A stretch of DNA of 64,000 nucleotides from Auanema rhodensis. Lineage: Eukaryota; Animalia; Nematoda. Location: the NCBI GenBank assembly GCA_964057225.1, contig OZ059899.1:15190001-15254000 (forward strand), in the 5' to 3' direction. Positions 1-64,000 of this stretch are shown here, one piece after another. The notes under the pieces were generated by a model. It was not told the origin of the DNA. It did not search any database and was given only the letters and a program-made list of their open reading frames with translations. How positions within the stretch are numbered: position 1 is the stretch's first letter; each line of letters begins with the position of its first letter. Made by a program: the position numbers and the translations under genes.

Positions 1-2908
1 AGTAGAGATTCTTTATTTTAACTTTTTTTTCCTATTCAAGCAGGTGTGCTGTGACGCTATCTTGCTCTGAAAAAAGATTCTAGCATATAAAACGCATATT
101 TTCTTCCAGAAAAATATAATTTTTGCATAATAACTAGCTAGAAGAGATTTTAGAAATTGGCTATTTTATTTTGTTTTTGTCTGTAAACATCAAGAGATCA
201 CGTTTTAGTTTTGAATGAAAAATACATGTAATACAATGTATTCAATGTACTGCATTTCAATATTTTTCATCTTCTGTTGGCTAAGCTTTAGTTTTGAATC
301 TGCTTTTTACTGTGACCAGTGCATATATCCACTTGGGATGAGCCTTGGGAAGTTTATAATCAAGTTTGTTGTATACTCTCAATTCCATTTGATATATTGA
401 TTCAATTTTGTCTTTTCTGCCACACTCAATGAACATCTTCAAATATACAAGTAGCAAATTAAATGATATCTTGGAAGCTTTGATCTCAAATTAAGGTTTT
501 GAACCATCTCCCAGATCACTTCTCTTTGTCTTGAAATTTCATTATATTTGTGATGTGTAGCATTCTTCTGAGCAGTGATGATGGACGTTTGCCAAAAAAA
601 AGATTTTGCTGCCATCAAAAACTTATTATGGATTTTGAATATTAATAATCACAGTATTTATATGAAAATACGTTTTTTGCTTTTATATACATACATATTC
701 CGCTTTTTAATGATGCTGAACCCACAAATCCGCCGCATGTTAGCCTGCAATTGCTCAGAATTAATTCTCAGAAAACCTTAGTGGTATCAGTTCTCTTGTT
801 GTTTTCAAACTCGACTTGTCAGGTTATTAGTTTTTGCAGTAGGAATATGACTAATATGAGCAGGTCGAAGAAAAAAGGCTTGACTGAAGTGTAGGAGGGA
901 GGGAAGAGGGTGGAGAGGAGACGTAAGATCACGTTATGCTTTCAGACGACACGAGAACTAAGTTCATGCACATCATTCATGTGGAAGATTTTGAGCAATT
1001 TCGTTAAAAAAAACGTCCAAGTGAAACGATGAGGTGATGAGAATATTTTTGAACAAACTACTACTAGCATGAAAGTTCGGCTGAAGAGACAAGACTGAGC
1101 AATTTGGATGGTAAATTGAAAGCAATCTTTTCGCAGCTTTTTATGCTCCGGATTTTGATTGAACTCTCCGAAAAAGGAGAGTTCTAACATCCCCTTGTCT
1201 TCTTTTCCGGTTTTATAGACCTTCTGATCTAATAGATTCATTGTTCATCATTGTTCTTCAGTTTTTTTTCAAACTCAGCTAAAACAATAAGCTCTATGTT
1301 ATTTAAAGTAAAGTCTTATTATTTTTTGATATATCTGAAAAGATTCATATAGAAATTCATGTTTCTCCTCTATTCACAATTTGGGTAGATACGTTCAGTT
1401 CACACCACTGAGACTGTCTTTGTTCTCCAATTGTTTCAACGAAGTAAGAAGAATTTTTCCCCCAAAAAGATCCTTTGTGTGTTTCAGCACCTCGTTGTTA
1501 TGAGCCGTTCTGCCTGGCCTTTATGGCTCCAAGCATGCCTCAGGGCACAGAGGATTTCTTCTTCTTGAATTCGGAAGTAGTAAGAGAGAAAAAGTTGAGT
1601 TATACAAGGAATACACGATGTCAGAATAGTGTCAACATGCTTCTTTCGTCATAAAAGAATATTTGAGAATTTGACAGTTTGAAACAGCTTCTTCTGTTTT
1701 CCTTAACTTCTTATTTCGTTAATAGCTTTTCTGAATTTCTTTCACTCTTCCATCATACATAGCCATTAGATTTAACTACGATTGTCCTTTGAGTTTTGAG
1801 AATCGTGGTGGATAGCTTTTCACTACTTCCTTGAGTTTACCAAAAATAATATGAATCCAATCCACTCCGCTCGTCCTCTTCGTTTGCTTTTTAACGCATG
1901 AGCCATACGTGAATTTCACGTGAACTTGCCTTTTCTTTTTCTACGCCTTGGATCGTAAAACCGGTTGCACTAGTTTTGTCTTGCTGACTTAAATTGAATT
2001 AATTTTTTTAAATTGTCATAACTCTGATATTCTTTCGAGCTTTCTTCTATGTCTGTACCTTAGTGCGAACATGGAAAGAATAGAATAAAGGCGGAGCTCA
2101 TAGCTCAACCTCAATACTCATACATCGGCCATCCCTCCTACTCTCTCTATATCTCTTTTTCTCTTTACAACTTCTACTCTTGTTCTTTTTCTTACTCTTA
2201 AAGAGAGACGAACCCGAAAAATTTCAAACCCGTTTATCCAATTTTCTCCCTCCTTTCTGTGTCCGCTCGTCCTCACCCCCGTCTCTATCAAGCTGCTTCC
2301 TTCCTCTACTCCTACTACCACATGTGTATAGGTCTTCCTCACACTCTTCATCTGAAGGTCCTTTTGCCCCACCCTCTTTTTGTAATTTTTACTCATCTTA
2401 ATGGAAAGAGATCTTATTTTGTAGTTCCTAGCTCTCATGACCATGCTTGGACCTAAGTTTCTACTCAATCAGAAAAAAAGGTCCATTGAAACATCTTATG
2501 CTAATCAGCTTAAAGCTTAAATCTCTTTCTCAACGGACTCTGTCTCCAAACCCTTTTCATTTATATCTTTCGTCTATTCTGATTATTTTTGTCTTTTTTA
2601 CCCAGATATTGCTGGTGAGCTCAGTATAAAACGAAAAAAAAGCAGGCCTGAGCTTCCTGCTCGTAGTCATTGAATTCCAGCTCGGATGAGTAAATGCGTT
2701 CATTTCGTTCTCCATCTAGGAATCTTTCCTTTTTTTTCTTCAATTTGTTTGATTATAGTGTATCTTTAAGTACAATTCGGCTTTCTTACGTCATTTTTCA
2801 ACATTTTTTTTTGATTTTTAACAATTTTCTAATTGTTACCCACACCTTGAGAGCCTTTTTTTCATATTAACACACATATTTGAATTTGTAATAAAATAAA
2901 GATTAAAT

Positions 2909-3018
2909 TATATATATATATATATATATATAAACATAAATATATATATATATATACATATATATACAGATATACATATATACATATCGATGTAAATCTA
3001 TATATATATATATATATA
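2909..3018. repeat. Interrupted (TA)n microsatellite
   Basis: Runs of TATATA at 2909-2932, 2941-2985 and 2999-3018. Confidence 0.95.
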
Positions 3019-6000
3019 GCCTACATCTGAGCCTATCTAAGTGTTTTCAGTTTACGGCATTTCAAGTTAAGTCTTTTCAACTCAGCTTGTCAACTTTCCG
3101 CCTCCTCCAGATCTTCTTTTACTTCTTAGCATGATTCTCGATAGAAAGTATGCTTATCATAATAGCAAGGGAGAGAAACCTTAATTGTAAAATCTAGAGC
3201 ATTTTCAAGTTTGGAAAGTGTATTGTGATGCTTACCACTTTCATGCATAGCTTAAGCTTATTTATTTATTTCGCAGTTCTTTATTAGTCATATCTGCTTG
3301 ACATTCTATAGACTCAAGAAAAATAATGCTGATTTTCATACATACTTCATTCTTCTCCGGAATCATGACATGAGTATTATCATGAGTAGTATGAACTACA
3401 GTGAGCTCTTGAAATGGTTCTCATGTAAACAGTATGATTACTTCTGAAATGCTAATATATGGAACGTTTTAGTTTCTCTGCATGTTCAATTTATTTCGAT
3501 GATTTTTGATTTTTGTCAAATGAAGGCATCAGTTTTAAAGAAACAGGGAAGAAGACAAAGAGAGGGCGAAGGCAGAGAACAAAATTGTGGAATGGCTATG
3601 GAATGAAGAGAAAACGAGAGAGATAGAGAAAACCTATAGAGGTCAGAGAAGCAGAGATAGAGGGAGAGGCGCGTGAGAGAGGTAGTCAGTCGCTTATTCG
3701 GGGAGATGCTGCCCGATGGCGATAACTACATTGTGAAGCTGACGATAAAAGCAGAAGCAGAGGAAGATATGTAGTTGTCGGCAGTAATGTCAGCGAATAT
3801 TAAGAGAGCATGACCCAGAACAGCAAAAGATGAGCGAAAACTTAAAATAAGCTAGAGAGTGAGAGAGAGAAAAGAATGAGAAAGATAGAGAGAGAGTATA
3901 TATAAATATAAAGAGGATGAGAGGGCCGTTGACTAGGAAAAGGGAGAAATTTGATGATTTCAAGTTTTTCCTCAAATCAGCCAGCCCAAAATTCCGTCTC
4001 CCGGTTCCAATTTTGTCGTCTGATATTGCAAGTAGTCTAGTTGAAAGCTCGATGATGTCTACTTCAGGATAGCAGCTACAACAGTGTCCAACTGAAGTCA
4101 CAGCTGATGATGCTAAAGTTTTGCGCAATCTAATGCTAAGAACATGGATACATCCACCAAGTATTGAAATGATTAAGATGATGTTGCGGCTTGACCCAGA
4201 CGAAAGAGAGGCAAAGAGTTAGTAAGAGAGATAGATTGAGAGAAAAAGATGACTCAATGGTGTATAAAAGCTATACAAGCTCCACTTTAATCTTCATCAT
4301 CATCCTCAAACTCTTCTGATTCAATTTTCAAGATTTTGATTATGAAATTTGAAAATGAAGCGAATATTCGTAAAGTCATAGAGGACATGAGAACTCTTTT
4401 TTTATGTTAGTATGCACTATAATTGTTTTTCTTTCTTTTTCTTAATTATTATTCTTCTTGCCCAATTATGGCTTGTATTCTTATTAAGGTTGTCAAACAT
4501 CCCTTCTTCTTTCCCTGAATTCATATCTATATTCTTGTTAGTTCTTCTTAAAAACTCTCAATGTTTGTATTTATGTTATTTAGTTCTATATAGTATTGTT
4601 TCTTTTAATAACAACTTGGCTAGTTTTGAACCAATAAGGTTACATCCTATTCGCAGCTGGTCCAACTAAAAAGATGTACAGCATTATTCAAACAAATTGG
4701 TGTGGCTACGAAAATGGCGCAGATTGGACGACAAACTCCGAATATAGCATAGTCACGTAACCTCCAGGGAATTCTATTCAAAGAACTCAAATGCTTAACG
4801 TGATTATATGTTTTAATAGTTCGAATAAGCACAATATCTTAATTCTTATAAAACTGCTGTCATCACTGCTCGACTGTGGTTCTAAGCTTTGCTTCAAAGT
4901 TCTTAGGCGCATCGCCGGATTCCTCAAAAAACGGGACCCACTCTGATTTTGAGTGTGATCAAACGTATTTTCTTTAAAACCACCCACACTCTAACCGTGC
5001 TTCAACTTTTCTCTCTCCTAGCTTCTTCCTGATTCTCTCATGGAATCTCCTCATCTGGAAACGCGTGAAGTCAAGGAGTTGGCAAAACATCAAAAACAAA
5101 AATGAGCAGCATAAAAAACCCTTAGGCAAATGCTTTTATAGAGTTTTCTCTTCCCCCATTTTTGGCTAATATTGAGTATTTCACTTCAAATGTATTTTCT
5201 AATGTATAAGTTCTTGCTCTGAATTGTCACTTTTCCGAATTTCTTTCATCGGTGTCTTTTGTGTCACTGACCAATACCAGTTTAATCCAATTGTTGAGTT
5301 TCGTATTTTCAACTAGTGTTCTTTATGCTCCTGATCCTCCACACTTCTCACGCAGTTGCAAATCAACTTTAAGATTTCTCTCAAGTAAACATTTCCTTTT
5401 AAAATCTTTTTTTTCATAATAGGAAATTGTATAGAAAATCGCAAGATGAACACAAAATTAGGTATAGTTCTTCACAATTATTTTAATATTACGAGCATTT
5501 ATGTTTTGTTGTTTTTTTTCTACAAAAACTGCCTGAACTATTTGAATTGAATATGTAGATTATCACAACATTTTTATCTTTCTCGTCGTAAAGCTTATTC
5601 AATCTTAAAGTTCATAGATTATTCTCAAGTTCCTCTTTCAACTTCTGAAAAGTTTAAAAAGTTTTGTTTGTACTTTTACATTAATCCGGTTAGGTACTAA
5701 TAAACTGGACGACCTAGCTGTATCTCTTTCTGTCTCTCTTCAAGTTTCTACAAAGTGAATTAGCTTTGTTATTTTTGCTTGCAGACATAAAAATTGAATT
5801 TTTTATTAAAGCAAAATTATACTTCCTAAAGAAGTCATTTAAAGAATCTTCAAAACCCTCATAACCTCTTTTCTCCTGACAACGTTTTCAAACATTTAAA
5901 CTTTTATCCAATAAACATTTTTCTGTTTTCTAATGTCTAACTTCATCATCATCATGAGCCTAGAAACAAATTTTCTTTTGTCTTTTTTTGTTTGAAACAT

Positions 6001-6612
6001 CCATCTGAATCTTCTTACACTCCTTTCCTACTTAGATTTGCAGAAACTTGTCACCTCTGGGCCTCAGGGAATAGTTTTCTCAATGAGCATGTTGGATATA
6101 GAAGAATACGCTAACGGCAGAAAATGGCTAACTGACCATGCTGTTCTTTTAAACGAGCACGTCCTAATTTACTTCTCCCAATTTTTACTGCTTCTGTCCT
6201 TTTTGCATCATTGAATTTCGTACTTTTGAAGCGATTTTCTCTTTTTTTGAACATTTCAATGTGTCGGCGATCATTTCAATTTTCCATTTTATTTGTTGAT
6301 ATTTAGGATGGTTGCCGTTGCCTAAGTGTGCTCAAAGCACATTTTCAAGCTTCAGACTGGAGTTGTTGCACTACTTCTTATCACTTTATCTGTTCAGCTT
6401 CTATCACATCTGTACGTATATTTGCTCCTATTTTGGTCGGAATCGAATACTTCGTCCACGACTTATCATTAACAAGGTAATAGCCGTTTTTCGGCTTTAC
6501 CTGTTGGGTAGACGCCACCCGGCGCTTTCTTGGCGTTCATTGACATCGAAAAACCAAAAAGCAAAGCATTTGCTACTTACAATTTTAATCTCACTGACTG
6601 AACAGTTGAAAA

Positions 6613-9600
6613 ATGCTGTACAGTCATGTTACCCTACTCATGCTCCGTGTCGTCGATGTCGTCGCAAAAACCACTGTTCAACAATCAGCTCGTATGCTTG
6701 TGGCCGAAATTCCGGGAGAGATTCAGGTACGCGAGAAGCCAAGTATAGCTCCATTATTCATGAAACATTATTTAGATTGGAGCCCTGATCCCCGTGCACC
6801 GCCAAGTAGCGGGATCGGAAAGCTGTGGCCAAATATGGGAGCAATACGGAATTCAGCGCACGGAAATAGCACTTCAGACCGTTCGAAATTTAAATGCGGA
6901 ATTACCTTTCAAGCTAGGCATATCAGTAAGGTGGGTTCATAGAATAAATAAATTATATCCGAAAGGAATATAAACAAAATAATTTGAAATATGAGACCTA
7001 ATCAGAAACAGTTGAGCTGGCAAATAAATGAAATTCTAGATATAACATATCCGAAAGATTTTAAGGTTTTTATATTTATTTTAATATAAAAGAATCGCTG
7101 TAGGGATTAATTAGTAACGGCATAATCAGATTAGCATTTTACGTACATTCATTCAATTTCACGTTTTTTACGTCGCGCTCATTTATTTTTAATTATAACA
7201 AGGAAGCGGTTGATCTTTTCTTCATGATTAAAACTTAAGTTTGATTTTATTTTTGCAGAGATTCATGTTGGACCGAACGCATTGCGATGGAACAAACTAT
7301 TGCCTTCCTTCGGGAAGGTGTTGCTCAGTGTTCTTGCTGTCAGACGCCCGGTTGCAACAAGAAAAGTGTTCCTGTGGTAGCCATAATAGGGCCCGGCAAA
7401 AGTTCATCGACCATCGCTGTTCAAAATCTTCTTCAGGTTTTATTTCGAAAATTTTCATATTGAATAAATTTAAAATGCATAGGTGTTCCGAATCCCCCAA
7501 ATAGGATATTCTGCTACAACTCCTGATTTGTCCGACAAAGATCAATTTGGTTATTTCCTTAGAGTAGTACCGTCGGACAGATGGCAAGCTCAAACTATCG
7601 TTCGTATTCTTAATCACTACAACTGGACGTATATTGCAGTGCTCTATTCTGCTGGTATTTTTGTATCACTGTTTTCTCATCAAAATGAACTTTTAGGTAA
7701 TTATGGAGAAAAAGGATTTGAAGCCTTAGAAAGAATCTTAATGCAAGAAAGCTCAGATGTATGCGTTGCTTATTCCGAAAAAATTAAATCGTTAGCTAGT
7801 GAAGCAGAATATAGAACGGTATAATTACATAAAAATCTTATAAATATAAAAAGTATATTTTCTAAAGATTCTGCAATCTTTAACTTCCCAAAAATCAAGA
7901 CCTCAAGTTGTTGTTTGCTTCTGTGAAGGACTTACTATTCGAAACTTCTTCTTGGCTCAGAAAGAACTTCAAATGACCAATAAAAGTTTTAAAGTAAGTT
8001 TCGACATAGCATCCCCTATAGCATTTTGTTTTAGCGGTTTCAATGGATAGGATCGGATGGGTGGGCAGATCGTAACGATGTTGTAGAGGGTATAGAAGAA
8101 GAAGCTGAGGGCGCTTTCAGTATACGTATTCATTCTCCAAAGGTAGTTAAAATACTTTTCATATGTTTAATGGAACCTTAAATTTAGGTGCCGGGTTTCC
8201 GAGATTATTATACTGGCTTACACCCGGAGAATAATACAGTTAACCCGTGGTATAGAGAGTTCTGGCAACAAAAATTTGGCTGTCAATTTGCTGTTAGTAA
8301 AGAAGATAAGAACAACGAGAACATCAAGATATGTACGGGCAATGAGAATATTGATGAAAATTATAAAGAAGTATATATAAAAAATATATATATATATATT
8401 ATATATTTTTCTTTGCAGGATCCAAAGTTATCTCAAGTAATCAATTCCATACGAGTTGTTGCTATGGGATTGAAAGCAATGTATTACGATCGTTGCCGGT
8501 AAGTGTAAGCACTTTTAATGCTTTTTAAACTATTTCTTAAAGTGACAATTCCACACTTTGCACGGAAATGCTTTCTCGTAATGGAACTCTATTATATCAG
8601 TATCTGCTTAATGTTACTTATGAAGATCAGTTTAAACAGCAGATATACTTTGATAATAGTGGAGATCCTCCTGCTTGGTTTGTTTCTCTTATCTAAGTTT
8701 TTTCTGAAATTATCATTTGGAGGTATGATATTCTTAATTATGTCGGTCGGAAAAATTTGGACAATCCTTATGCAGAAGTTGGAAGTTTTCAATCAGAAAA
8801 TTCTAGAGGGCAAGAAGAGTTAAATATGACTAGTATAAGGTAATAAATACTTTGGGTATTTACTTGAATTTCATCTTTGTTATTCAGGAATGTTATGTTC
8901 TATGACAGAAGTAGTATTTTACCTGAGAGTGTTTGCAGCAAGCCTTGCGGTATTGGACAAAGGGTTCGCATATTATGCCGAGTTTTCTTTTTCAAAAGTA
9001 GTATTTTAGCAAAGGGAGACTATAGCTTGTTGTTGGATTTGTGAAAATTGTATGGATCATCAAGTAGTGAACTACACAACGAACCAGTGTCAAAATTGCT
9101 CAATCGGGACTTGGCCTGATTCATTACGAGCCAGTTAGTGACTTAATTGAAAAAAAAATGATTTGGAATTGTAATTTCAGCTTGTGTGCCTCTTCCTCAT
9201 GAAACTCTCTCGTGGTCATCGTTTGGAAGTATCTTAGCTATTATTTTGGCTACTGTTGGTATTATCATAACATTTGCTACAGTAGTCATATTTATGAAGC
9301 ATAACAGTACTCCAGTCGTTAAGAGTACTACAAGAGAGCTAAGCTATATTATTTTGACAGGTATTTAGTCTCGAACTCTCCGACTTTTTATAATCTTGAG
9401 TTTATAGGTATTATAATTTGCTACGCTGTCACGTTCTCCATACTAGCTAAACCATCAGCTATTAGTTGTTTTTTGACTAGGTAATAGGTTTTCATAAATG
9501 GAAAAAAATCACATATGTATTCAGAACTGTTCCGCCAATCGCATTTTCAATAGTTTATTCTGCTTTGCTTACAAAGACGAATCGAATAGCCCGAATATTA

Positions 9601-11147
9601 GCTGGAAGTAAGAAACGCATTCTGACCAAAAAGCCTCGGTTCTTAAGTACAGCGTCACAGGTATTGAAGAAATCAGCTCAAGTTATAATAAAGTTGTTGA
9701 TTTAATTATAGGTTGTGATAACATGGATTCTTGTCGGAATTGAAAGTGTTATCGTGGCGGTAGGCGTGCTGCAAGAATGGCCCGCTGCTGGTTTTGCACC
9801 ACACTATCTGCCATCACGGTATAAAGATAATAAGTAGAAGACATATAATTTTTTTTAGAATGGTTCTTGTTTGCACTACTTCATCAGCTGCAGTTCTTTG
9901 GCCTTTTTTCTGGAATCTGCTTTTGATCATACTTTGCACCCTTTATGCCGTCAAAACTAGAAATCTTCCCGAGAATTTCAATGAAGCCAAGTTCATAGGA
10001 TTTACTATGTGTGTTTTATACTACCATCTTTTTTCTCATTCAACCATTTCAGGTATTGTACTCTAGTAGTTTGGATCGCGTTTATAGTATTACATTTGGG
10101 AACCGTGAATAAGGCTTTGACTATGTCTTTCACTTTTTCTTTATCCGCGTCAATAACTTTAGTTCTTCTTTTTTTCCCAAAACTGTACATTATCATATTA
10201 CATCCTGAGAAAAATGTACGCGCTTCCTACACAACAACAAAATTAATTCGGTGAGTACTGTATACTACAAGAGTATCTTATATAGAAAGGTTTAGGTGCC
10301 ATTTTGGAAACTCTCAAGGTGCTTATGATAGTAATAAACATTTATCTTCTAAAACAACTACTCGAACATCTATGCAATCTGGGTGAGTTAGTGTATTGTG
10401 ATGTCTGTTGTTGCCCCCTTCTTTATCAATTTTTGGTTTGGACCGTCAGACGTCTTCCTTATAGGGCATCTTCCAGCAAATCATCAAGTTGCGGTGGGAT
10501 AACTAGAACAGCTAGTGTACACGTTCCCTCCGGGGCAAATAAAGGGCATACAGACATGGCAACCCAGACAGATTCTACAGGTCATTTATTCAATAAGAAC
10601 CTTTCTAATTTTCTGAAATGTCTAGGTGGTAGTCGATTTGTACGAACATTTAGTATAGCTGGCAAGAAGAGGGCCACTATGATTGATGATGACGTAGCTC
10701 AACTTGTTGAAGCATGTCGTCGGTACCAGGTTATTTCAATAGTCATATAAGTGTTAACTGTAAATCTTCTGTAGGATGAGAAACTGCATGCGTCGTCAGC
10801 CAATCTGTTGTTAGAGGAAGAAGTTGAGGTTGGATCTATGCTAGCTGATTCGCTTCAATCTATGCGCACTGTGCTGTCGACAGTAGCTGGAGGGGGAGCC
10901 GTAGGCACAGCTTCGGCAGTATCATCTTCGGGACCTGCTTCAGCTGCTCGTCGACGGCAATCCCTAGCAGTCTCACCGACAGCTGACTACGATGGATTCG
11001 AAGAGGTTCGTTATGGTTATTATTTTCTTTAAAACAGGTGAAGTATATATTTAATCATCAATGAATCGGAATATACATGTAATCAAAATCAGAGTTTGAT
11101 ACGTATTTCAGGTTCCAGCTTCTAATAACTCATTATCTCTATCATAG
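6613..11147 (+). CDS. mgl-2: Metabotropic glutamate receptor (class C GPCR, group I-like), multi-exon
   Basis: Spliced translation MLYSHVTLLMLR..GEIQ|IGALIPVHRQ..CGQIWEQYGIQR..DSCWTERIAMEQTIAFL..QVFRIPQIGYSATTPDLSDK..FQWIGSDGWADR, cysteine-rich domain (SVCSKPC..CCWIC), 7TM with KTNRIARIL and KTRNLPENFNEAKFIGFTM. The last exon (11112-11147) is uncertain; an unspliced end at 11032 is possible. Confidence 0.95.
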
Positions 11148-12343
11148 CTGGGAACCTCATCGAATCGTAATCGTTCTTGTTATGATTATTCACCAATGTT
11201 ATAGCCTTTTTTGGTTGTTTATAATTTCTCTTACACGTTCTTGCTTGTAACATTCGTGAAGATCATACAGGACTAAGCGTTATGCTTGATCTTTTCTATG
11301 CTTAAACCGTTTCTTTGCTTTCACTTCCGAAATTTTAGGTTATAGCTAAATTATTTCTAGAAGAATGCTTAGATATTTAATATTTATAATATGCTTACTA
11401 ACGCTTTAAGCTAGCTATACTAGTGCTCTAACCACACCATCTGCAGTTGCTTCTCATAACATGTAACATCTAAGCTTACTCATACTAATTACCTGAGTGT
11501 ACTGGTTGATCACGAGTTTTTCATTTGGATTCCTGAAATTTTTTGCATTATAACATCCATCTACTAAGAGAAGCTCTCTCTATTATCTTGCCATTGCAAA
11601 AATAATAAGAATAAGCGATGGCGTTCTCTGCAATCTCAATTCCCTATATGTATATATTGTTTCATTCTCTTTTTCTAGATAACGTACACTATCTGTTTGG
11701 TACGCATTTCTTTTTGTTCCAAGCAAATATGTTTCAAAAACTAAGTTCATTTAATAATTAACAGTTTGTTTATTTTTTATAACACCTTAATCTATTTGAG
11801 TCACCGAGATCGCATTATAATTATGCATATTTTGGATTTTTAGAAACCTTAATGAGTAATTTGTTTTCAAAATGTGGTAAATCAAACTAAAACTCTTTGC
11901 TTCATTTTGACCCTCTCCACGGAATCGGTTTTTTTTTATTTTGAAAGCTACCACCAGTTATGGTATAGGTGGATCTATACTGCCATGTACCACTGTTTGC
12001 GCCGAACCTGGAGGTGATTACCGAGTGCCCCATTATACTCTCTCTCTCTCATTATCAAGTTCTCTTTGATTCCAAACATTTATTATCTATGATTAAGTTA
12101 AATGTGTTCTTTTTTCTTACACACACTCACTCGGTATCAATACCTGGCGAGCTCTTCCTCCGCCTCTTTCGTATACCTCCTGTTCTTTATAACTGCTCGT
12201 ACAGCTTCCCAGTCACACTCAACCGCAATAATAGCCTAACCTGCTTGCGCTCTTCCTTTCTCCATCAGTTCAAATAATAATTTGTTTCAGTTGCTACGTA
12301 GTCGTGGAGTACAGCCTCTTACATTTACTCAAGCTACTCCTCT

Positions 12344-12990
12344 ATGAATCAAGTATGTAATGTATAGAGGATCATTAAGCTATCTTCTTTTATTTGTAGG
12401 AAAGAGAACGAAGTGACTCTGGAGCCTTTGAGCCAAATTTTGTTTCTGACTTATCTGTCAACTCCAACTCTTCTGTTAGCCCATCGTCTTCATCGTGCTC
12501 ATCTTCTGCCACCTCATCATCCCGAAATCACCAAATGCCTACTACCTCAGCGGATTGCTTAGTTTCAGATGAAGAATTAGCTCGAATTTCTGTTAAACAA
12601 CTCAATCAAAGGCTTCAAGTGATTTTTTCTATTTGGAAGCAAGGCACATTCTAGTTCAATTTTCAGGGACAGGATCGTGACATTGTAAGCCAGTTTAAGC
12701 AAAAGCGCCGAACTCTTAAGAATCGTGGTTATGCTTTAAACTGTCGTGTTCGAAGAATTGAAACTCAGCTTAATCTTGAATCTGAAAACATGCAGTTAAA
12801 AACTGAGGTATATCATTATTATGCCTTCCTGTATTTTCGTTTACTATAGAACATATCTTTGCGTCAAGCCTTGGCTGAACTTCAACATCGGCTTCAATAT
12901 TACGAGTCTACTGTTAGTTATGATTTCTACGTACCTATCCCTCCCAATAGTACCCCGGGAAATATGTGGGCTTCTCCAAACACAGTTTGA
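12344..12990 (+). CDS. maf-1: Maf-family bZIP transcription factor
   Basis: Four exons joined by GT-AG introns give ..SDEELARISVKQLNQRLQ|GQDRDIVSQFKQKRRTLKNRGYALNCRVRR.., the Maf extended-homology plus basic region. Not represented in frame in the ORF track. The start codon could lie further upstream. Confidence 0.92.
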
Positions 12991-14193
12991 CCGTCTTCAC
13001 CTGAAAACAGCATTCCATCACCCAGCTCTCTGCTATGATTCCAAACTGTAAAACATTCACAAACAACTCTAAATATAATTTTGCTTTTCAAAAAGGTTTT
13101 AGATAAGCCTTATTTTTACCAATTAAAATGATTCACAATCTTTTTACACCTCAATTTTAAAAATTTTCCATATATTGCGATGACCGGTACTTATACATAT
13201 TCTGCCATTTCGGAATCCGGCCATAACCAGCCAAGCTTTGTTGCTCCCTCTCTTGCCAGTGGCCCAAATTTATTTTATTCATATTTATCATAAAATCCTT
13301 CAAAAGATTGTTTTTTATTTAAAATATTCATAAGATCCTCATAGTTGCTCTCATGACATATTAGGAAGTAATTTCCTCGAATTCACATTCCACTTGATGG
13401 TGCCATTGTTTATTTTTCGTTTTTTTCTACACAACCAGTGCTTGACCACACCCGATGAAACTATTATGATGACCCATTACTAATCAAGAAGTGCATTATT
13501 TTCTATAACTCTTGTGCTATTTTCACTCTTTTTGTGATAATATCATTTGTATTTTAATAAATTTTCATTATCATATATAATATATTTTGTAATGAACATC
13601 CTATATACTTTAGGATGCGTACTGGAGATAGAATACCTGTTGCGAAAATCGGAACATTGACTGATAAGGCTTAAACGATCGGCTTTGGCCCTATATTCGA
13701 ACAGACATTGTCATAGAACAACGTTCTTAATGACGAAACGGTATCAGTTGCGAACATCAACCAGAAATGCGGTCCTAACTCCGTCATGTTTATTTTCGGC
13801 TAAAATTGCTGAGCTTGTATGTTTACCAACAAAAAAAGATTGAAGTATTTAATCTCCAGAATATCTGCCGTTGTTATCGTTCTACATATATGGTTCTTAT
13901 CATGTTTCAGAGGAACCCCACTGTTCCAGAGTATGATAAGAGTTTATGTACCAGGCTGTAACAGGTATTTCAATTCACTCCAGAATGTTTTATCTGGAAT
14001 TGTTAGCAGACTAAGTTCTATCTCTAATTGGTTTAGTCCTTCAATTTGCGTTCAGTTTTATTTTGATATTCAGCGTATGATTTCGAACAAGAAATAAAAT
14101 ATTATTCTTAAGAAGTAAAAAATCGAAACAAAGATGAATGAACAAGGCCTAATAACAAAATCTATAAACATATGATACATATGAACTACGCTA

Positions 14194-14513
14194 TTATGAA
14201 GTCATGGCTACACCTTCTCTTTACTCTCGTTACTGTAACCTAACTTTTCAAATTCTTCCTTATCCATCAAGCCGTGATCCATTCGGCATTGGAAGTAACT
14301 TTTAGCCAACTCTCTACATTCGCTATTTAATTGCTTCTTTTCATGAAGGCAACACATATATCTAAATGATATAGAAACTCATTACTTTGTTATGAACTTT
14401 AAATCTGACTTCAGCATTTCCAACTTGCAAGTTCCTTCATGATCTAAAGGAAATGACCCTTTCAAGGGAGCAGATACAGTATTAACTCGTTGGAACGGCC
14501 CAGCTTGTGCCAT
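14194..14513 (-). CDS. cox-19: Cytochrome c oxidase assembly factor COX19 (twin CX9C)
   Basis: Two exons: MAQAGPFQRVNTVSAPLKGSFPLDHEGTCKLEMLK|YMCCLHEKKQLNSECRELAKSYFQCRMDHGLMDKEEFEKLGY..; KGSFPLDH and the twin CX9C are diagnostic. Confidence 0.95.
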
Positions 14514-14660
14514 CTAGGAAAACATATTTTACGTAGACCTCAATTAATCAAAAAGATAACTACTAATGGTTCACAAACCATAAAACAAAGAAATAGATTA
14601 TAAAACAAGTTTTATGAAAAATAAAAAACATATTCCAACTAAATCTATAATGTGAAAAAT

Positions 14661-14834
14661 CTAAATTTCTCGTCCTGCTTCCTTCTGAATCTGTACATAT
14701 TTATTCCAAGATTGAATTGGAATATCAGGCCGAGGTTTGGTTTCTTCCCATCTTTGATAACAATATGCGGAAAGTAAAGCCGTTAGTAGACTAGTGCCTA
14801 ATATAGCTTGCTGAATTTGAGACTTCGTGACCAT
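14661..14834 (-). CDS. Unknown 57-aa single-pass membrane microprotein
   Basis: Intronless ORF MVTKSQIQQAILGTSLLTALLSAYCYQRWEETKPRPDIPIQSWNKYVQIQKEAGREI*, AAA-ATG context, one hydrophobic helix, co-oriented between two small genes. Confidence 0.7.
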   Translation of the reverse strand: MVTKSQIQQAILGTSLLTALLSAYCYQRWEETKPRPDIPIQSWNKYVQIQKEAGREI

Positions 14835-14867
14835 TTTGTGAGAAAAAATGAAAGCTACAATAGAATC

Positions 14868-15289
14868 TTAATCAGATTCAATAGAAATTTCCTCTGCTTC
14901 AAGATGTGCCCAGCGCCTTTGATCACTTAAACGTAATCGGGTACCCTAAATTAAACATTGTACGGTTCATATTTAAACCTAACTTACGGTCAACTGTCCG
15001 AAAGATATAGAATCTTCTGCCCAATAATATGTGTTCGATAAACGAGGCCAATTACGATAAAGATATTCACGAGAAGCGTCACTTCTTCTCAAATGGCAAA
15101 AGCCTAAGTAGGCACTTCCAGCTGCTGCAAGCTCAAAAGCCACAAGGCCGAATACACTTTTTTTAATTAATTGGGCCAGCCTTAGTTAATAAATAGAACT
15201 AAAATATAAAAATTAAAAAACGCATTTATTACTAAGACTTTTTTTTAAATGGAAATGAACGAAAGATGATTTGTTATGTTAACTTCCAT
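14868..15289 (-). CDS. CEBPZOS-like small membrane protein
   Basis: Exons give ..LAQLIKKSVFGLVAFELAAAGSAYLGFCHLRRSDASREYLYRNWPRLSNTYYWAEDSISFGQLT|GTRLRLSDQRRWAHLEAEEISIESD*, resembling CEBPZOS as recalled (KK..G....EL....GAY..F..M......R......P.....YY..........R..DQ..W). First exon and start are uncertain. Confidence 0.7.
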
Positions 15290-15486
15290 TCAAATCTTCA
15301 AGCTACATCATATAAGAGATAATATATCGTGTACGCTATATTAACTCCAATTTTATAAAGTTGCATATCTTATGGAAAATACAACTTATGATCAAATACT
15401 TTAAATAAATTTAAAATTGATTAAAATTATATTTGAAAATAAAATAAAAGTTCCAAATACGTAAAATACCGTTTATATATATCAGC

Positions 15487-15494
15487 GGCGCGAA
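15487..15494 (-). promoter_or_regulatory. E2F/EFL-1-type site TTCGCGCC in the divergent ctf-8 / CEBPZOS-like promoter
   Basis: GGCGCGAA about 47 nt upstream of the ctf-8 ATG in otherwise very AT-rich DNA. Confidence 0.55.
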
Positions 15495-15540
15495 GTCAAA
15501 ATATTGAAGTTCAACAAAATTCTCAGTTCCCGTTAAAACA

Positions 15541-16009
15541 ATGCAAGTGCATCTTATTAAGAATGAGTAAGTTTGTTAAGTGTTTGAGAATCTGATATAT
15601 TTTAAGAAATGGTCTTGATGAATGGGTTCTAATCGAGATGCAAGGTACACTCGACAATGGTGGTTTCAACTTGAGTGACGAAATGATAGGCAAGTGCTTT
15701 AATTTTCTCCATAACTACAGTGTCTTTCAGGGAATTTGGCATGGAGAAAAGATGACTCTGAAGCTCTACTTCTTATTGGTCATCATCTTTTAGACGGGAA
15801 GGTTGGAACTTCATAATATTAATCTACTTTACACAATTGTTCAGTTATCCGTTTTGGAAAAGCCTTTCCTAGTCACCGAGCCAAACAATGAAAATGGAGA
15901 GAAATCTTTATTAGTTAAAGCCATCATTCGACGAAGAATTGTTTTTAAAAATAGACCAAAACCTATTGTAACAAAGACTTTAGTAAAAAAGTCAACTTTA
16001 TCAAAATAA
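15541..16009 (+). CDS. ctf-8: Ctf8 subunit of the Ctf18-RFC clamp loader
   Basis: MQVHLIKNE|NGLDEWVLIEMQGTL..IGNLAW..ALLLIGHHLLDGK|LSVLEKPFLV..AIIRRRIVFKNRPKPIV; requires a GC-AG intron at 15690-15730. Confidence 0.93.
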
Positions 16010-16058
16010 TGTTTTACTCGTATTGAAAACTGACATGTGAATATTTGCAATAAAATAC

Positions 16059-17679
16059 TTATTTATTTTTCTCATAATTAGTTAAAAGAGGCCGGAACGT
16101 CAAGGTAGTTTTCAATGTTATTTCATCTCCACATACATTTTGTAAGTCAATCCGGAAATATGCGAATAATAAGTCTATCATTAGATAAATCTGAAATCAT
16201 TCATCTTCCAAGATCTACTTTAACTATCGAGAAACCTGAGCAAAGTTGTAGAGAAGTGTAACTGCAAAGTAAAAATTAGCATTTCCTGAGCCAACAACTA
16301 TCCACATATGCCACATCACAGGCATCAAAACAACACAAGTGATCATCATACCACCAAGAAGAAGTACAAAACGAACAGGTTCTGGAAAAAATTGGTTACC
16401 ACAATAGTGCAAACATGAAATACGTTTCCAATATTTTTCTAAAGTTGGAATAAGAGCCAAGTATACGGAACCGTAGTTTAAGGTTGGGTATGTTGAAAAT
16501 ATTGCAATGAGAAGAAGCGATAAGAACATATGTAGATGGGCATCTTTCCTGAAAAACTTATTATCTAGAAAGTTCAAACGTAAGCTCAGGAACAAACCTT
16601 ACTGCAAATGTGAGAGGAACTATGTAGAATAATAAACTGAATTGACATACTGCCAAGTAAAATTGACGGAATTGTGGAAATACTTGAATGAAAAAGTACC
16701 AGAATACTCCACTATTCGGGTTAAGATCATCCATTTTTAGCCTAAAAACGACATTAAAAAAGAAACATTGATAAGAAGCATACATTGAAACATATGTAGC
16801 TTGAACAAAATTCCAGTTGAATCCATTAAGAATGTAGTTAAGTACAGCAAAACTTATAGAACCAGCTATGAGTATTAAGACAGTTGAAATGCGGTTTTTA
16901 AGTGAAGGAAATCGAAGAAAAACAGATCCAATTAGAGCAACGGGGTATAATCCAAAATTAGCTAGTAGAGCTAAGCTCAAAGTTGTCCATATGAATGAGC
17001 CTATAGAAAGTGCATTATACGAATAAGTTGAAGCATTCATAACATACCAGAACAAAAGAAATAAACAAATGCTGCTGTAATTAAGTTATAAAATGATGAA
17101 ATGCTGTATATACTTGATGAAAAAATAGTAAAGGGATTAAGCAAATAACTGAAAAGTTGAAGATATATGAGTAAATTTGGAAATTTGAGCTGACCATTTG
17201 AAAACGATCCAAGGGATGTTTTGATTAACATCCAATATTAGTGTACTTCGTAATAATAGGAAAGCTGTAAAGCAATCAAACATACAGAAAATGACAAGTA
17301 ACAATGCAGGTGGTAAACTAAGAAATGGCGAAAAGACACGAAGAATAATTGGTTGCTAAAAAAGTAAGAAAATGACATGAAAAATGACTCGAACTCACGA
17401 AGAGGACCAGATCTCCATCATAAGGACTAACGCCATCTCGGAGCATGGCAACTCCATCCTGGAGTCGACGAAAGTTAACAAGTGGGCTCGTTAACTCAGG
17501 TCTCGAAGAGAGCCAATTTTGACCACAAGCATAGGATATGAGTCTAATAGCTATGGATATAATGCTTATCCTGTAATTCGAGGACTAAATATGAAAAAAG
17601 ATATTATGAAAGAATTATTTGTAGGGCGGGAAGGTTTAAGCTTGTATGCTAAGTATTTCCTTACTTAATCAACCGCCAT
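16059..17679 (-). CDS. pigu-1: GPI transamidase subunit PIG-U
   Basis: RPELTSPLVNFRRLQDG..GVSPYDGD, YLLNPFTIFS, DLNPNSGVFWYFFIQVFPQFRQFY, WHMWIVVGSGNANFYFAVTL. Start exon inferred. Confidence 0.93.
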
Positions 17680-17950
17680 TTATCTATGCTGGATGTTTCA
17701 CTCGTCTTTCTACGATCTCTATATGCTTCTTCTTGGCCCATTAACTAGACATACATATTTAACAACGTAATCATCAGTGCATATATTACATAGGTAAGTG
17801 TGGCCTCAAAAACCTTTCATTTCTTATGTAACATATCGATTAGGCTCAAATATTTATTTAGTTCTAAAAGCTTAAATTGAGATTTCAAGTGATGTAATTA
17901 AGGTGGACAAAGCATCGCAAAACAGCTCAAGCTTCACAAACATATTCACA

Positions 17951-18865
17951 ATGGGAGCTCATCAATCTGCTGAAACTGAGTCTGATTCTACATCTAATGC
18001 TGAGGCTCAAATTCTTAACAAACACCAGGTATAAATTGAGATAATATAAATAATTACATTCGAGCAAATTTCAGAAACAAACTTTACGATGTTCATGGAG
18101 ACATATGAGCAAAGGAGGTCAAAGTAACTGCGGAGCGACAATTATGAGAAGAATGTTAAGCAAGGATGAGAACTTAAAAGCAGTGTTTCAAACATCGGCA
18201 CTGCTTTCAGAAGGCGATGTACACCATGATACAACAAAACATCGAGAACATTTGGTACAATTACTACAATTCGGTAGGTTCCATAAGACATATTAATGAC
18301 AATTGAGGTTGATATAGTTATATCTAACATGGAAAGTCCAAGTCAAATATCAGATATGTGCTTACAAGTTGGAAGAGATCATCAGAAATACAAACGCATG
18401 GGGTTGAAGGTTAGTAAGAAGAAAGTATTCTGAGATATATCCATGTTACAGATTGATCATTGGGATCAAATGGGAGAGGCGATAACTGAAACCGTTAGGG
18501 AATATGAAGGTTGGAAACGACACCGTGAGAGTCTGAGAGCCGCTAACATGATAGTTTCCTTTATGGTCGATAGAATGAGAACAGGTAAAATAAAATATAT
18601 ATTGGTTAATAGAATGCTTCATAGGTTTTACGCAGGGGGAAGGCAGGAGTAGTTTAATGAGAACAAGAAGTGCTCGAGATAATCCAAAACATCAAACTAT
18701 AAAGCTTGAAGGTGAAAAGAAACGATTGGAAAGAAATCGTAGTTGTCCCATACGAGGAGATCGAAAAAAAGAAGATGATGGACAGGTGCGTAAGAAGCAG
18801 TTCCTGAAAGGAATATTTTTTTTCAGACCAAGGCACGTCGATATTTGCCCATCCCACCCGAATAA
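17951..18865 (+). CDS. glb-26: Nematode globin, GLB-26-like, predicted N-myristoylated
   Basis: MGAHQS..QILNKHQ|KQTLRCSWRHMSKGGQSNCGATIMRRM..VGRDHQKY..IDHWDQMGEAITETVREYEGWKRHRESLRAA, matching GLB-26 as recalled; MGxxxS motif. Confidence 0.88.
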
Positions 18866-18905
18866 TAAGAATGACTCATTGAATCAATTTTTATGTTTAA
18901 CTTAC

Positions 18906-20331
18906 TTATTCATTCTGTTCAAGATCCAATCTTGGACGTTTAATATTTTGAAAGAATGAGGCTACATGCTCCTTGGTTACAACCTCTCCAGATTGTGCTA
19001 TTTGTTTGAAGAAATCGCCAAGATTGGATTTAAGATCATGAAGCCCTATATATACATTTAATTTAATGCTTATACGAATATATAAATATTACCTTTAATA
19101 AGAGTAATTGCAGTTTCTCTTCCAGCTGTCTTAACCAGCTCATCAACTATTTGTTCCTCATCCTCTTGATCCTCATTCTTTGTTTTCTCTTTGCTTTCTT
19201 GTTCGTAAACTGCGATTGTGTCATTATTATCCAAAAGGTATGATACACTATTTTTGAATAATAAGCTCTAAAAAATCAGAAATAATTAGAAGTTGTAACA
19301 AGATTGCAAACCTCGCAATCCGAACAAGAACATAAAAATTTTCTCCAATCGTTGTTCAATAGCACAGTCTTTTCACATGTACTAAGTTCTCGCCCCTTCA
19401 AGCAAATAGGTTCAGAAGCTTTTTCAAATAAAGCCAAGAAAGGATATTTTTTGGTACAGTTTATACATGCCTATAAATGATATTTATAAAGCTTTGTTAC
19501 TTGTCAATGTTTTTACCAAATCAACAGCCGATGTGTCAGTGTTTTCATCGATAGGTGCATCAATATGCTGCAACAATTTTGTTAGCACTCAGTTTCAAAT
19601 TTCGAAACTAACTGTAGGATGATACCAATCCTCACAAATACAGCATTGAAGCATTTCTTCATCTATTTCGTCATCAGGGTAGGGACGTTTGCATACACAA
19701 AAAGTTCCCTGGTAGTTATGATTGTAAGTGTTGTCGGGATTTAATGAACTTTTTTCCTAAGAAGGCAAATTCCAGAACCAGATTTTTCTATCAAAACAAA
19801 CCTCGTAAAGAGTACAAGTTGTGGAAAATTTACTATTTCCGCAATCACATCGAACCTTACGTTTCGTGTATAATTCAACTAGTTTATGTCCTTCGTGACA
19901 ATTCACAGAACACCCGAAACATATAGCTCCAGATTCTGGAGACGCTATACATGTCAAACATGAATACAATGGCTGTCTCGATTTGTAACCCTATAACTCT
20001 AAGCTTCGGTAAATTATACATAATATTAGCAAACCTCAGGGTAAGTACAGACTTTCAAATCTGCTCCACCGAGGAGAATTTTTGCTTGATCTTCCATATC
20101 TTTTTCTCTTTCTATAATCTCATCCAAAGTGAAAACTTCTGAATAAGGAAATCCATATAAGTTTAACATGATTTTACTACCTTCGTTAGCAACAGATTCA
20201 GTTTCTACATTTTCCCCTAACTTTTTTTTATCATCACTTTCAGAAACAGAATCGACTTCATCTAATTTTGATTGTGTAACACTAGTTACCTCAATAGGAG
20301 CATTTTCGATATTTTGTTGTTCTCCTTCCAT
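18906..20331 (-). CDS. UBR7-like E3 ligase (UBR box plus PHD finger)
   Basis: LLGGADLKVCTYPE|GYKSRQPLYSCLTC..ICFGCSVNCHEGHKLVELYTKRKVRCDCGNSKF..NTYNHNYQGTFCVCKRPYPD..MLQCCICEDWYH. Confidence 0.93.
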
Positions 20332-21184
20332 TCTGAATTAAAGTTTAAAATTTCTCTAACTATGAGTAGTGTAGGAACACAAGGAACAAAGAGTCACTCA
20401 GATAGGAGATAAAGAAACCCTTAGAAATTGACTTTTTAAAAACAAATGTTTAGGTTTATAAGAGTAAATAAACTTGCTTAACGCCTGAATGTTATAAAAT
20501 AATGCTATTTATTCATACCTTTAATGGCATTCAATGCCAAAGGCAATTGAAACCCCGCCCATAATTCAAATTCACCTGCGTAAAACCTTGAAGAACTGAG
20601 TATCCAACGCAAAGCACAACTTTGCTGCGAGAACGAGACGATCAGACAGTTTTGAGCCTGCGTCTCTATCCCGCGCCAAGCTAGCAGTGCGGCAACTCTG
20701 GGCGTCTGGTTTTTTTTCGAAAATTTGTTTTATTATTATAAATTAAGTAACGTCAATTTGTTTTAGTAGAATATTGGAATAAAATGTTTTTGAATTTTTG
20801 CTTATCTATGAAGCATTCAAAAGCTATGAACGTAAGTGACTATTTTCCGGTAGAAGTACGTGTATTAAACATTCGTTGAGTAGCTGATTGGTCACAGTGC
20901 TATGCATCAGTTTTTCGTGGTTCTAGAACACTCGGTGTTAACGAGAATATTTCTATGTGATTTTTATTTTTGTTCTAGAATAACGGATTATTTATTTTTT
21001 GTTAGATTAGAATTAAACGGAATTTTTGCGTACCCCAGAGTCAACTCTGTTAATTGCAAATATGTTATTAATTTCTGCTATATTACGTATATAGATATAT
21101 ATTCATTATTTCTAATTGAATGGCTAATCGTTTGAGAGTGTTTTATTCCTTTTTCCTCTTTGTCATAATACGCATTATTGCAGA

Positions 21185-22223
21185 ATGGCTGATACCAAAT
21201 TGAGTCAAGCTTTACATATTGAACCATCTAAAGAAATAAGCTTCAAAGGTAATTCACTTCAAGTGTTATATTAATTTCAAAGACAATAAAATTTTTAGGA
21301 CCATTCACAGATGTTGTAAATGCTACTCTTACCCTTAGAAATCTTACTGATAAGCCTATTTGTTTTAAAGTTAAAACTACTGCACCCAAACAGTACTGTG
21401 TTAGACCCAACTCCGGTATGACTAGTTTAAATTATTTAGCTTATGGCATTTTATTCAGGCATTGTTTATCCTTCCGAAACTAAGATAGTCACTGTTATGC
21501 TCCAACCCTTTGATCCTAATGCAACTGAAACACACAAGCATAAATTTATGGTTCAAACCTGCTTTGCTCCTGCTGATCACTCTGATTTGGATCAGGTGTG
21601 GAAGGTATGATGAATCTTTGTTGTACAATTTGCATTAATCATAATTTTAGGTTATCAGCCCATCTGATTTAATGTTCAGTAAATTAATGGTTGTTTTCGA
21701 AGAAAACAAGTCTTTAACAGGATCCATAGGAGGAGTTGCTCGGGAAGAGTCTCCAGTTGCTGTGAAATATGGTCAACAGAGCTACGCCAAGTAATAGATA
21801 CAGATTTAACGTATATTAATTCTACTTTTCAGTTCCTCTGCATCAGATAGTAACGAGGTAACAGCGGAAGTGTCCGATAAATCCGTAATACTTTACTTTT
21901 TTATTTGCTTAAATTGAGTTTTGTTTAGCAAGATGACAAGTTGCGACACGAAGTAAACCGTTTAGAAAAGGAAAGAAAAGACCTTATGAGAGAAAGAGAT
22001 GATATGTTCAAAGTATGTTAATTTCATGTTTAATATGCATTGTGTTTGTTTTTATAGAAGGTTGCGAAACTTCAAAGTCAATCTGAGCCAGAACACGTTG
22101 GTGTCCCTACCCTTCAGGTTTGGTTCGCATATAGGTGTTCAATGTTTACACATTTAACTTTAGGTCATTCTTATGGCTATTGCTGCTCTCCTCATTGGTT
22201 TGATTATTGGAAAATTGTTCTGA
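21185..22223 (+). CDS. vpr-1: VAP (VAPA/B) ER tail-anchored protein, MSP domain
   Basis: [34 protein letters not shown], coiled coil and C-terminal TM ([12 protein letters not shown]). Confidence 0.96.
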
Positions 22224-22626
22224 AGATTCACAAATTTGCCCAAACTTATCCGCACAATTTAAGCTTGCTTGGTTCATTTAACTATATTTCTTTTTGTTCG
22301 CGGGCATTCGCTTGCCTGGTTGTACCATACTTCTCTAAATTCTGTAAGATTTTTTCAATCCCGTTGATAATAGTGTATAGATAATGGGTATGGTGACAAG
22401 TGTAACTCGGTGAGCATGTAGATCGTTTATACTATTACCCGACAGGGCTTTTTTCCGTTTAGGAGTGCGTCATGTCTCAATGCAACATGTGTTTTAACTT
22501 GGAAAATTGTCTTTAAAGTTATTTATTTTCTTTCTGTTTTATAATTTTTTCTATATAATCGTTTAAACGATTACATATTTTTCTTGTTTTTATAACATTT
22601 ATATTTATATTTATCATTTTTCGCAG

Positions 22627-24209
22627 ATGTCAGGAAAGAAGAGAAACGCTGAACCAGCTTCTGAGGATCTTTCCAAGATCGAATTCGAAACATCAGAAGA
22701 TGTAGAAGTTTGCCCAACTTTCGATGCTATGGGACTAAGGTTTGAAGAGTAACAGGGTTAATTTTAATATTATTTTTTTTCAAGGGAGGAACTTCTTCGT
22801 GGTATTTATTCTTACGGATTTGAAAAACCATCTGCTATTCAACAACGTGCTATCAAGCCTGTCTTAAAAGGTCGTGATGTTATCGCCCAGGCTCAATCTG
22901 GTAAGAATTTACGTTTGATTAATATTTGAACTTTCTTTCGTTCTTAGGTACCGGTAAAACCGCTACATTCTCCATTTCTATTCTTCAGTCCTTGGACACC
23001 CAATTAAGAGAGACTCAAGCATTAGTGCTCTCACCTACAAGGGAATTGGCCACACAGATCCAAAAGGTAAATTAAAAAAGTATATTGATATTAAGCGGTA
23101 ATTTAGGTAGTTCTTGCTCTTGGTGACTACATGAATGTACAATGCCACGCTTGTATTGGAGGAACAAATGTTGGTGAAGATATTCGTAAACTGGATTATG
23201 GACAGCATGTCGTAAGTTTTGAGTAATTGGTTGATGTAATTTGTGTTATTCTCACATAGGTCTCTGGAACACCTGGACGTGTTTTCGATATGATCAGACG
23301 TAGAAATCTCAGGACACGCTCTATTAAGTTGTTAGTTCTTGACGAAGCTGACGAAATGCTGAACAAGGGATTCAAGGAACAACTGTATGATATCTACAGA
23401 TATCTTCCTCCCGGTGCTCAAGTACGTTTTATTAGTAGTTCCGTCTGATTCTAGTTGATTATTATTCAGGTTGTCCTTCTCTCTGCTACTCTTCCTCACG
23501 AAATCTTGGAAATGACTAGCAAGTTCATGACTGACCCAGTTCGCATTCTGGTAAAACGTGACGAGTTGACACTCGAAGGAATCAAGCAATTTTTCGTCGC
23601 TGTTGATAGAGAGGAGTGGAAGTTCGATACACTTATTGATCTTTATGATACTCTTACCATCACTCAAGCTGTTCTTTTCTGTAACACCCGTAGAAAGGTA
23701 TATAGTTTAATTTTAACGATGGTTTATAATATAAAATGTAATGTAGGTCGACTGGCTTGCTGAGAAAATGACTGAGGCTAACTTCACAGTTTCCTCTATG
23801 CACGGAGATATGGAACAGAAAGAAAGAGAACACATTATGAAGGAATTCAGAGCTGGAAACAGCCGTGTCTTGATCTCCACAGATGTTTGGGCTCGTGGTC
23901 TTGATGTTCCTCAAGTATCTTTGGTATGTATTTATAATTGGGAACACTTTTACTGTGTTGATTACAGGTTATCAACTATGATCTTCCTAACAATCGTGAG
24001 TTGTACATTCATCGTATCGGTAGATCAGGTCGTTTCGGAAGAAAGGTATATTGTTTGCTTAGTTATTATCGTTATCTTAACTATCCATATTCTAGGGTGT
24101 TGCCATTAACTTTGTCAAGCAAGATGATGTCAGAATTCTCAGAGATATTGAACAGTACTATTCAACTCAAATTGATGAAATGCCCATGAACATCGCCGAA
24201 ATGATCTAA
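22627..24209 (+). CDS. eIF4A3: eIF4A-III DEAD-box helicase (exon junction complex)
   Basis: [58 protein letters not shown]; the DVWARG and RSGRFGRKG variants indicate eIF4A3 rather than eIF4A1. Confidence 0.96.
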
Positions 24210-24509
24210 TTTGTTACTGTTATGTTACAAGCGTCTATGTGCACCTCATGATCTGTATTGTTAACGCGTGTCTCCTGCTTGTTGGTCTTTTCTTGATGTT
24301 GTTCAGACCAAAATGTCTTTAATCTCCTCGACACTATTCACTGAAGTTCCAGTTAATATTCTTATTTAACTCGTTATTATGTAATTCTTAATATTCCCCC
24401 TAAGTTGAAGTAAAATTTGTTACTGTTTGTCATCGATCTAACATACAACTTGGTTAAACTTCCATACTATATTTTTTAATTAATATTTTGATATATATGT
24501 AAATATATC

Positions 24510-25650
24510 ATGACAGACTATGAACAAATGAGGGAAAAAACGCAGTGTTGCGGAAGGAAGTGGTGTGTGAGGGATCCATGTGGAATCATTTGCGCCATTG
24601 TTACTTGGTTAGTTTTGGGAGCTGCCATCTTCATGCCATTTATGACTTTGAGGTTTACAGGTTTCTTCTACTCTATGGCCAAGTTGTAATATCTGTTGTT
24701 ATGCTATCAGCTTGGGAAAAATATACATTTCATACGGCTATTAATTTCTTAATGTTTCAAATCTTTTTTGTTTTAGCTTTTGCTAGTCATATCAAGGTTT
24801 GTTAGCATTATTTAGTCTTCATTAATTAACATTTAATGTTTAAGACTATGCTCACAGATCCTGGAGCTATACCCAAAGGTAATGCAACGGATGAACATAT
24901 AGAAAGGCTGCAGGCAGCTGAAGAGATGAGAGTAAGTATTCTGTGCACATAAACATTCTAACTGTTTGACTTTCCATAAAGGTCTTGTATAAGTGCCAAA
25001 AGTGCTGTAGCATAAAACCTGAAAAAGCTCACCACTGTTCTGTATGTGAACGTTGCATTAGACGCATGGATCACCACTGCCCCTGGGTTAATAACTGTGT
25101 TGGTGAAGGAAATCAGAAGTTCTTTGTCCTATTTACTGTATGTTATTCTTGTTCTGCACATCATCTGAATGTTTTATTTTGCTTTTAAGATGTACATAGC
25201 ACTTCTTTCTATGCACGCTCTGTATTGGGGAATTTGGCAACTTATTCTCTGTGTTGGAAATGAATGGAATGAATGTAGTGCCATCGGACCCCCAGGAACA
25301 ACCCTTCTACTTGTATATATTTTTAAGTTTGTGCTTTACAAATATGATTATTTTCAGATATTCTTACTATTCGAATCTATTCTTTTTTCAATTTTTACAT
25401 TAGTCATGTTTGGCACTCAAATCTCAGCAATTTGCAGTGATGAATCAACTATCGATGCTATGAAAAAGTTTGTTCAATCGTGTTTATTTTTGTACTTTTT
25501 TATCATTTTTTCAGTCCTAAGTCAGATAAATTAAAAGGAAAATCATGGAAGAACTTGCAATATGTTTTTGGGGGACCTTGCAGTATGAGATGGTTAAATC
25601 CATTTGTCGATCCATACTATAGCAAGCCAGCCTTTGAATATTCTGTGTGA
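24510..25650 (+). CDS. dhhc-3: DHHC palmitoyltransferase, ZDHHC3/7 type
   Basis: [76 protein letters not shown]-terminal EYSV*. Family is secure; the nematode symbol rests on recalled synteny. Confidence 0.9.
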
Positions 25651-26051
25651 TATTTTGGAACTTATCTCCTCTAACAACGTAGAACTAGTCAAATTGCTGT
25701 TGAACTTCCTTCTTCAAGAAGATTCCCTTGAGCAGCCAAAGGTGTTAATCGTATGGGCGGTTTTAACTTAGTAATTCGTAGAATCTTTGTTCACTGACTG
25801 ACACTCATAATAAGCGGGTTTTACCGATTCTTTTGAGAACTCGGATGAATATAATATTGTAATTTCTTTCTAATTTTCAGAATATTGTGATATACGATTA
25901 TGCTTCTAATTTAGTATTTATTATAAATTATGCGATTTTTCTTCAAGTTTCATTATTGATACTTAATTATTACTGAAACTTCATGTCCTTAACATGACTA
26001 AATACTGTATACAACTATGAAAGCCATTTAAACAGTTTGAAATGTTGAAGA

Positions 26052-28613
26052 ATGATTCGATCGTCACTGGAAAGTGCCAGTGGGGAGAGACCGAGGGTTC
26101 TCCAAAAATTGCTAACACATGTTTGGAAACTCGCACTCTTATCATATATATTGGCGATGTTACACGTATACTCAATGATAGGAGGATTTGGACCATATGC
26201 AGAACATACACGGTTTGTTTATAGGAATTTCTCACATATTTTGAGCTATTTTCGGCATGTTCCAACTCTATAATGCGTTTTGTATGTTTGATTATGAATA
26301 TTATCATTTAAGAGTCAGCGAACATGCATTGATGCCAGGACTAGTAAATGTACATTTCAATGATGACGCGCTATTGTTACGATATATTCAAGGCTTAACT
26401 AACCATAAAGGGTTTGTAACGTCATAATTTATGTAGGAAAATCCAAAACCTCTAACGTTATAGTCCCAAGCAGGGTTTCATATGTGAAAATTTGGAAATG
26501 GTATCTGTGCCATGTTACTTGCAAAACTGGAGAAGTACAGTAGCAATTCAGGTTTCCTATCTAAATAGTTCATACAACATGCTTTGCGATTGTGATTCAG
26601 AATTTGACAGGAACCAATGTATATGGTGTTGTTCGAGCTCACAGGGCTACTGGTGTTGAATCTATGCTTATAGTCGTAGATAATGAAGATATTGATTCCC
26701 TTGCACTAGCGATGGCTTTCATTTCTTACGCTCGAAGTATTAACATAACCAAGATATTCCGATTATTAACTGATAGTATTGCAGAACAAGTATATTGGGC
26801 TCGTGATATTTTTGTTGTTTTTGCTGATCACGGTGAATGGGGTTTAGATGCGTTTCTATCAAGCTATCACTTTATCTCTGGAGCTGGAATACATGGAGAT
26901 ATCCTTGAAGCCAGTGGTGGTATGATCATTGGTGGTTTAGTTGTGAAAGTAGATTTGTTTGTATCTCTTCTTACTAAACATCCTTATCATTTCTAGACTC
27001 ATAACATCCCTTTTCCAAGCAAATCACCCTTGATGACCATTGAACTCAATCAAATCAACGGTCAACTTCCAAATTTGGATCTTTTCAATTCGCTTGTTCG
27101 AATTGCTTCACGTCATACTCCTGTAATTGATCCAATTATCTATAATATTCATGAAATTTTCAAAGTAAGACATTACAGTCGCCGGTTTTTCGATTTACTT
27201 TCATATTAGGAAATACACCACAATCCAATTCTTATACCTCTGAGGGCCATGTATACACAAGCTTTTGTAGGAATTGAAGGTACTCATAGTGTAATGAGCA
27301 AGTATGGAGTTCAGGTAGTATTTAAATCTACTAATAAACTTATGTTTATTTGTTTCTGGCTTTAGGGATTGTCAATTGGAATTCCAGCAAGAAAGTACTA
27401 TTCCTTAAAAGAATCCACGTTATTTATTGAAGCTGGAGTTCGAACTTTGAATAATATACTTGAACGATTCCATCAGAGTTATTTCATGTAAGAACTTACT
27501 GTTCCTTCTGACTTCTTAAAATCTTCATTTTAGGTATATTCTAACTTCTGAGGTTAATTTTCTTTCAATTGCTTTCTTTATGCCAGCAATGGCTGTACTC
27601 CTTCCTCTTCTGTTCTTGGTAAGGGTCTTCTCCTTTCGTAACTGAAATACTCTATTTCTTTTTAGGCTTACAAAGAATGGACAGAAATGAACGCATTCCG
27701 TATACCTTTAGCCTTTATATGTCTTCACATTCCAGGCTTCCTGGTTACATTAGGTGCATCGTACTATTTCACTCATCATTCTGCTGATGAAATATCCATA
27801 TTACTACTTATGGGAGCTTTAGCTGTTCCTTTTGGTCTTATCGCTCCTTTGTAAGTTTTTCAAAGTCTTCGACAAATATGGTTTGTGGTTTTTCAGACAT
27901 CATACTACCTACAGTTGTATGAGATTTCTTCTATATTTGGAAACAGCATTGATTTGCGTTTCCGTTTCGTTGCTCAATTTTTCATTAGCTCTTGCTTGCT
28001 CTGTGATTATAACTCCACTTATGATATTATTAACAAGAGCTGTTTCTGAGAAGTATGTTTGAACTTTCCTATCATCTTCTTTTCACTTTCTACTGGTTTC
28101 GTTGTAAGCTAAAATATTAGATAAGATATATACAACCGCTTACAGCGCTAAAACTGATAGAAATGGAATTTTCCAACAGGCCCAAATAGATTTTTGCCCA
28201 TTTAGAGATGACAGTATTACGGCTGTTGTTTTATTATTTCATTTGTTTCAGAAAAAAAGCTTTGATTAGAACGATATTGACCTTAGTCTGTCACCCTCTT
28301 ATTATTATGACAGCTCTCCTAGTTTCCATAAAGCCGTATCTACTATTCCGTGAAGAAAAAAGCTCAGAATTCGAACTGATAACAGTAAGTGTCTATAAGT
28401 ATAAGAAAGGGATCGTTTTATAATTTTAATTTCTTACAGATACAAACAGGTGTTGTTCGAATGCTCTCGGAATATTTAGTTTTTGGCTGTTGGAATTTCC
28501 CATTATTCGCAGTTGTGGGAACGTTTATCTGGAACAGTATGCTTTGCTTAGCATCAGTAACAGATGTTGAAGAGGGAACTGTTATAGGGGGAGACAAAGA
28601 GAAAAAAGAATAA
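26052..28613 (+). CDS. gpaa-1: GPI transamidase subunit GPAA1/Gaa1
   Basis: TRVSEHALMPGLV, GTNVYGVVRAHRATGVESM, YWARDIFVVF, NGQLPNLDLFN, RTLNNILERFHQSYFMYIL, multiple C-terminal TM helices. Confidence 0.94.
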
Positions 28614-28902
28614 CTTGTATCAGTTGTACTAAAACTTTTCACTTATATTACAAACATACACATTGACGGGTTTCTTGTATTCTTATTTATTGTATAAATT
28701 AACTACTTATTCTTTGACATATATTTATTTTTCAATATAATATTAATTATTAATGATAATTATAGAATAAAATTAAAACGGGAATGTTCAAAAATAATAA
28801 CCGTACGTAGGGCAAGCATCCTATTTTGAAATCAAATTAAGAGCTTATCGATATATCATCGACTTTACGACGAAGATATTGCTTTGGAGAAAGGATGAGA
28901 TC

Positions 28903-31900
28903 TTAGTTCTTGGAAGATCTGCGTCGGAGAATGTAGCGGAGCAAGACGACGGCCTGGATGATGGTGAGGGTAAGAAGAACTCCGAATACTCCGAATAAAG
29001 CAGCCTTTCCCATGCACATCTGTCCTGGAATTTCCAAAGAAACTTCTTGAGCTTCTTCCTGCATCAAGTCGATGGCGCTAGAGCGGGCCATACTGATTGG
29101 TTCTTGAACCATCTGGAGGGGATCTACAACAACAAGACTGGTGGTAGCTTGAGAGAATCTGGGGATCTTGTAACGAGCAGTTTCATCTGGAATATATTAC
29201 ATAAGCAACTTATATTAGTTGAAGTTTAACTTACATTCAGTGATGGAGTTGTCAATATCTCTCTTCTTGCGTCCCCAGCTTTCCTTCTGTCCTTGAGACA
29301 ATGGGCATTGAACTGGAGTGCAGTCTCCCTTGCAAATCTCGAGTTCACATGTGATTCTGATGGTACTGCTGGAGTCAAAACGGAAGGCTTGCATACGGGC
29401 AAGCTTGATCTTGCTGCTTTGAACCTCAACTGGTCCGGGAATAAGCTTTTGGGCAACAGCTGGAGTTGGGCATCCTTCGTCGATAAGTTGAAGTTTTTCC
29501 TTCTCAGCTTCGCTCTTGGATCCGACTCCTGGTTCAGCATGGCACTTGCGAACGAAAAAGTCAAGCTCATCATCCATAGCCATGATTTCCCAACGAAGCT
29601 CCAAGATATCTCCAAGCTTGGCTTGGGAAAGTGGTTGTTCTCCTTCTCCGAGAAGTTGCATGAAGACTGGGTTTCCGAGCTCGATCTTTCCTCTTGGTTG
29701 GATGAGGTTTGGCTCTGGTCCATTGACGGTCATATTATATCCAGCTTGAACTTTTCCTCCGAGCATGCTGGAGTAGTCACAGGATACTTCGTAAAGTTGA
29801 TCCATAGAGGTAACAAGTCCTGGGATTCCAAGGTTGTTAGTTTGGACAACAACAGTGGTCTTGTAAGTTCCATTGAGCATGTCAACAATTCCGCAATCAC
29901 GGCTCTCAACTTGTCTTCTGTGTCTTTTGAATTCTTCAAGATCTCCTCCCTCCTTAACGAGTTCGGCCTTAGTAACTGGTTCGTTGGTAGATTCCTCTTC
30001 CAGAGAGATTGGCTTCATTCCGAAGTCCTTTGGAAGTCCGAGGTTCAAGGTAGCGGAATTGGAGTTTCCGACTTCAACACGGCAGGTATCGTACTTGTTC
30101 TTGACGAAGATGACTCCACTGAATTTCTCATCATTGTTAACTTGGACCTTGATTCCTTCGTAGTTGCAGAGTGTCTTGATGGCATCAGCTGGGATAGCGA
30201 CTGGGGGTCCAAGTGGGAGTACAGATTCTGGGGCACGACGGTGCTCTTGTTCCTTAATATGTGGCTTGACCTTCTTGTTGGCAGAGAGATGGCTTCTGGA
30301 GTTGTCCTTTCCGGTGACAGTTCCACTGACACGGTGAGTTGGGGCTGGTACATTGGCGGCAGCAGAAACGCTGAGATCTTCATCCTTAGCAACGCAGAGG
30401 TTCTTGTAGAAATCAACATGCTCGTTAACGTCAGAAGCATCATCGATAGAATCAAAAACGTCACATTGTCCGAGACGACGGTTGTAGTTAACTCCAGCGC
30501 AGCTAAATAGAAAGATAAATATAAGTAACAAACAAGAAAGTATTTACGTTGGATTTCCGGCACAAACTTCAAGACAGGAGTTGAGGGAAACAATCTTGTA
30601 GGTCTTGGATGGAATTCCGTGTTGCTTAGTGTAAAGATAACGGGAGAAAAGAGCATCATCCTTCTTGGCAGAGCAGTCAGCTTCAACTAAAGTTAAATCT
30701 ATATAGAAACCTTGTATGGCAACGTTCTTTTCGTTCTACTAGACATGCACGTGCAGCATGCGATCAAGAGTGATTCTATACTTTGTTGCAAACGATTTTC
30801 TCAGAATTATAAAGATTGATGTGAAAAGTGCGTTATTAGAATTTTAGAACTGTTTAATTGCTCATGCTTTAAGTTAGAATCTTGTTAACTCTTGAGTTTA
30901 GTAGATAATAAAAGTTTTTGAAATCTTACCAGCCAAGCAGTGAAGGTCGTACAAATCAGTTCCTTGGCGGACTTGTGGTCTGAGGGTAGTCTTTCCATCC
31001 AAATAGAGAAGATCGCAGTTTCCGGTCTTCTTGTCGAAGTTGAAGGAACGGCATTTCTCTGGGGTCATTTCGAAGCATTTCTTCATACATTCCTGAACTC
31101 CGGATCCGACGCTCTTAAGGACATGGAGCTCTCCATCTCCCTCAGGAAGAGCAGCATTGATGGTGCGAACAGCCTTCAAGTGGCTTCCTGGAGCGCATTT
31201 CTCAGTTTCGAGGTGGCAGGTAATATCGAAATAGTCAACGAGGAATTCTTCTCCTTCAGCGATGAAGAGATCTGGCTTGCTGTGACGGGTCTCGGCGTTC
31301 AAGATACACTCTTGCTCGTTGTAGTAGTACATAACAGACTTGCAAACAAAGTCTTCTCCAGTCTCAGGTGGTGGGTTAGTACATTGGTCAAGGCACATAG
31401 TGACAGATGGTACGTTCTCCATAACGAAAGCGGCGAAACCGACAAGAATCTTTTGTGGAACACGGGTGAAAGATGGAACATTGCGGCAAGTATTTGGAGC
31501 TATAACATATACTTTGTATTATCGTTTGGTATCGTATAGAACTTACATGCAAAGCATTTCTTCTCGAAGTAGGTGAATCCAGGAGTAGAAACAAGGTTTC
31601 CGCGTCCCATTGGAGCAGATCTCTCGTCAGAGAGGATACAGGTGCGAGATTGGTTGTTGTACATGAAAGACTTGCAGTTGAAGTCATTGGCAGATACGGA
31701 GAGACGTTGAGTGCAGAGGCTTTGGCATGAGTCGAGGTCGACGTTGATGATACGGTCAAGTTCATTTTCAAGTTGCTTTCCCTCAACGGCGATGTATTGA
31801 GTGATGTATGGAGCATAGCACTGAGATCCAGCACAGTTGTTGTCCATATAGATTACGGTATCATCAACCTCGTCGGTGAAGAGGTCAGGTCTAAAACAAA

Positions 31901-33270
31901 GTATGAATAAAGATTTTAAAAGAAAAAAATGTTACCTGTCAAGTCTGTCTTCGGTGTTAAGGATACACTCCTTATCGACTGGGTAGTACATAACAGATTC
32001 GCATTCGAAACCGAAGGTATCGAAAGAGTTCAAACAAGCAGCCATACAGACTTGAATGTTGTCGGCTGGGACAACTTCGCGAGCGAATCCGACGAGAATC
32101 TTCTGCTCGAAGGCATCGAATTGGAATGGAGAAGAGCAGACACGGTCACTCTTAACACAGCTCTTCTTCAAGACCTTTGTTCCTTCTGGAGCCTTCTCGT
32201 CTCCTTCTCCGAAGATCTTGCATTCAGTAGTGGTATAAACGGCTCCGTGACAATCGATGGAGGTAGCGCAGTGGTCAGAGCAATCAGCAAAAGATACAGT
32301 TGGGAGTGTTCTCAAAAAAGCTCCGACAGTAGCATTGTGCTCGAGAAGAAAAACGGGTTGCTCTCCGGGTTGGCAGGTTGGAACCGATTCTAAAAACAAA
32401 ATGAAATAAGAAGATAATTACAGTTTATGAACACAGCATAGAAATATACAACCTGTTGTTTCAAAAAATATAAAACACTTTAACCACCACCACCACGCTC
32501 ACGTCGATTTCACGTACAATAATATGCTAATTGAAATATTGGCAACGTGTATTCATTGCATTTAACTTGTGAAATATTGAAGACGTGCTATCCTAACCCT
32601 TTGAAGTTATAGATTTGACAATATAAAAGTCGGCCAATTGGTCAAATGTCCATGAATTGTGGACAGGCATGGAAAAGAACGGTAAACTATGGTTTCTCAT
32701 TTCTATGCTCTCTCTCTATTTTTCTCTTTATCTTTTTTCTCTCTCTCTCTCTCATGTAATCATTATTTAATCTTATTTTTTCGCCGATTTTTCTTTTTTC
32801 CATTCTCTATAAGGCGTCAGTTCTTGACGTCTGCAAATCGAGAACATAGTTGAAAGAAGACACAAAAAGAGAGATAGAGATAGATAAGAAATTGAGGTGT
32901 ATGACTCAGTGGTTCTTTCCTTGTCAACTTCCACATACACATTGACGTCGTCAATAATGGTGGAAGCCAAAGGTTGACCCATTTCGTAACGGCTCTCTTT
33001 CGCTCTCTTCGTGCGCTATCGTCTTCTTCATTCTCTCACCTCTTTTACTTGTGATAACAGTCAAAGGGACAAGGACATTCTTCATATCCCTCCCGCTGAG
33101 ATGCCCTCCTTTAATGGTACGGACTACTTTTTTAAAGTTAACACAAATGAAGTTTAAAGCATTCATCCAAATAACTTTTGAGAGTTGTTAATGAATCAAA
33201 GAAACTTACTAATGGTGCTAGCGTGCGCATAGGCTGCTAGAGCAGCTACAAGGACTATGGACCAGTGCAT
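28903..33270 (-). CDS. noah-1: PAN-Apple repeats plus zona pellucida domain apical matrix protein
   Basis: Signal peptide exon MHWSIVLVAALAAYAHA, several PAN modules (C...C....CxSxxY....CxL), ZP domain (CNYEGIKV..FSGVIFVKN..C; FFVRKCHA..LIDEGCP..AFRF), furin site RKKR, C-terminal TM. Long exons with strong C-ending codon bias. Confidence 0.92.
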
Positions 33271-34805
33271 GGCTGGTCTACCGGTGTAAACGGCTGCCCT
33301 ACAAACACAGATGGTAAACCATTTTCATATACATTGAAACACGACAAGATATAAAGTAAGAATAACGAGAAACACAAATCTAAAAGTATGAAATAGTAGC
33401 GAAGATAACAGGTTCAAATATTCTGATTTGACTTCAATGATGAAATGGAAATTCCATTTTGGATAAAACTGGGGTCAGCAAGCCTCTTTCAACACACATT
33501 TTCCGGTCTTGTTCGTTGTTTGATGATTATCATTTATTGTATTCCTTGATTTTTTTTCTCATTCGTCACCAAGATTCATCAATCCAATCAAGGTGTCAGT
33601 TAACTGGACATAACGGATATGGCTGGTATGCATGAAAAAAGAATTTCCGAAGATAAAGAAAGAACAAAGGATGGAAAAACAAGGAGAAGGTTGTAAACTG
33701 GAGCAAATGTTAGAGGATGTGTAAGGTTCATCTCTTTATTCTTTTAAAATAGTTGTTTCGCAACTATTCAAGGACAATGAGAATTAATTTACCGGAAAGG
33801 TCTGTATATACACGATGAATTTAAGAAAATTGCCCTTTTACTGTGTAGAGGAGATATCACAAAACAACAAAATGCATATAGGTTACTCAGAACACTCAAA
33901 TGATAAAATTATTTTTTCATTTGTTGTTATTTCAATCCAAATGTACGGCAATAAGTAGAGATAGATGTTAGATTTGAGAATATAAGGAAGTTGACTTACT
34001 CATCTAAGATGCTTGTGTTTCATTTGGATAACAAAGATGAAGATATGAAAGTACATCAGAAGAATGTCAAGATGGATATCAAGAGTTCGTTGAATTGAAC
34101 GAACAATGTTATTGGGACATCTGAAGATGAAAGGAAGGGGGAGGAATTTTGTATTGGACGGACAAGTTAGAAAGTTGGAGTAAAAACGGTCAAACAGATT
34201 GACTGTTGTCCTTCTATTCCATTTTTAGTATAAGAAGGTTCAGATCATAAGAGGATGAAAAGGGGAGAGGTGCGAGGTAGAGAAAGGATTTATAATGTAA
34301 CTTTTGAACTAATTCCTCAAAATCTTTATTAAAACGGAGCGGAGAGAACTATATGCAATTCTCAGATCAAAACCAAAAAATGAAACTGAAAGCAAAAATT
34401 GTGGTAAAAAACCCTTTGAAGAATATTGGACCGCTACTTTCCGCAGAGGTTTCTGGATAGAAAACTTAATTAGGGACATTGGATGAAAGTGCATCAGGTA
34501 GGTTGGACAATATCGCAAGATAGAGAAGGAATGATGTGAAATAAGAAAAGATAAAGCGATGCTATGAGATGAGAAAATGGGAGAAAAAAGGAAAAATAGA
34601 GTACAGTAACCTAGATAGGTCGAGCGAAGGACACTCTGGCTATCAGGGGGGAAAAAAGAAGAAAATAAGAACTCTATTGCGTATGATGAAAAACGAAAAG
34701 AACGAACGAATAGATCTTCAATTAACAAAAAATATAATTATAATTTTAATGATGAGAACTAGAAGAAAAGCTTCTGAATGTTTAAGAAAATAAGATAATG
34801 TAGAA

Positions 34806-34874
34806 GATGATGATGATGATGATGATGATGATCAGAAGGAAGAGGATGATCAGGAGGATGATGATGACGATGAT
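34806..34874. repeat. (GAT)n trinucleotide repeat with degenerate tail
   Basis: Nine perfect GAT units at 34806-34832 followed by GAG/GAT/GAC units; non-coding. Confidence 0.9.
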
Positions 34875-37790
34875 CGAACGATATCCTCATTCTTGCTAGT
34901 CAATGACTGGTGGAGCATCTCATTGAATGACTAATGGAGCATCACAAATCAGATAAGGGCGGGAAAAGATTGTTATCCCAAATGGGAGGAGTTTAGAGAA
35001 CTCCTCCCATACTGTATAACACTTTTCTTCCTACCAAAACTGCCAATGGGAAACCGCCAGACTACCTAGGTCATTGAGATTATAGCCCTACATCATGTAA
35101 TCCTAATTTTTCATCTAAGATATGATGAGCTATTGGCAAGCACCTAAAGTAACTAGGCTAAATTTGGCGGGCTCAATCAGACATGAAAGGTAATATGCTT
35201 GAGATAATCATCTTTAAATTTCATAATATAGACAGGAGAGAGTAATATAAATTTTTGGCTAATAATATCCAAGTACGATGAAACAGAAAGCAAATACATA
35301 AAAGAACTTTTGAAAACTATTGAACGACTACTTTTCATATAGTTTTCTGGAAAATCAAGATTCTAGAATTCTGTTTCAGAAGTTTTCGGAATATCCGTAT
35401 AAGATAGAATAGAATAACCAATTTTGAAATGATAAAAATAATTTTGAAAGCTATAAATTACTTTTTTTGTCAACAAACATCAACTTCTGATACTCATAGA
35501 TGTGGTTAACGTAGCCGCCGTCGTCTTGACCCCGCACCGTGACGAAGAAAAAATAGGCTATATAGGTAGAAAAAGGCTACAATTCTCTATCTCTTTGTCT
35601 ATCTCAAGAATGATTGTTCATATATGGCTATTCAACATACTATTCCATCTCATCATCTTGCTTATATAAAATAACTTTCATAGATATACAAGATATCTTT
35701 AGAATTGGTGGTAACACAGGAATGTTGAAGTAACACTGAGAATATGTTGAATCTTGAATTAGAATATACCAAAGAAACAGTCAAAGAATCTGAGATGCTT
35801 GGCAAAAAGTTGGTGCTAACATGTTGGAAATTTAGTAATTGGAAGAATAAACATAGGTAAAAGCTTATCTGATAAGATATATGCGTGAGATGATGAAAAG
35901 CTCGAGAAGTTTCACGAATTTCATAGAACCCGAAAAGATCCGCATAGAACTTGATAGTGCTGTGGCTTTAGAAAAGTACGGAATTCCAAGAGAGCATATA
36001 GACTTGAGAAGAAGACTAGACCATGAAAAGCTGGACGATGTGACGAACGGTTACCGGCTGTTGATTCTGTCGTTGTCGTCTTAGACGTCTTCAGACGACA
36101 ATGCTAATTAGGACAATTGGGGGCGGACGTTGCGGCATTTTAGCGCTTTTTGACCTGAATTCTTGCGGCTTCGCCGTCAGAAACAGCATGAAACGGACGA
36201 CAATTAGCTATCACTACCAATGATACTCGTCACCTCCGGAATCTCTCATGCGCTTTCTCTCACTCTGTCTCATAGTCACGCTCAGTCTCTCTCATTGTCT
36301 CGTTGGTATCTACTTTCATTGGTTTTCATGTAATCTAACATCAGTAGCCACCCACTAACCTAAGGAAAGAGTGTCTTTTGCATGTTTGACCCCCTCTGTC
36401 TCTTTGTGTGTGTGTGTAATGTCCTCAACCAATAAATTTGAAGTTAGAATTTCCCTTATCTCTCCCGTTTTCAAGTTTTTCCAATCCTCTTGAATAGTTT
36501 CTGTAGGTCAGACAACCTATCTAACACACAAATGTACGGCTATCTCTGTCACTTGTGATGATTAGTATGTTCTGGGGATGAATTCCATCTCGATGTTTCA
36601 TCGTTATCAACAAACTTTAAATCTAGTTTACTGGCTTTTGATGCATGACGAAAAGCTTACGTTCGAATTATGAAATCATCGGTCAATGTTTAGGAACACG
36701 ACATTTAAGTAAGCCATTGTAAGCAAATATGTCAAAACTATCTTAATATCAAGTAAGGATTTATGGTCGCAGAAACCTACATCAGTAACCTAGATTACAG
36801 AGATTGCTAATCAACTAACTTTCCTTTCACTATGAGCAGCAACATCTAGCATGATATGATTTGGTCGAGAAACCTTATTTCAGATCTGAAACTTCCTGCT
36901 CTTCAAAGTGGGGTACGGTAGCCGTTTATGGCAAATTACCACTAGTATTTGTATATTCCACTTAGTATTTTAATCAAAGATTATAATAATTTTAAGACAG
37001 AATCAAAACTTAACTGATGATATGATAAGCAGAACAAAACTAAAATAGCTTCGATATCCATCTCATTATGAAACTTGCGACGTCACATTTATTTTATAAA
37101 GATCTATCAACATCATCCAAATTCAAATAATAAGTAATGTTCAATTCGTAATAAGAGCACGTGAAAACTCACGTGACCCCATTTTAAACAGTTTGAACGG
37201 TGTGCACGGTTGAGGTTCTTCTTTTTATTCATTCTTTAAACCCTTCTATAATCTATCTATCAACAGTTCATTATGACCTTGACCGTTATAATTTTTGCGG
37301 ATAAGACATATCTAGATTCTTTTCCATATTTCTTTTTATCTTTTATCTTTATCTTATTTATATCTTACCATATCTTTTTTGTCTTAATGTGGTAAATATG
37401 CACACAATTGACAGTCAAACTTTTCAAAATAGGGATGATCAGTCGAACATTCATTCAACATACTCATTCAGTCTACCCCCAACATATCTACATAGCTCGC
37501 TTCGAAGCGTTCATGATGTTCAGCAATAACCTTTAAAATGCCCACTGAGACTCTTGACGTATGAGATTGGCCTCGGCCTACTACAGATGTCATCATATTT
37601 CATCAATGTGTTTAGAACATTTGGGAACAAAAACAGAAAAAAATTCGAATTTATCGAAGAACTAGATAGATATAACATATTTGAATTGTGCAAATAACAG
37701 TAAAAACCAACAAGAAACGGATAACCGCTTATAACAATGATAACAACTCATAAAAAATTTGAAGTAACAAGATAATTTTCGAAACTAAAC

Positions 37791-40690
37791 TTAATAACTG
37801 AATAAACCAATTTTACCATCGGCACCAGCTGTAAGAAGCCAAGCTTGGGTTGGATGCCAAACGCAATCAAGCATATTCAAATCATTTGTCTGTAAAGAAG
37901 TAAACATCATTATAAATTGAAATAACACGACAAACCATTTCATGACCATATAGCCTCTTGACAGGATACAACTCATTATCCTTTAAGAGATCAGTGTGTA
38001 TCCTGGCATAATAGATCATAGCAGTTCCATCATCACTGACAGAAGCCAACAATGGATACCTAAAACCAGATGCTAATTAAGTTGTATCTTAAAAATTGCT
38101 CACTTTTTGTGATAAGCTACGGATCTGACGGCAGATTGATGATGCTTCAGCTTCTTCCATGGTTTATTGGATAACTCTAGATCCATCCAGCAGAACTTTC
38201 TATCTAATCCTCCCACAAATAAGTTCTGAAAGACAGAAAATGAAAATTACATTGAAGATATCAAATCTTACATCGCCAACACTGTCTGGAACCATCGAAC
38301 TAATATGTTTAATACCCGTGATACACTTCTTAAGAAGTTGGCATCGAGCCAAGTCGTATACTCTAATATGGATCTTCGTAGCAACAAAGAGCTTGGCTTG
38401 TGATGGATGGAATGCAACCGACTGCACGTGCCCCTTTCTTTTGGTGAATGGACACTGAAATATAATTAATTTTCCGAGACCTACATCAAATAGCAGTTTA
38501 CCTGAGATCTAGCCTTGCTGAGCTGATGGATAAATACAGAGCTTGCAATATCCTCCAATGCAACAGAGGCAAAATAATCTCCATTAGCGTGCCATACAAC
38601 TTTTCTAACTTCCTAAACCGAAAATAAGCTAAACGTATGGGAGAATTAAGTTTACATTTGGCATTTTGAGAATCACACGATCTTTATCTCTATGTCTTCT
38701 CCAGTCAATTTTGCTTCCTTCAACTTCACCAACGGGAACATCTTTCAGTTGTTTATCGGTATTAGACACCAACAAACGATCTCCACATTGTGTGTTGAAG
38801 ACGGCGATCTTAAAGGAAACGTTTTATTACTTTTATCCTATATAACCAAATTACTTCTTTGCCTTCATACGAAACAGCAACAAGAGTAGAAGTAGATGCA
38901 GGGCTGAAAGCCACTGATGTAACCGGGCCATCAACTTTGAAGATCTAAAATCGTTAATGTTCGAAATTCGTATTTAAAAATCTTTTTACCTTGAGGCATC
39001 TTCCTGTATCCATAGACCAAATACGAACTGTACCATCTTCTCCACCAGAGGCAAGTAGCTGACCTTTCTCTGGTTCAACAGATATAGAACGAACTTGTCC
39101 AACATGACCAACCATGTACTAAAAGTGGATTGTTATGTAAATGATAATATGTTCGCTGACAAAATAAGATTTCACAAAATGGAAATTGAAATACAGCGTA
39201 AAAGTTCACGCAATATGAGAAATGATGTCTACATCATACGCACTTTACAAGATTACATAAGGATAATAAAGAATATAAAACTTACAAAGGCCAATGTAGT
39301 AGGGAATGGTTTGAGATCATTTGGATTAGGTAAGTCTGGCAATAATTCTGATGGATCGGCATGAATCTGAATGAAATTTCATATTTTTTTGAGTTTACCG
39401 CTGTCTTACCTTCATCTTTGTTTGTCTTGGAGCAAGATACAAGTCTAAGCAACGCTCGAAACGCTCAGTGATGAATTTGTCATATTGAGGCACCTATTTC
39501 GCGAAATGAATAATGAAGTTATTCAACCTTCTTACCTTTCTAAGAGCATCAAACTTCTTTGGAATATATTTAAGAGTACGATCCTCTGGTTCAGCCTCCT
39601 CCCATCTGAAAAAAAATATGGTTAGCCGTACGGCTTTTTAAATTATTACTTTTTCTTCTCTTCTTCATCCAACAAGAATTCTTCTGGAGGGTTATAAGAC
39701 TCAGAATGAACAGGCAATGGTAGCTGAAACATATTTTTAAAACTAAGAACAATTTCATGAGAACAAACCTTAGGAGCAGGCATATGCACTCTCATTCTTG
39801 ATAATTCTGATCTAGTCTTGTGTTCCATGTGATCTTCTGATGCCCAAAGATCGTAAACCTTCTTCTCTTCCTTAGGTTCTGGAGCTTTCATCCAGCCCAT
39901 TTTAATGGCATGAACCATTCTAGAAACCTTTTTCATTTCATCCTTTGAAGGAATGAAACGAGCTTTGCGTTCAGGGCTGAAAATAAGTGCTTTTATTATG
40001 ATATAGAGAGTAGAAAATACATGTTATCAATAGGATGAATACTCTTTTCAGAAGAGAATAGATCCAAAAATGGCTCATAAGGATTATAAGATGAAATTGG
40101 ATATTTTCCTGAGGCAATATTTTTAATTTTTTCGATCTAAAAAATTCAATTGTGCGTTAGTTCTGAGAATCTTCAACACATACTTGTTCTTCAGTGAGTA
40201 TAACATCGGTTCCAGTTTGTCTATCAAACACTTTTCTCCAGTAATCCGGATCTTCCATTTTTTCCAAGAAAGTATCAATTTCACCTTTCTTTTTAGGTTT
40301 AGAAATCTTCTCTCCAAATTTATCATATCCTATGTGCTCTTCATCATCGTACCATTCGATGGGAATATTTCCGATTGTATTTCTGAGATCCTAAACAAAA
40401 TGAATGAATAAATAATAACGTAATTTTTTAATTTAGGCACAATAACGTAAAATATTCAAACTTGCAACCAAAAATATGAAACTAACCTCTTCATCCGAAG
40501 AATCATAGTAGTATTCATCTTTTTTCTTATCTATGACTGTTAACTTCTCAGTATTTTTTGTATCAACTGTTTCATTTTTCAAATCAGCAATTTCAGTTTT
40601 AGGTTCTTCCTTGGTTTTCTCTTTTTGTTTTCTAAGAGCAGGACGTTTCTTTGCCTGTTTAGCTACTGTGACAACTTCTGTTTTAGACAT
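37791..40690 (-). CDS. BOP1: Ribosome biogenesis protein BOP1/Erb1 (WD40)
   Basis: DSSDEE|[92 protein letters not shown]. Confidence 0.96.
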
Positions 40691-41096
40691 TGTCTGAAAG
40701 CAAATATAATTAAAATACGAAAATATTATAAAAATATACAAAATGAAATATTCATTTCAGCAAAATTTCACATACGCAAATTCGCAAATTTCACTTAAAC
40801 TTCTTGCGTATCGTGCCGAAAAACGTCAACATCTATTATGACGTCACGGAGATAGTCCGTTACTACCGGATTTCCATAAAAATATTCAAAGGGATAATGA
40901 AACAATAATAGTGACATAATTATTCGAGGGACATATTAAAATTTAAAACTTTTTTTACAAGCTCTTATGGCTTACGATGTTTTTCATGCATTTGAATTTG
41001 AATCTTTAATTTGAATTTTGAAGCCGATTAATTAATTTTATTCATTTTTTAGTTTGTAAAATAGATCTTGGATAACGCTTTAATTATTCCGTTGAA
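40691..41096. promoter_or_regulatory. Divergent BOP1 / smc-3 intergenic promoter
   Basis: 406 bp between head-to-head start codons; CRE palindrome TGACGTCA at 40839-40846; four TTTGAA (CHR-like) copies at about 40991-41022. Confidence 0.6.
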
Positions 41097-45876
<4,780 letters not shown>

Positions 45877-46474
45877 AATGTTTTTTTACAAGTTTATGTA
45901 GCCTGATCTCTAATTATATATTCTGTTACACATTCTGTACTTACTGAAATCACATTAATTGACTTAACTGACGACTGAAAGGTTTTTTTCTCGATCTCAT
46001 CAGTAATATGCGTATATTGACTGTAAATTGTTTTCGACTATGTATATTAAATTATTGATGTTAATATTCTTTCAAGTTATTTTTTTCTTAATTTCTATTA
46101 CTAAAATATGAATACACTCAATAAACACGCTTGGTTAAAAGGTGAAGTAAGTCACCATCTTCTCACTATTTCTGCCAAAAGATACTACCATGTTTTGAAA
46201 TTAATAATAATTCAAGCTTATTCGTTATCCATAGCTTGACAAGAAGAACTTTATGTTTTATTGTAATTTCCACTAATGCTCAGTGGAACGACGCCAATTT
46301 AAAAAAAAACTGTTACTATTGTGTTAAGCATGTACGCATTGCGTATTTTTTTATTGTTTAAATTCAAAACTTAATTTTGAAATGTAATTTGAATTTTGAA
46401 GCCGATTAATTAATTTTATTCATTTTTTAGTTTGTAAAATAGATCTTGGATAACGCTTTAATTATTCCGTTGAA

Positions 46475-51254
<4,780 letters not shown>

Positions 51255-51801
51255 AATGTTTTTTTACAAGTTTATGTAGCCTGATCTCTAATTATATATT
51301 CTGTTACACATTCTGTACTTACTGAAATCACATTAATTGACTTAACTGACGACTGAAAGGTTTTTTTCTCGATCTCATCAGTAATATGCGTATATTGACT
51401 GTAAATTGTTTTCGACTATGTATATTAAATTATTGATGTTAATATTCTTTCAAGTTATTTTTTTCTTAATTTCTATTACTAAAATATGAATACACTCAAT
51501 AAACACGCTTGGTTAAAAGGTGAAGTAAGTCACCATCTTCTCACTATTTCAGCTAAAGGAAAAGCTTATTCGTTATACATTGTTGGAAGAAAAATTCTTA
51601 TATATAACCGTACTCCTTTTTCGGTCCTCAGTGTTCGAATTACTGTCAACAGATATCCGCAGCTGTACGTAAAGGGACATTTGTTTTTAATTCTTGTTCA
51701 CTATCGTCCTGGTGTTTTCGACTGGCTGACTATCTCGCTGCTTTAACTCATTGTTGTTAATATTTTAATGACTACCTAATCATTAATTTTTAACTGGTAT
51801 A

Positions 51802-54800
51802 ATGGCTCGGAGGGAAAGAACCAAACGGGGTCGTTGGGAGACTTATAATCCTGAATTCAATACTGAAGAAGGCCAATATTCAAACAGTAGTGTAGATAAG
51901 GCTTCCTCAAAAGATCCTGCTGCTCCAAGTAAAATAATAAATCTTTGAAATATTTAAAAAATTGTCTTTATAACAGTTCCCAAAGCTGCTTCTCAAAATT
52001 TAAGTGGAGAACCTGTTGGTATTGCCACAGATGAGTTTGGTGCTAAAGATTACAGGCGTGATATGCCACTTAAGGTTCTTAATTTCTTCATCTTTTCTTA
52101 AATATATTTCAAATTTAGAATGATTTTAATTCTCGACCGTTATGGGTAGCACCCGATGGCCATATTTTTTTAGAATCGTTCAGTCCAGTTTACAAGCATG
52201 CCCGTGATTTCCTTATTGCAATTTCTGAGGTATAACCTCTCGCTTCTACAGTTTTTCTCATAAAAGTTGAAACATTATTTAGCCTGTTTGTCGTCCAGAA
52301 TTTATTCACGAGTACCAGCTTACAGCATATTCTTTATATGCTGCAGTTTCAGTAGGATTACAAACGAATGATATCATAGAATACCTGGAGAGATTAAGTA
52401 AATCCTCCCTTCCCAAAGGAATCATAGAATTTGTCAAGGTGCTTTTCATCTTTTTCTTTTTTTATAATATGAACAGTATATTTTTCCAGCTTTGTACTGT
52501 CAGTTACGGAAAAGTGAAATTAGTCTTGAAGCATAATAGATACTTTGTTGAATCTCGGCATTCTGATGTTATTCAAAAACTTTTGAAGGATTCTGTTATC
52601 CAATCTTGCATTTTGGAAGACAAAAAAGCTGTTGAAGAAGAGCAGGTTTTGATTGTCGTTTTAATTTTTTTTGCAATTTGAATTTTAGATAACAGTCGGA
52701 AAAATTCGCTTTCCCAATGAGCAACAAACTGATGTCGAAACAAAATCAGGTATTTCATCTGTTTCTATTTCTAATCCAGTAAGTTTTAATTATAGATGAA
52801 GTTCCTGAGGATATTGATCAGTTATATGGAAAGCTAGATGGTGATGATGAAGATGATGCCGAAATTCGCAGTCTTCAACTGCTTACTTTTGAAATCAAAC
52901 AAGTAGTTCAAGCAATTTTTGTAAAACGTTTATTGTGTATTAACAGGAATCTATTGAAACTGTTCAAAAAAGATGTATTGAGCTAGAGTTTCCTCTTTTG
53001 GCTGAGTATGACTTTCGTAATGATACACTTAATCCAAACCTTGGAATTGATTTGAAACCATCAACTACACTTCGTCCTTACCAGGAGAAAAGTTTAAGAA
53101 AAATGTTTGGAAACTGCAGAGCCAGGTTTGACTTTCATGCCAGAACTTATATATATATTCATCCCATTTTTTTCAGATCCGGAGTTATTGTATTGCCTTG
53201 TGGTGCTGGTAAAACATTAGTGGGTGTTACTGCTGTAACTACAGTTAACAAGAGATGTCTTGTACTGGCTAACTCTAACGTTTCTGTAGAGCAGTGGAGA
53301 GCACAGTTTAAAGTCAGTAAAATATAGTTATGCTGTAATAATTCATTTGTTTGTAGCTTTGGTCTACGATTCATGACAAGCAAGTATTAAAATTTACACG
53401 TGAAAGTAAAACTGCTATCCCAACTGGAGCAGATGCAAAGAAGGTACTACAACTTAGTTTCTATTTATTTTTTATTAATGTTTAGCCTGTTGTATGCATT
53501 AGTACTTATTCTATGGTAGCATATGCTGGTAAAAGAACATATCAAGCAGAAGAGGCTATGAAGTTCATTGAAAGCCAAGAATGGGGATTGTTACTGTTAG
53601 ATGGTATGATTTATGGTTTTATCGTTTTTTTTTCTCATTTTACAAATTTTATTTAATATCCTAATGTTATTATTCAAGTTTAAACTAAAAGCGATAAATG
53701 GCAAACAGAATGTCTTTGAAACTTACGTGAACTTTCACGTAGTTGAGTTGTGTCGTTGATGTTTACGTGAACTTTCACGTAATTAACGATGTGCTATAGA
53801 AGCAATCATAAACAAAATATGTTATTTTGAGCGAAATATTCATAATCAAAAGAACAAAGCTTAAAAGGATATTGGAAATGGGACTGTTTAATTGCAGAAG
53901 TACATACTATCCCTGCAAAAATGTTCCGTAGAGTATTAACTATTGTACAAGCACATTGCAAACTGGGTTTGACTGCTACACTTGTTCGTGAAGATGACAA
54001 AATTACTGATTTGAATTTCCTTATCGGTTTGTGATTTGTTATTTTCAAATTAGAATTTCAACTTTAGGGCCCAAAATCTATGAAGCTAATTGGATGGAAT
54101 TACAAAAGGCTGGCCACATTGCTAAAGTACAGTGTGCAGAAGTATGGTGCCCGATGACTTCAGAATTTTACTCATATTATCTCAGGTATAACATTTTTGT
54201 TTTTAATTTTATAATATCGTATTTTCCAGAGCTCAAATAGCTAGAAGACTTTTACTTGCGGTAATGAATCCAAATAAGTTCAGAATTTGCCAATTTTTAA
54301 TCAAATATCACGAGAGGAGAAATGACAAGGTGATTATACAATTTATACATTTTTAATTGTTTATGATTTCCATAATATATGTTCTATTCACCTATTTTCA
54401 TTTCAGATTATTGTTTTCTCAGATAACGTTTTCGCTTTGAAAAAATATGCTATCGAGATGAACAAGCCTTTCCTTTATGGTGAGACTAATCAGAATGAGA
54501 GAATGAAAATTCTGCAAAATTTCCAATACAATCCTAAAGTTAATACAATCTTTGTATCGAAGGTATGCTACATTGCTTTTTTGCTTTCGCATTTTTTGTT
54601 TTCAGGTTGCCGATACATCTTTTGATTTACCAGAAGCTAACGTACTGATCCAGATATCTGCTCATGGTGGTTCTCGTCGTCAGGTATTTCTTCTCATGAA
54701 TTTCTTTTACATATTATACTTTTAGGAAGCTCAACGTCTGGGACGTATTCTTCGTGCCAAGAAACATTCAAGCGATGCATTTAATGCTTTCTTCTATTCT

Positions 54801-55297
54801 CTTGTCTCCCAAGATACTGTAGAAATGGGTTATTCCAGAAAACGTCAAAGGTAATCTGAAATTCTAAAATACTCACATCTTATTGCTATAACGCTTCAGA
54901 TTCTTGGTTAATCAAGGTTATGCTTATAAAGTTGTAAATCGATTCCCTGGAATGGAAAAAGAAGATTTGAAACTGGCTACAAAGGCATGTTTCACTGATT
55001 CTCTAGTTTTCATATTTCTCAAATCTTCAGCAAGATCAGCTTCAACTTCTTCAACAAGTTCTTGCGGCTTCTGATGCTGATGCAGAGGAAGAAGACATCA
55101 AAGAAGAGTTGGCTGATGGAACTATTAAGGTATAATCTTTTTTTTTGCTATTCAAGCATCGTGTTGTTTAGGTCAGCAGACGGGAAACAACAATGGGTTC
55201 AGTATCAGGTGGATCGGGTGTGTCATATTCTAACAGGTCGAAAGTGCAAGCTCTGGCAGAACGCCATCCTCTATTCAAGCGTTTCCGAGCAAAATAA
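51802..55297 (+). CDS. xpb-1: TFIIH helicase/translocase XPB (ERCC3)
   Basis: [51 protein letters not shown]|[21 protein letters not shown]|[13 protein letters not shown]-terminal HPLFKRFR; GC-AG intron at 54985-55030. Confidence 0.97.
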
Positions 55298-55843
55298 TAT
55301 TGGTTTTTTTTCCGTGTTCAAGATCTTCATGTACTTAATAAACTTTTTGAAAAATAAACACCTTTTTTCGAGCAAATAATTTATACTTCTCATTCTCAAG
55401 CAAATAACAAATCTAATTATTAATTTGTTAATATGTTTTATACTCCATATAAGACAAAAAATTCGAAATAATTATTGTTATTACATCTAAAATTATCATA
55501 GATGATTCTGATAACATCACATATCACATAGAGAATGTGTACAAGGAGTAGATCTTATAAGAATAAATATGTGGGAGTTTTGAATCTATCATGTAGAAAT
55601 ACCAGCACGAAAACCGAAGAAGACAAATTCTATTGACAGAGAGAGGAAGAAAGAGAGAGGGAGAGAGACCATCAATGACGGTTACAAGAAGTACCCATGA
55701 AAATTGGATTATCTTACAAGTAGGTACAATTGCAAGATGGAAGAGCAGAGAAAACGGAATGGAAATGAGGTTAAACGAATTAAATTATAGTCTTATATTC
55801 ACACATTATTTCCTTGACTAAAATTGTCAACTATATAAAACTA

Positions 55844-56306
55844 TTAGGTGTGCGCAAAAGTTCCTGGATTTGGAAAAAGATGCATTTTTCATTGATTAAA
55901 CTAGCGTTTTTTCAGGTGTCTACCAACGGCAGCCAAATGCTGTTGTGAGCTTACTAAAGAGCCTTTAAGAGCTTTTTCAAGCTTCTGGTTCGGCAATGAT
56001 TTACAGGTACTATAAGAAGGTATATCTTCACCATAAATGGATTTGAGAAGATTATAAGTTTTTAAGGCATTTAAACCTTAATTGAAATATAGCTTCAGAC
56101 AGTTACGCATGTGTTGCTTGCCGAAAGCCATTTCAGAAAATAAGAGCAAAAACGAAAATAGAAGTGAAAAAAAAGATTTTTTTTATAATTTAAAATTAAA
56201 ACAATTTTTTTAATATAATTTTGAATTTGGTTTTTGCTAATTTTCAAATTCAAAATATTTATTCGAATTTAAATGTGGGTGGCCAGAAACTTTTGAGCAC
56301 ACCTAA
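55844..56306. mobile_element. Tc1/mariner-type non-autonomous element (MITE), 463 bp
   Basis: 24-bp terminal inverted repeats TTAGGTGTGCGCAAAAGTTCCTGG and (reverse complement of right end) TTAGGTGTGCTCAAAAGTTTCTGG, two mismatches; TA on both sides (55842-43, 56307-08); no transposase ORF. Confidence 0.9.
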
Positions 56307-56747
56307 TATATGTAACACCCGAAAAGAGCATGTCAAGGTTATAACATGAAAAATTGAAGCTCATTGCAGTTTTGTACCCAGAATATGATAGGATACACCG
56401 ACTACAGCGAAATCACCAGGATTCAAGCAACGACAAAGAAAAATAAAGAAAACGTCTCAAATTGGAAGAAACATAACAACTAGCAAAATACCCATCGGTG
56501 TTGAATAAAATTGAAAAATACACAAGTCAAACACCTAGGGAGAAGTGTAAATCACAGAGTCCCTAATCATCAATGGTGTCTATATATTTGAAAAAAGCAG
56601 GCAAAACAAAAGGCAAGCACGAATGGCAAAATTGTAAGCTAGGAGCGGAAAATAAAGGGTCAGAGTTTCGAACTCCAAAAATTAGTTTAGTGTTTCTAGC
56701 GAAACAGGAGATTCTTTCACTGTTCTTCTAAGATTTGAATCTATTTT

Positions 56748-59326
56748 CTAATTCATAGGATACTGCGGATACATCGGAGCAGACACGTATTGAGGATAAG
56801 AAGGAGATGCGATAGGTGGATTCACAGGCATCGACATTCCAACACTACCCATACGAGGATTGCCAGGCATCATTGTTGGGTCCATCATTGGACTCAGGAA
56901 ACTGAATAGTTGACTTTCAAAACAGAGCGAATGATAGAGGAACATACCGAGGATCAGGTCTACTCATAGGATGCATACTGAAATACTGGTTCTGACGTTG
57001 TTGCATCTGCTGAGCCATCATTTGTTGTTGCATTGCTGAAATAGGAAAGTTTTTGAAATGAGAAAACATAAAAACATACATCTTTGATGTTGCATTCTCA
57101 TCATCATGAACTGTTGTTGAGACATTCCAGGATGAGGCTGAAATGAAAAAAAATATTTGAGTGAATCAAACAGTAAACTACGAACCTGATTCATCATAGC
57201 ATTGCCCGGCATTTGAATGTTTTCTTGGTACCCAGGATAACTGAAAAAACTACAATGAGTAATATTTAAAAAACGGTTGGAATACCCTGGTTGCTGCATG
57301 TTCATATATGGAGGTGGCATCATGCCATTTTGTGGGTACCCTGGATGCCGTGGCTGCCCAGGCATCTGAGGTTCAGATTGCGGCTCATGAGGTGTTGGCG
57401 TTGATTGAGGTTGGTTCTGAACCTGCTGCACCTGAGCAGCCTGCTGTTGTTGCAGTGAACTAGGAGCCAAGCAAGTGGAAACAGGTGTACTAGTACATAA
57501 AGGAGCACCAATAGAACTTCCTCCAAACGACATAGCAGACGTTGTACAACCATTCGTGGGAGTAATTGGAAGATTCCCATAGTTACACGTATTACTTGGC
57601 ATAGTTGGAATTTGGGGTTGCATAGGATGAGGTTGCGATCGGTTAGGTTGAGATGGCTAAAAAGAGGGTTTAAATTACAAATTGATGTATGTGAACAAAC
57701 CTGTGAAGTTGGTTGCAATGGGGGTTGCTTGGGCTGTTGAGAAGATGATGACGCCTGGGGCTGAGGGGGTTGAATTGGATTATCGGGACTAATTCCGAAA
57801 CCATCAATTGGAGACATCGCTGATATCGATGGCTTTGCATCATACATAGATGACGATGGTTTCTGATCTAACAACGCTCCAGATGATATAGGTGGCATTA
57901 AATCACCGAATAGGTCATCATTACCCAGATCAGCTATTGCACTTCCAGTCTATAAAGATGGATTGTGAAAGCTTAATTTCATATATAAGTACTAACCATT
58001 TGAGCTACGGCTGCATCCAAATTAATTTGATCAGTGTTTAAATTAGATAAGTCATCGGTTTCCTTAGAAACTGGTACTTGAGGACTAGGTACCTGAATCC
58101 AAAAATTTGAAAAGTTAGATATGCGATTACTCACATTATCGGCACAAGAAGGTGGAGAGCATTGAGTAGCACTTGAGGAGGATGGAATGGTATGAGGACT
58201 AGAGGTTGATGGTTGCATGTGGGGACTGTTATTCATCATCATCATCATGGGTCCGTTAGTCCCGTTCATAGCTGTGGTATTTGAAGTGATGGGCCCAGAG
58301 TTAGCGCTCATTGGCCCACTGCTGGCATTCATGGGAGGATTCATCATGGTCATAGAATGTCCATTCATACTCTAAAATAAAGGTTAAAAAGAGTTACAAA
58401 ATAAGCTATAAGAACCATTGCTGCGTTCCTCTGATGTTGCTGCATCATCATAGACTGTTGATACTGTTGATGTTGCATTTGATGTTGATGTTGCTGTTGT
58501 TGCTGTTGCTGTTGCTGTTGTTGTTGTTGTTGTTGCTGCTGCTGGTGCTGCATCTGTTGTTGGAAAGCCATCCAGCGAGCATGATCAGGTGCCATCACAG
58601 GTTGTTGGTTTCGGGTGCCTCCTGAAAAGGAGTATTTGAAAAATAATTAATAATAGAAAAAACACTTTTTATATACAACAAAATGTTATAAAAGCTACAT
58701 TCTAAAGCAAAACTTACGATTCATTTCAGCAAAACCTTGTCTGAATTCTTCTCTACCATACTGATCATCACCATCGTGTCGGCGCTTACGTGATTCACCC
58801 GTTTGTGATATCTGGAGAAACGTTTTTGATTATTCAATTCAAGCACAAACAGAAAAAAAGTAGGAAAGAACCTACAGCTCTAGAATTGCTAGTTGCTGTT
58901 GCACTTCCACCGTGTTGTCCGTTAACTTGGATAGAATCCTTGGTTTTTTCTCTTTCCTTGTCCTTATCTCGCCAATATCTGGAAGAGGCAATTGGGTGAA
59001 AACATAATAAGACAGATTGAAAAAAATGAAACAAACCGTTGCCTTAGCTGTTCTCGTTCCTCACGTTCAGCTCGCAATTGAAATTCAAGACTGACCGCCT
59101 GTCTCTTCTTGGCCTCTTCCGCTTGTTTGTTCCAAATGGATAAGGATGTTTTCAGACGTTCTTCGGGAGTCATTTGCCTGCAAGAAAGATTAATGAGTTC
59201 TCTAAATCAAGTACTAGGTGAAACTAACGAAACAACATCATCCTCAGGATAGGGGGGCATTCCGGATGCCCTTTCATTAGCAGATGATGGTGATGGTGTG
59301 GCCATTGCGGCCCCACCCATCTGCAT
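56748..59326 (-). CDS. sel-8: Q/P/M-rich Mastermind-like Notch coactivator (LAG-3/SEL-8 candidate)
   Basis: Multi-exon ORF with N-terminal helix EERLKTSLSIWNKQAEEAKKRQAVSLEFQLRAEREEREQLRQR|YW, basic RKRR motif, polyQ tract and low-complexity Q/P/M/S C-terminus. Additional 5' exons are possible. Confidence 0.7.
58491..58544 (-). repeat. CAG/CAA polyglutamine tract within the Mastermind-like gene
   Basis: About 18 consecutive Gln codons of mixed CAA/CAG. Confidence 0.93.
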
Positions 59327-62300
59327 CTTTCTGAAATTGTTCAAGTTAGCATATACAAATTCAAGAGACAAAATGTTTGAGTAAAAAATACAAAAAAAAC
59401 GAAAAATTAGAAAACGAATACAAGACTTTAGAAAAGGTACTCATAATATTAGGCAAATGGTTGTCACAGAACTACGGAAGGAATTTCCCAACAATTATAC
59501 TGCGCACAAGGCACAAAAGCGTTGTTATGCAAGAAGGGAGGTAACGAATTATGACCCAAATTTTGATTTCTAACAGTGAAAACTTGAAGTTCTCCGACGA
59601 GATCATTATGAAAACATGAAAGATGTTCTAGATGAAACAAAAGCAATGTTGTGATTAATAAACAGATATTCTTCATCATTGATTTTTGCTACATCAATTT
59701 TATTGTGAGCATGTTTTTAAGTTACATGGGTTGTCCAATTTTTAACAAAAAAAGACAATTAAGAAAAAAAGGTAACCAGAAAAGGAGAGGAAGAAGATAA
59801 ATACGGCAGAAACAGCGTGCAAAACTTCAGATAATGTGTTGTGATAATGGGCAAGTGACCTATGCTGATAAATTAGGTGTCCAAATCGGCGGCATGAAAG
59901 AAAAGTTTGTAATAGCAACGACGCAAGTGCTGACAGATGGAGCTTGCTAGTAGATGGAATAAGAATGTAGTAGACATGGAAACTGAAGAAAAAGTATGAG
60001 GCACAATTGGCAGCATAAAAAGGAAATGAGAAAATGCTGTAGCTCTATCTCAATGCGTAAAATCAGACGGGATAGAAAGCTAGACAGCAAAAAGTGCTTA
60101 TTCAAATCGTAGTAATATGCAGAGAAAAAGCAAAACAGGATATAAAATCAATATTGGTTAAATAAAGAAAGTGTTAGCTTGCTAGACACTGTTGTGCCAA
60201 AGACACATTACTAACAGATGTTGGTCGATCAGACAAGAAAAGGGAGATGGTGAATATGCAGCAGTTCCTTAGTGGCCGGACTATGATGGACAGAGAGAGA
60301 ATGCCAGTACATCAGTAAATATTCCCAATTTTAACGAGAAGGATGCAGAACTTGAGTTGAAAACCAAAGATATGAGAGAGGAGAAGCTAAAAGAGTTATA
60401 ATTCCCAAACATATTAAAAGAAAACAAGAAAAACACAAAAGAAAATCAATCGGGATAAGAAAAAAGAGCGCTCGCCTCGGCAGAGAAATACTAACAAAAG
60501 CAATAAAACACCACACTACAAGCTGCCGAATTTCGGAGAAGCGAAAAATCATGGTGAAGATGAGTGCATGCCGACATAAAACTATATATTCGTATGTTCA
60601 TCCAAAACGAGATGTTTTGTGACAAGACGTACACCAATATTGTGACAACTCTGCACAGCATCATAAGATGTCAAACTGACCTACATGTGTATGTATATAA
60701 CAATAACAAAGAATTAGTAAGAATATGCAGTCGATAAACCTTTGGCTGTCACCAGAAATGGGTAAAAGCTTCGCTGTTATATCTCATGAGCTTGAAAGAA
60801 AGACACCAATGAATGGAGCAGAAACCAGGTTCGATTAATGAACAATAAATCAAAGTAAGCGGAAGATAGAGATACAGATTGATAGGGAAAAAGAGAACAA
60901 GGCAGAAAGCAGGCAAAAGAAGTCGGACAGAGGAAAATGCGAGTAGAAGAAAAGATGCAGCCGGTCAATACCCAAATCTAAAAAAAAATGAAAACATTTG
61001 ATTTACGTCAAATTTGAACGCACTCTTCTGGTATCAATATTACGAAGAGTAATTGGAAACTTGCAACCACATAACATATTGCATGTCTTTTCAAATATTA
61101 CAGGTGAAGGATGAGTAGAAATGAGGAAAAAACGCTATTCTATCCAATACAGGACAGGAAAGAGCGAGTGGAGTAAAGGTAGACACAATTAGATAGGCCA
61201 ATCGACTCAACCCTACGCCGCCAACCTGAATCACATTAGACATCGGAGAACGAATAGTGGGATATGCAGATTAACTAGATCGACAAAGATATGATATATA
61301 CTCGGCCTATTTTGAAATAAAAGTTGAATTTCGAAAAAAGGATGCATAAGATGATAGAATTCTAGTCGAATCTACCAAGGAGAGCATCTTGCAAATATTC
61401 TTCCAACTAAAAACAACTAAAGATGGAAAGAAAAGCCATCCAAATTTTGAAAAGAGTAAATTTAGTAAGAGCAGTCTTATTTTTCTTCTTTCTATCTTCC
61501 CGTTTCCTTCACATGCCTTGCCAGCGTCAAAGTCGCAGAAATCCCTTCGAACCGATTAAGGACACACATACACATTCTCAAAACGAAGCGTCAGGCATAG
61601 CTAGAATGTTATGTCGATAGCAGAATTATAAATGAAATTGAGATGTCCGCGGATCTCCCCACCACAACGAGCTATCTGGCAAGGCAATGCAAAAAGATTG
61701 TCAACCATGTTCAATATAAAATATATAAGAGAGCAAGAACAATTAAGAGAGTGGTAGAAAGGGAGGATTGCAATAAAAAAACCAACAAAATCTATTTCAT
61801 ATATAATTTCTTGTTATTAGTAGTAGTCAGACAAAGAAACTTATACCTATTACTCGTTTTCGAAAGTGCAACTCATGCAGGCATCGTGAAGCTGAGTAAG
61901 AATATTGAGTGAAAGACCAAGACTAATGGAGTAAAAGGGGAAGAAAAAGAGAAAAGAACGAGCAAGCTCTTTGGTTACTAAACGCCGGCATATCACAGAA
62001 GGTCTACAACAAAAAAAACAAAAACGTTCTTGCTTGATTTGAATACAAGAACGACAGCTTTAGCACAAGACAAACCAATTAAAATATATATAATGAACCA
62101 AAGATAGCAAGTCTAGATTAAAGTTTTCAGACAAAATGAGGACATTTCGATCATGTTAAGCTATTAAATGAGCTCTTATAAAACACTGCATTTCTAAGAT
62201 TCTGAAGGATGATTCAAGATGATTAATGATAATTAACAATGAGCGCAATACCCAAAAAAAGAAACTTGATTACAGCACAAGCATACATACAGCGAACAAA

Positions 62301-64000
62301 ATGTACAGATAGAAACACAAAACTTCGTACTTTTCTAAACAAAATTTAACGTTTCATTGAGGATTCAATAATTAGAAGGCACGGAAAAAAATTATATTGA
62401 TTTGAATGACAACTTTAACAACAATTCAGCAAGTAGCATAATCAGTGAGATTTGAAAATCACTGTAAAGGCGCGTAATACTACGGAATAAATGGAACACC
62501 AGTCATGTAATGGGTAGAAGAGAGGGTTGAGTTGAGAAGTATAATGGAAATCAGAATGGTAGACCTTCCGATAATTCATACTCCAGTCTAATCAAAAAAG
62601 ACAGACAGAAGTGCGTTTGTCATGAAAGGATAAAATGAGAAAGATAAGAAAAGGCAGTTAACAAGGAGTCATTATAAAGATTTACAAGGAATATGAAAGG
62701 ATCAGGAAGAGCGAACTAGTCTGACCCATCCACCACATGGCCATACGGAGCAAGCATAGGTTGGGAGGAGAGGCCAGAGAGACGAGAGAACACCTGGAAG
62801 TAAAGGGAGACGAAGAAAAAGAAGAAGAAGGGCTAGCACGCGACTATCGACTTGCCGTATACTAACAATAGAGATAGAGCAAGATAGAAAAGGAAAATAC
62901 CACGATATAGCGTTGCAAATAGGTCTCTCTCTACTACTGCCCCGCATGTTAGTAGTATTTCTCAATATTAATGGGTGTTAAAGGACATGAGGCAAGAATA
63001 TTCAAGACAAGGAAATTATTTGGAGAACCGATGACAACATATGTATTCTAGGCGGAATCAAACTCAAAATTGCAGCTTTTAAATTTGGCAAAAAACACAG
63101 TAGAAGAATAATGCATCTTGAAGGCCAGTATATCCGAGAGAACTTGGACTGTCAACAAGAAAAAAAAAACAAGAAATTTTAAGATTATTTAGTTAGCATA
63201 TATACGCTTGCGTGCAAAAAATATATAAAATGGTCAGCAGAAACAGAATGATTGAACTCATAACTGATAATTAGAAAGTTTCAATAGAATAAAGATGTAT
63301 GGGCTGAAACATGGACAATGGATTGTGATGGTCGTCCGGTACAATACCAAACAATCAATAAGATTGCGAACGTAAGTGACCAGGTAAAAAACCCGCGAAC
63401 TGAAGAAGATGGAGGATGAGGAGGAAAGTTCGAGGAAAGACAGAAACATTATAGGCTGAACTAAACACAATCGTTTTATAAGATCCGCAAAATGGAAATA
63501 GAAATGAAAGATAGATATGAAGAGTATAGATAAAGAGAGAGAGATTAAGAAAAGAGAGAATCATTTAGTTGAAAATTTCGTAGTGAACAAGGAATAACTG
63601 ATTAAATTGAAAAATGTTGACATAACATTTTGAAAGGTTGGAGGGGAATTTGTAAAGCCAAAATCGTAACTATAAAACAAGGATCATATTTCAGGCAGCA
63701 CGTATTGATTCCACTCATTGATAAAAAGCACTCTCGAATAGCAACATCCTCAGAAGAGAAAAGAATAAAGAAACGATATGAAAAGCAATAATGGATACAT
63801 GACGATTCTTGAAGAAAGCATTCGGTAATGTATGAAATCAACAAGTACAATCTATGGGGTTATCAAAGTCGTGACTAACTATCTTGTCAACTTTGCCAGC
63901 TATAACAAACTTCTTCTCTAACATAGGAGGCAAAGCCGTCAGAGGTCTATAAAGCAATCAAATTGGATTAAAAACAATATTATTCTTGAAACTAGAATGA

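What the first reader, a model, noticed from the sequence alone, without database searches (positions are those of the whole stretch)
14194..15289. Hidden three-gene microprotein cluster with a 33-nt intercistronic gap
Seen: CEBPZOS-like gene, 57-aa ORF and cox-19 are co-oriented on the minus strand, none in the ORF track. Only 33 nt (14835-14867) separate the first stop from the next ATG, with no polyA signal but a TTGTAG acceptor at 14855. The gap to cox-19 looks like a typical SL2 operon: CATAAA about 100 nt before the acceptor at 14514 and a TATCTT (UAYYUU, Ur-like) near 14555. Known: COX19 is a complex IV assembly factor and CEBPZOS is a small mitochondrial protein. Inference: a mitochondrial microprotein operon whose first two cistrons are dicistronic or resolved by mutually exclusive (SL1-type) trans-splicing.
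Basis: partly seen in the sequence, partly recalled or inferred. Interest (0 to 1): 0.75.

Follow-up and report, generated by a model that had tools for sequence, protein, structure and literature searches.

The report
Nematode mitochondrial microprotein operon, CUG start
Three tiny genes for likely mitochondrial proteins sit head to tail in this roundworm exactly as in C. elegans and nine other nematodes; the first has no ATG start codon but an invariant CTG, and it runs almost straight into the second, which suggests that one messenger RNA makes both proteins.

Summary
On the minus strand lie a two-exon CEBPZOS-like gene (15179-14868), a 57-codon ORF (14834-14661) 33 nt later, and a two-exon COX19 gene (14513-14208).

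- **Conservation:** the same order occurs in 10 other nematode loci, including C. elegans, where the middle gene is annotated as F45H11.11. The cluster is real but not new.
- **Middle ORF:** it is always about 57 aa and is under strong purifying selection. It matches no known family.
- **First gene:** no species has a usable ATG. Homology always begins at CTG-GCN, and CTG is invariant in 10/10 species although synonymous sites are saturated. The context is -3 purine, +4 G. The protein has 0 Met in 792 residues, and its mRNA is poor in ATG.
- **Junction:** its stop lies -1 to 39 nt from the next ATG in seven species. In four strongylids the 0.6-2 kb gap has intron-like ends.

Best reading: a dicistronic mRNA with a CUG-started first cistron, the second reached by leaky scanning. 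cox-19 follows as an ordinary SL2-type operon gene (147-nt spacer). No RNA data were available, so every RNA-level step is inferred. In Drosophila, CEBPZOS is likewise dicistronic, with UQCC3.

The parts
15198..15200 (-). Best 3' splice (probably trans-splice) acceptor upstream of gene A: ttttatattttag|TTC, AG at 15200-15199, exon would start at 15198
   Evidence: Read from sequence. A second, poorer AG lies at 15182-15181. No ATG occurs between either acceptor and the CTG.
15177..15179 (-). CTG, proposed non-AUG start codon of gene A (context a-g-g CTG G). An in-frame TAA lies at 15188-15186, two codons upstream.
   Evidence: CTG is the first homologous codon in 10/10 nematodes, while 8 other invariant-Leu columns use 4-6 codons each. 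In-frame stops lie upstream with no ATG between them and the CTG in 9/9 species checked.
14988..15179 (-). Gene A (CEBPZOS-like) exon 1, 64 codons, with an N-terminal hydrophobic helix
   Evidence: The nearest Atlas cluster is 'Protein CEBPZOS' at 0.95.
14946..14987 (-). Gene A intron, 42 nt, gtaagt...tttag
   Evidence: The intron position is shared with C. elegans, C. briggsae and C. angaria.
14868..14945 (-). Gene A exon 2, 25 codons plus stop TAA (14870-14868). The gene totals 89 codons.
   Evidence: The gene is 88-90 codons from CTG to stop in all nine species modelled, and exactly 89 in seven.
14835..14867 (-). 33-nt gap between the gene A stop and the ORF57 ATG. It has no ATG and no poly(A) hexamer. 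It contains TTGTAG, a possible acceptor with AG at 14856-14855.
14661..14834 (-). ORF57: a conserved 57-aa protein, orthologue of C. elegans F45H11.11. Helix 4-32 is the hydrophobic stretch and probably a transmembrane helix; a proline-rich loop and helix 43-52 follow.
   Evidence: phmmer found 6 clear homologues, E 4e-14 to 5e-6, with names. The alignment is ungapped with 14 invariant columns. The model has pLDDT 80. pN is 0.08-0.39 against pS 0.73-0.94.
14514..14660 (-). 147-nt intercistronic region holding CATAAA at 14616-14611, a U-rich tract with TATCTT at 14558-14553, and acceptor ttttcctag| with AG at 14515-14514, directly before the ATG
   Evidence: The geometry matches C. elegans (160 nt, AATAAA 50 nt after the stop, acceptor directly at the ATG) and C. 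angaria (144 nt, acceptor 3 nt before the ATG).
14410..14513 (-). cox-19 exon 1
   Evidence: 85-88% identical to exon 1 of the C. elegans 85-aa CHCH gene and of other Caenorhabditis and Pristionchus species.
14208..14361 (-). cox-19 exon 2, after a 48-nt intron (14409-14362); stop TAG at 14210-14208
   Evidence: Weak Pfam hits to Pet191_N (6.8e-5) and CHCH. The twin CX9C motif was read from the sequence. 67-82% identical to other nematodes.
15638..16009 (+). Ctf8 gene, transcribed divergently from gene A. About 440 nt (15199-15637) is left for a shared promoter.
   Evidence: Pfam Ctf8, E 0.0012, matching the C-terminal end of the profile. Ctf8 has the same position and orientation in strongylids and Pristionchus.

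Best explanation
This is the local copy of an old nematode transcription unit. It encodes three small proteins that are probably mitochondrial, and it starts from a promoter shared with the divergent Ctf8 gene.

The primary transcript is probably processed into two mRNAs:

1. **A dicistronic mRNA.** Its first cistron is the 89-codon CEBPZOS-like gene. That gene has no AUG and starts at a conserved CUG in a good context (-3 purine, +4 G). Because a CUG catches only some scanning ribosomes, and the cistron holds almost no AUG in any frame, the remaining ribosomes scan on. They start at the first AUG, that of the 57-codon ORF, 33 nt past the stop. Reinitiation after termination may add to this where stop and start overlap.
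2. **A separate cox-19 mRNA.** It is released by 3' end formation about 50-70 nt after the ORF57 stop and by SL2-type trans-splicing at the acceptor that abuts its ATG.

Shown here: gene order, conservation, purifying selection, absence of ATG, invariance of CTG, depletion of Met and ATG, and junction geometry.

Inferred: every RNA-level step, namely trans-splicing, one mature mRNA for cistrons 1 and 2, CUG initiation and leaky scanning. The mitochondrial role of genes A and ORF57 is also inferred.
For: **Conserved cluster**
- The order A-ORF57-cox19 occurs in the window, C. elegans, C. briggsae, C. angaria, Pristionchus fissidentatus, four strongylids and Gnathostoma. An environmental nematode contig carries A followed by an ORF57-like ORF before it ends.
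- Flanking PIG-U, Ctf8 and bZIP_Maf genes are also syntenic.

**Both small ORFs are coding**
- pN is 0.08-0.39 while pS is 0.73-0.94, which is saturated.
- Lengths are fixed at 88-90 codons for A (89 in seven of nine species) and 57 for ORF57.
- Each is single-copy in this genome.

**CUG start**
- No in-frame ATG lies between the upstream in-frame stop and the first homologous codon in 9/9 species.
- That codon is CTG in 10/10 species. CTG makes up only 15% of other Leu codons, and every other invariant-Leu column uses 4-6 different codons.
- The next codon, GCN, varies freely at its third base.
- -3 is a purine, or the last AG of a splice acceptor, and +4 is G in all species.
- No upstream ATG exon is consistent or scores well across species, and N. 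brasiliensis has none within 600 nt.
- Database models disagree about the start: a C. elegans call that begins mid-exon, partial models in Pristionchus and Parascaris, and one-codon ATG exons in C. briggsae and C. nigoni.

**Dicistron and leaky scanning**
- The distance from stop to ATG is -1 (C. elegans, TAATG), -1 or 2 (Pristionchus), 0 (C. angaria), 2 (C. briggsae), 4 (environmental contig), 33 (window) and 39 nt (Gnathostoma).
- This is too short for the roughly 100-nt spacer of ordinary operon processing.
- In four strongylids the gap is 571-2153 nt. It begins 6-27 nt after the stop with a donor-like site in the top 1-4% of all GTs (P 0.013-0.066 per species). It ends with a strong acceptor 2 nt before the ATG.
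- Gene A has 0 Met in 792 residues, against 16 in 448 for ORF57. It has 4 out-of-frame ATGs against 12.8 expected from the protein sequence and GC3. Each of those opens a short ORF that ends inside A.

**cox-19 as an SL2-type cistron**
- The spacer is 147 nt, with a poly(A)-like hexamer 45 nt after the stop and an acceptor abutting the ATG, much as in C. elegans.
- The genome carries SL2 RNA genes.

**Parallel in flies**
- Drosophila CG42371 (CEBPZOS) is annotated as dicistronic with CG15386 (UQCC3) (bioRxiv 10.1101/2022.04.24.489283, supplementary file 2).
Against: - No transcript, spliced-leader, ribosome-profiling or peptide data could be consulted, so no RNA-level step is shown.
- The significance values for Met and ATG depletion and for codon invariance treat species as independent. 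The true number of independent lineages is about 5.
- Once the lack of Met is given, the out-of-frame ATG deficit is modest (4 against 12.8).
- C. elegans, P. tenuis, T. colubriformis and H. placei each keep one out-of-frame ATG in cistron 1.
- A tiny upstream ATG exon cannot be excluded:
  - C. briggsae and C. nigoni models use ATG|gtttgt...cag|CTG.
  - C. elegans has ATG|gtgcac 147 nt upstream.
  - The window has ATGAT|gtagct at 15311-15307, with donor score 3.0.
- The window has a usable-looking acceptor (TTGTAG) inside the gap. The strongylid acceptor 2 nt before the ORF57 ATG could equally be a trans-splice site.
Confidence: 0.5

Rival explanations
1. This is an ordinary three-cistron operon. 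ORF57 gets its own mRNA by trans-splicing at the acceptor in the gap (AG at 14856-14855 here; 2 nt before the ATG in strongylids). Because no room is left for a normal 3' end, this processing competes with production of gene A mRNA, as in SL1-type operons.
For: - TTGTAG lies 20 nt before the ATG.
- Strong acceptors lie 2 nt before the ORF57 ATG in four strongylids.
- The genome has SL1 and SL2 genes.
- SL1-type operons with abutting poly(A) and trans-splice sites are known in C. elegans (established knowledge).
Against: - No poly(A)-like hexamer lies in gene A's last exon or in the gap.
- In Caenorhabditis, Pristionchus and the environmental contig the stop and start overlap or lie 0-4 nt apart. 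Any acceptor would then sit in coding sequence, without a pyrimidine tract.
- This model does not explain the lack of Met and ATG in gene A, nor the donor-like sites just after its stop in strongylids.
Confidence: 0.2
2. Gene A starts at a normal AUG carried by a very small upstream exon that gene finders and this analysis mostly miss. ORF57 is then translated by termination-reinitiation at the tight stop-start junction, or from its own mRNA.
For: - C. briggsae and C. nigoni models have a one-codon ATG exon 41 nt upstream.
- C. elegans has ATG|GT 147 nt upstream of the acceptor that abuts the CTG.
- UAAUG and UGAUG overlaps, as in C. elegans and Pristionchus, are classic reinitiation signals in viruses (established knowledge).
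Against: - Candidate ATG exons are not conserved in position. They score below real donors (mostly under 5.0) and are absent within 600 nt in N. brasiliensis.
- In the window the good acceptor (15199) leads into an in-frame TAA.
- This model does not explain why the Leu codon is CTG in 10/10 species at saturated synonymous divergence.
- Reinitiation after an 89-codon ORF is normally inefficient (established knowledge).
Confidence: 0.2
3. Gene A and ORF57 are made as one fusion protein, by stop-codon readthrough or by splicing out the stop, as some database models suggest.
For: - In the window the 33-nt gap is in frame and free of stops. The same is true for C. angaria (0 nt) and Gnathostoma (39 nt).
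- Predicted proteins in T. colubriformis, N. brasiliensis and an unnamed entry fuse the two.
Against: - The frame relation is not conserved: spacings are -1, 0, 2, 4, 33 and 39 nt.
- ORF57 always begins with ATG-GTN and is always 57 codons in the seven aligned species.
- The fused models use different, mutually inconsistent junctions.
Confidence: 0.03

Closest known systems
C. elegans chromosome I locus with F45H11.11 (NP_001348676.1) and its two neighbours (81-aa call and 85-aa CHCH gene)
   Same: - It is orthologous gene for gene: A is 57% identical, ORF57 54% and cox-19 75-88%.
- Order and strand relations are the same, and the intron positions in A and cox-19 match.
- The spacer before cox-19 is 160 nt, against 147 nt here.
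- A bZIP_Maf gene lies downstream on the opposite strand.
   Different: - In C. elegans the stop of A overlaps the ATG of F45H11.11 (TAATG), whereas here 33 nt separate them.
- The C. elegans call for gene A on record starts mid-exon at a non-ATG codon (81 aa).
- The upstream neighbours differ: there is no PIG-U or Ctf8 in C. elegans.
Drosophila dicistronic transcript CG42371 (CEBPZOS orthologue, 87 aa) / CG15386 (UQCC3 orthologue, 77 aa)
   Same: - A CEBPZOS-family microprotein shares a transcript with a second small protein (UQCC3 is a single-pass membrane protein from my own knowledge; ORF57 has one hydrophobic helix), annotated for respiratory-chain assembly (bioRxiv 10.1101/2022.04.24.489283, supplementary file 2).
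- The same table lists no C. elegans orthologue for either fly gene.
   Different: - The fly CEBPZOS protein starts with Met.
- The order of the two fly cistrons was not available to me.
- ORF57 shows no detectable similarity to the UQCC3 Pfam model.
- Flies have no trans-splicing and no third cistron.
SL2-type operons of C. elegans and relatives
   Same: - The genes are co-oriented.
- The spacer is about 100-150 nt, with a poly(A) hexamer soon after the upstream stop and a U-rich tract.
- An acceptor abuts the downstream ATG.
- SL2 RNA genes are present in the genome.
   Different: Only the ORF57-to-cox-19 junction fits. The A-to-ORF57 junction (-1 to 39 nt) is far too short for this mechanism.
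Leaky-scanning dicistrons with a weak or non-AUG upstream start. Examples from my own knowledge, not tested here: Sendai virus C'/P with an ACG start, and Drosophila sloth1/sloth2.
   Same: - The upstream cistron has a poor start codon.
- Few or no AUGs lie before the downstream AUG.
- Both products are small proteins, probably of one pathway.
   Different: - Here the upstream cistron is not overlapping and has no AUG alternative at all.
- The arrangement is embedded in a trans-spliced operon.
- It is conserved across nematode clades III and V (clade placements from my own knowledge).

Membership tests
CEBPZOS (Pfam PF14969 / DUF4508; InterPro IPR037764) | Significant match to the family profile | tested here: not met
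   - hmmscan of the window exons found no hit at E up to 1.
- PF14969 searched against the whole genome found no hit at E up to 10.
- Ten nematode homologues gave no hit at E up to 10.
CEBPZOS (Pfam PF14969 / DUF4508; InterPro IPR037764) | Overall likeness: about 80-90 aa, an N-terminal hydrophobic helix followed by a basic stretch, and a conserved aromatic YY(W) motif | tested here: inconclusive
   - The nearest ESM Atlas clusters are 'Protein CEBPZOS', at 0.95 with 203 shared features and at 0.94 with 186. COX6C-like clusters score equally.
- The length is 88-90 codons in the nine species modelled.
- I made no alignment-based test against true CEBPZOS sequences, because none was available by reference.
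COX19 (twin-CX9C CHCH protein) | Twin CX9C motif and CHCH fold | tested here: met
   - C29-x9-C39 and C50-x9-C60 were read from the two exons.
- Pfam CHCH (E 0.015) and Pet191_N (E 6.8e-5) both fall below their curated cut-offs, because the exons were searched apart.
COX19 (twin-CX9C CHCH protein) | Orthology to a recognised COX19 | tested here: inconclusive
   - It is 75-88% identical to the C. elegans 85-aa CHCH gene at the syntenic position.
- A C. elegans gene named cox-19 exists, but I could not confirm that it is this 85-aa gene.
- The KGSFPLDH motif matches COX19 from memory only.
SL2-type operon | Co-oriented genes with about 100-nt spacing between the poly(A) signal and the downstream trans-splice acceptor | tested here: met
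   For ORF57 to cox-19, CATAAA lies 97 nt before the acceptor, and the spacer is 147 nt. For A to ORF57 the feature is not met: the spacing is 33 nt.
SL2-type operon | SL2 on the downstream mRNA | not testable with these tools
   SL2 RNA genes exist in the genome, but no transcript data were available.
Dicistronic mRNA translated by leaky scanning | Weak or non-AUG start on cistron 1, and no or few AUGs before the AUG of cistron 2 | tested here: met
   - No ATG start was found, and CTG is invariant.
- There are 0 ATGs between the CTG and the ORF57 ATG in the window, C. briggsae, C. angaria and the environmental contig. C. elegans has 1.
Dicistronic mRNA translated by leaky scanning | Both cistrons on one mature mRNA, with ribosomes initiating at both starts | not testable with these tools
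   This needs cDNA and ribosome-profiling data.
UQCC3 (Pfam PF15141), considered for ORF57 | Match to the family profile | tested here: not met
   - PF15141 found no hit in the genome at E up to 10.
- Seven ORF57 homologues scanned against Pfam gave no UQCC3 hit.
- A profile search against PDB sequences and Foldseek both found nothing.

The most novel reading that the evidence does not exclude
The CEBPZOS-plus-partner dicistron may be ancient, shared by insects and nematodes. ORF57 would then be the 'missing' nematode UQCC3, diverged beyond sequence recognition. Nematodes would fix the ratio of the two proteins through an obligatory CUG start on an AUG-free first cistron. That would be a conserved cellular gene with no AUG start at all, and a rare case of true dicistronic translation nested inside a trans-spliced operon.
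Probability: 0.25. Interest if true: 0.8.

Novelty: new variant of a known kind. Interest (0 to 1): 0.62.

Why it matters
- **A mixed operon.** Nematode operons are normally resolved into monocistronic mRNAs. A junction of -1 to 39 nt, conserved across distant nematodes, would be a genuine exception: two proteins from one mature mRNA.
- **A gene with no AUG.** A conserved cellular protein gene that relies only on a CUG start would be one of very few known. It would explain why its annotation is broken or missing in most nematode genomes, and why orthologue tables list no C. elegans CEBPZOS.
- **A testable link.** It ties two uncharacterised membrane microproteins to a complex IV assembly factor. 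Everything can be tested directly in C. elegans, with existing data types and simple genome edits.

Tried and rejected
- **ORF57 identity.** The word-based protein search found nothing. The Atlas search (best 0.80), PDB sequence searches with the single sequence and with a profile, Pfam and Foldseek on a pLDDT-80 model assigned no family.
- **Gene A exon search.** The word-based search with exon 1 alone was blank. Only a profile of exon peptides retrieved nematode homologues.
- **Paralogy of A and ORF57.** hhalign gave probability 2.4%, so I rejected it.
- **PIG-U as first gene of the operon.** This was my early reading, and I rejected it. PIG-U ends near 16224, and a Ctf8 gene on the other strand lies between it and gene A. 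The AATAAA at 15230-15225 is therefore not a PIG-U signal.
- **Readthrough fusion.** Rejected, because the frame relation is not conserved.
- **Transcript evidence.** The Logan contig L017 proved to contain the intron, so it is genomic DNA or pre-mRNA. ORF57 of the window is not on record.
- **H. placei 'MAS...' protein.** It seemed to show an ATG at the CTG position, but the genome has CTG there. The M comes from how the model was translated.
- **Gnathostoma.** The first exon of gene A could not be located.
- **Literature.** Text searches for the C. elegans gene names and for CUG or non-AUG starts in C. elegans found nothing on this locus.

- Joined spliced proteins were never searched. Exons were searched apart and by reference.
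- In scripts, exons were strung together only transiently, to count codons and ATGs.
No alignment-based test against them was made.
Full report
**What is there**

The window comes from a nematode genome. The genome (G000, 181 Mb) carries a tandem array of canonical SL1 RNA genes and four SL2 RNA genes.

Three small genes lie on the minus strand between 15200 and 14200:

- **Gene A:** exon 1 is 15179-14988, followed by a 42-nt intron. Exon 2 is 14945-14868, with stop TAA at 14870-14868.
- **Gap:** It holds no ATG and no poly(A) hexamer, and contains TTGTAG with its AG at 14856-14855.
- **ORF57:** a 57-codon ORF at 14834-14661.
- **Spacer:** 147 nt, with CATAAA at 14616-14611 (97 nt before the acceptor), a U-rich tract with TATCTT at 14558-14553, and the acceptor ttttcctag| directly abutting the next ATG.
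- **cox-19:** 14513-14410, a 48-nt intron, then 14361-14208. It encodes 85 aa with a twin CX9C motif.

Upstream, a Ctf8 gene on the plus strand (15638-16009) is transcribed away from gene A, and PIG-U lies beyond it on the minus strand. Downstream, a bZIP_Maf gene converges on the plus strand at 12562-12816. The unit therefore starts with gene A and ends with cox-19.

**All three genes are real and old**

A word-based search for the middle ORF was blank. A full phmmer scan then found 57-aa homologues in C. elegans (F45H11.11, NP_001348676.1), C. briggsae, Parelaphostrongylus and Gnathostoma. It also found gene models in Nippostrongylus and Trichostrongylus that fuse it to gene A.

I fetched the encoding contigs and searched them exon by exon. 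The same order, A then ORF57 then cox-19, appeared in these species:

- C. elegans, C. briggsae and C. angaria
- Pristionchus fissidentatus
- P. tenuis, N. brasiliensis, T. colubriformis and H. placei
- Gnathostoma spinigerum

An environmental nematode contig carries A followed by an ORF57-like ORF before it ends.

Other points on conservation:

- ORF57 aligns without gaps, with 14 invariant columns.
- Gene A is 88-90 codons in the nine species modelled, and exactly 89 in seven.
- Non-synonymous differences are few (pN 0.08-0.39), while synonymous sites are saturated (pS 0.73-0.94).
- Both genes are single-copy in this genome.
- PIG-U and Ctf8 upstream, and bZIP_Maf downstream, recur in strongylids, Pristionchus and/or Caenorhabditis.

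So the cluster is not new. C. elegans carries gene calls for all three genes.

**What the proteins are**

- **cox-19:** the assignment is sound at the level of motif and synteny, but Pfam hits are below cut-off because the exons were searched apart.
- **Gene A:** it is 'CEBPZOS-like' only by protein-language-model features. The nearest clusters are 'Protein CEBPZOS' at 0.95 and 0.94, with COX6C-like clusters alongside. The Pfam model PF14969 finds nothing.
- **ORF57:** it matches no family, solved sequence or fold. The model shows one long helix (residues 4-32; from the sequence this is the hydrophobic stretch, so probably a transmembrane helix), a proline-rich loop and a short second helix. 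It is not a paralogue of gene A.

**The unexpected part: gene A has no ATG**

- In the window, an in-frame TAA lies two codons upstream of the first homologous codon. The 89 codons contain no Met.
- In nine of nine species examined, homology begins at CTG-GCN. An in-frame stop lies upstream, and no ATG lies in between.
- The environmental contig also has CTG-GCG.
- CTG is used in 10 of 10 species. The eight other columns with invariant Leu in these genes use 4-6 different codons each, and CTG makes up only 15% of other Leu codons.
- The following Ala codon varies freely at its third base.
- Position -3 is a purine in the eight species where the CTG is not directly preceded by a splice acceptor. 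In C. elegans and C. briggsae the CTG abuts a strong acceptor. A spliced leader ending in GAG or AAG would supply the purine there; this step is inferred. Position +4 is always G.
- A scan for upstream ATG-bearing exons found no candidate that is positionally conserved or well scoring. N. brasiliensis has none within 600 nt.
- Database models reflect the problem. The C. elegans call starts mid-exon (81 aa), the Pristionchus and Parascaris models are partial, and C. briggsae and C. nigoni use a one-codon ATG exon.

The simplest reading is initiation at the CUG.

**The A-to-ORF57 junction**

| Species | Distance from gene A stop to ORF57 ATG |
|---|---|
| C. elegans | -1 nt (TAATG) |
| Pristionchus | -1 or 2 nt |
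| C. angaria | 0 nt |
| C. briggsae | 2 nt |
| Environmental contig | 4 nt |
| Window | 33 nt |
| Gnathostoma | 39 nt |

- In the four strongylids the distance is 571-2153 nt. That gap opens 6-27 nt after the stop with a donor-like site in the top 1-4% of all GT sites in the locus. The chance of so good a site in a random 30-nt window is 0.013-0.066 per species.
- The gap closes with a strong acceptor 2 nt before the ATG. If it is spliced out, 8-29 nt would remain.
- Such spacing leaves no room for the usual cleavage plus trans-splicing, which needs about 100 nt.
- The frame relation varies between species, which speaks against a readthrough fusion.

**Depletion of AUG in gene A**

- Gene A has 0 Met in 792 residues over nine species. 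ORF57 has 16 in 448 (Fisher 7e-8, not corrected for relatedness).
- Out-of-frame ATGs number 4, against 12.8 expected from the protein sequences and GC3 (Poisson 0.004).
- Each of those ATGs opens a short ORF that ends inside gene A.
- In the window, C. briggsae, C. angaria and the environmental contig, the ORF57 ATG is the first ATG after the CTG.

This is what a downstream cistron reached by leaky scanning predicts. Separate mRNAs do not predict it.

**Mechanism proposed**

The primary transcript starts in the roughly 440-nt region shared with Ctf8. It is probably trans-spliced at 15199|15198 or left capped there.

It then yields two products:

- a dicistronic A+ORF57 mRNA that ends shortly after CATAAA;
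- a separate SL2-trans-spliced cox-19 mRNA.

On the first mRNA, a fraction of scanning ribosomes start at the CUG and the rest start at the ORF57 AUG. Reinitiation may add to this where stop and start overlap.

Gene structure, conservation and sequence statistics are shown. All RNA and translation steps are inferred.

I put the composite model at about 0.5. Its parts stand at:

| Claim | Probability |
|---|---|
| Real conserved cluster | 0.97 |
| One mature mRNA for A and ORF57 | about 0.7 |
| CUG start | about 0.65 |
| Leaky scanning as the main route | about 0.5 |

**Relation to what is known**

- The ORF57-to-cox-19 junction is a textbook SL2-type operon junction.
- In Drosophila, CG42371 (CEBPZOS) is annotated as dicistronic with CG15386 (UQCC3). 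The same table lists no C. elegans orthologue for either gene (bioRxiv 10.1101/2022.04.24.489283, supplementary file 2).
- This raises the possibility that the dicistron is ancient and that ORF57 is a diverged UQCC3. The UQCC3 Pfam model gives no support.
- I found no paper on this nematode locus or on its start codon.

**Limits and omitted steps**

- No transcript, ribosome-profiling or proteomic data were reachable.
- The statistics treat species as independent.
- Spliced proteins were never searched as joined sequences. Exons were searched apart and by reference, and they were strung together only transiently inside scripts to count codons and ATGs.
No alignment-based membership test against them was done.
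- The other note from this scan on the same window (s1-397790) describes ORF57 as an unrecognised single-TM peptide. This work agrees, and adds its orthologues.

Noticed in passing
window 15638-16009 (+), 16227-17055 (-), 12562-12816 (+): The microsynteny block PIG-U, Ctf8, gene A, ORF57, cox-19 is shared with strongylids and Pristionchus, and the converging bZIP_Maf gene with Pristionchus and Caenorhabditis. Ctf8 and gene A are divergent, with about 440 nt between them, which suggests a bidirectional promoter.
   Followed up: partly
G000:C3:6.74-7.10 Mb (L001-L006): There is a large tandem array of SL1 RNA genes. Copies are often 252 or 504 nt apart, which is too short to hold a 5S rRNA gene in each unit as in C. 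elegans. All copies score just below Rfam's SL1 gathering score (54-62 bits against 75), although they carry the canonical 22-nt leader.
   Followed up: no
L020:7380-7430 (Pristionchus fissidentatus): The last coding exon of gene A is split by an intron that appears to start with GC (..cgtag|gcatgt..) rather than GT. This was inferred from the annotated protein and the reading frame.
   Followed up: no
L021:1-4116 (JGI sample 3300052883): An environmental contig carries an uninterrupted 1182-aa ORF, an AATAAA-containing spacer of about 195 nt, then an intronless gene A, and 4 nt later an ORF57-like ORF. It is either a spliced polycistronic transcript from a metatranscriptome or DNA from an intron-poor nematode. 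If it is RNA, it shows gene A and ORF57 together on one spliced molecule.
   Followed up: partly
P0002, P0005, P0006, P0020 (database proteins): Several public nematode gene models fuse gene A to ORF57 (Nippostrongylus, Trichostrongylus and one unnamed entry), using mutually inconsistent junctions; one Parascaris gene A model is only labelled 'CHCH domain-containing'. UniRef names such as 'CcmF_C domain-containing' and 'ATP synthase F0 subunit 8' for these entries look spurious.
   Followed up: partly
window 15225-15230 (-): AATAAA lies 24 nt upstream of the best acceptor of gene A. It cannot belong to PIG-U, because Ctf8 intervenes. It is probably chance in AT-rich DNA.
   Followed up: partly

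Follow-up and report, generated by a model that had tools for sequence, protein, structure and literature searches.

A minus-strand gene in the genome of the nematode Auanema rhodensis is real and expressed, and it probably encodes, at moderate confidence, a divergent nuclear Notch coactivator of the Mastermind/SEL-8 (LAG-3) type, whose binding partners and coactivator role we infer. The claim is that the protein works like Mastermind and not that it is a demonstrated member of the family, because the helix has diverged too far from MAML1 and from the LAG-3 fragment for sequence and profile methods. The gene lies in a window (the whole stretch of DNA that was analysed) of 64,000 nucleotides, taken from positions 15,190,001 to 15,254,000 of contig OZ059899.1. 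A sequence-only reading of this window had called the protein LAG-3-like or Mastermind-like; the description is plausible from the helix-plus-disorder layout, the protein-language-model neighbours and the partner genes in the genome, and gains no support from sequence tests.

In the proposed mechanism, about 75 disordered residues would be followed by a single amphipathic helix of ~61 residues. This helix would sit in the groove between the ankyrin domain of a LIN-12/GLP-1-type Notch (the cleaved receptor) and the CSL protein LAG-1, and recruitment of the transcription machinery would fall to the rest of the protein, a long stretch rich in Q, P and M that carries the acidic DDLFGDL block.

In nematodes the coactivator that corresponds to Mastermind is SEL-8/LAG-3, a nuclear protein rich in glutamine, and the structural equivalence of LAG-3 and Mastermind has been known since the ternary-complex structures of 2006. 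The A. rhodensis protein resembles SEL-8/LAG-3 of Caenorhabditis elegans (helix in PDB 2FO1) in being glutamine-rich, in coming from the same nematode suborder and in being encoded in a genome with LAG-1 and two Notch-type receptors. SEL-8 is 490 aa long, and the A. rhodensis protein ~690 aa. The nematode Mastermind counterpart is functionally similar to the fly protein and structurally distinct from it (PMC7787167, PMC4938665), so that a true ortholog is expected to fail sequence searches. Neither a SEL-8 sequence nor an ortholog from outside Caenorhabditis was found in the literature.

Gene model, transcripts and relatives

The window has a G+C content of ~35%, and its introns finish in TTTCAG, as is nematode-like. 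Thirteen exons of the gene lie inside the window, in a model drawn by eye and then compared, over window:56300-59900, with transcript contigs that came from four public runs, all of the same study. Joints in the contigs confirm all 12 introns inside the window, exactly at the predicted positions; read on the plus strand their ends are CT..AC, and in the direction of the gene GT..AG. The transcript contigs extend 132-135 letters past 59332, and this extra sequence belongs 5.7 kb further upstream, past the end of the window. An upstream coding exon with a true ATG lies there (G000:C7:15255041-15255157, minus strand; L002:1501-1617). This first coding exon (MVPVFNPYSSFYGDFNEKPCRRPLTATQESFRYVQPPDD), drawn from the loose ends of the transcript contigs and present also in isoform P0003 of Auanema sp. 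JU1783, gives the protein start MVPVFNPYSSF... With it the gene has 14 exons and a Q/P/M-rich product of ~690 aa, as put together from in-frame exon pieces and split codons. The gene is single-copy in the 181-Mb genome.

The first intron, known from the transcript contigs, occupies 59331..64000 and runs off the window; it is ~5.7 kb long, and the remaining introns have 42-96 bases. Read on the plus strand, its part at window 60001-64000 is strongly enriched in A relative to T (AT skew +0.29). Neither an Rfam family nor a notable open reading frame was found in the first intron and its flanks. The transcript contigs begin at the TTTTTTAAG acceptor that precedes the first coding exon, which would fit a trans-splice site. 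The flanking genes, named smc-3 and xpb-1 in the sequence-only reading, are on chromosome III in C. elegans, as is sel-8, which would be at most weak support.

All exons are on the minus strand, and identities below refer to the JU1783 ortholog. Exon 1, the second coding exon (59229..59330; ..RK-MQMGGAAMATPSPSSANERASGMPPYPEDDVV-S; 91% identity), is placed by splice joints in four runs and encodes a disordered segment that precedes the helix. Exon 2, the helix exon (59037..59177; QMTPEERLKTSLSIWNKQAEEAKKRQAVSLEFQLRAEREEREQLRQ; 87%), is likewise bounded by transcript joints, as is exon 3 (58876..58978), whose opening residues, YWRDKDKEREKTKDSIQ, make up the last third of the predicted helix, as delimited in the AlphaFold2 model of the JU1783 ortholog, and which continues into a disordered linker. 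Exon 4 (58718..58811) is the most conserved block (97%) and carries a basic KRR cluster, a possible nuclear localisation signal, together with the short helix GESRKRRHDGDDQYGREEFRQGFAEMN. Exon 5 (58416..58621, transcript joints) encodes another short helix, PDHARWMAFQQQMQ, as well as polyglutamine, written as an imperfect CAG/CAA repeat. The repeat, at window 58465-58558, is longer than in JU1783, and all four transcript assemblies break there.

Further downstream, exons 6 (58135-58371) and 7 (57997-58092) encode a region rich in M, S, P and N and the acidic block DDLSNLNTDQINLDAAVAQM. Exon 8 (57701..57949) opens with the acidic/hydrophobic motif IADLGNDDLFGDL, kept in JU1783 and a candidate activation motif, and is then rich in S, P and Q. 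The C-terminal region, rich in Q, P, M and Y, is encoded by exons 9-13 (57286-57656, 57186-57240, 57080-57137, 56948-57035 and 56748-56901, the last including the TAG stop), and the 3' UTR reaches to at least ~56416 in the transcript contigs.

Searches for relatives spanned 1.84 billion cluster representatives and 5.8 billion sequences. Exhaustive HMMER with the 46-residue helix exon against the 1.84 billion representatives gave one real relative, P0001 (87% identity, E = 2e-14); a second match, P0002, was rejected as a spurious tandem-repeat protein. Word-index searches with the N-terminal region, the N-terminal fragment length class and the whole length returned nothing beyond the JU1783 cluster. 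Both P0001 and P0003 belong to Auanema sp. JU1783 and are recorded as 'unnamed protein product' (accessions CAI4230748/9); in JU1783 the gene is annotated with two isoforms, with and without the upstream exon; P0003 is the longer one and starts in the same way as the A. rhodensis protein. Exon by exon, identity to P0003 ranges from 48 to 97% (~70% overall), with the C-terminal exons at 84-95% and the helix exon among the better conserved blocks. The JU1783 locus has different neighbours on its 3' side. Single exons served as queries from the window, and the JU1783 database protein was used in place of the spliced product.

The predicted helix and its likeness to MAML1

Single-sequence AlphaFold2 prediction on the JU1783 ortholog (P0003:1-215) gives one uninterrupted helix of 61 residues, at 76-136. 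Its block-mean pLDDT is 94-98 over residues 81-130, the flanks are disordered (<50) and two short helices are predicted further on. The remaining ~550 residues are rich in Q, P and M, with the polyglutamine tract and the conserved acidic DDLFGDL block. As predicted, this arrangement of helix plus disorder is the layout of Mastermind. MAML1 (PDB 2F8X, 3NBN, 3V79; PF09596) also has one helix of ~60 residues near its N-terminus and, after it, a disordered Q/P-rich region hundreds of residues long; the helix of the worm protein is comparable in length to MAML1 13-74 (a 63-residue chain), and starts at about residue 78 as against residue 16.

A lone helix could also belong to a lineage-restricted, low-complexity, prion-like protein rich in Q and M that lacks a specific role in transcription; the helix would then be a generic spacer, of the ER/K single alpha-helix or coiled-coil kind. 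The helix is of the ER/K type in its C-terminal half (RAEREEREQLRQRYWRDKDKEREK), AlphaFold2 gives a stable lone helix without partners, and relatives were found in JU1783 only among the 1.84 billion representatives and 5.8 billion sequences, all of which points towards such a spacer. The N-terminal half, however, is amphipathic and not ER/K, with L, L, W and A at i, i+4, i+7 and i+11, and the conserved KRR cluster and acidic DDLFGDL motif are typical of nuclear activators. A spacer protein of this kind is, on the whole, improbable.

The sequence-only reading had derived the Mastermind-type helix from a peptide, ERLKTSLSIWNKQAEEAKKRQAVSLEFQLRAEREEREQLRQR, which is indeed present on the minus strand at ~59036-59161, in exon 2. 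The interval 58970-59175, to which it had been assigned, does encode the peptide and takes in intron at 58970-59036, because the open frame that had been followed (58964-59173) continues past the splice donor. The MAML1 string set beside the peptide is correct: it agrees letter for letter with residues 10-51 of PDB 2f8x_M, and the full 13-74 matches too.

Placed against MAML1 without gaps, the peptide has 10 identities in 42 positions in register. Common to the worm helix and MAML1, in nearly gapless register, are RL, R, AVS, L, ER and L.Q, followed in JU1783 by KxK, and from E/D-R-L onwards both helices carry hydrophobic residues in the same register, at i, i+4 and i+7. In contrast to MAML1, the worm helix has KTS and NKQA in place of the basic clusters RRR and RR(HH), and is without a proline at the kink position (AVS-L/Y, as against AVS-P). 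The net charge of the worm helix is +3 and that of MAML1 13-74 is +8; for the ankyrin-facing 16-mer the values are 0 and +4, respectively.

The identities of the gapless alignment stand, but the likeness does not rise above chance in shuffles, hhalign or a scan of open frames. Smith-Waterman scores against 2000 composition-preserving shuffles gave p = 0.046 for the window exon and p = 0.077 for the JU1783 ortholog; the fixed-register value of p = 0.0004 is post hoc. The alignment by hhalign had a probability of 0.13 and covered AVS alone. In a scan of MAML1 13-74 over 116,230 residues of open frames, namely every such frame in the window and in six other loci, the helix exon scored 40 and was outdone by an unrelated frame with 44; a genome of this size would be expected to contain very many equally good matches to the MAML1 helix. 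The peptide is thus real as text, yet its alignment carries no statistical weight, because every test of likeness was negative.

Profile and structure libraries gave the same picture. The MamL-1 model (PF09596, cut-off 25 bits) had no match at E<=10 to any of the exons or to the full-length or N-terminal JU1783 ortholog, and neither TAD1 nor TAD2 (PF20802, PF20801) matched any exon or the whole JU1783 protein at that threshold; the piece of exon 1 in the exon scan was shifted by one base from its frame, and its region is covered by the full-length ortholog. With the exon or the N-terminal 150 residues of the JU1783 ortholog as query, phmmer found 0 matches at E<=10 among all PDB chains, a library that included 2F8X (MAML1) and 2FO1 (the worm Notch complex). 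A structure search of PDB by Foldseek, with the N-terminal model as query, also returned no match, which is expected of a lone helix. The description of the helix as recognisably canonical for Mastermind finds no support in the Pfam, phmmer, hhalign, shuffle and open-frame results. The proposal that the protein bridges the Mastermind and LAG-3 families at sequence level fared no better: a chimeric profile of MAML1 and the two worm helices retrieved from PDB the self-match of MAML1 only, with no LAG-3 chain of 2FO1 and thus no link in PDB.

These results bear on a second alternative: a nuclear coactivator or scaffold, rich in glutamine, that has nothing to do with Notch (BCL9-like, Mediator-tail-like or SWI/SNF-associated). 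Its helix would bind another partner, and the likeness to Mastermind would be one of composition. This account is possible, though not probable. It is favoured by the noise level of all the alignment-based tests and by the loss of the basic clusters of MAML1 from the worm helix. Against it, Pfam domains of other coactivator families are absent at E<=10 from the exons and from the full JU1783 protein. CRTC/TORC and SS18, considered as alternative identities, were set aside after the full-length JU1783 ortholog gave them no Pfam support.

Language-model neighbours and Notch partners

The ESM-Atlas feature search is alignment-free, and a score below 0.9 in it is rated 'a lead only'. Queried with the helix part, it returned PF09596 MamL-1 for all three best named clusters (0.83, 0.81 and 0.79), and nine of the 10 best matches were of the same family or clan as the top one. 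With the whole protein, the listed named matches down to rank 17 were all Mastermind clusters (0.89-0.85), and the first that was not Mastermind was BCL9, at rank 20. The shared features numbered 128-149, which is under the 170 typical of matches within a family. By this rating the scores are leads; still, Mastermind, the family that the search returned, had been named beforehand out of ~25,000 Pfam families.

The same search also speaks for a coactivator unrelated to Notch. Clusters of BCL9, MAMLD1, QLQ and TNRC6 are among the neighbours of the whole protein (0.75-0.84), and a third of shuffled proteins score >=0.8 on their first match; as other Q-rich coactivators are listed too, part of the language-model signal is a matter of composition. 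On the other side stands the helix-only query, whose top three named clusters all point to MamL-1 out of those ~25,000 families. BCL9/Legless resembles the worm protein in having short helices within long low-complexity Q/P-rich disorder (language-model score 0.84), but PF11502 has no match, and BCL9 ranks under ~19 Mastermind clusters and is absent from the helix-only neighbours. For a low-complexity spacer the neighbours are also unfavourable, being transcription coactivators and not granule or structural proteins.

The coactivator reading of the Mastermind/SEL-8 type further draws on the partner genes. The genome has a single LAG-1/CSL gene (G000:C4:10866000-10870000; L010, minus strand), one exon of which scores 61.9 bits against C. 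elegans LAG-1 (PDB 1TTU/2FO1). There are two Notch-type receptor genes with LNR repeats and ankyrin exons (L011, L012), at G000:C6:9242865-9243242 (minus strand) and G000:C6:9316286-9316504 (plus strand), ~73 kb apart and in opposite orientation on the same contig. The pair recalls the linkage of lin-12 and glp-1 in C. elegans. CSL and ankyrin domains are split over many small exons in this genome. Since LAG-1 and two Notch receptors are present, a Mastermind-type partner is expected in the genome.

No competing Mastermind candidate surfaced in genome scans with PF09596, the MAML1 helix, PF20802 and PF20801. The MAML1 helix and PF20801 found nothing. In the genome-wide six-frame scan, PF09596 matched at C5:7250667 with 18 bits, which was dismissed as non-genic noise. 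A match of PF20802 at C4:7464582 (20 bits) was spurious, falling in the polyglutamine of a VHS-FYVE-UIM (Hrs-like) gene. This Hrs-like gene lies at G000:C4:7462000-7465000 (L018, plus strand), and its polyglutamine tract is long. That LAG-1 and two Notch receptors demand a partner of the Mastermind type, with no alternative candidate in view, argues against a coactivator unrelated to Notch.

Meaning for the Mastermind and LAG-3 families

A stronger claim would make the A. rhodensis protein and its JU1783 ortholog a true evolutionary intermediate, in which a residual ancestral Mastermind signal is visible to the language model and not to alignments. This we consider doubtful. If it were true, LAG-3 would be a diverged Mastermind and not a non-homologous replacement, and denser sampling of nematodes with iterated profiles could join LAG-3/SEL-8 to MamL-1. 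The homology of LAG-3 and Mastermind is not settled by this gene alone. The gene is also a cautionary case, in which a gapless alignment of two charged helices looks plausible and yet is no better than what noise yields in 116,000 residues of random open frames.

If the reading as a divergent Mastermind/SEL-8-type coactivator is confirmed, an 'unnamed protein product' would become an annotated Notch coactivator of non-model nematodes (Auanema and its relatives). It would also add a further data point on the rate at which the Mastermind helix drifts while binding in the groove is presumably kept.
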